From positions 186,001 through 250,000 of the forward strand of contig JALMLS010000418.1 in assembly GCA_038496445.1 (NCBI GenBank): DNA of 64,000 bases. Direction: 5' to 3'. The position numbers were made by a program, and so were the translations under genes. Below the pieces are notes generated by a model. That model did not search any database and had not been told where the DNA came from. It worked only from the letters and a program-made list of their open reading frames with translations. Source of the DNA: Trichosphaerium sp. ATCC 40318. Its lineage: Eukaryota > Protista > Tubulinea. Every line of letters starts with the position of its first letter. The first letter of the stretch is position 1. This document shows positions 1-64,000 of this stretch, one piece after another.

Positions 1-711
1 AAACTTTTGGCTCTTGCAAACACAGATAGCGACAGTGATTTTTATAGGAGTAAAGTACAACAACCACAACGTAATACAGAAGATACACTTGCGACATTAA
101 AAAGAACGAGCGAGGAAACTCCTTCTTCGCCTAGTACTACAATTAAACAACGTAAGAAGAAAACTAGAACGCCTAAAACAAAAAATATTGGACGATCCAA
201 GAAAGTTGTCAAGAAATCACCTTCTGCTAAGCTAGGTGTATCAAGTGTTGGTAAAAACATTAAAGATGAGGTTAGAGTAAAGCCAGAGAAAGAAAAAAAG
301 CCGGCGATAAAGAAGGAAAGCAATTTTTCTTTGGATGATTTGTTGGATATGGATTTAGAGGATACCTCGGTTTTAGGACACCGGAACGAACAAGAGACAT
401 ACTTTGATATGCTACAAACACAAGAGCCAGAACTAGAACAAGAACCTGAGCCAGAACCGGAATTACCAAAGCCTAGAATGGCGCGAACGCCCAAAAAAGA
501 GCCGACAACCCAAAAACAGCCCACAAAAGCCAAACGTGAACCTGAACTCGATGAGCGCACGCAACCCTCTTCTGGTAAGAAACCAAAGACACTAGATGAG
601 TTATTGGATTGGGGATGTGGTAGTGAACAGGACAAGAGTAGTGATGAAGATGAACTGACACCTGCAAAGACTCCAACAAAAGATTTTTTTAAAAGGTTCA
701 AATACATGTAA
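1..711 (+). CDS. 3' end of a low-complexity, charged (K/E/P-rich) hypothetical protein, truncated by the window start
   Basis: Open frame from the window edge to TAA at 709-711; EPEPEPE and Lys-rich tracts; no recognisable domain. Confidence 0.7.
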   Translation, partial: KLLALANTDSDSDFYRSKVQQPQRNTEDTLATLKRTSEETPSSPSTTIKQRKKKTRTPKTKNIGRSKKVVKKSPSAKLGVSSVGKNIKDEVRVKPEKEKKPAIKKESNFSLDDLLDMDLEDTSVLGHRNEQETYFDMLQTQEPELEQEPEPEPELPKPRMARTPKKEPTTQKQPTKAKREPELDERTQPSSGKKPKTLDELLDWGCGSEQDKSSDEDELTPAKTPTKDFFKRFKYM

Positions 712-824
712 TAAATAGAAGTTTAAAGATAAAATAACCAAACCCTGTTTTGGTCAGTTTGTTCTGGAGATATTAAATTGTAACGTTGTTGACGCTTTTC
801 ATGTGATGTTGAGGTTACGTGGTG

Positions 825-881
825 AGAGTGTTCCCGGAGGAACACTTGTGTCAGTAGAGTGTTCCCGCAGAAACACTTGTG
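825..881. repeat. Two-unit direct repeat (26 bp, period 31); each unit is an inverted repeat
   Basis: AGAGTGTTCCCGGAGGAACACTTGTG (825-850) and AGAGTGTTCCCGCAGAAACACTTGTG (856-881); unit 1 has AGTGTTCC/GGAACACT arms. Confidence 0.8.
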
Positions 882-1298
882 ACTTAGTTGTTAATTAAAT
901 CCTTGGTGGTTAAACGCGTTTATTATTACCATTGGTTGCCCGCAATGCCGTTATGGGTACAAAACTGTCGACAGCTGAATTTTCATTTGGCTTTTTTAGG
1001 CGGACTTATTTGCGCGAAGCATGACGTTATAATACCTATTCTGTAGCAGCGCGAGCATTAAGTGGGTTACACTTTACACATTTAATTCGTAACGTACTGC
1101 TACTACAACGAAGAGAAATATATTAAGACCCATCTTACACAAGCTACGGCTATTGGTCAATGGTTCAGACCACTGTTGTAGCCGTACGCATAATATTAAC
1201 CAAAAGTTTTGATCTTTCTTGCGTTTTGTTTTAAAACGGTGTACGTTGCAACCCTATTGAATGACAATAACAGGAAAGCGCTCTGTAAGAGTACAGAT

Positions 1299-4200
1299 AT
1301 GGAACATTCAGAGTATTTATTTCAACTCGTTCTAAGAGATCCAGAAGCTTTTGAGCTATTCCAGACGTTCCTAAAATCAGAATACGCAAATGAAAACCTC
1401 GATTTCTTTTTGGCCATTGAAAGCTTCAGGAAGCATTTAAAAACAGGTACAATTACTTTATGACGCATGTTACTGACGTACAAGAAGACAATGAGAGCGC
1501 TATAGCAATTTACACTCAGTTTTTCGTGGAGGATAACATAAACGTCAGCGGACCAACAGCACAAAAGCTTGTTAATTGTTTCAAGCAGAAAAAATTCTGT
1601 AGAGACTCATTTCAGAAGGCTCAATACGAGATTTATATAAACATTGTTACAGACTTATTTAATCGCTTCCGGAACAATAAACTATGGAAAGAATTTACTT
1701 ACAAGAGGGAGAACAGTTTACAGGATATATTAAGAGATGATTGCCTGTCTGAAGTGCGCTTGGATCATTTTTCTGAACGTTTGAAGTTTCGTGCTAACCA
1801 ATTTTTTTAAATGAAGGCGTTGCGAGAGTATCTGTATGAGAACGGTAGAGAGCATGATGTTATGGATTTTATGATGTCCGTGATTGATTTTAAACAAGTA
1901 CCAGATAAGGTAAGTCAATTGAACCCGAATGGGTTTATATTGTTACCAACGCCATGTAACAATTGTCTTTAATCTATTACGCTGTTTTATTAACTAGATC
2001 TTTTACTTCAGCCTTCAGAATTACAAAAGCACGGAAATGAATTAATTCATCGCTATTTCACACCAGTACAACGTTTAAGATTATCTAAGGCGATGACAAA
2101 CGATATTATCAATACAACGAAGTTTGATTCATCAACTTTTGATAAAAGCTTTCAAGCGTCATTTGCTCATATTATAGCAAGGCATTTACCTTATTTCCTA
2201 CACAGTCAATACTACAAGAAGGCAATGACAGCACAGAAAGAAAAAGTAAAGGTACTTGTGAACCTCTTTCCTCAAAACAAAGTATTCTTTATTTTCATCC
2301 TCTAACTTTTTCTGAAAAAAGGGTGGCCGATTCTTATTGAGAAAAGCTCGTGTTGTAGTTGTAGGAGGATCGCTTGGTGATGCTTCAGGAGCAATAATTG
2401 CTAGAGCACTTGATAAAGAGCCTAGTTTTGATGCTGTATTTATTGACTCAAGCGTAAGTTTTACCCGTTTTTTTCTTTCTTTTTTTTTTTCTCTCAAATA
2501 AATCAAGTACAATCGTTTCAAAACGATTCATTTGAACGTATACAGTTTGAGACAGTACCATTCTAACTATTGGGGAACTTGGCATCTAAATCTACAAACG
2601 ATTAACTCAAAAAAAAGTTTGTTTTGTCATTTTCTAGTATTGTACTCTATTTTTCCGCTTTTATTTACTTTATTCACTTAGGAACGTTTTGAGTTAACTC
2701 CGGCTATATTATGTGCTTTAAGAACTAAACATAATAGAGTACAAGAAGCAACACAACTATACGCTATAGATCATGCTAAATATCTTAAAAACACAAAAAT
2801 AATTACAGAATTTGTTTCACAAATATCTCCAAACAAAATAGTCCTACAGAATAGAACATTGTACTATGATTATCTTATATTATGCTCTGGACATTGTGTA
2901 TACTCTGGATCATTTGATGGAAGTTTATCAAGCTCTGCTGTTAAAGATTTTGATATCCGACATTTAGTTGGACAAGATTTGTGGAACGTTAAGAAGATAG
3001 CTATCATTGGTTCAGGTACATTTCCACCAAAAAGTCTGAGGAATGTTGACCTTTAATTAAGGTCGGTTGGCTATTGCTGCTGCTTTTGAGGCTTTGACTT
3101 GTTCTCCGTCAACACATGTACATATAATAACAAAATCAAAGACGTTATTGGAGCATATAGATGAAGTTGTACGTAAAACAATACTTTTTTTTTTTGGATG
3201 TTTTTTTTTACAGTCTGATTAATCTTTTGGGGTTCTTATTTTTGTGCGTTTAGGTAGCAGAAAAGATAGAAAAGATTCTACGGAAGAAGGGAGTTACATT
3301 TGATTTTAATGTAGATACGACCAAACTTAAGAAAACAAACAAGACGTATAAGGGATCTGGAGTCACTTTTAAGGCAGATAAATTACTTATTTGTGAGGAA
3401 GGACCTGATACAGAGTTTCTTAAACATAGCTTTCCAGATTCCTTGGATACTCGATCTTACGTAAAGGTAACTACAAGAGATAAACGTTGGCTGAAAACCA
3501 TTCCTTTGGTTTCTTGTTTTTTTCCGGAAAAAAAGTTTGCCCGCTTTCTCTCATTCGTTTTCTCTTTTCCTTCTCATGTTTCTGGTTTGGCTACAGTGCT
3601 TCTCTGCTGTTTATTTTCTATCCGGCTTTTGTATTCATTTTATTATTTAGGTTAACCAGCATATGCAAGTATTTGGCTGCCCGAACATATTTGCTGGTGG
3701 TAGTGTAATATCAAATTCTAAATGTATCTCAGCCGAATCAGTTCAAGCACAAACTTCAGTTATAGTAAAAAATCTTAAGCTGTTATCTAAAGGAAAGGAT
3801 CCTAAGAGTATAATTGTCGTACGTACAAAACGAAAGTCAACAAAAAACCAAAAACCACAATTTCTTTGAAAAAAAAACTAAATAAAAAACAGGTTCCAAA
3901 AGATGAAAAAGATTACCTGTGTATGGGCTCTGGCGCTGCTCTAATATATCAGAATAATAAGTAAGTTTAGTTATCCATTTATACGCAGTTAGATGTCTAA
4001 CAACGCTATTAGGATCATAGAAATAGGTTCAGGTGGTTACCGTGTACAGGAGAGTCAGTGGAGAGCTTTAATGAATCAATTACAAGGAAAGAAATATAAA
4101 CTCGCTAGACCAAAGTTTATGTCCCATAGCATTGGGCGTAATAAACATTCCTCAGAAGGTAAATCAAGATATACTAGGGTATTCAGGAAAGGTAGTAGCC

Positions 4201-5687
4201 GGAATAGTTGTCCAGCTAAGCAATCACAAAAGGAAGATTTACCACCAAGAGTAAAGGTACTTTTTGTTTTGTTACTTGAGAACTTTATCGATACTTATGC
4301 CCTTATTTGAAGGTTCTTATTATGGAATGTATATCGTACACTACGCTAGCAGTTCTAAATAATGTGTTAAAACAGGGTATTGGCGTTAGGGTGGCTGTTC
4401 CTAAGTTTTGTGCGAAAAAACTAGGTACACTTTTATTACAAACTCCCACGTTATTCGTTTGTCTCTAACAGTTGAATTATAGCGTCCAAAATAAAATCCT
4501 TGGCCTCACGATATAGGCACATGGAGCTCGCTAATTTTGATATATCAGATATAAGTTCGATTAAATCAGTTCTATCTGGTAAGACATTGATTGTTTGATC
4601 AAAAACACTTGGATTTTACGTTTTCAGCTCACAATTACCTTTAGGTATTGATTTATTATTCCTCACTACTAGTAATGATGCATCTGATGTTACACTGAGG
4701 CTACCTAAATTAATTAATGGCATCAAGAAATGCGGCAATCACATCAAACATGTTGTCTTCTCTCTTTGTGGTAATTTATTCTGTGGACGTATGAGGAACA
4801 AATTAAGTGGGATTTATAAAAAAGCAGAGAGTATTGTAGAGACTCTAGATAACCCACTTACAGTATTACATCTTGCTGGTCTTTATGAAGATGTTCTATT
4901 ACGTGTTGCTAAATGTGTGAAGACGAAGAGAAGTATCTACGGCGTTGACGGATCGCGCTTTGTACGAGACAAGTCGAGATGTCAGATTACTAAATTTTTT
5001 TTCTTAGTTTTATATTTCTGTCAATGACTTTACAAGCGCGATTTGTACTATATTCACATCACCTGGAAAACATGCCAATATGCTATATGAGCTTGTTTAT
5101 GAGACAGAGCCGGGAGGAGTGTCTAATACTGTGTTAGCGACCTGGGTGACGCAATCAAGTATGTTTTTTTTTGCGTTTCACTAGAATTAAGTTACTTTCT
5201 TTTTCTTTTGTTCTTTTGTTCTCTTGGTTTTTCTGACTTGTATATAGTTGCCATGGAAGTCAAAGTCGTACTACATAAAGGCACGGATTGTGTGCCTAAT
5301 TTTACAAAACATTATGGCTATACTGATGAATATGCTATGGTAAGGACAGCAAAGACTTAATCCAACATAACGTGATTTTTTTCTAACCATTTTTTCTAGT
5401 TACTTTCAAACCAATTAGAAGAATATGGTGGCCTCTCGCGTGTGGCTTCAAGTACGTTACTACCTAATCCTGTTTAAAGATATATAATACTGATACTTTG
5501 CTCTCTAGATGACTTGGAACACTTGATAGGTAGAAAGCCTAAAGGGCTTTATGCTTGGATTCAAGAGAACAGCCACTTTTTTGTTCCGTTGCCTTCTGAA
5601 AAAAGTGTACGGCGTTTGAGGTGTTCTTTGAGCTCTGTAAGTAAAGACTCAACATCACCAAGCATATCTAGTGCAAGTGAGTGCTAG
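1299..5687 (+). CDS. Multi-exon fusion: two RGS domains + AIF/FSP1(AMID)-like flavoprotein domain + NmrA/atypical-SDR-like domain
   Basis: RGS1 LFQTFLKSEYANENLDFFLAIESFR...INVS...FNRF; RGS2 ALREYLYENGREHDVMDFMMSVIDFK...LPYF; flavoprotein VVVVGG, YDYLILCSG, IAIIGSG, YVKVNQHMQVFGCPNIFAGG; NmrA ELANFDISDISSIKSVLSGIDLLFL and DDLEHLIGRKPKGLYAWIQEN. Domain junctions splice in frame; stop TAG at 5685-5687. The start may lie further upstream. Confidence 0.8.
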
Positions 5688-5856
5688 TTTATGCCTCTTG
5701 TGGTTAAAAAACCTAAATTGTAATAAACTTGTGTACAATAATATTGCTGTTGTTGAAGTAAGTCGCTCTCCGTCAAACCTGCAAAACGTTCTTAACCCAC
5801 TTCTAGATCCGCCACTCAAGCAACGAAGAAGGCAAGTACTAGTAGTTTATTTGCAA

Positions 5857-7403
5857 TCACAACAGTAGTACAAAAATGAAAAGAGATATAACAAAAAGGC
5901 CGATGTGCATAGTCTTTGAACTCGAAGATGGTGCTGTGGTGGAGCCTGATGGTGCTGTAGGTCCAACTGTAGTTGGTGAACTTGTTATTGAACTACTAAT
6001 AGGACTACTGGTCGGATCTATAGGCTCTATTGGTTCAGAAGGCGCGTTCTCTGTCTCGTACCATATCCATTGATCAACAGTGAATTTTTCGTACTGCCCA
6101 ACCTTAAAAAACAGCTTTTCTGTGGGACCTTTTATCTCGCCAGTGTCAGAGTTGTTAAACATTTCTGTGTCAGAAATATTGACTAACAAATTGTTTTCAA
6201 TTGTTGACGAATAGCTTTCTATATTTCTCATCAAAGGCCTCTCCATCTCTCGGCATTCAAATATATTATTCTTTACTATGATCGTACTAAAGTTAGTTGA
6301 ACGTGGGAATCCAAGCAATCCTTCTTTTCGTGGGGTTGATGTTTTGTAAGCGATCACGTGATTATTCGAAAAGTTAAAGTTATTAAACGGTGATTGTGCC
6401 CAGAATAATCCTCTTCCTGGGTTCATGATAAGGTTATTAAACATTCTTGTACCTCCTGGCGCCACAACGTTACCAAAATCTGATATAAGGTTACCACCAT
6501 CGCTGGACGTACTGAAAGAAAAAAGATTATTACTCACAATGGCCAAGTTTCTCGCCCATTCTAGAGAGTATGATCTAAAGAATAAGTTGTGATGAATATA
6601 GAAACTATAGTCTCCAGGTACGGTTGAAGGACCACCACTATATTTAGGTATAGAGATAACACCATCCAAGAAGTTATGATCAATTTCTACGTCCCAATCA
6701 TTTTCGAAAGGAAACTCAATAGCGAAATTGACTTTAACTGTATTATGGTGTATGCGACAGTACCTACATTCCCTTCCTTTGAAACCATAAACACCATCAG
6801 ATATTCCACTAACACGTGATATATGATTATTCCAAAATTCTGAATGTTCAGTCCACGTGAGAAAAAGAGAACCACCAGTTGATCCTACTTTATCTGCAGC
6901 ATCAATAAAAATGTTATCGTGGATTTTACCATAGCTCATCCTGAACGTCCTTAAACCGCTCCAAGTTGCATTCAAAATTTGAACAAAAGCCATAGTAAAA
7001 GAGTCACAGTCATCGCCATAAACAAGACCATGAAGCTGTTTTTTCCCATCAAGAGTCATATTAGAAATAGTTACATTGTCTTTACCGAAACCCATCGATA
7101 TTAGATAAGCCGATTGGTTAACAGATGATGGGTTTACAGCGTTATCAGGTAGTCCATTGGATCCAGGGTTCCACGTGGCATCAACAGTGATCACTGTCTT
7201 TCCAATACCAGCGCCAACTAGAGTTTGCCCGTTTTTGAGTCTAAGTGTTTTAGATAGTACATAAACTCCTTCAGCAATGTTATCTGGTCGAATTCTACGC
7301 CGTTGGTAGTCGCATTGATAAGATCCGCTGTATTCTTCACGATATAGCTTGATACGCTACATGTGAACAGTATCGTAATGAGAATAACCGCTGAGAAGCT
7401 CAT
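5857..7403 (-). CDS. Intronless secreted right-handed parallel beta-helix (pectin lyase-like) protein with S/T/P stalk and C-terminal hydrophobic (GPI/TM) anchor; 1-nt frameshift near 7280
   Basis: Signal peptide MSFSAVILITILFTCSVSS. Shifting frame at ~7280 gives IAEGVYVLSKTLRLKNGQTLVGAGIGKTVITVDA, continuous with the 445-aa ORF. Repeated IHDN/IHHN/IDHN beta-helix rungs; hydrophobic end IGLFVISLFIFVLLL*. Confidence 0.8.
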
Positions 7404-7626
7404 GGTTTCGATTATTTGTTTTATAGTTTAAGTCATGTTAATTAATCAATGCTAAGCCATCTCGTGGAGCTACAAGCAACCAACTCCATTTCTGAGAGAA
7501 TAACACTCTGTGATAGAAAGGGTGTGTCCCAACTAGCGATTGTACACCTTTCAATGTAGATTCCTGTCCACTTTTTTTTTAGATTTGGGTTTTTTTTACT
7601 TACAATTTTTTTGTTTTATATTTACA

Positions 7627-10600
7627 TTACTGTGTTTTGATAAGTAATAACCAACAAAAGTGACATATGGCATTAACAACTTGTGTTAGATGTTGAGCTT
7701 CACAATCGCGGAGTGGATCTTTATCAGAAACTGTATCAAAGGCAACTTTTTTGCGCCAAAGCCAAATAGAAACACTTTCTTCATGGTCTTGTTCTAAGAA
7801 AAAAAAAGAGGTTTTAGAGCCACCTGGAAAAAATAATATCAATTAGTTACCTCTACCCTTAAGGTGTAATAGCAAGTCTGAGTTTTCGGTGTTGAATATA
7901 AACAAATGAAGTACTGGTGAGTCTGTAAGCATACATACTTTTCCTTTAAAAATGTTCGATAAAAATTCAAACAGTGATCTGTGGGAGAATCTCTGAGATA
8001 GTAGCGGTTTTAGACTTGAGTCTAGCATCTCTAATGGACGTATGTATACACAATGCTCTAATGTACCAAATTGTTCAACCTAAAATAAATAATGTAAGCA
8101 GGAAGCAAGGTATTGTCTACAAATTCATTTGCGCACAGTTATTTGGTTTGGAGGTTGTGTCAATGCCTTCCATAGATGATCCCTTTCTGAATGCTTAACA
8201 GCTTCTTTCATAACTTGTTCAACTCTCCTTTTAACTTGATATATGCTTTCTTTGAGTAACTACAGAGGAAAGCGATCAGCAACAAACAAAAAAAGAATGG
8301 GCACATTTGGAACGAAAAAAAAGAAAAAAAGAGGAACGTACTTGGTCATTAACACGTCTCATGTGTGTTGGTGAACTTCCTTGTAGAACATCTGTATTTT
8401 CTTGGTCTTCTTCTGTTTCCGTAGATTCCGGCTCATGTGTTATATTGAGAGCATGAGGGATGATTGTAGATCGATGACAACGTAGCATATAAATAATAAG
8501 TCGTATTTGGCTTGTAGGTTTATCAAGTGTGCTCGCTGGTTGGTCTTGAGATAAAAATACAATACTCATATAATCGAAAGGATGTCTAGGATTAAAATCA
8601 CCAGCCTGACCTAGAAACAAAAACATAAACATCAAACAGCACCAAAAGGTTTTTTGCTTGCGTACCTCCAATTTTAAGTCTCATTGAATCCTCCGGTTGT
8701 ACAGGAAGAAGAATAGCTGGTTCTATACCATACTCTGCAAGTGATCTTAATCTATACTGTGATGCTCCTTTAGATGTATAAGTGAATGTTTCAGTTGGTG
8801 TAAGCCTTGAGCTTTGTGAATTCGGTAACGAAAGTTCATATGTATGTTTATACAAGCAATTCCTTGCAAAAGTTGGAGGCTTTGCGAACTCTCTAAACAT
8901 GGTCTCCAATATACAAATCTAAAAGAAAATGATTACTCACTCGCTCATCTATTGATAATAATATACTAATAAAAAAGAAACACGTGAACATCACGTGGAA
9001 TGGAATAACTCAAAAAAAGATAAAAAAGTTGAAACAAATAGAAAACTTACTAGGTCTGCTGGAGGATGTGTAGAGGTTGATTGAGTTTTGTTTAAGAAGT
9101 TATGTAATCGCCTAACATGGAAATCGTATGTGAATGAATTGAGGTGAAGTTTGCTCTTGAGGTGTGTGCAATCTCTTGTAAAATTTCGACGCAGTTGTAT
9201 ACGCCTACGCCTGTTTTGTACTTTTGAAGATACGACCTGGTTGAAATGAAGCTTATGCATAGCGTATAGATCACAAGTTACAAAGTAATCAAATGTACTG
9301 AGTTCTATAAGAAGCATACCACCTCTGAAGACTTTCGCAAGAAGTATAGGGCCGCTATACTCTTCATTGTCAGGTGAGCTAGCACCAAGTTAGCAGAACA
9401 GTTTTTAATCAAATACGCTTGTTTACGGAAGAAATTACTTAACCGCCCATAGCATACGTACATTACTTCTATCTTCTTGAGTGCGTGGTAGTCCATATAC
9501 TCAAGGTAATCATTTACAAAGTGAGAGAAGACTTGAGTGGCAATTTTGTCTTGTTCTTTTTGTGGTGTTAATGTATGAACCATTATCTTCTCTCCAGGTG
9601 CCGTAGTATTATCCTTGATTGTAGATATGAGGTTTGTTGCCTTAATGGTAGTTATAAGTATTGTTTAAGTGATTTGGTAACTATGAGCGTACTCGAGAAT
9701 ACAAGAAAGGTACTCTGCATCCGTGGAAGAGTCGAGAATTTCGCTTAATGTTCCTTAACAGATGTGTTGTTACTTTACCTCCTTTGAGGTGATTAAAGGC
9801 TACATCTGTAGAAAAACTATCAGGAACTTTGACAGGCATTGCAAAGTGGCTTTTAGTCAATTCTGAGAACGTAATCTTTGGTATTGTTCGAGTTGCTCGA
9901 CCTAACAGCGAATGTTAAAAAAACCCATACTTTACAGAATATTGCTCTCAAACCTGATCGTCCTGCACCATGGTGCTGTTGTTTTGGTAAAGGCTTTGGT
10001 GGCGCTACATTATGAGCATTCATTTTATGCATGAGAATGCTGTGTAAGTCTACATAGGTTTGCCTAATGCATAAAAGTTAAGATCTGTTTGGAGGTGTTG
10101 TTTTAATAACAGTACCTGGCAGCATTACTGAGTGCTACAATAACCGTTTTTATAGTTTCCAGTTCAGGGAGTGCTTGGTTGTATGCTTTGATTGTTGTAC
10201 TTTGTGTACTTATACATATGATAGTACACCCTGAGCGTTTTATATGAATCAAATCTTTGCCTTCTTTGACCTATGTTACAATCAGCATTTACAAGCTTTG
10301 TGTTCTAGTACCAATCTTATATCCTGATAGAATAGAATAGATCTACCGGCATCAGGTTTATCTGATAATAAGTTAATAATCAATTAATGTGATATAAGCG
10401 ATGGTACCTTTTGTACCATTTATTTCTTTACCAATAACTATTATAAAACGTGATTGATCTTTATTCAGCATAAGAATCTCTGGAGTGAGATGAACCTTAT
10501 CGCTAGCGTCGCACCTGTTTTAGTAGTATAAGCACGTATAAGAATGACTTAAAAAACGTACCTTATATAACGTGCTTGTCCTTGAGCGTCTGTTGCTTCA

Positions 10601-13600
10601 TAAAAAAATGCATAAGGTTTAGATGCTGATTGTAAAGTTGAATAAATATCTGTTGCCCAGTTTCTGAGTCCGTGTGCAGGTATTTTTATTTCTATAGGTA
10701 TTTGTGTAATTGCTGCGGACTTGAGGGGTACTGATTTTGCTAGGGCATGTTCCATAGGAACCAAGAATTCCGAATGGAAACTAAAGAGTATTTAAATTAA
10801 AAAAAGCTAGATTAGTTAAAGTTCTTACTTCTCTGATGTTATATCTTCGCTTAAAATCTTTTCAAGTTCGATCTCAAGGAACACTTGGTTGATACTGTTC
10901 TTTAAGAAATGCCATAATGCTTCAAAGTCAACCTCACCATTGCAGAAGATCTCTACAACTAGCATTTTATTGTCTGATTCTTCAACTTTCTCAACGTTTT
11001 CTTCTTCATCTGTTGTCTACATTCGAAGTAAGCAGAAACACCTTGATAGGTATACTTACTCTTGGTTTCACCTGCATAGGCTCATATAAAGTCTCTAATT
11101 CATCTAGAGGCAACTGGTCCGGCTTTTCTGGTTCTGTAGAGTCTGCAATCCTGAACTCTATAACAGCTATGCCTTGACCAAAGTTGGGTATGTACACGTA
11201 TCTATTTTTAGATTGTGCTGTACCACTGTGTACAAGATAAGTATTACAATTTTGAGAGTTGTTTATAACTCACCGTATATCCCTTGGCATAGGATGATAG
11301 AGTAGGGTGAACTCTCGTGACCCAAAAGCAAATTTTCGTTTGCCCTTTAAAAAAAGTCACTTAATATTTCTTATGGTTACTATTCTTTTCTTACTTGTGG
11401 CTGTTCTTCAGTACTTTCTTCATCAGCGTTAGCACTTGAAGGCCAAGACACTCCAAATATCTTATTTTCAATATCAGGAGCAAATTTGGCGAGCCATAAA
11501 CGCTGTTTAACCAAGTTTTCGCGAAGTAAAAGAATATAAGCTGCTGGTAGAACTCGCTTTGGAATTGCCAAGTTGAATGTATGAGGTAATCTTCCAGGTG
11601 GCTTAAGAAAGGCTAAGCGAGTTAATACAAATCAAATCAAGGTAATAACTAAGTATGATATAGCGTACTAGTATCTGCTTGTGTAAGCATCAAACTTGTA
11701 TTCTTAACCAATCTATTACTGAGTACAGACAGTCCAATACTATCCAGTCTATTCCGTAACATAGTACACAAGCTATCAGTAATCTCTGGTCCAGGAGGTA
11801 CTAAGCCATAAACGTCAAGTGCTATTGTCTTCTAATCAAAAGTGTTAATTGCAAGAACATGTGGTTAGATGCGCACTCCGCTCTCAGGGGCATACAGAAC
11901 CATGTAAAAAACGCTCCCATCGGTTTGACCATATACAAGTAACCTTTTTCTATTCATAACACCAAAGTGAGAGAATACACCACGCTTAAGTTGGAGAATA
12001 GCCTAAAAAATCAAACACGTGAATTTCAAAGAACGAAAAAAAAAATAGAACAATTGTAAGTTGTAAAGGTGCCGTACTTGTTCTGCTGTAACTCGTTCGT
12101 ACATATCAAACTCTGTACTATAAACTTTATCACATGCAAGACTGCCAGGTAATCTTATGCTTATTCTTTTAGGTACACTTGAATCCATTGATGTTTTATC
12201 CTCTTCCTCAGGAACAAGCAGTGGAGAGCACATTCTCGTCTCAGAAAGTTTAGTGAGAAGTGTGTGTTGATTGACACGCTTTACTACTTGCTTCAAGGTA
12301 TTGTATACAGATTCAAACACGGTGTTTGAATGACCTTGGAACTTAGGTGGCGGATGGAAATAAATTGTAACACGTGTTTCTTCGTATTGTAGTATGAGCC
12401 AATAAGGTATCTTGATTGGAAGTTGATTATCTTCAAGTGTTACACTTAGTGATAAATCAGGTGTCTCAGGAGATGAAGATATCAGAGATTCCCTGCCACT
12501 TGTTGAATCATCATGGCGCTGATAAGCCACAAAGAACTTGCCCATCCTTAAGAATCTCATTGGTTTTGATTTAACGAGAATACTCGGGAAGTGCTTTGCA
12601 CCCGCCTAGTAATTTGTTTGTTCGAAGTAACTATTATTGAACTCTTACCTTGTCATCAACAAAGTCCAATCGGAAAGGCTCAGCACGAAGTGCATCAGAA
12701 GGAAGTAGCATGATACGTCTTACAACAACATCAATGACAGCTGGCTTGATAGGTATTGTATAACGCCTGCAACGCAAGGCTTCAATAATCTCCTCAGAAG
12801 CCTAAAGAAAAACAAAATAAGCTAGATGGACATGACGGTCTTGTTATGTACCAATCTTAGAACGGATTTCTTTGTGTTTCCAAGAGCAGTACGCAAATGT
12901 TTTGGTAGCTTTAAATAACTGCTTGGCTCGACTTGTGGGGAATCAGGGGTCATTATACGTCCCAATGAATTAGTACGTGTACTATGTGGTAACATTGTAG
13001 CAACAAAGCGTAGAACTGTCTTTGTAGCAGTACTAGGTACAACACTAGAACGTATAGGTGTTGGCAACAAGCCACTTACTTTAGCGCTGTTCTGGTTATG
13101 ACCATACTCTGTTTTTGTGTCAACATATATACACTCAAGTCTATGAATTATTGTCAGAAGTATGGCTCACAATATCTCTCTAGCATACCTGAGGAACAAA
13201 GGGAACGGGTATACACCATATGGCGTTACTGAATCCAACAGAGCATTCGGTGGATTACGTTGCATGTTCTGAGTATGACTGTTTCTTCTTGTTGATTGTG
13301 GGTCCTGTGATGGCTTCGTAAAGTCTTGATGCCATATCTTGTTATACTCCATGTCTTGCTCTGGATCAGAATCTGATGAATCAGCGCCCTCCTTTAATAA
13401 TACAATTAGCTATAGTACGTGAAACTTTCGCGCTGCCGAGTACCTCCATTTCGTTAGGAATTATTGTTTCCTCCGTTTTAGGCTCAACTGTTTCAACACT
13501 TGAAGGTTGGTATAAGAAATATTCTTCTGTGCCACTGACACGTTTAAAATACTGACTCAAACACTCTGAAAAGCGCTGTTGTATCCTTTCATCACATCTA

Positions 13601-16600
13601 AAAGGCTAAGTATGAGTACACCATCTATAGGGTGGAAAACAGTACTCATTGGCATCATCCATCTCCATTGTTTTTGATGTCTTTGCTAGAATACGAAAGA
13701 ACTGTGATACATCAACCTCCATAACATGAAGTTGAGCATTATTAACTATTTTATGAAAATGCTCTGGTAAAACAGCACGATCATTTCTAAGAATCGTGTA
13801 CGCTGCTTTAGTCAATCCGCACTCATAATCCTTCCTCACAACTTCCAAGAAATCCTTTGTAAGATAAGATATATCGGGAGTAGAACGACGTGGGCTTCTA
13901 GGTGGTATTTGTTCTTGTTCCTATACACATTGTTAGGCTAATTATTGAGTTCTTGGAATGTCAACGTACAGTGTTTGAAAGACTTAGAAGTAATTTGCTG
14001 GAAAGAAGATATGAGTAAGAATATTGTTTAGAATTGGTTTCAAGTGGTTACCATTTTTCTTGAGGAGCTGATATCATTGCTCTATCACACTCGTAAAATG
14101 ATATCCTTAATTTATCTTTTTCATCACCGATGCAGTGAACAAATGTTAAAACAATTTGAGATTGACCTACATCTTTGGCAAAGCAAGGAATTCTATTAAA
14201 CCAAAGGTATTAGACTTGAGAATATATCAAGGTGTTTAATGTACCCGGTTAAAGCTTCATCAGTTGCTGTATTGTTAACTTTGTGATCAGACCTCAAAGT
14301 AAGAAAATGTACAAGTGTGTTATGAATAAGCTCAGCTGGACAAGCTTCTACAGAGTCTTCTTCAGCCTTAGGTACTAATTCAAATATCCAATATTCTTCT
14401 ACTCTTCTTTTGGCTTCATCTAAGAGTCCTTGAAGAATAAAATTTGGAGGCTAAGAAAGTATCAATGCAAAGTCTGTTAAAGATTCTTGTTGTACCATGA
14501 ATGTAACATGTTCCGGCAACAAGGAGAGATCATGGTCATCAACAGCGTTTTCAAACTCAGTTAAGGTAGCATGAGGATTCAACATTATATTAAGCTTATC
14601 AAAAGTAGATAATGATGTAATAACGTGAAAGTCTATATCGTGAAGTAATTTCTTCATTTCAAAAAAAAGTTCTTCCTAAACAATTGGATGAAGTAAGTAT
14701 AAAACTATTTCCTTAACTTCTGTGTGCGCACATCAGCATCTATTATTTTACCATTAAACTCACATGAACCTGCTTGAGGATCCATCCAAATTTCAGTCAT
14801 CAAGTAGTCTCCAATTGTAGTAACCTTGGTTTTGGTTCGATTAGTAAAAACTCAGAATTTTCTTATATAACGGTGTAACGCACAATGTACTGCACAGTAG
14901 CTTTGAAAGAATCATCCAATAAGCTCACTTCAAGAAAGAATACATGAACACCTTGTTTATCACTTATAAAATGAAATCCTTCCTCTAATCTAGCCTTTAC
15001 AAGCTGATCCAACGCAGACTGCCGAGTATAACTTGCTTCAACATGCCATATCCATCTACACAACAATTTAATGTGATAAGCCTTGACTTCCGATAGGAGA
15101 GTACCTGTGGTGTTTCATATAATCCTTTAGAAGCTTGAAATCCGGAGTGAGTTCTGCAAGGTTCTATTTTTTGATTGTTAGGCAAACATTTTAGAGTTAT
15201 TGGGATCGTACTCTGAAAACTTCGTTATCATGTGTTGAAGTACGTGCACCAAGATCTTTATGTCCTGTCAAGAAAGAATTGTCATACTTAATCAGAGACG
15301 ACTTCAAGCTCTTATTACATTCGAGAGCGACTTGTCTCTAAAACCAACAAGTTAAGTTTACATTTGGGTGTTTTATGTTCAAAGTAGCCTTACACCATTG
15401 TATCGAAGTGACGAAATACCAAGTGTTAGGCTAGTAACTGTTTCCCTCCTCATGGAGCTTGAGCAATTAAAAAAGTAGCAATTAACATGTGCAATGTTTC
15501 CTGTATCAAAGGAAAGCCGTAGCAAGCAGAAAGAAGTTATATCTTGGCTGTCAAGAGAGTCATCATAAAAGAATCTAAAGAAAAAAGAAATGTGAATAAA
15601 CCAGACGCCTTTGTAAAGATCTTACTTCACAAAGAAGCAAGTTGATCTACTTGTGTAAGTAAACTTTGCCCATGATGTTAAGTAATCATCAACAAGTTTC
15701 TTAGCACGTTTATGTTCAAATCGGTTAGTGTCAAAGGCTTGCATAGTATCAAAGAGTTCATTACTACCAGCTAAAAATACAAGTTTAGAAGGACTAAAAA
15801 CGCTATAGACAAAAATCATTAGAAGCGCACCTGAAGGTTTGTCTAACGATAATATGAACGCTATACGTTCCAATTTAAACCATTTTGTCCAACCAGCATT
15901 TCCAAGGCCAGAAACCATCTTCCAAAAAGGCTTACCAGCATCACCAATGCCAATCTAATAACATTAAGCTTAAACAAGTCACTTCTTAGTATTACAGAAG
16001 AGACGCACTTCATCATCATAAACACGGTATGAAGTCAAAGAACATAGTAAACGATCTGTTTCTTGAAGACCAGCCAAGTATTTTTGCAAAGTTGGTTGAA
16101 GGTTAGGATTGCCTCTCTATCAAAGAAACTGTTAGTTTGGCATTGTTTTTTTATTTCAAAAAAAAAAAGTTGAAACATTTCGTACGAATTGTAGGGTAAA
16201 GTAGTTTGTTCCAAGAATGTTTATTCTAATACTTGTGGCCATTCTATCCTTAGCAATAACTGTATATATTATCTTTACATTTGGTTTCCAAGGGAGTACC
16301 AACTGAAACTTTCCTTAAAGTTGAAAATGTTAGAACAAAAAAGAAACTCTAATCATCGTCCTTGTGTACCATTATCAGTTTTATTTAGAACTTTGAAATG
16401 AAACCCCTCACGTACGCGCATATCTATAATTACTTTATACGGTACCTAATAGAACGTGCAGTTAGTTTTAGGTGCTGGAATGTAAAACAGCAAAAAAATA
16501 ATAGCGTACAGAAGGGAGCGTGTAGGCGTCATGAGGAACAGAGAATAAAGCTACAATAGGTGGAGCACCAATGTAAGGATAAGGATAATCTACTTCTTGA

Positions 16601-18138
16601 GTCATAAGTGTATGCGCTAAACGAGAAGGTAAGAATTTGCAATTCCAAACAAGGCTTCATCGTTTACCTTCTTGAGCGTTTTTATCAACTATGTGCTCTG
16701 CTGCAAATCCAGAAAGAGTATGTTTAGGATTAGGAACACATAAGTAATCGCCAGGCTCTGATGATATCTTGGAACAAAGTATTTGCCGTTGTAACTCAGC
16801 TGGGCTTGTTTTGTAGAGACTGCATATAAATCCATTAATAACCTTTGCTTACAGAGTAGTTACGAACCTTACTAAATCATCTAATCCTAGAAGGCTTCCA
16901 AACGTGCTCAACGAGAGGTACTTTAGTTGCTCTAACATATAGGAGGTAAATATACCATTTACTATCTTCAAGTCTCACCTGTATCTGATATGAAACCGAA
17001 AGCGTTATGAGGATCAAGACCATTTCCGATGTGTACTACTGAACAAGAAATACCCTCACAAAGTAGCAAATTCATTAGGTCATATCGATTACTACGGGTT
17101 TGAACACTCATGATACCGTCTGTAATGACTAGGATAAAATTAAGTACAATTCTTTGAAACAGTAGTAAACGACTTACGGACAAGTAATGGTTTAGCATCA
17201 CGTGGTAATTGTTTTAAAGTAAAAGCAGCATTCTTTAGCATTGTGGCAAGATCAGTGTTACTACAGGTTCTAAGGTACATTAGGTGGCATCTCACTAACA
17301 ACCACCTGCTTACCCTTCACTGTAATCAGCTGAGAATGCAGTCATCAATCTATTTAATTTTACTTTGATTTGTTTTAACACCTCACGAGCGTTTTCTTTT
17401 GTGACCTTAACACCATGTACCAATACTGTAAACTTTGATGAACGTGGTGTAGTCTTTGTAGAAGCTTTGTTACTCTGACTAACGATTGATAAACAAAACT
17501 CTGGAGTAGCCTATAATAACAAACAGTTACGGAAAGCTCTTGAGAAAATGACTGGCATCTAACCTGATAACTAGAATCACCAAACGTCATTGGTTCTGTT
17601 ATGGAGAGTACATAAGACTCTATTGCCGAATAAAACTGTGAAAAAGTAACATTGTGTCTGCCAAGGTCCAACATGGCCATGAAAGGCGACATGTCTAAGC
17701 AAAATACGATGCTTGAATAACTGTTAATCGAGGTTGTGGACTATAAGACGCGTACCAATAGTCAGAAGAGATACATTCAATTTTAGTGTGAATGTCAATC
17801 TGGCACTTTGCTAAGTCGACTGGTGGGCGAGTTTCTGTTGTAGTGACGCGTAAAAGAGCATCTACTTTGTCGTTTGAAGCTCCATCATCTTGTTCGGTTT
17901 GAAACAAGTGCAATACGTTCCCGTTAGACTCACCACATATGGGAATAAAGCCAGAGAATGGTTGCTGTGGTTTTACGTTAGTTGGAAACAAATTGCTTTT
18001 CAGAAGCCAGCAATATCGCTTGACGTGTACCTCTGCTAGATTTGACAGCGTCTGAAGGTGCCATGGGTTTACTTCACGGTTAATGCCAGGAGGCTTCAAT
18101 ACCACTAAGGACTCAAGGTAACGTTCTGAATTGTCCAT
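7627..18138 (-). CDS. SZT2: SZT2 (KICSTOR scaffold) homologue, many exons
   Basis: SZT2-type motifs ITDGIMSV...LLCEGISCSVVHIG...FGFISD, DMRVREGFHF...LVLPWKPNVKIIY, RLEEGFHF, and VKRVNQHTLLTKLSETRMCSPLLVP; 10.5 kb size; ATG at 18138, TAA at 7627. Confidence 0.85.
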
Positions 18139-18292
18139 TTTCCCCGTTTTTGCAAGCGTTCATTCTGTTGTTAAAAAGAAAGTTACACTCGTTAGCAAAC
18201 ACCGTTGATGATACGCTCAAAGTGAGAAATACGCGAAATACTACCATCCATGACTTTATTGTACCACTTTTAGTTACATTTGACATTTGTAC

Positions 18293-21200
18293 ATGGCAAA
18301 CGCACCGCCACCTCCTCCTCCGCCACCTACTGGCATTCCAGCGCCGCCACCTGTACTATCAGCCCCAAAACTTGGTGGCAAAGTACAATCGCTTGGGTTC
18401 GACACAATTGTAGTCACTTTTTGTGCTACGCACTGGTTATACATTTCTAATGATGATTAGAGCTTTACTGACCCAGAGGAAAAAGAAAGCAGAGTCTTCT
18501 TCAACGGCCTCTGAATTATGGCGGTTTAACCAATACTTTCAAGAAAAATCAGATGCAGGGTTCGTTGGTTTATCAAACCAAGGTAAAACTGGTTGATACA
18601 CAAGAGAGCTCTTATTCTGACACATTTTAGGCGCTACATGCTATCTAAATAGCTTGATTCAGACTCTATTCTTAACACCTGATTTTCGTAACGCCATGTA
18701 CGTTAAAAAGAAGGTTTTTAGAAGTTGTTTCACTGATTTTTGAAAAAAAAAAGCTATAACTGGCGTTATTCGGCAGAGGACGATGGAGTACGTGAGAGAT
18801 GTATTCCTCTACAAATACAGCTACTATTTGCACGTCTACAGATTGGAGAATGCTCTGTTGTACAGACAAAAGATTTAACAAAGTGTGTACCTTCTTCTTT
18901 TCTTGTTTTTTTTTAAAAAGTACTAAAGGTGTTCAATAGGAGCTTTGGGTGGAATAGTGGACAACAAGTACCCTGGTGTTATTGGTGTTCAACGGGCTTA
19001 TTGTGTCGTTTAGTTTCAACAACATGACGTCCAAGAACTGACACGTGTATTATTTAGTGCTCTTGAACTCACATTTACACGTGGAGGTGCTATAACAGTG
19101 CCGTAAGAAATTAGTTTTATAAATTGCTCATTCTTCGTACTAGTGATCTTTTTACAAATAAGTATCGTGGCATGCTTGTGGATTACCTCCGCTGCGAAGA
19201 ATGCTCTTACTTTAGGAAACGAAAGGAGATATTCATGGACTTGAACTTGGTACAAAATCACAAAAACTAAGCTTCAAGAACTTACATACACACTTAGCGG
19301 ATAAGAGATGTTTCTTCGCTAGAACAAGCTATAATGGCTTACATTACACCTGATTTACTTGATGGAAGTAATCAATACTTTTGTGAGACATGCCAGAAGA
19401 AATCAGACGCAAAAAAAGGATACATGATAACAGAATTACCTGATGTTTTAACATTCCAATTGATGCGCTTTGATTTCGATTATACAACCATGCGTCGTAT
19501 CAAGCTTAATAACAAGGTTTCTTTCCCTTTTGAACTTAACATGGCTCCATTTTTGGGCAGAGCGAATGATGCAGAGACTGCAGAGTCACAGCAAGACGTA
19601 CAGCTACAAATAAATATGCACCAAAACTTTCTATTTAACTCCTTTTTAGGATCAAATTTATGAGTTATTTTCTGTATTAGTACATTCAGGCGGTGCTATG
19701 GGTACATATCAAGTGCTTTTCTAAGTAAATCCGAAATCTTATTATTTTCTAGGTGGTCATTACTACGCTTTTATTCGAGACTTATCGACAAATAAATGGA
19801 TTAAGTTCAATGATGCATCGAGTACGTAAGTCCCCCAGAATTCTTCTAATACTTGACTAGTATCTTCTGTAAGTAGTGAAGCTATAGAAGCCATGTATGG
19901 TGGCCCACCACAGCAAAAAGAGAAGGAAGGAAAACCAGGATCGGAAAAAGACACGAAAACTGCAGATGATGCTAAACCTACACCTCCAAAACCCAAACCA
20001 CTTAACACAAGCTCGTTTTCAACAAACGCTTACATGTTAGGTATACAACAAAACAAAAGATACCAATTCTCGTTAAAAAATAACTCCAACACTTTAGTTT
20101 ACCGTAAAAAACAACCTGGTGTCATCTTTGAAGATAAACCACTACCTGACTATATAACAGAGGTACTATAAAAGCAGTTTTTGAAATGGTTTGGTCATAT
20201 TTTTCACATGAGCTTTTTTGCAATGAATTAGCACACGTGATAAATAGATACTAACCTATTTTTAGACAATCAAAAAAGAGAATGAAGATTTTCAAGCCTC
20301 TAAGGCTGAGTATATACGTAAACGTGATAACAGATTGATTATAATATGGATTGATGATAAAACAACTATTGAAGTTAACCTTGATAAGAGTGAAACATTA
20401 GAAACAACAAACAAGAAAGCACTTGAAGCATTTATTGAAAAAACTAAAAATGACTCGTTGTCAATTGAACAAATACGTTTACGTCGTTACAACCCTAGAA
20501 CGGGCACAAAGGTACTTTGTTTTGTGGTTTAGTAATTTTTTTTGCTAACATACAATGCACCAGAGCCAACCTTGGACGATTGAAGATAACGCTTTATCTC
20601 TTGATAAACTAAAGTTTTCACCAAAAGTTGATTTATTTTTGGAAACACGTGAACCAGGCACTGATTGGCCTAAAGTAGAATCAAAGGTATTATTCATTTT
20701 AACCGATTACCAGTGATGTGTATAAGCCGTGGTTTGTATTAATTTAACTTATCTAGATCGCTGTAAATGTTGTTCTAGCAACACCAGAAGTTCTAGATGA
20801 AGATTTCCCTGAAGCTATTAAATCCAATCTATCTCAAGACCTTGATGTCAAAGAACTTAGAAATTACTTATCTAAAACACATAGTATCCCATCAGAAAAT
20901 CTCTTAATCATTAAGGTACACATCGTACAACTTGTAGTCACATTCGAACTTGAATCCTTCTTCAATTTTTTCACAGAATGATTTTAAACAAAATTGTAGG
21001 CTGAAGCTGATGGCACAACGCGTGTTGTCGATGATGATAGTAAAAAAATGTCTGAATACGGTATTGTTGATGGTACCACTATACACATCGAAGCATGCTC
21101 TAAAGAAAACGCTGAGAAGTGCATTATTGTCAAGAAATTTGAGGAAGAAAAACATAAGATTACAGTCTCTTTTAACAAGCCTGGTGAGAGAGATCAAGAT

Positions 21201-22572
21201 CAGGAAGTATTCTTAGATAAAAGAAAGCCTATAAGGATACTCAAAGAAAAGATATCAAAAGTCATTAGTGTCCCTACAACCGAGTTTATTTTAATGCACA
21301 GTCAGCTTGGCAAAATTTATAGAAATGAAGAGTTGTCACTTTCTGATGCGAAGATTGGTTTTGATGGCGCTGCTGTGTTTGTTAAATTAGGTATGAACCA
21401 AAACAAGTCACTACAACGTCAATAGTACTCAACTTATTTCGTCTGTAGGACAACCAACAGGAGCAAAGGGTATTAAGTTAAAGATCTATAAATGTAATCA
21501 AGAAACACTTGTTTTCGAATCTTTATTCGATCTCATCGTGGACTATCATACTCCCGTGTCTCAAATACGTTCTCTCATATTAGAAAAATCAGAAGGACTA
21601 AAGGAAGGCCTCTTCAGGTCCGTCAAACCCTCGCAAAGACCAAAATTCTCTGAGACTTTTCACCACCTCATTTCCTTTTTTTCGCTTAAATTGTGCTGCT
21701 AGGTTACGTGTTCCGAAATCTGGAAGATTAGGAAAGATCCTATTCGATGGACAAACCCTCAAAGAGAGTATCAGAATGATTGGATCTAAACAAACTCAGC
21801 CAATCATAATACAAGAGCTTGAAGAACCGGAAGTATTAGACCCAAATCAAGTCATTCTTAATGTTCAACAATGGTACTATTAAAACAGTCTGCTTTTGCA
21901 CTTGTGTCGTATGGTACCTATTTATGTCTAATGTTTGATTTTAGGTTTCCTGATGAACAAAGAATAGCATCCAAGCCAGTTGAGATGAAGTTAGCACGTT
22001 CGTGTACTGGTTCTTTGCTTAAACTTGAGTTGACAATAATAGCGGATATTCCACTGTAAGGTTTTTCTTTCTTCTTTATTTGCGACTTACAACATACTCT
22101 AGGGCGTATGTTGCAATTGCCAAAGGATTGCCATACCTTCTAAAAGACCCAGAAAAAATAGCTGAATGTAATTGGTACGTTATTATTTTTTAGAAGTTTT
22201 CGTTGTAAGTTCATTGATTGGAATATAGGGATGTTCGAGATGATATTGTTTTAACTGGATCTCCTTGGTATCTTGTAGATGGCGATGTGATATTTTTTAA
22301 AGGTGCGTATACGACTAGGAGGTGTAATTTCAGCTTTTTGTTGCCAGTTGGGTTTTTTGTTTAAGTGATTTATTGTTTTAGATTTGCGTGTTCCAGAAGT
22401 AAGAAAAGAAGGTACAGATACATCTAAAGGAGGTAGAACAGTTCATAGAGCAAGAGAACAAGCCCTTAAGATTTATACAATGTATGATCGTGAGTATAGA
22501 TTCGATGACGAAGAAAATGAGAATACTGCTGAAGAAACAAATAAGTCTACAAATGACGAGCCAGAAAAATGA
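18293..22572 (+). CDS. USP47: Ubiquitin carboxyl-terminal hydrolase, USP47/USP40-like
   Basis: Cys box [19 protein letters not shown]; QQHDVQEL; His box [22 protein letters not shown]...WIKFND; C-terminal UBL-like region ending REQALKIY (USP47-like); proline-rich N-terminus. Confidence 0.85.
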
Positions 22573-22899
22573 TCAAAGTAGACATGCTTAGTTGTAAAAA
22601 AAAAAAAATAAACCGAATCGGTTTTTTAGTAATTGATAGCTGCAGCATTTCGGTTAGAAAGTTTAAAGTTGCTCCAGAGCAATCCTGTGGTATTTCAACC
22701 GAATTAACTCAGTGTGGAAGACTAGTTCTGCTTTATAGCTCCCGCAGTTGACGGTAGCGTATTCTTAGATTTCAAGCGTGTTCCAACAGGAGAATTTGAG
22801 CGTTTAAACGATGGTTCAATGAATACGACAAGTTTGTGTTTACCACAACAATTGAATAGAACACATCACTACGCCACTCAGTCACTTAGCCTTTAATTT

Positions 22900-23418
22900 A
22901 TGTCCAAGCCAGCAAAAAAAGGCACTAAGAGAAAAGCTACTAGCAAAAAACAACCGAAACGCATAGCAAAACGCGCTAAGAAAGGCAAAGGCAAAGGCAA
23001 AGGAAAGGGGTACAAGGGATACTCGTATGAGGAAAACCTTGAAGAGCAAGTAGATAGTGGCAATTTAATTCTTGCTACACTCGACATGGGCGGTTATGGC
23101 GCTGAAGTATATTGTATGCGCGCTTTTACAAAAGAAACATTCGAAACGTTACAACAAGCGCCGGAAGACGATGAAATACCAAATGAAGCATTAGGTGGAC
23201 GCACTTCAGATCCCTGGGCGACAGTTGGGTGCGTTTTTCAACAAAACGAAGTTATGGGACCTTTTTAACGCGTATTTAGGCAAATAATGGACAACATTGA
23301 AACCTCTGAAGATATAGAAGACTTGCGCGCCTTTTTTCGGTTGGCAAAGGATAAACCATTTCTTGGCAACACAGACATCTTTGAAATGATCTACAACTAC
23401 GCTACAGGCAATTACTAA
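22900..23418 (+). CDS. Hypothetical protein with a Lys-rich N-terminus (KGKGKGKGKG), two exons
   Basis: An intron GTGCGT...TTTAG (~23229-23279) joins WATVG to QIMDNIETSEDIEDLRAFF...GNY*, extending the ORF-track call. Confidence 0.65.
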
Positions 23419-24176
23419 TAGAAAAATAACCAATTTGCAGTCAAATTTCACAAAGTAAAAAAAAAATGGGAAAGTTCTTCCCACTTTTTTTTTGATGTCC
23501 ATGCTTGTATGTACAAGAGGAGTTCTGATTTTTTCAACTTCCGGACTGAGAAGAAGATCTCTAACACCTGCTGCAAACATCCAAGATTGTGGATGCATTA
23601 ATGTAACTCTAGTACCGATTTTAGCGTGGTGGTCCTTCGCAATAAACAAATTTAAAAAAAAACATAGTCTCTGTTGTATTAAAGCACTAAGGGTTGACAT
23701 GGAGTCAACGTTACTTTTTTTGGGTACAGTTGAAGTCAGTACAGTATTCAAGCATTAACGATCCTCAAAACAGGTTAAAACCACAGCGCTATGATTAAGG
23801 ATGTACTTCTTTTGACTTGAACAATAGTGTCAAGATTGTTTTCAAGCACAACATGTGTTGTTAAAAGGTGCAATCGCATAAATGATGCAGATCATATTTG
23901 AGTGCACATCAATTCTTCAAACCAAAGCTAGTCACTCATTTGTGTTAACATTGAATTTAATACGACTTTTTGCCTCGTTCAAAAAATTTGTTTTTGGGAC
24001 AACTACAAGGACTGCTAATCGCCGTATCTATCACTCCAAAGGTACCAAAATCTCACACAAACGAAGCTACAGTCATTTCAGCGGCGATTAATACGGTACA
24101 GGTTGGAAATTTCGATCGCATGCGACAAAGCATGTAATACCTCACTATATTTGAAAGAATAAGTAATTCTGGACGT

Positions 24177-26497
24177 ATGTGGGGTTTTATAGTGCCCGAA
24201 ATGCTGTTGCAAATATTCTCTAGCATTGATTACTTGGATAAACGCGCTTGTTTAAGAGTAAATAGGCATTGGGCTAGTATAGTAAGTTTTAACTATATGT
24301 TTAAACATAAAAAGCGGCTAAGCGGTTTTAGGTGCCAGAGACGTGGGAACGCATACACTGCGACGAAATAACGTACCCTATTGGTTTTTATCGTATGCCT
24401 CAGTTTCTGGACAATCTGTTTTTCCATACTCCCAAACTTAAACATATACGGTTCCCTAGCGATAACTTCCCTGATGGCTGGATGGTAAGCCTTTTGGAAG
24501 AAAACAAAACGTTCATGAAAAAAAAATTTGGCTAAAAACCATCGTATCACCTCAACGACGCTCAATTGCAACTTCAACGATACTCACAGAGAACTGCGAG
24601 CGTATTATAATATATTTACATTCAAAAAGCCGTTAATACGTTTAACTTATGAATTCTTTCTTTAGATATTACCTCCTCTACAAGAATACTGTAAAGATTT
24701 AGTTACAATCGATTTTAATAGCCATAAGTGTGCAAGATCTCTTATGGCTTTTCTTGTTGAGCCTCCAAATACTCTACGTCACGTGTATAATATATGCTTA
24801 AATCGCATAACTCTATCAATGGTAGCATCGAATTTGGGAGCTCAATTGAAGGCAAGTTATTGACTTTTTTTTCGGTGAAAGAACTAAAACAAATGGTTTT
24901 TTTTTTTGAAGCTCTCTACGTTCAGAGCACTATGTTTTTGCGCTAGTTTTTTGTTACTGAGTGTTATCTTTTTAACTTATACTCTATTTTAGTCACTTAG
25001 CTTTAAATGGAGCGAGGGTGTTCCTTCATCTAGTGGATCTTTACTATTATCATTCTTAAGTTATTGTCCAAACTTAACATACTTGTCTCTACCTCAGTAT
25101 GATGCACAAACTGACTTTATAGTACTTCTTGTACGATATTTTAACACTATTAGATAGTTTAATACCTAATTTATCCAATTATAGAAGCTCGTACCAAACC
25201 TAGAGACGCTGGAAATACAATCCAACATTCAATACTTGAGATTTTATAGTTTAATCGATTCTGGCTGCCAATTTCCTAATCTAACACGTCTTATTCTCTT
25301 GGCAGCTACAGAGTAAGTTGAATAATATTAAAGAGAGGAGTTTGATCAATCCTCGGTTAACAAAATTATTTTCTACACCTCAGTGTCTATCCTTTCCGAG
25401 CACTGTGATGATTCTTCAAGATTTTTTTTGCTTTTGGAAATTTAATTTATTTTGATCTTAAGTTCCTTCCCTGCTCTGTCTTATGTATTTATAGAATGCA
25501 AGTATCTCCCTCAAAGTTTATGAATGTATTTCCAAACTTGACTCACTTTTCGATGCACACAAGGCAAGTACCTTGTTTGTAAGTAGAACGACTTTTTTTT
25601 TTTGCATTCAATCGTATTTTGGCAATCTAATAAAGTCTTTAGTATGGGTCATGATACAGAGATAGCTTCAAATACTTTACAATCTGTAAACTTTAGTAGG
25701 AGTAGATTTAATTCACTTGATTTAAATTGTCCTAATCTTCAGTTTATTAACATCGACTCTGCTTATGTTTCAAGAATTAATTTTGATTCTACAGCGATAA
25801 AAACAATGCGTTATGCATCTTGTACTGGACTTGGAGACTTATGTTTAACAGAAAGTATAAGGCACGTGTTTTATAATTTACTTTTGAAAAGGCTTTTTTT
25901 GGCACGTGCTAAAGAAGACGTACAAACAAAGATTATCCAAAAACGAAATTGTTTCTTTCTTTTTGACTTACTTTTTCTCTCTTGTAGGCGTCTTGTTATA
26001 ACTGATATGACTGTAAATGAGGATACATTTAAAGCATTAGAAAAGAATACACCTTTATTAGAGTCTCTTGAGGTTCATGATGTTAATAACATTAAAGCAC
26101 CTCAAATAACTCTTAATCGATTACATACTTTGGTACGGGTTCTTTTTTTTTTTGTTCTTTTTTGTTCTTTTGTTATGTTCTGACTTCTTACCATTAGGTA
26201 TTGAGAAACTGTTTTAATTTATATATACTTCTGTTATTCACACCAGCTCTTGAAGTACTCGATGTCCAAAAGAATGGGTTCTTATCAAGTAAGTGACTCA
26301 CTTTAAAACAGAGCTGTTTGTTTTAACAAAAATGTTCAGGTCTTTCAATTGGAAGTTGTTCAGATGACTTGCTCTTAAAGGCACAAGGATCTAATCTTTC
26401 TAATAATTCAGTATGGATGAATAAAGATAGTACTACTCAGAAAGTTCGCGATATTAGTATTGGTAAGATACGTTGGCCTGGGTTTTATCAAATGTGA
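24177..26497 (+). CDS. F-box / leucine-rich-repeat protein
   Basis: N-terminal F-box VPEMLLQIFSSIDYLDKRACLRVNRHWASI; LRR rungs such as TPKLKHI, CPNLTYLSL, FPNLTRL, TPLLESLEV; stop TGA at 26495-26497. Confidence 0.85.
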
Positions 26498-26703
26498 TAG
26501 AAAAAAAAAATAACAATTAAAGCTTCCTGTATTAATAAAACCAGAAAAGAGTCTTCTAAAGACTGACTCAACTCACCCTCACACCATTGACATTAAGTTA
26601 TTATGCAAAAAGTCTTTTATTGATTGTGAAATTACTCGCATTGACAAGCTGGCACGTGATTTGAAAGTCTGTTTTTCTTGTTAAGGATTTTTCTATGTTC
26701 TTT

Positions 26704-28342
26704 TTAAAGGCGCAATACTAAGTGAAGTGTTGATTCTTTCTGTATGTTATAATCTTCTAAAGTGCGTTGGCGTTCCAATTGCTTTCCAGCAAATATTAGT
26801 CGTTGCTTATCTGGTGGTATGCCTTTATAAAACCCATCAACAAATCAAAAAGTTTATGTAGAGTGGTACCTTCTTTGTCTTGGATTTTCATCATAACGTT
26901 TTCAATAGTATCAGTGACCTCAACATCAAGTGTTAATGTCTTTCCAGTAAGCGTTTTAACGAATATTTGCATTCCACCAGACAATTTTAGTTCAGGCTGA
27001 CCTCCAGGAACACAAATCTACAAAAACACTTAGACACTTGAAACAAAAAAAATATAACCGCAAAGGTTATTTAACCTACCAAGCCGTTTTCGCGTATGTC
27101 TCCAGAAATTTGATCTGATACACAAATTTCATACCACATTGTAGTTCTCATAGCTTTTGACTTTGAAGCATGCCACCCTGTCTTGATTTTACCGTTGGTA
27201 ATCTACCAGATATAAATTAATACCATTACATATGCAGTACGATTGTTTCAAATATAACGTAATCTCAAAGATACTAACCTCTTCAGCTGTTGCCCCACAC
27301 CAAAGGACAGCACTGTCAAGTGGAGGAGAGAACCAAGTATCAGTATCAGGATCAAGAAGCGTTAAACCGTGTTCTGTTGAAGGAGAATTAGAATGAAATT
27401 GTCTTCTTAAAAACACGTACCTGTTGAACCAAAGCTAATAGCAAACAATCCTGGATCACCTTTGGGCACTCATTAGAAGGGTGAAAGAAGTATTTATTAT
27501 ACGTACCATGTGGTGATACAATAGCTTTCCCTGTACTGTTTTTATTGTACCGAACAATATCAAGCATTCCATAACCAACACGTTTATTTTGTTTATTCTT
27601 ATCCATAAATAGACAAATATTCTTATCATTACCCATCTTCTTTACGCTATTGCATCTAAAAATAGAAGAGCACATCACCTAAAAGAATAGGTTAGAAATG
27701 CAATAGACAACGACGCAACGATAATAAGGCAGCACAAAAAGGTGTAAAAGTGAACCAAAAGAAGAGTTTTGTTTTACCAACAACATAAAATAATAAAAAA
27801 GGTAGTTTGGTTTTCTACCTGTACACGTAGAAACACGTAGCTCATAGTTTTATGAACAGAAAAAGAAAGTCAGGCGAACCTCAGAAAGTCTCGTTACGAA
27901 GTCATCTGTTGCGTCACATAGCTTAGATAGCTTTGTGATGTCGCTAGGTAATTTCATCTATGCAAAGCTATAAATATGAATCAAACTCGTTTCAAACTGC
28001 AATCAAACTAAGGCGAAGGCGCCTGCGAAGTTCTGACACTTTTTCAATAGTTTCGGTTTCTTTTTGTACCTGCTTTGCCATTGGACCTGATAATAGTCTA
28101 AAAGCTTGTCTATCACGCGCTTTCATGTATCCATAACGTGGTGTATGGAAATATCCCTCTTTGTACTCTGTCTCGCGTTTAAAGAACTTTTGGCTATCCT
28201 CAACTACTTCTGCCGCCATTTCCTTCAACTGTGGTGGTAATGACACCAAACTCCATCCTCGTTGCGCCAAATTAGAGTGTAGCGCTTCTAGAGCAGTTTT
28301 ACTTCCGTTTGTAACCTCCGCAAGGTCTATTGATGTGTTCAT
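26704..28342 (-). CDS. 2-oxoglutarate/Fe(II) dioxygenase (IPNS/DIOX-like) fused to a C-terminal ubiquitin domain lacking RGG
   Basis: DIOX-like N-terminus (LAQRGWSLV...SQKFF); HxD motif [10 protein letters not shown]; distal WH and RTT; in-frame splice to [17 protein letters not shown]...[10 protein letters not shown]. Confidence 0.85.
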
Positions 28343-28549
28343 TGTGCGTTTTAAGTACTATGCGGAAATAACAGGCGTTCACAAGACACTTACTTTCGTT
28401 GAATCGAAAACTGGCTCAAAAAGCTTTAGCTAACACTCAAATTCAAAAATAGATTAAGAAAAACAATCACAAGGCAATATTCTTGCTCGTAGAGAGCTTT
28501 TTGTGATTGAATACGTGACTTGTAATGACTTTTAGCCATAATTCGTAAG

Positions 28550-29311
28550 ATGAGCACAGATGAAAGCACAACAGATTTTGAAAGTAGACCACGCGAAAAT
28601 GAACACAATAGTAGACACAATGAAGGGAGACACTCTCACGGCCCTTTACCTCCACAGGTGAGTGAAATGATATTTTTTTGTAAATCAATCACGTTTTTTT
28701 CTTCCGTTTTTTTTGTTGATCGACTAATGTCTTTTCTAGTTCATTCATTGCACTCAATGTGCATCTTTCAGTGGAAGTGCAGTAACGTCAACGGCCCAGA
28801 CCACTTTAGATATGCTCTCTAAACGTAAAGGAGAGCTCTTACTCCTCTTTGTAATACTTGCAATGTGGTACTTACACGTAGAACACTTGCAGCGATCTTT
28901 CGGTACGCACTTTGCTTTTTTTTTTATTTCTTCAAAAAAGTCATTCTTATCCTATTAGATCTCGCCAAGCATAGAATTACAGACTTAGAAGAGGACAAGG
29001 AACGTCAAACAGAGTTTACAGTAAGCTGTAATACTCTGACAGGCATAGACGCCGATGGTTACAGCGAATACTCAGACAAACAGAAAAAACGGCTGAACAC
29101 TATCTACACTCTATTTAAGCGAGCCTACACTATGGGTATGGTTTCAGATAGCGTATACGACTCGTGCAAGCGTCATAGAATGAGTTGGGTAGCCGCATTC
29201 GAGAAATACAATGAGTGTATCAAAAGAAACGGAGAAAACTGCGAAAGTCATTCGGCTAGAATGGATAGAATAGTTGAAGACATTGAAGAGAAGTGTATGT
29301 TAGTACACTAA
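28550..29311 (+). CDS. Hypothetical single-pass membrane protein with a coiled-coil/Cys-containing C-terminal region
   Basis: Three exons splice in frame; hydrophobic segment LLLLFVILAMWYL followed by LAKHRITDLEEDKE. Confidence 0.6.
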
Positions 29312-29518
29312 AATAAAATCTTCATTTTTGTAATTGTAGAGAGAAATAAAATAGTAAAAAACCAGTATCGCTTAACGGTCAGTACAACATCACGAAAGTC
29401 AGTGTAATCACATTAAAAATGTGAAACTTTTTTATTATCAAAATTCTCAATTCTTTCTTTCTACAAACAGGCAGTACCAATTATGGATTTGTCTTCTTTA
29501 CATTAATAGCAGTTATGT

Positions 29519-30475
29519 CTATTTTGGATGCTGGTACTTTACGCCGTCTAACTCTCTTCTAAACTGAGCAAAATGCTTTGATCCATGACCATGATATACA
29601 GTCCACTTATCATAAGCGTTAATATCAAAGTCTTTCGAATACTCCTTCTTATTATAAACCTTGCTCACACCTTTATCGAAGTCATGATTCTCAATAACAT
29701 GTAATATATTATTAGTAATCTTATCTCCTCCAGGACAACCAGGTTCGATAGAATTTGCATAATCTTGCTTTTTATCAAATACAGCTTGTAGATCTATTAT
29801 TGGAAGCCCACGTGATGAAGCTTCTTGTTTTATAATCCCGTTTATAAACCAAAGGCCAAAACCAGATACTTGTTGCTCCCAGTACTTTTTCTCGAACACA
29901 GGGCTGTACACAGTACAAACCATTAAAGGCTTATTCAAACCGATGAGTCGATCAAGTAAGTCCCCATATTCTTGTCTAAAGGTAGTTCTTATCTCTTGTA
30001 AGGTTGTATAGAGGGAAACTAATACAGTTAGTATGTGTAGTAGATGTCTTGAACCGTTTACGCACAAGGTCCAACTCCTCGAACTGTTAACCTCGCCAAC
30101 GCTTGTAAACCATCGTTTCCACCCGTTGAGAGCACTTTATTATACCGTTAGTAATGTGAATGCATTAATCGAACGTAAAAACACCAAATATCACTGTAAC
30201 CGTACCCAGTACCGTTGAATCGTCTGGAATTGTTTGAAATTGTATTTCTGACACTCTACGCGTTGTGGCTCCATCTACTGCCGCCAGAGAAACATCCCAG
30301 CCTATTTGTGTTATAAACAACCCACGGCGAATGAATTACCTCGTTTTTCTATTTTTGCAGCAAGTTGCTCTGTTACGCAAGGGTTGGCTCTCGTGTAGTT
30401 CTTGTTATCGAGGATACTATCCCCTATCAAGCAAATATGATGTTTGGTATCGCTGTTAGCCGTTGTAGTTTCCAT
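29519..30475 (-). CDS. SGNH/GDSL hydrolase-family protein (bacterial-type subfamily)
   Basis: Block I LIGDSILDN, block II AVDGA, block III STGGND, block V DYANSIEP; two introns. Confidence 0.8.
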
Positions 30476-30995
30476 GTTTGTGGATTGTTTGTGAAAATAA
30501 GACATCAACTTGTTCTTCTTTTCAATGAACAGAAAGCCAATGTGACGTGTACTAAGAGTCACTTATTATGCTAACAACGCGGTAAAGAAGATGCCAAGTG
30601 CCACATTCATGTCTATGCGACTCTTGTACTACACAGTGTCAAGCTGTACTCGTTAAATCAATTCAATGATTCATACAAGGAAAGAAATCATTGAATGGAC
30701 TTACCTACATACGTAGCTTTCGACATAGATACGCTAGGATATATGTCTCGTAATACCAATAGTAATTAACGAAGTGAACTGAGATAGTAGGCTAACAGTA
30801 TTTTTTCGAAAGTAAAATTTGGGCCCTTTTGATAAATCACTGGCTTAGTAATTTTATTGAAGACGAAACTTGTAACGTGAACCAAAAAAAAGTGCCTTAT
30901 TGGTTGATGCTTAAAAGATAATTTATTTTCAAACATTTGAAACAAATAATATGTATGAATAGCTACTAAATATCATACACCCGAATGGTTAGCGC

Positions 30996-33325
30996 TTATA
31001 CATCAGCCATTCCCTTTTCCAAGTATACACGAATCTTCTCAAGGTAATCTTGAGTGTTCAAGTAGTCACCAGGTTTAACACTAGAGAGTTAATTAACACT
31101 CAAAAAAAACTGCAACAATAGAACAAATGACTTACTTCTTAATGTTTCCTTTGATGCACAAAGCCAAGTCCTTGGTCATGAAACCATCTTCTACAGTAGC
31201 AATGCAAGCTCTTTCTAAAGCTTCGGCATATTTTCCCAAACGGTCATTTCCATCAAGCTTAGCTCTGTGAGCCAAACCACGCGTCCAAGCGAAAATAGAA
31301 GCAATTGGATTAGTGGAAGTTTCTTTACCCTTTAAAACAAGTAAGTACACGCCGTATGAGCATTGGTCTTTACCTGTTGGTGTTGACGGTAATGACGTGT
31401 TACAGTACCATGAGCAGCCTCAGCTTCTACGGTCTTACCATCAGGAGCCATAAGTACAGAGGTCATCAAACCAAGAGAACCATAACCTAGCAATAAATTT
31501 AAAAAACGGAAAGATCAAAAGAAATATATTGACCAACATTTGGCTTGTTGTTGCTTACCTTGCGCTACCATATCAGATTGAACATCTCCATCATAGTTCT
31601 TGCAAGCCCATACGAAACCTCCATCATTTTTGATGGCTTGGGCGACCATATCGTCGATCAAACGATGTTCATACCAAATACCTTAAACCACGTGTCAATT
31701 AAATCTTACACTATCAAACAAGCGAAAAAGACTTCGAACTTTGCGTGTCAAATTATTTTACGAAAAAAATGCCCACGTGATAAAATTTGAGATTCAAAAA
31801 AAGGCGTACCCTTTGCTTCATACTTCTCTTTGTACTCATTGTCGTACATTTCTTGAAACAAGTCCTTGAAGCGTCCGTCGTACTTTTTCAAGATTGTATT
31901 CTTCGTAGTCATGTACGTAGGCCATCCTTTAGCAAGACCGTACTCCAATGAAGCTTTTGCGAAGTCTTTAATGGACTATATCACAAAGAAATGAGTTCAC
32001 TAGTGCGAGGAAAAATTTTCGCAAAAAATGAAATATTTCTAGCTTCGCACCTCGTCTGTGTTGTACATAGCCATACCAACACCTCCACCATTCTTAAACT
32101 CAAACACAGTGCGTGAATCAGCTTCGCCACCCTCAGGAGTAAAGCGTAATTCAAGTTTTCCTGGGCCAGGGACGACCATGTCTTGGCATTTGTACTAACA
32201 AGCAATGTAAGCGTTTATAAGCGCTAAAACTTTGCGTACTTGGTCACCGTATGCATGCCTACCAATAGCGATAGGTTTTGTCCATGAAGGAACGAGTCTA
32301 GGGATGTTCGAGCACATAATAGGTTCACGAAAGACTACACCGCCCAAAATAGCACGAATGGTACCATTAGGGGAGCGCCACATCTCCTTTAGTTTGAATT
32401 CTAAAACACATCGTCAGAGACAAAGTTATTTTTTTCAATCAGCAAAAAATTTCGAATGTTTATGCCAAAAAAGATGCTTCGAATGCGCGTCATTACCTTC
32501 TACGCGTGCCTCATCAGGTGTAATCGTAGCACATTTAATGCCTACATTGTATTTTTTTACAGCCTTTCGTAGTGTTAGATACCACGTGGGTAGAGAATAA
32601 AGTGCGAGAAAGCGAAAAAAAGAAAAAGAAAAAAAAGCACAATTTCACTAACAGGGAAGACGTTCCCAAACTTCTTTGTCGCGCTTTAGCGTTTAAAATA
32701 ATACCTCAGCAGCATCAATGGTGACTTGGTCATTTGTTTGGTCTCTGTATTCCAAACCCAAGTCGTAGTACTTACAATCAAGGTCTACGTATGGTAGGAC
32801 AAGCTACAAGTAGTTAAGCACTGATATGAAGCCGAAGTATTTCTTTCGTACTTTATCTTTGATAAAGTGCCAGATTATTCTATTGACAAAAATCAATCTT
32901 CAAGACGTTGTTAAATAACCGTACCTAGTCATTTCATCACCGTCCATTTCAACGACTGGGTTTGCGACCTAAACTTCCGTTACAAATTCGGTTGATACTT
33001 GTCTACACTTTGAAATACAGCACGCAACAGAAAACGTGCTGGGGAAAGCGCTTCGACAAAACTTTTTTGCTGAACACTTGTTGGCCTACTCTACGAGTGT
33101 ATAGAGGCCGCCTCACTAAAAAAAAGGACGTTGACGATTTTAAATCGTAACAGTTCTAAAACGGCTGAAATGATTCGTTTTAAACGCAACAATGTCGTTT
33201 ACCTTAATTTTGTCTCTACGAAGGCTCTGAGATGTACTGAAGTTGGCTTGAGCATGTTTTGTTTGTACCGACGCGGTAGTTGCAGCGCGGACAAATTTTG
33301 AACCTTGAAGTGAACGAGCAAGCAT
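30996..33325 (-). CDS. IDH2: NADP-dependent isocitrate dehydrogenase, mitochondrial
   Basis: [66 protein letters not shown]; Arg/Ser-rich presequence. Confidence 0.95.
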
Positions 33326-33456
33326 GGTTATCTATCAAACAAGTGGTTTTAAATAAATTGGAGGATAAAACGTTAAGCGAGCGTTTTCTCAACTTATTGC
33401 TTGGCTGTCGAGAGAAATTACACTGATTTTTGTAACTTTGCTTGTTCGTTGGCATA

Positions 33457-36400
33457 ATGGAAACCCATAGGCCCACATTAAAGCATGTGCATAAGACGCA
33501 CAAGACAAAGGGCAGAATACCGTCTAAAGGGAACTTAAAAAATGCTATGTCTGGGAGAGTACAAAGAAAGCCAATAAAGTCATCTACATACGTAGACCAG
33601 CGAAAATGTGACAGAAAACACCAACGCAAGCAATGGCGTGAATCAAAACGCTTACAATATTTGGAGAAAAGACGTGGAAATGGTGGTTACGACACCCCAC
33701 CTATATTGGCGGTACATAGCAATTGCCAATTACACTTTCTCTAATTTTTGAAGGTAATGATTGCAATTGACGATCAAGTCAATATGGACGCCGCATTTGA
33801 CCTGGTATGCAAGCAACACAACATTCCTACGCCTCAAGGCGCTGGTCCTGCCACCTTTTAGTACGTACTTCTAAAACTGTAACCTAAGCATCATTACGCT
33901 CTAATTTACGCGTTTTTAAGCTCTGAAAAATGGAAATCGCGCATGGCACTATATAAAACATCAACTGGCCGTGGAGACGTTTTGAGTACTCTAGATATAG
34001 CAAAGGTGCGGCTCAGACCGTTATTATTAACTTCTAATGATGACAGGTTGCCGACATTTTGTTATGTTGCTTCCATGTCAATGGAGGAGGCTTTTCAGAC
34101 CCTATTGGAGAAACTGTACTCACTGCCATTATGGGACAAGGACAACCATCAGTTATGGGATTACTCCAAGCACGTCCTTTGATATTTATTGGTTAGCCTA
34201 ACAAACGGAAACAGGGACTCGCTGATGTTCCTCAAAAGCGTCGTGGTAAAGCCAAAACAACTTGTAGAAATAACTTCGTCGCTCAGTTCGCTTCCGATCC
34301 GCGTATGGTTCCTGTGGATAACCTCAAAGACGCAGAACAGGTACAACAATAATCTAGTTCTAATCGAATCTACAATTTTTTTTTACTGCGCTTTAAATGT
34401 TTTCAATTGAGTTAACTGTTATATAATGCTAATCTCTTATATAGTTAGCGCGTTTTATATCAACTCAATCACTCAAAGTAATTCACTGGAGGGAGAATAG
34501 ACCATACCTTTTGGCAGAAAAAATGACAATGATAGATAACGGACAAAATAACGGCTTTGGCACTTTAAAAGTTGAAGGATACCTTCGTGGTAATGCCATG
34601 AGTCCAAACCGCATATTTAGCATCCCTGGCGTCGGTGACTTTCAAGTACAACAGGTAAGCAGCACTAGAAGTTCAAGAACAACGAACGCAGAGAATTCAA
34701 CTTTATCCGAGAGATTTTTGCCAAACTGGTTTTGTTGCTAACTGTTTTGTGTCTAGATTGGGTTACCTCCTGATCCAAATGCTAAAGCACCAAAGACTAA
34801 AGGCGCAATGGATATTGATAATAGCGAAGAAAGAATTGTAGCACATCCAGACGATGATTGTGATCCTCTTGACAGATTATGTGAAGTTGATCCTTTTGCT
34901 CAAGAACAAACATGGCCTACAGCTGCTGATCATGCTTTTGCTGAAGAAAATGTTGTTCAGCAAAAAGTTAAAGTACCAGAAGGAACATCAGAGTACCAAG
35001 CATCATGGTAAGTAGTCATTTCCATCGACAGCATTTATCTTTTTTTTTCTGCTTTTTGTAAGAAACATTCAAAGAATTTTGTTTTTCTTTTCGTGCTACA
35101 CTTTTTCTATTAGATTTTAATTCAATTATTACAGGTATTTTAATGAAGAGGAAATGGAGCAAGATGAAGCGTCAAATGATAATAATGAAGATGACGATGA
35201 TTTAGCTAAATTTCTAGAAGATGGTGAAAAAAATTTCGATCCAAGTACGTCTTTTTTTTTGCACATTATTCTAAGCTTTCGATGTTCTACACGCGATTTT
35301 GTATACCGCTGTTATTGCTGAATTATATTGTGTCGATATTAACATTGTTTTTCAAGACTGGGAAGCAGAGTCTACAGGCATGTCAACTGTTGGAGGAGAT
35401 GAAGATATGGAACTTGATGATGACTATGATGTCGCTATTAAAGACGATCTTACTTATCCTGATGAGATTGAGCTTCATCCTGATGTACAAGCACGTGTAC
35501 GACTACAGAAATACAGAGGATTAGCGTCATTCAGGTAAGAAGTTTTATCTCAATCGAATTTTCGTCAAAATTGTTGGCAAGATGTTTGTTAAGCTTTTTT
35601 TGACCTTTTTCTTTAGGACAAGTCCGTGGGATGTAAATGAAAACTTGCCTCAAGATTATGCAAAAATATTCAGATTTAGTAATTGGGCACGTGCTAAGCG
35701 AAATGCTTTAGATGAAGAGAACCCTGTACGTACTTAAAAACCAGATTATCGCGTCGAAAACTTTTTTTTGACTAAAACTGTTTTTCAGATAATGCCTGGA
35801 CAATGGGTTGCAGTGTACCTAAAGGATGTCCAACACGACTTTCTATCTACTTTAGAACAACATAAACCAATAGTATTGGGTGGTCACCTAAGGTATGGCA
35901 AAGAAGCATTTATGCATAGCAAGAAAGAAATGATAACTTTTTGAAGAAATGTCCTAACTTTCTTTAAATAGGCACGAAAATAAAGTATCCGTTGTAAACA
36001 TAGCCCTACGCCGTTACACGCACTTTGAAGGACCAATTAAAGCCAAAGTACGTCACTGTCTCCACAAAAACAAGCTTTTATTTATTTTGAAAAACCAAAA
36101 CAAGAACGAAAGCTTTGTGACCGTAGAATGGCAGTTGATCTACTGTTCTTGTTTTTTTCTTATATTTATAGTTATTTCTAATTTTATTCTAGGAACGTAT
36201 GTTATTTTCAGTTGGTTGGCGTCGATTTTATGGATACCCAATTCTATCAGATAATTCAAGAAATGGATCAAAATTCAAGATGGAGAGATTTTTCCATTCA
36301 GGTCAATCAGTTGTTGCTTCTATCTATGCACCTATTGTTATGCCTCCTATGACTACTCTAGTATTCAAAGAGTTGGATTCTGGACTTATTTTAGTTGCAC

Positions 36401-36807
36401 ATGGAGGTGTTCTTGATTGCAATCCAAATAGATTAGTCATCAAAAAGGTTATTCTATCTGGTCAACTCATTAAAGTCAACGCCAATAGAGGTGTTATTAG
36501 AAGAATGTTTTTTACACCTGAGGATGTAAGGTGGTTTAAACCTGTTGAGTTATGGACTAAGTATGGACGTACTGGTATGATAAAGGAAGCTGTTGGACAA
36601 CAAGGAAGATTTAAGGTAAAAACGGACTTTCACATAAAAAAAGTTGTTGATTTTTTTCTTTTTCTTTAGGCTGTCTTTAATGATACCTTGACGTTCCAAG
36701 ATACTATTTGTATGAGCTTATACAAACGTATATTCCCAAAATGGTCCGATTTGACCGATGCCAAGAAACCAGGTGATGAAGGTGATAAGGAATACTTGAG
36801 GCTATAA
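33457..36807 (+). CDS. TSR1: Pre-rRNA processing protein TSR1
   Basis: N-terminal HRPTLK; EQTWPT; [12 protein letters not shown]; [17 protein letters not shown]; [26 protein letters not shown]; [10 protein letters not shown]. Confidence 0.95.
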
Positions 36808-37023
36808 AAAAAGTGTTTTCTTCAAGCTTTTTTTTTGAATTCTCCCAAAAGCTTCACGCCATGTAAATAAAATTTAGCATCAATATTTTCCTACACTTGA
36901 CTGAAGACTTGATTATCTCCTCAAGCCTTTTCATGTATACTATTGATGCACGAACTGAAAAACAAAAAAAAAGAGTCATCGAATTTTAAACATGTCTACT
37001 TAGTTTATTTCCTTTTCTTTTTA

Positions 37024-38764
37024 TCAATGCTCATGGTCGTGGTCATGATCGTGATCGTGTTCATGTGAATGTGGTAGAGATGCGCGCAAGACTGCTGCAA
37101 CTACTACACCTAATAACAAACATACAGCTTTAAGAGAAATCCATGTACTGTATCGAGAAAACTCGTGTATCAAAATCTCATGAATTGCAATAAAAACAAA
37201 GACGCCTATGTAGAAGAGTGATCACGTGCATGACGAATTTTTTTTACGTACCTACTGCTATTGCGTTGACTATTGTTGTGAAAACAATTGATACTTCTGC
37301 ACTGAGTAGAATACCAACACCAACACCAACTAATCAGCTGTTAGTGCAAAAATAAAAACAAAAAAAAGTTGAAAAATATTTGATTCGTACTTGGTGTAGA
37401 TACAACAAATATCAGGATAAAGCTCCATATGCATATTTTAGATGTTGATGACCTATATAAAAGTTAGAATTAGACGCACGTGAAGAAAGATAAGCGGGAT
37501 TTAGGTCCCAAAACAAAAAAAAGGCGTACGGTAATTTTAACATTATGATACCAAAAGTTAGAGCTTCAGCCCATTTATGGGCAACTATGGCGAACCCAAT
37601 CGACATAACCTCCTCTAATAGAAATTGTATACCTTGTGTTTTAAAAACCGTCAATCACTACAACGAAAAACATCCTTGTAAGTTACCTATGATGAGACCA
37701 TCCATAAAACCATGTAAAAATAATGAACCTAAGAGAGCCAAAGAACCAATAACAGACGTCTTATTCTGTCTTGATTTTTTCACCTCAATGGCCTCATCAT
37801 TCTCCTACAGATTAACATAAGTACTTGTACTATAACCCCTTGCTTCTGAGCTTCACCATCACCTTTATTTTCCAAAAAGATGAAAAAGTGTTGGAAACTT
37901 CGTTTCAAAAAAAATGAAGAAAATTTGACGTACCCCGTCTTCTAAACTCACTAGAGACAATGTCATACTTCTTTCGTCCAATTCCATATTTCTTCCAGGT
38001 CCGTGACTGTGTCCGTGTCCTCCCTATCACGTGATTTTCAATACGTCAACCGACGTGGCATTTTTTTTCGAAAGAAAAGAAAATCAAAAAAAACCAACGT
38101 TACACGTACAGCCCAGCGTGGGGTTACTGATGTGACGACTAATAATAGAACGTATGATGCAAGTGCAATAAAAAACCCAAGCGGAAACTCGTTATAAAGT
38201 CCATCCTCTAAACAACAAAAACTCAACAAAAAATCCCCACAAATCTGACTTATTTCAAAACGGTTTTTTAAATCAAAGGTCTGAAGGTGTTACCTAGAGG
38301 TTCTTTGAGTAGAAATAGCTCTGGAAGTAAGTTGATAAATGCTATGCCAAGGAATACACCGCCACCGAAGGTCTGTTTGAGATGTCAACAAGTCAAAAAA
38401 ACCTAACAAAAAAGGTACAAAAAAAACGTGTGAAAAAAAATAAAAAAGGATGTTGATGAAAACTCTCCAATCCATTTGAAATTGCAAGTGAAAGGTCGAG
38501 GTGTATTATATGATATGAGTATACTCGTGTACGTTACCTTAGCAAGGCCCAACCAATTGTAGAACCGTGGTTGTTTTAGAATAAACGGAATACCTGTAAA
38601 AAGACCTGCAATCGCTAGAGTGAGGAATAGAAAGCCAATTTTCCATGGTAAAACGCCGTCTTCTCTTTAATTTTGTTTTATTAAACAGTTATGCGTTAAA
38701 TAGCGTACACAACGTTATCTGTAGGCGCCCCTGTTGTATTTGTAGGGTCGTGTGCTTCCATCAT
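37024..38764 (-). CDS. ZIP (ZRT/IRT-like) zinc/iron transporter
   Basis: GGHGHSHG loop; VAHKWAEAL metal site; TFVFIAIHEI; His-rich C-terminal tail HSHEHDHDHDHDHEH*. Confidence 0.88.
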
Positions 38765-38961
38765 TGTGTTTTGTTCGCGAGTTGATTTGACAGCGGAAGA
38801 AAAAGCGCCCGTGTTATCTTATTGTTCTGAATCATTCTAATAGCAAGACATGTGTCACCTAAGGAAAATTCCGTCGTTACAGCGGTAATAACCGAGGTCA
38901 GTGTACATTACGCGTAGAAATCACGTTTTGAGCGAATAACACTATGTTCCGTTCTTCCGTG

Positions 38962-39227
38962 TTGTTTATGGCGTGCCCTGCTAGAACCCTGGAAAATTAC
39001 ACATAGCTTTCGTTCGGTTTACAATATTGTTCTCCCAGTAGGCGATAAGGTTCTATTGGCATCACTGCGTACGTTCTAGCGTAAACAAAGGTATTTGAAG
39101 ACTTTAATCGCTTCAAATTTCTGTCGATTCGGCTTTACTTGCGTAGCTGAAATGCTAAAGGTGTATCGAAATTTACTTTATTTTGCAAAGTCTGCTTTGG
39201 GGAGAATCTCAAAGAGTGAGTTTCTCC
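38962..39227 (+). ncRNA. Candidate structured non-coding RNA, family unassigned
   Basis: Nested helices plus several hairpins in an ORF-free intergenic interval; two helices need G.U pairs on the + strand. Confidence 0.3.
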
Positions 39228-39301
39228 TTCTATTTTACATGAACGTTAGTTACAGTACGCTAAACTAAACCCCTACAGAGAGAGGTTGAAGTCTAAGTAT
39301 T

Positions 39302-42300
39302 TTAAACGAATTTAGATGGTGTAGTGACATGTGGTTGTCTCAAAAAAGACTTCCTTCTACGGCCTTCGCGAAGTTTCGCAATCAACTCTTCATCAGGTGG
39401 ACCACTTGCACTCACAGAGCTAGGTGGTCTAAACTGAGGTCTGACAGTATTGTTGACAGAGTTCTCCTTGTCTTGAGGCGATGGGGATGTTTTAACTTTC
39501 CATACTTTCGTCCTGAACGCGCCGGTAAGTTTGAAGAAAGATTGATAACTCAGAAGAGTTTTTGTCTTACTTTGGTGTCTTCCTGCCTGGCGTGTATTTT
39601 CCTGGGGTGTGCTTCTTTGGTGTTCTATACCTTCTCTCAGGCGTACGCATATTAGAAAGTGCGGTGGATTTCCTGTAGGTACGAGACTTTGGCGTCCTTG
39701 GAGATGACACTATAGAAAAAAAAGTAAGCGTAAATGTACCAAGCCAAATCGCTTTGTACCAGCAGCCGAACTATAGCGACCACGACGAACAGGAGTTTTT
39801 GGACCTTCTGTTCTAGAAGATTGTGTCCTAGGTGCATATCGCGATATAGTATTGCGTTGCTTTGGAGACCTACGAGTCAACGGTTTACGAACTGATTGAG
39901 ACCTGCTTGGTAAATTGCTTCTTGTTCTAAGCAGAAACTCCAGTTAATAAAGAGCCTGGGCAAGTTATATGGATAAAGCGTACGCTGGTCTACCCTTTCG
40001 CATACGTCCAGGTGTGCCACGAGAAGAGCCATATCTTTGTAGAGGGCGAGTGGTTTTGACACGTTGAGTATGTGGTCTCTGAATTGCAGGCCTGCGAGCG
40101 ATAGTGCGAGGCTTTGTGCGTTGTACACGTTGTACTGTGCGACGCTTTGGTGTTAGGTGTGTAGATCTCTGGCTGCGCAATGGGGAATCAATTGGGCGCG
40201 CAGTACGGGGTTTAGGGATCTACAAGATGGTTAGACCGAAAGGAAACAATCAAAAAAAAAAAAAAGAGATATCGTACGGAAGCTCTCTTTGGCGTGCGGA
40301 TAACAGGCATTGGCTTTTTGAATGAAGAAAAGTTCTCCTTGTCACCTGCATCGAGGCCATCCAATAAAAATGGTGCACCATGCTTATCAGCAAGTGGAGC
40401 ACTTAGCAAATAGTTTTCTGTAATATAAAAGGTAAGTACAAAACAACTCGACAAATAATAAAAAACAGTCAAAAGATGGTTCCCTTTGACAGTTATGAAC
40501 AGATTTTTTAGCGTTCGCTTATCCAAAGTACTATGGTGATTTGTAGAAGGCTCGAAATTCGGTTTTGTTTACGAAAAGGGTCTCAGAACCACGTGTACCT
40601 TTAAGGAGTAAAAGAAGTTCAAAGGTTTCAATTTGTAGTTGTTGTACAGAGATATCTCCACAGAGAGTATGTATTGTACTAGTATGCTCGAAAATTTCAT
40701 CAATAAGAACTTGTCTATGTGTTGCTCCCGAAACAGTATTCGCTTCTTGCAGGATAGATGCCAGATTTTGTTCTGCGAAAAAAATAAGAATTTGACTGGG
40801 TTTGACACTTGACATGTTGAGGTTTTCTTGGCGTACCGTATTGACCAAGTTTGTTGTTTATAGTATGAAGTTTGCGCACAATAGTCTTTTGCTCGTTTTC
40901 CAATGCAGAAGCCTAAAAATAAGCAGTTAAAGCCAGAGATACATAAACAAAAGATAAAACATACCAAAGCTTGTTCTCTCTTCATCTTTGAAGGTGTCCT
41001 TGCATTTGCGCGTGTATTGATGCCACTAAAAAAATTTGTCAGACAATGGAGTAATTATAAAGCAGGTAAGACATTACATTGTGTTACACTGAGACATTTT
41101 TTGCTTCAGTGATTCGATAGAATTCGATAAGTCATCAAGGCTTTCTTCCGTTGTTTCGATCTCTTGTGCAATGTCGTCAATCTTCTTTCTGACGCGTCTA
41201 ACAACTAGCCAAATGTGAGCAACGATCAAATGATGTGAAATATTCCTACTTCCTGCGTCTTTACTCGCTTGAGCCTTGTTTTCTTTGCCTAAGAGATTAT
41301 GTTAAACACGTGATAAATACACGTTTTTTTTTGGCTTTCTTACTTTTTGTATGCCATTCTTGTTCCTTAGATTCCAAGTCTGCTACCTTGGCTTGAAGAG
41401 CTTTTATAATCTTAACATAATCTGCTATGTGTGTTTCTACGGATAAGACATTCTTCGATACCTAACAAAACTTAAAAAAAATCACTTTTTTTTTTATAAC
41501 TAACCTTGCAACGAATGTTCTTTGCTCTATTTGCGTAAACAAGCGTATTTTGTGTATCTTCATATGTAACAGATGTTGGTGCTACAGCAGCAATCATAAC
41601 AGTCTTACAGTTACCACCCAAAGAATCCTTTTGTAAAGTCAACAAAAGTGTTTTTTTTGGTTTGCATTAAAAATTGTTGGTGCAACTAAGTACCTTCAGC
41701 AGACGCGTTAATTTTGAGTCACGATATGGCACATATTTTCCTTCCTTGTAATCTTGACCCAAGGCGTTGATACAGTTACCCAAAGCCAATAACGATCGGT
41801 TAATATTAGCTCCTTCAATGAGCCTTTTGCCGGTATTCTACAAGACGCAACAATCAATAAAAAGCTTTCTGCGTAAGTTGCATCTACTCATACGTACCTT
41901 TGTGCGCTTTGCACGTTCTGATCCAGCAAGATCGATTAAACTTAGTGTAGCTGTTTTAATATCAGTCTGTAGACCGCGAGCGCGTGGTTTCTGACGGATT
42001 TCAATACGGAATACAGCGTGAGATCGAGAGGATTGCTTATTAACATCAGTAGGCGATTGTGAGCGACGTTCATTTCCTTCTTGAAGTAACTCGAGAACCT
42101 AAAAACGAATGAGTCTACAAATCGCTATTACTGGCCTAAAAGAAGGTACATACGCTTTCAGCTGACTCTGGAGTATGAGAAGATAGTCCTGAGATGACTG
42201 AACCTTTAACTGAGTCTTCTCTCAAAGCTAAGTTCGCCGAATCTGAAAAGGAAAAAAAGTCAGACAGATTTGTTGGTACAAGTCATTTATAACACCCACC

Positions 42301-42969
42301 TGGTACTAGTAAGTCGCGAATGGTTTCATTGTAGACCTCTAAATAAGACATTTTCCAAGTCAATTCGACATCTTCTTGTAGAGCTTCGATTTTGGTAAAG
42401 AGATCGCGCATTGCTAATACCATTACGCCAGGTTGTTCTTTGGATCCAATCATTGTGTGGGTTTTACCGGCACCTGTCAAATAACGGTTATTTCGTAGAT
42501 ATCAGGCTTGTAGTGTGCCTGTTGCTCCGTATGCAAAACAAGTGCAGTTAAAGCCCGCTAGTACTTCATCGATAAGAATCTTTGTTGTATGCGTGTATAC
42601 TTCGTCTTGAGTTGAAGTAGCGCCAAACACGCGATCGTACGCAAAATGTTTATTAGATTCTCGACGAGACGATCCAATAGTTTTAGGAGCGCTACGTAAT
42701 GTTAACAGACATTGTACTAACAACGCTTACGCTGATTCCAATGTTGTTGGATTCAAAATCAACATGTGCTCGTCTACGACGCGTAATATCGGTGTCCTAG
42801 CGCCTTGTTTTTCTCTCGTTGTCTCAGGGCGCACTCTAACCACTACTGTTACAAAACGACTTTTTTAAAAAACCCGCGCTAGGTTTACAGGCGTATGTGC
42901 GTACCTGACGCATACAATCAAGTTTGGATTGTTGCCTTTTGATTTTCTATCATTTGCAGCTCCAGACAT
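39302..42969 (-). CDS. Kinesin-8 family motor (KIF18/KIF19-like)
   Basis: IVCVRVRP; [14 protein letters not shown]; [14 protein letters not shown]; SSRSHAVF; IDLAGSERA; [19 protein letters not shown]; [26 protein letters not shown]. Confidence 0.92.
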
Positions 42970-43322
42970 TGTTGAGGTATGTAGCAGTACCTATAGTGGA
43001 GCGTGAAAGCAGACGTGCTGTCTTTAGTGTGGTTTGTTAGATTACCGTTAAACGTAACAACAAAAATTTGGCGGTATGTCGTGACAAGCTTAAAGCAAGT
43101 GTGAACAACATTAACTAGTCTCAAACAACTACACTATGTACTAAAGGCCATACGAGATTGTCACGTGCCAAGTGTATGTCAGTTCACTGTTTTTTTCAGT
43201 ACACTGAAGCAAATCTTGAGTACGTAATAATATGGAATACCTTTGTGAAATGCGTGTAAAATTGTGGTGTTTTAAGTCAGTTTTCTGCTGTAAAAGTAAT
43301 TTAACACAACCGTATTACCGCA

Positions 43323-43962
43323 ATGGTACGTAAATTGTCTATTAATATTACCACTGATTACGTACAGCAAGGACAAGCACAACAAAGACAACAAGCCGAA
43401 AAACAGCGGTATGATGTTTAATATCGTACTAGAATAATGAATAACGCGTGTACAATAGAAAGGAACAAGAAATGCGTAAAAAGCAGATTCTTGAACAAAT
43501 TCTTGATGCTGGGGCTCGTGAACGATGTAAAAAAATCACTGCGATTATTATAAACTAATTTTAAAAATAGTGGACCGCATTGGGTTAGTACGAAAAGAAA
43601 AAGCAAAAGCCGTTGGTGATATGATTATTAACGTACGTAATTTCCATCTAAACGATCAGTTAAGGGAAAATCTCGTACTATAAATTTGTCACTCATTAAC
43701 GCTTATTTAGGCTTTCCAAACGAAGAGGTACGTAGTATAGGTATTCAAAAGGAATACGCTAACATAACATGGGTTAACTGGGAAAGTAAATGAACAAATG
43801 GTAATCCAAATGCTTCAACAGCTCGATGGACAGACACAAAAAACGTCTGTAAAGGTACCTACCATCAGTGTCATAAGTAACACCATGTTGACAAGAAAAA
43901 ACTTGTAGATACAATCCCGTAGTATGATGGATGATGACGACTTTGATCCTGATGATTTTTAA
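43323..43962 (+). CDS. PDCD5: Programmed cell death protein 5 (dsDNA-binding)
   Basis: QILDAGARERLDRIGLVRKEKAKAVGDMII...KVNEQMVIQMLQQL...MMDDDDF; seven short exons, the first coding only ATG. Confidence 0.9.
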
Positions 43963-44318
43963 AATCTACAAGTAAAAAAAGTATTATACGCGTAGATGAC
44001 GCGTGTATGTATCAAATATAGTATTTGAGCATATGAAGTTTCTTGAACTGTATGCAAGACTATCTATTTGTTAGTTTATTTGGTGAGCTAAAAGGATAGC
44101 TACAAGGCTCATGCTTCGCTACCCTACGGCGTCCTTGCCTTTGTCGTTTCTGAGCGTGTTTGTTTTTGAGCTTATTGGCACGATCTCTGTACATCAAGTT
44201 GACGATAATCTACCGTACTACTTTTTCGGCTTAAACCAAGAAATCTAAATTATGTGCAGTTGGTGTTTATTTTTTTGTCAGAAATACATGTTACAAGGTT
44301 GTTGTATCCGAGATTTTG

Positions 44319-45002
44319 TTATCCTTGATTACTCTTAACAGCACGTTCTTGTCGTTTTTGAGCGTGCTTGTTTTTGAATTTGTTTGCATGTCTTTGAGGC
44401 CTACCCCTTTTAGCACATTGGCTTCGTTTTGAATCCCTCTGTTCTTTACGTTCTTGTCTTTTTTTGATACGAAATGCCTTTTGTTCCTCCATTGCATTGA
44501 TCACTTGTTGAACGTCACCTGAGAAGCCGACTTTGATCATTGTGTTGAAGCAAGGTCTCCATCTCTTGTATCCTTCAGATTGAAGTTGTAGTATTGCTTT
44601 GATCCACTGTTCTTGTTGATCCAACGGGACACGTTTCAAGAATCTCGGACATTTCTTGATTGTGTTGACAAGACCCGCGTTGTCTTCAGAATCCACGTTT
44701 TCGCTAGAATCTGTGTCGATGTCGCTTGATTCTGTACTGTTATTCTCCATGCTTTCGCTTGATTCTATGTCGTCTTGTTGTTCAGTTGAAGGTTTATCCG
44801 ATGCCTGTGTATGTGTTAGAGATCTCATTGTTACAATAGGTAATGTGGTTTAGGGTGTACGTTTTGTATTGATACTGGACCGACTTGAACACCACAATTG
44901 AGAATGTTGTTGAGTGTTGATGAAATTTGTTCTTGTTCAATGTCAAACTGGATTGTGACACGGACTGGTGAAGTAGTTGATGTTTGTGGTTGTTGAGTCA
45001 TT
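44319..45002 (-). CDS. Hypothetical protein with acidic linker, UBA-like helical domain and basic tail (copy A)
   Basis: Two exons; MTQQPQTSTTSPVRVTIQFD...ILQLQSEGYKRW...GDVQQVINAM; paralogue at 57507-58213. Confidence 0.75.
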
Positions 45003-45273
45003 GTTGTTTCTTTATTCGCGTTTAGGTAAGCCACGTTGTTATGTGTGTTGGTTGTTATGAAATATGATTTCATGTTGAACAAAAACAGTTCAGTGAATAC
45101 AATTAATATTCTTTACTCACTTTTAAACAACCACCAACCAAGTTTCTACACTGGCTCTATCATTAATGCGTACGTTTTCCGGATAGGAGATTCTTTCGAG
45201 CTCATAATAATGGGATCACTGTGGGGTGAGATTCAACAAACTTAAATAACGACTCAACAGAAATCCATACTGG
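44350..45273 (-). repeat. Inverted duplication, arm A (partner ~57236-58170)
   Basis: Coding sequence and ~270 bp upstream align to the reverse complement of arm B; the intron and acidic linker have diverged. Confidence 0.9.
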
Positions 45274-45816
45274 CTTGCTATAAATCTCTTTGATTGTAAA
45301 GAGCCAGGCTGAAATGTTAAAACTGCGCCTGAGATTCAGGCCTTTGCGGCAGACTGCAACCGAGAAATTAACACGCGCGACTCTACTGTTAATTCAACTT
45401 GGCTAGACGCCGTATAATTCTAGTTGGTGATTGGAAAACCAGGAACCAGTTAACTAAAAAACAAGTCGAGCTTACCAAGCAGGGAGAAAGGTAGTATCAA
45501 CTTTTTTAAATGCATTTTAAAGTAGAGTGTACAAATAGAACTAGCTCATTTTATAGCTGGATACTCACTCCTACAAAAACAGAATCAACTTTAACGCAGT
45601 ATATACTTATCACGTGATATCCCGTTAGTGATATAAAGCGTGTCTTTGTCAATGCATTCAAATTTTTTATAGTTCACTATGTTAGCCTGTAGGTTGTTTA
45701 CTAACCTCTTTAAAACGGACGGTTACGCTTGGATAAAACGACCTGGTGTGACTTATTTACTCTATAAGTGATGGTCGTTTTACGTTAAGTTTTAAAGTAC
45801 TAACGACTACGACACC

Positions 45817-47411
45817 ATGTCCACTAATCGATTGCGTGTTGAAATGACGAACAGCACTAAACAGAAACGTAAATCAGCAAAACAAACAGGAGCTAAAAGC
45901 GAAGAAAAGAAAAAAAAATCAGCAAAGCAAGCTCAGAAGAAAGAACTCAATGCAAGGGTAAAAAAGTTTGAAAATACGCGTATGCGGAGATCAGCTTACA
46001 TGTGCGGTTTATTTTCTTCTATTTGTGAGAGAATCGTTGCAGGTGAGTCGGAGTGTTATTTCGGGGAGCGTAAAGGCCCCTATTTGGTTTAATTAATTAA
46101 CATTTGTTTACTCCTGATAGAGTGGAACATATGGGTCTATTCTACTTCACCAGAGATTAACGATTGTTTTATTCAAGCGGTATTTCCAAGGCACGTGATT
46201 TCGAAGAGGTTTTTTTTTATTTGCGTGGTTACATTGTTTAACGTGTATTTAGATCTTATAAGCCGACTTGGGGAGAGGTACGTTGTTTTCTGTAAACACG
46301 ATTGGTAAAAAAAGACTACCATTCAATTGCTGTGATGAGTGGTTTCATGAATGAACCTTACCCGTACCCGTTAGTTATTTCAAGCATTAGCACATCAAAC
46401 GATAGCTACTTATGACAGCGAATACGATGCAGAGGCTGACTGCTTCTACTGGAAAGTACGACAAAAATCATCATCGAAATTGCGCTAATAGATGATTTTT
46501 TACTAGTTTGAACCTTTAGGTATCGACTCGTAACACGTGCTATTATTATTCAGTTTTTTTAACAAATGTTATTAATAGCCGACGATGTCATGAGAGTACC
46601 TTACGGATTTAATTTTCTTCCTGAGGTACGTACAGAATAGGTTAAAGAAACAAGTTATTTGACAAACACCTTAGGATTGGTCTGTAATTGATGCAGTACG
46701 ATTTGACTTTCGAGAGGCTTTGTAACACTGTTTGTTAAGGGTATAGCATTGAGTTATAAACCGCCATCCGACGTTTATCCTGTTGGGATTGATATATATT
46801 ATTTTGGGACTTACAGCTTTGATACAAGTGGGTGTTTCTTGCTTTTGTTGTCGATGTGTTAAATTTGTTTTAGCTGACGAGAAAAAAAGAATTGAAAAAT
46901 TTGAAGAGATACGCAATGACTTGGCAGGTAATACATAGTTTATGTCTTGACATGTTTACTAATAAATCACATAGAATGTTTTGCGAGATCAGTGGTAAAG
47001 TACACAAAAATAAATCCTCCAACGGCTCAGGAGATGGTAACTGTATGACACAATTTTCTTCAAAATGAGGTTTTTAAAGAAAAACAAAACTTCTTACGAA
47101 CTACTCTTGTAGAAAAAAATTGGAAGAGCTGGTATTCCTGCATTATATTTTGAATCACCTTGTTCGCTATCAAATGCAAAATGGCGTCAATGGGTATTTG
47201 TTTCAGAAGGTATGGCTAGTTTGTTTTGTATCAAATGATTGTTTTTGGTAAAAAAAGACACATAGGTTATTGCCTTGGTATTGGCACGTGTTTAGAGGCA
47301 GATGTTGAGAAAATTGTATTACCTGAAATGGAGCAAATGGTATTATCCTTTAGTACGAAATGTTACGTAGGACCAGACAAAGATGACGTAGACGACGAGA
47401 ACACTATTTAG
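45817..47411 (+). CDS. Hypothetical multi-exon protein with a Lys-rich N-terminus
   Basis: Chain of small exons in consistent frame (EWNIWVYS..., LFQALAHQTIATYD..., GRAGIPALYFE...); internal structure partly uncertain. Confidence 0.55.
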
Positions 47412-47540
47412 TTATACAAAGAAAGTCATTCCATCTTTACTGAATAAAATAAATAGACGTTAACCATGGAATATACCCTACTTATGATTAACAATACCTT
47501 CAGATACTTATTTGTTCCTATTTCATTGTGTTATGAACCA

Positions 47541-48410
47541 GTCATTCTGGTAACCTCAAAAATGAGGCAAATTTCTTGCCTACAAAAAAGATAGAAAATT
47601 CACAAGTGGTTCAGCGAACTTGTCATGTCTAGACTCCTGTTTACACTTTGATATTATAGTGTATGTACCAGTATTTCTAATTGTTCTAGGTGAAGGTTTA
47701 GAATTACACTTTGTAAAACAACGAGAGTTCTTGTAGAGCTTGTTTATAGCTCTGTGCTGCATCCACAATAATTTCTATTTGCATTTTATACCTTTCTTAA
47801 CTTGTTTGCGCGTGTCTTATTACTGGATGAGTAACATGGTGCATCAAACAACATTGATTCTATTTCAGCTACAGATGTGGTATGCTTTGGATCCATCACT
47901 TCGACGGAATCTGAGGAAACCCACTAAAAAACTAAGAAAAATACAAAAAAATACAAGGGATAATCCACGGATGTGCTGCATTGTCACTGTTGTTGGTAAG
48001 TTACGTTGGTACATCGGAAATCAACTTTACCTTCAACATGCCTTTGACTCTAAGCAACGCGCATACAAAGAGAAACCCCTAAAATAACACAATTGTACTT
48101 CGGCCTGCATAGGCACCTTGAGAAAGTCTTGATGAATGTCACCAAGATGGACTTACCCACCCTCCTCTGTGCAAATGCACAGACTTCAACACCAACTGAC
48201 GCTACCACCAACTCATCATTTTTGTTGTCAACACTGTGAAGAACTATGTTTATGAGCCAGTACTAGCTGTAAGAATCCTTGGAGTAGCTGCAACTTTGTT
48301 GATAGTAAGTTAAAAGCTGTTATGAAGTACAAGTTAGGATTCAAGGCACGTGATCATCGAGAAATACATCTAAATCGTTACCTAGTAACCTAAAGAAAAT
48401 TATCCCTGTC
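47541..48410 (-). CDS. Possible small multi-exon hypothetical gene
   Basis: Intron-like GT..AG segments allow the frame RQLVLKSVHL...QRHVEVTMQHIHSVEVMDP...YKQALQELSLFYK; both ends unresolved. Confidence 0.35.
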
Positions 48411-48603
48411 TAGGAAGCCCTATGGAAGTGCACTACATATCTGCTTGAATCACATTGCGTGTCAAGCTGAAGCCAATCAAAATCTCACTTAACTTTTCGC
48501 TTAAGCTACTAAAAAAACCTCAACGGCCTGTCAAACTCTCTTAGTATTCTCCAAGCTCAACCACCTTTTGGTTATAGCATCTTACTATTTATAGCAATCA
48601 AGA

Positions 48604-49324
48604 ATGTTGCAACAAGGTAAGCAAGAAAACGGAATTTCAGTTTTCGGGTACTGTTATCCTACAGCGCATTGTATGTCTATTTCTTGAGTTACCTAATTGC
48701 AAAAATAGTTCCTACAAATACTCCCCTTCCAGCACGCTTACCAAACGCTATACCAACCTATGTGACCCTACCACCTTCTATAGCGCCTCCAGCTCCTTTA
48801 ACAACACCACCTCCACCACAATTGGTTCCACCACCTATTTATTCAATGCCTGCTCCAAGAACGAAGGACAGGTGTAAAAGTACACCATGTGTACCTCGTA
48901 ATGGAGTCGTAAAGAAGAATAAGAATAAAAGGAAATCACTAAAACAGTTTGCCGGCAAAAAACATAGCAAGCTTAGAAAAGACGAGAGTGAGGTTAGTAC
49001 AACATTTTAATACATAAACACGCGTCGTTTCGACTCATATGTTGTTTTTGTAGATTAGGGCTAAAACGGCAAAATGCGCGTAAGTTTGAACAAAACGCTC
49101 TCGTTTAGGTTATTCTTACGATTTTTAGCGCTGAAAACAAGACTCTACAACAGGAAATAGATTTTATCAAGTTTCAGCTTAAACAACGTCAAGCAGTAAT
49201 AGAAGGAGCTAAAAAGAAGTTTTCTGATGCTATGACGCATGTTAATGCGTTGACAGCAGAACTAGAGCGTACACCAAAGTCAAAGAAAGGAAAAAAGCGA
49301 CGAGCTTCGATAGTCAGATTTTAG
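48604..49324 (+). CDS. Proline-rich protein with a degenerate bZIP-like basic region and zipper
   Basis: Four exons; Pro-rich N-terminus, then KKNKNKRKSLKQF...ESEIRAKTAKCAAENKTLQQEIDFIKFQL. Confidence 0.6.
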
Positions 49325-49455
49325 AACGAGAAAATCGACAAGTCTAATTGTAAATACAACTTTTCAAAAAAAAAAAACGAACCAGAATGTCATTGCAATT
49401 GGTGATCAACAGATGACCCCATTACCTCGTTATTTATCTTGTTCTGGTTTAAAGT

Positions 49456-51366
49456 TTATACGTGTATAGATGTAGATACTATTTGATGAGGTGCCATGAG
49501 ATGTTCTACAAAAAACTAAGTTTTAACGAAATGTGCTTTTTTGGTTTTTTTTGTTCATTGAAATTAATACCTTGGTTGCTTGCAAAGTTCGTTTTTTGTT
49601 TTGTGAGGATATTTGTACTTGGATCAATATTAATATTTACATGTGGACAATAATATTTGATAGTTGCAGCAATACTGGCTTTATCACCTTTCCACCAGTA
49701 CGGTATTGGAATATAAACAATACCTTAAACATATTAGTCAGTTTTTGTTCCAAAGAAGTTTTTGTGCTACCGTTGTCCTCGCAGTACTGCATCTTTTCTA
49801 TATCGCGTGATTCACGTGATGTAACAGATAAACCTTCGTGGAAAATATGGTCCTTATAATGCTGTTCTCCTTCAGAAAGAGTGAGAAAAAACTATTATTG
49901 TACTCGTTACCTTGATATTCTATTGCGATATTATATTTTGGCACAAAAATATCAACAGTTATGTTTGTCTGTGAGTGAGCATTTCTTATATCTATCACAT
50001 GCTCTTCTAGTACCAAAACATCTTCAAAAATACTTTTTACACAGTAAAGGAGGATTCTGTATTAAAGGAGGTGAGTATTTTAGCATCTTAGAATTACCAA
50101 ACCTTTGTTCAGATTTTTTTGAGGTGTTTACAAACTTACTCCAATCCCAAGAATATATAGGATCAAGCAACTGCAAAGAACGTGGAAAATAGTGCATTGC
50201 TCCTCCTCCTAATCGAGCTACATCTTTTTTAGATACTCGATACCTTAATACTATTAGTGTGTCAAAAGTTGATTTTAGTACCATTGCGAATTTGAGTCTA
50301 TGTTCAATTCATCCCTAACTTTCCTCAAAAAGTCAATATGGCTTCTTTCTTGTTGCCAATGGCCATAAGGACTGTAAGAATTTTTAGGAGGCGTATAAGG
50401 TGCGTATAAAGCTGCAAGGCTCTTTGATAGAGAACCAAACCTAAGACAATGTAAGGTAAACAGGAATGTTAGTTTTGTTTTTGTGTACTTTGAAAAAATA
50501 TCTCCTGCGCCATATCTCTCAACTTCAGACCGACTAAAGTTATGCCAATCATTCAATGACTTTATGGACAGCTTTTTGGCTATAGAATCCAATCTAGCTC
50601 TTTGATTTTGTGCCCAAAAAGCGCGTTTCATCTCTTCTCTTTCTTGTTGCACAATGACATTTCTTGGTGCTGGAGTGGAATACTCTGTTTTGAGCGGTTT
50701 TGTTTCTTTCCAACTGTGTTCAGGATAAATACCTCTAAGGGCTGAAAGTAGGCAAAATCCGTATCTAAGAGCGATATTACAAAGAATACCATACCCACGT
50801 GACAGATTTCAAAACTTACTTTTTTAGAATGCCATCACCTCCACTTTTAGATATATCGTATCGGTGTACCTTTAGCCAACCGTTGAGGTGTGTTACACCA
50901 AGAACTTCAGCAATTTTGTTAAATCTATTCCGTTGAGTTTGAGTATCGTTAAGGTGATGCCTTGGAGCTGTACTAGATTGTTTTAATGGGTTGTTGTGAA
51001 AGTTAAACCGTACTTAAATTTTGAGTCCCGCCAAGCGTATTTTGGATATAACGCGCGTAAGGCACTCGAAATAGAGGAGTTATACCTAATATAGAGTTAA
51101 ACATCATATAATTGACTATGGGAGCATGCTTTGGCATTATACTGGCTATTCCAAGATGCCTCATGTCTTTATTTACATTATACCACCCTTCAAGATCTTT
51201 AATGTTCAGTTGGCGCGCAATGTCATCAAATCGCTGACGTTGATGCCTTACATTATTCCAGTAGCCTTTTGGAGTAGAACTACTCAATTAGCAACACCTT
51301 GAAACTAAATACATACCTCCTATACGTGAGGGGATACTCACGCGCTCCGCCAACTACATAACGCAT
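49456..51366 (-). CDS. Helical-repeat protein (4 x ~70 aa) with a C-terminal PD-(D/E)XK / RAP-like nuclease domain
   Basis: Repeats of form (G/F)xW...QRxxFDxIAxxLxIxxLxxWxxV...LxxxYP; C-terminus VDIFVPKYNIAIEYQGEQHY...RDIEK...IPIPYWW. Confidence 0.8.
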
Positions 51367-51538
51367 AATATACACATTTTGCGTCTTTCATAGAAGTCAA
51401 ACAAATACAAACATTGGCCAACTTTCCAGCTGTAAAAAATTAACACACAACGTTTTCTACAACATTTTGGTGTAAAACAATCGTGTTTACCGTATTTTCA
51501 ACAACTTCGCGACTGTCAAAAAGGTAACTCACCTCCAA

Positions 51539-52975
<1,437 letters not shown>

Positions 52976-53190
52976 ATAAAACTTAGTGCTGAAATACCTT
53001 TTTGGTAATCAATTTCATTTTAGTAAAGTTCATTAATCGTTTACAATGCTGCGTTTACAATAAATCATAGCATGTCTACATTTATTCTCGTCAAAATGTA
53101 TGGTGACATGTGCCATTGTTTTTGTCGCTTAAACTGTTTAAGGCGCACTCCGAATCATTTAAAGAGGCGTACGAACTAACTGGGGCAAGT

Positions 53191-56100
53191 ATGAAGATAT
53201 TAACTGGCTTTGCACTGCTCAGCTTGCTTTTTATTGTTGTTGCAACGGTATGACTAAAAAGTAACCCAAAAGTACTCATAACATTACAGGTAGACCTAAC
53301 TATAAGTAAATTTGATAGCTCAGTCAAAAATGTCGTTACAACAAGCGAGGTTCGTCCGTAGACTCCTAAAAATCCACGCTTACGCCGTTAGATGTCGCTC
53401 GTACTATTACATAGCGGTAAAGTTTACAAAAGTGAAAACACCACAAGCTGGACTCAGGTAACGTAGAAATGTGTTATATGCATTTAATAATAACCTTAGG
53501 TCAATGTTACAACCAAAATAACCCAAATATTAACCGATAATGAAGACGTGTTACTTGTAGGTACGATTTATTGCTGCGATTATCGTAAAATGACAACCAC
53601 GCGATTAATCTGAAAAAATCAGCATCTCTACAGTTTTCTTCGTCTGGTAGGCACTAACAGCTTTAAAGGCAACGCGACAATGTATCGGTCTACAGTATGC
53701 ACAAATTGCAGCGGTTGGACGGATGTAAAAACTGGTTGGACACCGCTGAAGGTAAAGAAATCAAGTTTTTCACATAAAAGTGAAATTCCCCAATCTTTGC
53801 TAAAACCTATTGTTAGATAACTCCCCACCCAGAAAACGCAAATTGGTTGTTAGCTGTAGGAGAGACTAAGGATTGTTCTAAACTAGCATCAGACAAAACA
53901 TGTTTTGCACGTGTAAGTAGAAACTAAATGAATCATTTTTGAAATTAAACTCCTTTTCTAGGCCTACAAATCTAAGGACTTGGGTCTCACGTGGCTGACT
54001 ATAGATGCAGAATATGTAGTAAAAGCGTACTGGCAGAAATCAGACTACACTAATGTTATTGTGCAAGAAACAGCTGAAAAGCTTGGAAATTGGTATCAGC
54101 AGCGTAACTTCATTGTGCGCCTTGTGTACGTTCTTTAAATATTTTTTGAAGCTGACACTAATTGTAATTTTGTAGTGCACAAGGAGGATCTTCTAAAAAT
54201 CCTGGTAAGATTATAATCACAGATGTCCTTGGCGCAGATTATGACTTTGATTCCAAGGTCTTATTGGTGTACAAAAAGGCACGTGCACCATTCGCTCTAA
54301 CCAAGGAATATTACTTACATTTTCTTAGAATACTGATGGCACTGTTTCTATTCACGTTAGCGGTGTTAAATATGCTGCACACCGATTCGAACCAGCGGAT
54401 TGGCTAGTAGCTAACGTTACTGCAAACATAAAGCCTGACAATTTCAAAGTCATTCACCCAGGAAAAGACTTTATACTTGGTGTTTACGGTGATAAAGGTG
54501 GTGAGATTTTCATTGGTGATTACCACTTCCAAAAGTATTATTTCTTGCCAATGCTTCAAAATGTCAGTTGTAAAGCTTCTGGATCGTGTCGTATTATACC
54601 TATGGCTGGAATGAAGGGTGTTTATGCCGTAAATCAAGTCCTTGATAAAGAGGTAAAGTCTTTTTTTTTGCAATGTTTTTCGTCTTTTTTTTTCCCTTCT
54701 GCTTTGATTTGAAAGCTTGTGCTTGTTTATTTTAATGTTAATTTAGACCTCCACTGTATTAACTACAAATGGTGGTGGTTTATGGGATAAAACAAAGATA
54801 ACAGGAGAAGGTTGTTTTACAACACTTCATACAGCTTGTGATTGCAGCTATGATGGTATACTAACTCGTGAGGATGCTCCTGGTATTGCATTAGCTAATG
54901 GAAAGAATACTTGCCCAAAAGAGGAATCAGATGAAATGAAAACGCTTATATCAACGTACGAGCTTCCTCTAGCATTTTTTTTTTTTGATGAAAACCATTT
55001 GATCAATAACAAGAAAAAATCAAGAAAATCTTGCTTTGCGTTTATCGTTTGCAGTTTGTTTTAACTGTTTTGATACAGGGAGAACGGTGTATCTTGGAAA
55101 ACACTTTTTGATTATGGATCCCGTTTCGCTATGTCAAGGTTTGGTGAACTTATTGTTGCATCTGCTGCAAAGAACAACTCTGGAATTATATCGTAAGAAA
55201 AAACACATCCAAATTGAAAGAAATGCTAACATCAATTATAGTTGGTCTTGGAGTCGAGGTGCAGACTGGAGGACTGTAGAATCCCCTATTCTAGTTGGTG
55301 CTTCTACTTCTAAGATTTTAGCCATCAAAGAAACAGCAGACTACTATCAATACGTAGTTTATGGTACCCTGTAAGCTCGGTTTTCTTTTTTTTTTTGAAT
55401 TAAACGATCTATGATTTACAAGTATCTTAGAAAGAATGGTACTGGTTTCACTACATTCCTTAACATATCTACACCATCACCATGTAAAATGCCACCAGCT
55501 TGGCCTGTATATATGAGTATTGAGAGTGATAATGTACGTTGAATTATAATTTGTAAGCTGCGTAGCTAACAGTTGTAGTGTATCTCTGGAGCACATAGGT
55601 ACTGGAAACGGCGTAGAAATGAAGAGGTTTGTTTTACTCCTATTGGACAAGAGTTGAATACCCTACCACCAAGCTTATGTAAATGTGAGCAACATGATTA
55701 CCTATGGTGTGTTTTTTGTGAGTTTTTTTCGAAAAACTTTATTAATTGATTATCACTCAGCGATACTTGCTTTGAAATGGATGGAAACAGGACATGTATT
55801 CTAAACAAGTCTATTCCTGGATGTGAACATATCTTACAAGAGCCTCCAGCTCTTTGTAATGACACGTGGACACTCCATTCAGGTACTTACTTATTTTTGT
55901 TTTGCTTAAACAACAAACGCTTGTTAACTTTTCTTTCTTTTTTTAGGTTATGTCCCAGCTCCACGTTCTGATTGCTCTGGCGGTGTAAAGTATTCTACTG
56001 AACAAGTTATTGTATGCCCTATCACACCTACTACTGGTATACAGCTGCAACTTTTAAGTTATCTTGTATTAACTTTGTTATTTAGCGCCTACATTTAACT

Positions 56101-57095
56101 TATCAACTTCTTGCGCAACTGCACTTCAATTGCTTAACTCAAGTGCTACGTTCCGCTCACTCCAGGCATCTTACAATGCTTCTATGGAAGCTTGTATTGC
56201 TGAAGCGCCAACCACCTACTCTTCGTCTGGTAAGCATTGAAACCCTCCGTGGTTTTTTTTTTGGGATTTGAGAAAGAAGTTTTTTGCTTTGTCCCTTCTT
56301 GGTTTTTGAGGCTTGTTTTATTTAATTCACAATCACGTTAATTGCTGTTAGGAACACATAATGTCCATTGTAAAATGTCAACAAAGGATTATGAAAAATC
56401 TTGCGCTGGAAAGGAGTCTCCTATTGATGCTACTTTTTGTGAGCAAAGATTTAGCATAAATAGTTTTATGGATGTTCGTGGACATAGAGAGTCTGTTACA
56501 TATGATATTAGTACATACATATGTTTACCAAAAGCTTGCAGAGTACGTAGATAGTCTGTTTTTCCTCCTTTCTCCAAGTGGAGCCTTTTTTTTTCTGAAG
56601 CAAAGATATTTACCTGGTTTGCCTTTTTTACTGTTCTTGTTCTGATCCACCTTGGTTAGGGCGATCAAGATGAGGGATTGCTAAAGACATACTTCATTGA
56701 AAAATATAAGAATGAGAATGCAACAGCTGAAGCAGAGCAGCGTACGCGACATAAGGCTGGAATTGATTGATTTTTTATACTTTTTGTTGTTGGTTTTTTT
56801 TTTCTGGAATTCTTTCTTTGTGTTTTCTGCTCTTAACTTCTTTTATTAGTTTGTTTCCCGCCGAATTCGTGTAGTATTAAATATGTTTGTTCAAAGTTAA
56901 ATACTTCTCTTGGTCTATGGATAGGTACTGACGAGAAACAAATAAAAACCTTATTCTGTTTTCTTCTTTTTTTTTTGCTGAACTAATTTTTCAGGTTTGC
57001 CTATTATGATTTTGGTTGTATTCGCTATTGGAGGTGGTTTATTATACTGGAAGTATAAAACAACTAGTGAATCAAATGATATCGAGTTCGCCTAA
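53191..57095 (+). CDS. Vps10/sortilin-domain type I membrane receptor with an extra Cys-rich juxtamembrane domain
   Basis: Signal peptide MKILTGFALLSLLFIVVA; Asp-box repeats SKDLGLTW, TTNGGGLW, STENGVSW, SRGADW; 10CC-like CISGAHRYWKRR...CKCEQHDYLCD; TM segment and short tail. Confidence 0.8.
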
Positions 57096-57235
57096 AAAAA
57101 AACAAGTGTAAACAAAGTATTGTTGTATGTAATATACTTGGCTTTTGAAAAATACAAAGGAAGAGCTTTTTTTTCACTTTCCAATATTTACGCTACTAAC
57201 ATTTACGTAACACCCTACAAGAACAGATTTATACA

Positions 57236-58170
57236 CCAGAATCTGGATTTTTGCTGAGTCGTTATTTAAGTTTGTTGAATCTCGCCCCACAGTGATCCCA
57301 TTATTTATTATGAGCTCGAAAGAACCTCCTATCCGTTAAGTGTATGCGCCAGAACCAGTGTAGAAACTTGGTCGGGGTTGTTTAAAAGTGAGTAAAGAAT
57401 ATTAATTGTATTCACTGAACTGTTTTTGGTCAACATGAAATCATATTCATAACAACCAACACACATAACAACGTGGCTTACCTAAACACGAACAAAAAAA
57501 CCAACAATGACTCAACAACCACAAACATCTACTACTTCACCAGTCCGTGTCACAATCCAGTTTGACATTGAACAAGAACAAATTTCATCTACACTCAACA
57601 AAGTTCTCACTTGTGGTGTTCAAGTCGGTCCAATATCAATACAAAACGTACACCCTATATCCGTAAAAAACGTACGTCAACCATCCAGGGTTTAAAATAA
57701 TATCTCACTCCTAATTAGTTATCGGATAAACCCTCGACTAAACAAGAAAACGATATAGAAGCATGTGACGATCAAGAGTTCGATAGCACAGAATCAAGCG
57801 ACACCGACGATAGTGAATCGAGCGACAATCTGCATTCTGAAAACAACTTTGATCTTATCAGTAAAATTAGTAAGTGCCCTAGATTCCTCAAACGTGTCCC
57901 AGAGGATAAGCGAGAACAATGGATCAAAGCAATACTACAACTCCAATCTGAAGGATACAAGAGATGGAGACAATGTCTCAACACAATGATCAAAGTCGGC
58001 TTCTCAGGTGACGTTCAACAAGTGATCAATGCAATGGAGGAACAGAAAGCATTTCGCATCCATAAAAGACAAGAACGCTCAGAACACAGAGCTTCTAAAC
58101 GTAAACAATTTGCCAACAAGCGTCCTCAAAGACATGCCAACAAATTCAAAAACAAGCATGCTCAGAAGAG
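57236..58170 (+). repeat. Inverted duplication, arm B (partner ~44350-45273)
   Basis: Reverse-complement match to arm A, including upstream non-coding DNA. Confidence 0.9.
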
Positions 58171-58213
58171 AATGAGGCAAGCACGTGATAACAAACGTGA
58201 TCAACTTCCTTAG
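57507..58213 (+). CDS. Hypothetical UBA-like-domain protein (copy B)
   Basis: Same intron position as copy A; open frame to TAG at 58211-58213. Confidence 0.75.
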
Positions 58214-59076
58214 TCCTAAAGTTTAGTATTGCTCTCTTGTACAAAAAAATAAAACAAAATTGATCTACACATGTGGCGTTTTCTTTAGTGACCATTTGCG
58301 CTGTTGTACTTGACGTATCTAAGCAATTGATTTAAGACGCGTTAGCTTATGATAACTTCCATATTCCTCAAATTTTCGCGCAACAAAAATAGTGGCCTTA
58401 ACAAAAAAGTGTACACTCATCACTTTGTATCACAAAAATAATACCACCAGAAACAAGCATGTGCCAGTAGTTTTATTAGTTTAACACCCAGTGTATATAC
58501 GTAGCAAACTCCGGTGTAAAGTTAAAGCTATAGCTATAGGTTTGGCTGCGCGTGTCTTTTACCAGTTGTACAATTAAATATCCCGCTATTCCTCCTTTTT
58601 TGCGAGTTTTGAGCATATTGGGAAGTACCCAAGGAGTTAAGAAGGTAACTGTTATACATTGGTTTGACCAAAAAACGTTTGTTTTACAAAATCCGTATGT
58701 GAAACCAAAATAGTAAGATATGTACACTCACACCATTCTGAGATGGGTAAGTGTTTTTTACCCAAATAACATACACACTCCGGTTCTTTTCTAGTTGCGC
58801 AAATACGAGGTCACTATAAACCCAAAAACAAACAGTTTGAGGTGCAAACAGTTGGTATTTATTTTCTTGCTTAATTATTCAATACAATTCTTTAGATTCT
58901 TTTTTCTTCGCCTTTGGCGACTTCATACTGCATGATCTTTCGAGTCTCGAAGTTCATCCCGAAGAGTGGCGCTTCTCCACCCATTAACCCGTCAAAAGTT
59001 GTTTTCGGTTTCCCGAAAAAAAACACGTGATTTTTTCGTGGATCTTCTATTTTCAGATAAAGCACTTCCGTAAAAC

Positions 59077-59570
59077 TTATGGTTTTGAAAGGCGCCTTCG
59101 TTTGCTAGATAGTGCTCTTACTGCTCTTTTCGCTCTCTTCCATCGGCTTGGTGCAGTGGGAGCTGCTCTAACTCTGTTGTGACGCATTGTCTGCATTCTT
59201 GGGGTGTAAAGGTTCGGGTAAACGCAAAGAGTACTGTGCTCCGGTAATACATCACTGAGTAACGAACTTTCGTTTACTGGCCCATTACTGCTTAAGACAT
59301 ATCGTGAGTTTCTAGGAGGATACTAGGAGCAAATGTTAGTACTTGAAGAGATGCAAAACAAAAAAAACAGTGAAAGGTAATACGTACTTTGATGAGACGG
59401 ATAGATATTACCAAGTCCATACAATCCATGTTTCTTAGGTTTTCTTCTATCACATCATAGAGCACGCGTTGGTCATTGTTACCAACCTTTATTTTAAAAG
59501 GTGTCTTACTGAGTAGTTTACCATGCTCATTGGCGTAGTAGATGTACATTTTTCTTTGTTGTGAAGGCAT
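59077..59570 (-). CDS. Hypothetical protein, both ends uncertain
   Basis: MPSQQRKMYIYY...IRLIK splices in frame to YPPRNSRYVLSSNG...; may extend further at either end. Confidence 0.4.
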
Positions 59571-60258
59571 TGCGAGTGAGATGTTGCTTGCTTTGTACTA
59601 CTTACAGAATATGTCTTACTTTTGGTAAGTTTTCTTGGCACGTTGCACAACCCCGAGGAGTAGATGTGTGATTTGCTATCGGGTAATTGAACGACGAAAG
59701 AAGTTTTCATATGTGACGTATCTGCGCTTTCTAATAAACCTTGCTTGAACCTGTTTTTAGAACTGACTCGAAAGAAAATAATGGCGAGATTTTTTTCTAT
59801 ACGGTATTTCCCCGCCATGCTTCGGGGAGGTAGCCAATGAGCTATTTTGAGAGGGAAGGTAACGCTTGCTGCCGCTAGTTCCTTGTACGTCCATCGTTTG
59901 CAGTAGTAGGCGTTTGTGAAAAGAACGCAGATACTTCCATTCAGCCTTTCGAGATTACGATACCATGGCGTTACCTACGCTCGTTATAAGCCTAAAACGA
60001 TTTTTTGGAAAACTTCAAAGCATGCGTACACGAACTGCGTCGGTTTTAGCGCTAGCGTACTAGAAAAAGCCCAGAACGACGTGTCAATACAAAAACTAAA
60101 GGCTTTAGTAGCAGCCAATAGCGCTAGCTTTTATGCACATTACTTTACGCTAATACGTATTCGTAGTACAGAAAAAATTATGTTAACGGTTCTTGATTCA
60201 ACCAAACAATATTTCGTACTGTATTGTTCTACATTAGTCAAACTACCTTAGAGCTATA

Positions 60259-61137
60259 ATGAGTTGGGGTATGTGACTCTAATTAACTAATACACAACCG
60301 TTTTGTTAAAAAAAACTGTAGACGACGATGATTTTAATCCTATTACGCCTTTCGGTGCGCAACCTGGTATAGCTGTTCAAGAAGACACTGTTCCTTCAAA
60401 CTGGGACGATGAAGAGGAAGAAGAAGTCGATTGGGAAGCAAAAGCTGCGCCAGTAGTTGTAAGAGCGCCTGGTGAGAAAGCAGCAAAGCTAGCAGCGAAA
60501 AATGCCGCAAAAGAGAAAGCAAGACAAGAGAAAGAAAGAATAAAAGCTGAAGAGTCGAGGGTTCTATCGGCCGCCGAACGCGCTGAAGCAGCTGAAAAGG
60601 CTGATTACGAATTATTGGAAGAAGCATTCCTTGGTGAAACCAGCGCACCTAGTGAAGTCGCAGCAGTGCCAAAAGCCAAGAAAACACTTGAAACAAAAGC
60701 TGATTTTGAACAATACGCAACAGAAATCGCTGAAACGGCGCGAGTCATTGACGTACAACACTAAAACACCAAATACATTATACTGACGCGTAATTTAGGC
60801 AAAATTTTATTACAAAGACTTTGTAAAAACACTCATCAAAGAATTACTAGTAGATATGCGCTCAACTGATATAAAAGAAATTAATACAGCACTTACAGTG
60901 TTAATGAACGAAAAAATGAAAAAAGAAAAAGGGAAAAAAGGACGGTGTACGCACAACAAATTGAATCAATTATGCTTTTTTTCGCCTCTTCATTGATTTA
61001 AACACTTACTAACGCATTAAATAGCAAAAAAGAAGATTGACAAGCGTGAAATTAAACAAGCTGATGATGACATGGATGGAGATATGGTAAAAGGAGAGTT
61101 CTCTAGATATGAGGATGATTTTGCCGATTTCATGTAG
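60259..61137 (+). CDS. EIF3J: Eukaryotic translation initiation factor 3 subunit J
   Basis: MSWDDDDF start (10-nt first coding exon); WDDEEEEE; AEKADYE; TKADFEQY; C-terminal FADFM*. Confidence 0.9.
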
Positions 61138-61383
61138 ATGATATTTACAATGTGTCACTTTTAAACAAAATGTCATTTTTTTGAGTACAACGTGTTGTTA
61201 ACCTCTTTTCCTTTCCTTGGATATTATAAAATCGCCTTTATTTGTTGTTTATGCTCTGTTTTGTTGATAGTGTCAAAGCCAATTTGTGAACAAGCCTTTC
61301 GAGAAACGCCAAATTGTTAAGTGCGAAGTCTACTTTTCTTAGCTCAATTGATCGCAAAGTAACGCCAGTTATACCTTTGGTGC

Positions 61384-64000
61384 ATGGCTAGGCGATCAGC
61401 CGGCGACGTAGTGCGAAATGTTAGAGAAGCTGTTGAAGGCACCTAGTTTGCAGAGTTCTTGCGTCTGATTAATGTGTAGATCTCTGCGAGGAGTACAAAG
61501 AAAATACAGTCGCTTTTACAGACGGTGTAGCCATAAATCGCCTCTGCTATTATCTAGAGCAGATACTCAATGATGGGCTTAAAGGTAAGCAAAGTAGATT
61601 GTGCACAATAATGACAGCCGACAGCGAAGGGCTTATTTGGGCGTACACTTGCTTGGCAATGGTTAAAACGACTTCCGTCATGCCTACCAGGTCTGTTTTC
61701 TACTTTTGCTTATAAATAGCCACTGATAGCTCAATAGGCACTAACAAGTTTGTCGAAAAATGCAAGAGAGCTCAATCAAACGATTTAGGTACGTTTTAAA
61801 TAATGTTTTATTATTTTTTTGTAACAATCATATCCCAGGTCGTGGTAGAGCGTTTATTCGCTTAGCATTAAACGATAAGGTACATACAAATCAAATCCTT
61901 CCATAATTATCGAAGTTCTATTGTACCAGCGTTCTAATTCGCTCATATTTTTTTCTAGGCTCTAAGTGAATATATTGGTGCGTAGAAGAGTGAATGGCAG
62001 CAATCAACAACAAAAAAAAATTTCTTGACACTTTGCCATGACCATTCTGACGCACTTGTAGAAGCGATGTGTTGGTCTTCTACTCTACCAAATTTTTATG
62101 TACCAGATAGTGTCATTAGAGACGAAGAACACTCTCCAACACTTCTTTCAGTTCTAGAGAAGACCAAACATATGGAATTTAATTTAGACGGTTCTGATCC
62201 TAAGCTAAGCAGAGAGGACTATTGGAGTCACAAAATATTACATGGCCCAGGGCAAGTACAAAGAAACTACACCATTAATTTCCAAACACATTTTTTTTTA
62301 CATCCAAGCGTTTTAACATTTGTTTTAGGTCTTCACGCAAGTTGATTTCTCTTGCTGCCGCTCAGAAGCTAGTAGATGCAGAGAATGAAGCAAAACTAAA
62401 CAGATCACAAAGTGCTAATAGGCAGATTCCTCAAACTGGCTTTATGATAACACCAGCATCTTCTGTAGCGAACTCTGCATCAACAGGACCAAATTCTCCA
62501 GTGCCAATGCCACCAACTGATAGTGAAGCGCCAGAGGACTTGGAAGCACTCAAAGCTCAACTAGAACAGGCACAACGCGCTTTAGTTGATATACAGGACT
62601 CAAAGGATGGCGTTGAAGGATCAGAAGAAGCACAACGTGCTTTAAAGTCTATTAAAGCTGAAGGAGATGATTTACCGCAGCCTAAGAAGTTAGAATCCCT
62701 TATCAAAGTTAACGATGTACCTCCTATGGATGAAACCCTTCCTGACGAATTGCGTCTTTTGTATGATATGCTTGTAGAAGCTACAAGTGGAGAACACTTA
62801 CCTTCACCTGATCAAGGCCTCACTGTTTATGAGAATAGCAGTAAAGCCTTAGAGATTGCGCTAGACGATATTTTTCACCATCAACTTCGTGGTACGATTG
62901 TTTAGCCATGTTACCTCATTTTATTTGTTAATTTATTTGCTCCTTAGATAGCTTTTTCGCACTTCCATCGCTTTGGACAGTAATTTCTGCTGTGTCTGCT
63001 ACACTACCTGTACTAAGAGAGCTTAAAGATCAACTAAAGAAGTCTTATAGTTTGGAAACACCAAACGGAAAGTACGCAACACTTTATTTTTTACGAGTCC
63101 TTTCTTCTTTTATCTCACTATGAATTCTATAAAGATTGCGTGGTTTAGTGAGAATGATGCTAAATAATGGAAATCTTGAGGTTGTATTGAGTCACGTGCT
63201 CAAACATACAGATCTGTTAAAGTAAGTCGAACGAAGCTTTATTTTTGCTCAGCGGAGCTCTTTTTTTTGTCCGCTAACACGTAGCAAAGGAAGGAATATA
63301 AGGACACAGCGTTTTTATTATCGTCTTTGGCATGTAAAAAAATGTTGGAGGTTTTAAGACCTCTTTCTCGCTTGAAATTTCAGTTGAAGATTTTTTCAGG
63401 GTGAGTTGGTTTTTTTTTACGTTTCTGCTTACTTGGTAGATTGTAATGTGTTTTTCGTAGACTAGATAAGGTCAATGCTTTCCTAACTGAGGCTGAAGTG
63501 AAAGCAAAACATATTGTAGATAAAGAAACACTTGCGAAGCGTAAGAGCAGGAGGAGAAGGAAAAAAAAATCTGTAATGATTTTGGATGAAAATGGAGACA
63601 ACCCACAGGACATGTTCTCACCACAGAAACCTTCACCGTATATATACAACAGTCACGATACACCACCAAAATCTCTGGACCCTGTGGAAGAATCACCTGC
63701 CACACCATCCCCAGAGATTGAGAACAGTGTTCGTACTCCAACAGAGTACGAGGCGCCAAGCAAAAACCCATTTGGTACTGCGACTAAAAGACCGAAACAA
63801 ACCTAATTCTATTTTGTTTCAGATGACGATTTTGGTGAGCCAGAAGAACCTACATTTGAAGCTAATACTGTGAATGGATTTGCACCTGAACGTATAGACA
63901 ATGAAGTCCGTGAAGTAAACAAGAGTGATGAAGGTGAAGAAGATGATTGTGAAAATACTCAACCACTTGAGATTCCAAGAAATACATTTAGATACGATAT
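61384..64000 (+). CDS. Protein with two RUN domains, truncated by the window end
   Basis: RUN1 LCYYLEQILNDGLK...GRGRAFIRLALNDK...FY; RUN2 ALDDIFHHQLR...GKLRGLVRMMLNNGNLE; followed by an acidic low-complexity region. Confidence 0.8.

Follow-up and report, generated by a model that had tools for sequence, protein, structure and literature searches.

A spliced and expressed RGS gene of Trichosphaerium sp. with a predicted FSP1-like and NmrA-like tail whose cofactor motifs are largely eroded

RGS proteins are known to acquire many accessory domains, and tandem boxes are found in the scaffold D-AKAP2/AKAP10, which contains two RGS-like boxes that do not both act as G-alpha GAPs. The NmrA/HSCARG (NMRAL1)/QorB family of atypical SDRs includes non-catalytic NAD(P)-binding regulators. 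Its member HSCARG/NMRAL1 is described as an NADPH sensor (PMC3602244, PMC4690889). The fusion of an RGS domain with a flavin-related sensor has been reported for the fungal RGS-LOV flavoproteins, for example Magnaporthe RGS5 and Fusarium LovB (PMC10056346). They represent a precedent for a cofactor-binding domain that is coupled to G-protein regulation. The gene described here was analysed within a window of 64,000 nucleotides (contig JALMLS010000418.1, positions 186,001 to 250,000) from Trichosphaerium sp. ATCC 40318.

The encoded protein resembles canonical RGS proteins (RGS10, RGS16, RGS4; R4, RZ and R7 boxes) in its first box, designated RGS1, which has equivalents of the RGS4 residues Asn88, Asn128 and Asp163. 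It differs from them by the presence of tandem boxes, the second of which (RGS2) lacks the contact residues, and by a putatively oxidoreductase-derived tail of about 650 residues that was found in no described RGS protein. The tail's first module shares size, motif order and fold class with the NAD(P)H:quinone oxidoreductase FSP1/AIFM2 (AMID), the best solved relative as identified via a paralog, but it has GGS-LGD-ASG for the FAD GxGxxG, GGS for the GD motif and an internal position in the protein. The likeness to NmrA/HSCARG/QorB proteins comprises a C-terminal signature and the overall pattern of strands and helices, based on a profile of 13 bacterial members, whereas the window protein and its paralogs show neither a Pfam NmrA match nor a GxxGxxG loop, and the central exon of the window copy is without relatives. 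The RGS-LOV proteins share the combination of RGS with a flavin-related module; however, their LOV module is a light sensor with a small, FMN-binding PAS fold, while the partners in the window protein are a two-dinucleotide-binding FSP1-type fold and an NmrA-like fold, and the cofactor motifs of both are eroded. The likeness to D-AKAP2/AKAP10, drawn without a sequence comparison, is confined to the two RGS-like boxes, and the rest of the architecture is unrelated. An RGS pair joined to two oxidoreductase-derived modules was found neither in the literature nor in the sequence libraries within reach, and the statement of the preliminary description that this architecture is not known from characterised proteins is borne out within the limits of these searches. 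The domain combination appears to be unusual, and redox sensing by the tail remains only a candidate role.

The locus is a single, spliced, expressed and selectively constrained gene for a multidomain RGS protein of 1003 residues (Table 1). Its hand-spliced coding region (1299-5687, forward strand) comprises 18 exons with 3012 nt and 1003 codons in a single frame from the ATG at 1299 to the terminal TAG. Stop codons are absent from all 18 exons and from the seven split codons, and all coding introns are of the GT..AG type with a length of 41-228 nt. A spliced transcript contig of 3135 nt from run X1 leads from the 5'UTR exon across the UTR intron to about position 5704 beyond the stop codon, thereby covering the full coding region. 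For 15 of the 17 coding introns, the spliced contigs of the runs X1, X3 and X4 show a GT..AG joint, and X2 contains part of these joints as well; the junctions of the X1 contig are common to contigs of two other studies (the runs X1-X4 represent three studies). The introns 4257-4312 and 4425-4482 exactly fit the length of the X1 contig, whose positions 2117-2327 comprise 211 nt (3+112+96). The 5'UTR exon, which harbors an upstream ATG at position 1160, extends at least 81-164 nt further upstream of 1154.

Table 1. Coordinates of the transcript and coding features of the gene within the window.
Feature	Position	Strand	Evidence
3' end of 5'UTR exon	1154..1183	+	loose-end consensus before 1274 in X1-X4 corresponds to window 1154-1183
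5'UTR intron, GT..AG, 90 nt	1184..1273	+	contigs jump from 1183 to 1274
Coding exon 1: start codon, first half of RGS1	1299..1446	+	Pfam RGS 1.2e-7, profile 2-40; joint 1446/1488
Coding exon 2: second half of RGS1, start of RGS2	1488..1753	+	Pfam RGS 3.7e-6, profile 48-117; transcript joints
Coding exon 3: helix 3-4 region of RGS2	1817..1909	+	joints 1753/1817 and 1909/2012; alignment A5
Coding exon 4: second half of RGS2	2012..2251	+	Pfam RGS E 0.021, profile 44-116; alignment A6
Coding exon 5: FSP1-like strand 1, altered FAD loop GGSLGDASG (2364-2390)	2322..2453	+	alignment A2 to paralogs; transcript joint
Coding exon 6: FSP1-like, 'ATG-motif' region, start of second fingerprint	2682..3015	+	tblastn to paralogs 9e-12, 5e-10; alignment A1
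Coding exon 7: completes GSGRLA (GxGxxA form)	3062..3168	+	joint 3015/3062; alignment A4
Coding exon 8: FSP1-like NAD(P)H sub-domain	3254..3466	+	Pfam Pyr_redox_2 E 0.0026, profile 186-239
Coding exon 9: GD-motif region, IFAGGS (3687-3704)	3651..3818	+	alignment A3: C131 AAGD, C1 VAGA
Coding exon 10	3893..3960	+	transcript joints
Coding exon 11: end of FSP1-like module, basic Ser-rich linker from about 4100	4013..4256	+	joint 3960/4013; peptide
Coding exon 12: NmrA-like strand 1, loop ECISYTT (in MECISYTT, 4322-4345), helix A, strand 2	4313..4424	+	gapless MAFFT alignment A7 to bacterial GATGxxG proteins; length fits X1 contig
Coding exon 13	4483..4578	+	frame-consistent GT..AG sites; length fits X1 contig
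Coding exon 14: central NmrA-like part, without detectable sequence relatives	4645..4961	+	transcript joints; 0 matches in 1.84 billion representative proteins
Coding exon 15	5008..5158	+	transcript joints; weak hhalign match at profile 168-195, expected order
Coding exon 16	5248..5339	+	transcript joints
Coding exon 17	5400..5451	+	transcript joints
Coding exon 18: NmrA-like C-terminal signature D-L-E-x-L-x-G-R-K-P (5511-5582), Ser-rich tail, TAG (5685-5687)	5509..5687	+	home-made NmrA/QorB/HSCARG profile

The preliminary description had proposed, from splicing by hand, one frame that runs through two RGS domains, an FSP1/AIF-like flavoprotein and an NmrA-like domain. The single transcript contig with its one open frame confirms this proposal, and only intron 1 had to be corrected to 1447-1487 (41 nt). 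Transcripts ending between the domains would point to separate genes, and the 3135-nt contig from X1 crosses all of them. A contig across two genes does not alone prove a single transcript, but this one carries an unbroken frame of 1003 codons, the domain boundaries correspond to ordinary GT..AG introns of 56-70 nt without an intervening start codon or terminator, and RGS2 and the FAD motif are located in one exon of the paralog on contig C1. The scenario of separate RGS, flavoprotein and NmrA-like genes that were merged by hand-splicing or read-through is thus hardly credible, and it was rejected on the basis of the continuous contig and frame and the shared C1 exon. A pseudogene was likewise considered and rejected.

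All domain calls were made exon by exon. RGS1 is recognised by PF00615 in exon 1 (32.5 bits, profile 2-40) and in exon 2 (27.8 bits, 48-117), both above the cut-off of 23.9. The PDB matches of exon 1 comprise the proteins RGS10, RGS16, RGS1, RGS8 and RGS4 (2e-6 to 1e-4), and the solved relatives of this box are RGS boxes of the R4/R7/RZ type; a phmmer search of the PDB with exon 2 returned nothing at E 0.01. The motif ANEN aligns with SEEN of RGS10 and TDLFNRF with RDSFPRF of RGS17. The retained equivalents of Asn88, Asn128 and Asp163, whose roles as G-alpha contacts of RGS4 are described in PMC8252600, are the three residues from which the GAP competence of RGS1 is read, and the assignment of the Asn128 column to INVSG is based on a MAFFT alignment and Pfam profile positions, not on a printed alignment to a solved RGS. 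The match of RGS2 in exon 4 (15.6 bits, E 0.021 as a library-wide value, profile 44-116) is below the cut-off of 23.9 and located at the right profile positions; in the C1 paralog, the exon that bridges the RGS1 end and the RGS2 start reaches 37.9 bits against PF00615. The three G-alpha contact residues are replaced in RGS2 by Val, Arg and Arg (alignments A5 and A6). To judge from these alignments, RGS2 is a real RGS domain without G-alpha contact residues, thereby suggesting that the protein probably contains one GAP-competent RGS domain and not two. Exon matches to G-alpha occur 152 times in the genome, on dozens of contigs, and the RGS loci number about 25 or more (31 exon matches).

The flavoprotein-like module comprises about 360 residues, and the FSP1 chains of the PDB have 368. 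The profile PF07992 (Pyr_redox_2), used exon by exon with a cut-off of 26.1 bits, gave sub-threshold matches at the expected positions, i.e. a partial one in exon 8 (17.7 bits, 186-239) and those in paralog exons of C1 (17.3 bits, 2-30) and C131 (17.4 bits, 7-108). Weak PDB profile matches of exon 6 belong to flavoproteins of the FMO/NDH-2 class; single-exon phmmer searches of the PDB with exons 6 and 14 yielded chance matches only, of the annexin/lysostaphin kind. The assignment of the middle module to the FSP1/AIFM2 type is supported via sequences of the same genome: FSP1 is the only meaningful PDB match of the C131 exon (9ift_A, E 0.0022, residues 12-108), and exon 6 of the window matches this very exon at 9e-12 (tblastn).

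Four motif strings had been quoted in the preliminary description (GGSLGDASG, GSGRLA, IFAGGS and MECISYTT), and all of them are present in the sequence. The claim that every nucleotide-binding motif is altered holds for the FAD loop, the GD motif and the NmrA loop, but GSGRLA is an accepted GxGxxA variant and not a loss. The FAD fingerprint shows a replacement of the third glycine by serine and an insertion of three residues; the loops of the paralogs are canonical (GGGFAG, GGGIAG). The GD motif reads FAGGSV in the window, compared with FVAGAV in C1 and FAAGDI in C131. The second fingerprint, that for NAD(P)H, persists in the GxGxxA form across the transcript-confirmed junction of exons 6 and 7 (3009-3015 and 3062-3072). 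Other enzymes use GxGxxA as a functional NADPH fingerprint, and unusual loops are tolerated by some flavoproteins. The Gly-to-Ser exchange and the three-residue insertion in the FAD loop together with the lost aspartate of the GD motif argue against a bound flavin; the FSP1-like module of the window protein is probably not a flavoenzyme, and nucleotide binding could occur at the second, GxGxxA site only.

The assignment of the C-terminal module is based on a home-made NmrA/HSCARG/QorB profile of 13 annotated bacterial members with E. coli QorB as seed. Pfam NmrA (PF05368) matched no window exon or paralog stretch tested at E up to 1, and a six-frame genome scan at E up to 10 gave no match at the window locus and canonical NmrA-like genes elsewhere in the genome. 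The home-made profile matches exon 18 of the window with 7.8 bits (E 0.011, positions 265-288; best of 300 shuffles 0.9 bits; hhalign 58.6 %, E 9.5e-5) and the last exon of C131 with 20.6 bits (E 1.2e-6; hhalign 92.6 %) at the same profile positions (262-288), which supports an NmrA/HSCARG/QorB-like module; its N-terminal Rossmann part is represented by the pattern and by weak matches in the expected order only. The glycine loop of the reference (GATGxxG) is replaced by ECISYTT in the window, SGTSKVA in C1 and NGHLTTP in C131. Because it is absent from all three copies, including C131 with its intact flavoprotein motifs, the NmrA-like domain of this family is unlikely to be an NAD(P) binder. 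The central exon 14 had 0 matches in a phmmer search of 1.84 billion representative proteins, a set that evidently does not contain the proteome of this organism, since the protein itself was not returned either; the result reveals no close relatives and says little on distant ones. Metagenome scans with exon 14 and with the last exon of C131 found nothing, the ESM Atlas returned only low-score LRR look-alikes for exon 14, and pairwise BLASTP detected no resemblance between this exon and a canonical NmrA-like gene located on contig C102 of the genome; a plasmid tblastn search with the C102 exon gave nothing. The AlphaFold2 model of exon 14 alone is all-helical and unusable (mean pLDDT 52).

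The comparison of the paralogs provides an overview about the gradual loss of the motifs. The C131 paralog consists of the FSP1-like and the NmrA-like module without RGS and retains all three flavoprotein motifs, the C1 paralog exhibits the full RGS-RGS-FSP1-NmrA-like order with partial motif loss, and the loss is strongest in the window copy. Since C1 carries the end of RGS2 and the canonical GGGFAG on one uninterrupted exon, the RGS-FSP1 fusion is independent of the splicing in the window. The window and the C1 copy are only about 25-40 % identical, which is indicative of an architecture that has long been kept. The C1 junction exon found no usable match in the ESM Atlas, and Pfam searches upstream of the flavoprotein genes of C131 and C407 revealed nothing credible, with no DEP match at those loci. 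We infer that the tail descends from a protein with FSP1-like and NmrA-like modules, which is still present as C131, and that the RGS pair was added before the window copy and the C1 copy split. Purifying selection on the gene is documented by 13 synonymous changes among the 14 exonic differences between the window and the transcript contigs. Of the seven differences that fall in flavoprotein-like exons, six are synonymous, as is the only one in exon 18; the variant positions cover no part of exons 10-17. This selection on the tail shows that the tail matters, without telling what it does.

The reading that we favor, and regard as rather probable, is that the protein acts as a GAP via RGS1, with RGS2 and the decayed oxidoreductase tail in a non-catalytic role. 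RGS1 would accelerate GTP hydrolysis on one or more of the many G-alpha subunits of the organism. RGS2 and the two decayed modules would catalyse nothing, as the loss of the cofactor motifs suggests for the tail, and would instead serve as a regulatory, targeting or partner-binding module. Possible mechanisms are dimerisation, contacts with a membrane or at a quinone site that stem from the FSP1-type ancestor, or nucleotide binding left over at GxGxxA. The preliminary description had gone further and proposed that the two modules, as pseudo-enzymes, may link redox state to the shut-off of heterotrimeric G proteins. In this model, both eroded modules would still bind FAD, NAD(P)H or NAD(P)+ but not turn them over, and the RGS domains would receive the redox state of the cell from them, so that shut-off becomes redox-gated. 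The retained GxGxxA fingerprint, the purifying selection on the tail, and the precedents of the NADPH sensor HSCARG/NMRAL1 (PMC3602244, PMC4690889) and of the RGS-LOV flavoproteins (PMC10056346) are in agreement with this proposal; however, the glycine loop that is missing in three of three family members makes nucleotide sensing by the NmrA-like module unlikely, and the altered FAD loop and the lost GD aspartate speak against the flavin site, so we consider redox gating of this kind unlikely. Distinctly unlikely is the specific version in which the FSP1-type and NmrA-like pair has been turned into a metabolite-sensing input for heterotrimeric G-protein signalling, where binding of NAD(P)H at GxGxxA or of a quinone would shift the conformation or oligomeric state of the tail and gate the GAP activity or location of RGS1.

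Two further explanations diverge in how much they attribute to the tail. It might have stayed active as an NAD(P)H:quinone oxidoreductase in spite of its unorthodox motifs, making the protein a GAP and a reductase at the same time. Both ancestor families include real quinone reductases (FSP1 in the PDB; E. coli QorB by its annotation as NAD(P)H:quinone oxidoreductase), the module has approximately the length of FSP1 with its GxGxxA preserved, and the selection is purifying, but three of the four nucleotide-binding signatures are changed at positions that are canonical in paralogs of the same genome, and the FAD loop insertion affects the pyrophosphate-binding turn; this makes an active reductase highly unlikely. 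The opposite extreme is a decaying relic of a gene fusion without a function of its own, with the RGS part alone being relevant. The progressive erosion of the motifs from C131 via C1 to the window copy and the central NmrA-like exon without detectable relatives could be read in this way, but about 650 codons have stayed open over 14 exons, the differences in the flavoprotein-like exons and exon 18 are nearly all synonymous, and the same architecture occurs in the strongly diverged C1 paralog, which renders a mere relic very improbable.

The presence of intact, partially and strongly eroded copies in one genome, with the window copy being expressed and constrained, would make this family a natural series that is useful for studies of the transition from an enzyme to a signalling pseudoenzyme. 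If the tail were to bind a nucleotide or a quinone, the metabolic state could act directly on G-protein shut-off, which would be of importance in an organism that has dozens of G-alpha genes. Should the metabolite-sensing version be true, the tail would couple G-alpha shut-off directly to redox or quinone status, and successive steps on the way from enzyme to sensor would be preserved in the three paralogs.

The window gene corresponds to a single mRNA with one open frame. Three-frame translation and hand-splicing delimit 18 coding exons from the ATG at 1299 to the TAG at 5685–5687, which together comprise 3012 nt (1003 codons), lack in-frame stops throughout and yield sense codons at all seven split codons. 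A G+C content of about 35% and short GT..AG introns mark the region as eukaryotic. The preliminary description had claimed one frame through all domains, and this is borne out by the stop-free exons and by a comparison of public contigs with window positions 1200–5900, in which sequencing run X1 provided a single 3135-nt contig that skips the introns. GT..AG joints are listed for 15 of the 17 coding introns and are common to runs X3 and X4 of a second study and in part to X2 of a third study, which is labelled as another organism; at the remaining two joints (4257–4312 and 4425–4482) the contig agrees exactly by length. The RNA nature of runs X1–X4 is only a guess, but spliced RNA is the sole possible source of intron-free contigs with GT..AG joints. 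The X1 contig begins in a 5'UTR exon whose last nucleotide is 1183, followed by a UTR intron (1184–1273), and extends beyond the stop codon to about 5704. The start codon was placed at 1299 because the upstream frame is closed by an in-frame TAG (1179–1181).

The introns of the gene measure 41–228 nt, and in many of them the coding strand contains long stretches of pyrimidines. One X2 contig covers 3482–3603 inside intron 8, hence X2 contains unspliced RNA or DNA besides spliced forms; its five differences in 122 nt, compared with only about 1–2% in the exons, indicate that the intron evolves faster. A short upstream ORF of 12 codons begins in the 5'UTR exon, spans the UTR intron and terminates 11 nt 5' of the main ATG; it may affect translation. 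The convergent neighbour is an intronless ORF of 445 codons, whose product would contain a stretch rich in Ser/Thr/Pro and be hydrophobic at its C-terminus, and the two stop codons are 170 nt apart.

Between the contigs and the window there are 14 exonic differences, located in exons 1, 4, 5, 6, 8, 9 and 18; exons 10–17 lie outside the variant data. Thirteen of these differences are synonymous at the third position and one replaces Ser by Ala. This pattern, which includes the exons with eroded motifs, shows the gene to be under purifying selection and not a copy in decay.

The spliced model was searched one exon at a time. Exons 1 and 2 match complementary halves of the Pfam RGS profile, each above the cut-off, and constitute RGS1. 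Exon 1 also matches the solved boxes of RGS10, RGS16, RGS1, RGS8 and RGS4 (2e-6 to 1e-4), with ANEN opposite SEEN, and when the end of exon 2 is aligned to RGS17, its helix-8 motif retains both Asp and Arg. The critical G-alpha contacts of RGS4 are Asn128, Asn88 and Asp163 (PMC8252600), and RGS1 keeps the equivalents of all three. RGS2, encoded by the end of exon 2 and exons 3 and 4, is a weaker Pfam match (E 0.021, profile positions 44–116) and has lost them, with Val, Arg and Arg in the contact columns; RGS2 of a paralog on contig C1 likewise lacks the equivalents of Asn128 and Asp163. Judged from these residues, RGS1 is read as a GAP-competent box and RGS2 as a diverged one.

When the 70-Mb assembly of the organism was searched in six frames with exon 6 as query, three further loci emerged (C1, C131 and C407), which were characterised by exon-wise tblastn and by reading of the loci (see table). 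In C1, the end of RGS2 and the canonical GGGFAG are located within a single uninterrupted exon, which shows the fusion of RGS and flavoprotein independently of any splicing choice; a probable coiled-coil tail follows the NmrA-like part of C1. Neither RGS nor any other domain was found upstream of the C131 gene, which likely gives a picture of the ancestral tail. A Lys/Ser-rich low-complexity region is located upstream at this locus.

Features of the window gene, its surroundings and related loci of the same genome (positions refer to the window or to the contig named)
Feature	Position	Strand	Content	Motifs	Pyr_redox_2 profile positions
Window gene	1299-5687	+	RGS1-RGS2-FSP1/AIFM2-like-NmrA-like	GGSLGDASG; GSGRLA; IFAGGS	186-239 (exon 8)
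Intron 1	1447-1487	+	41 nt; confirmed by three runs		
Example introns	2454-2681; 3467-3650; 5159-5247	+	hand-splicing		
Upstream ORF	1160-1183 + 1274-1288	+	12 codons		
Convergent ORF	5857-7194	-	445 codons		
C1 / L006	~266900-271170	-	RGS-RGS-FSP1-like-NmrA-like, 25-40% identity	GGGFAG, GCGAMG (canonical); GA in place of GD	2-30 (exon)
C131 / L007	~92400-95300	-	FSP1-like + NmrA-like, without RGS	GGGFAG, GGGPVG, AAGD (3/3 canonical)	7-108 (exon)
C407 / L008			FSP1-like gene	GGGIAG	
C102 / L009, L010	44854-45563	-	canonical NmrA/HSCARG-like gene		

The paralogs are the main support for the proposed AIF/AMID(FSP1)-type flavoprotein. This assignment is based on partial, sub-threshold Pyr_redox_2 matches that all fall at the expected profile positions, on FSP1 as the sole meaningful solved relative of the C131 exon (9ift_A, E 0.0022, residues 12–108), on a weak match of a four-paralog profile to flavoproteins of the FMO and NDH-2 class at the 'ATG' motif, and on a module length close to that of FSP1. 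All flavoprotein motifs of the window copy had been described as altered, which holds for the FAD loop (Ser instead of the third Gly and a three-residue insertion) and for the GD motif (Ser instead of the aspartate), but not for the second fingerprint, which has the GxGxxA form used by NADPH-binding enzymes.

The Pfam NmrA model matched no exon and gave no match in a six-frame scan of the window locus, but it does match canonical NmrA-like genes at other loci of the genome. For this reason a separate profile was derived from 13 sequences, namely E. coli QorB and 12 proteins encoded on plasmids with an annotation as SDR, NmrA or HSCARG family, and was used to score all exons and the open stretches of the paralogs with HMMER filters off. 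The last exon of C131 reached 20.6 bits (E 1.2e-6, profile positions 205–288), window exon 18 7.8 bits (E 0.011, 265–288) and the equivalent exon of C1 5.4 bits (E 0.056, 256–279), with maxima of 0.9 to 3.0 bits in 300 shuffles per sequence. The hhalign probabilities of 92.6% (C131) and 58.6% (window exon 18) are comparable with those of the positive controls, which were genuine NmrA-like exons from this genome (73% and 53%). Window exon 18 is homologous to the last exon of C131 (E 1.7e-5), and several weak matches of other exons succeed one another along the profile as expected. These profile comparisons identify the last module as NmrA/QorB-like in origin; its putative N-terminal Rossmann part is recognisable solely by pattern. 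When exon 12 is aligned to the references with MAFFT, which needs no gaps, the succession strand-loop-helix-strand reappears. In place of the GATGxxG loop, the window has ECISYTT, C1 has SGTSKVA and C131 has NGHLTTP, and this nucleotide loop is gone in all three copies. The NmrA/atypical-SDR assignment thus stands with its altered loop, albeit on the purpose-built profile rather than on Pfam. The NmrA/HSCARG-like gene on C102, above the Pfam cut-off, served as positive control and was not similar to window exon 14 in a pairwise comparison.

Exon 14 had zero matches among 1.84 billion representative proteins, a library without the organism's own sequences. Two scans of metagenomes and two Atlas look-ups likewise yielded nothing. 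Literature searches that paired RGS with NmrA, Pyr_redox_2 or Rossmann domains, flavoproteins or pseudoenzymes brought up no account of this architecture. A survey of GPCR-pathway architectures reports pervasive domain shuffling in RGS proteins and mentions no oxidoreductase partner (PMC3971589); the known RGS-LOV flavoproteins of fungi (PMC10056346) come closest in concept.

The analysis shows in which order the four modules follow one another, from which families they derive and in what state each cofactor motif is. The tail was originally proposed to act as a redox sensor, a role that it may still have via the GxGxxA site. The weight of this idea is reduced by the lack of the NmrA loop even in the C131 paralog, whose flavoprotein part is intact, and by the disruption of both FAD loop and GD motif in the window copy. 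We rather infer a non-catalytic tail, descended from an ancestor with FSP1-like and NmrA-like parts, that would serve in regulation, targeting or partner binding. The G-protein system of this genome is very large: G-alpha gives 152 exon matches distributed over dozens of contigs, RGS gives 31 (about 25 or more loci) and DEP gives 53. RGS1 would act as a GAP for one or more of the G-alpha subunits.
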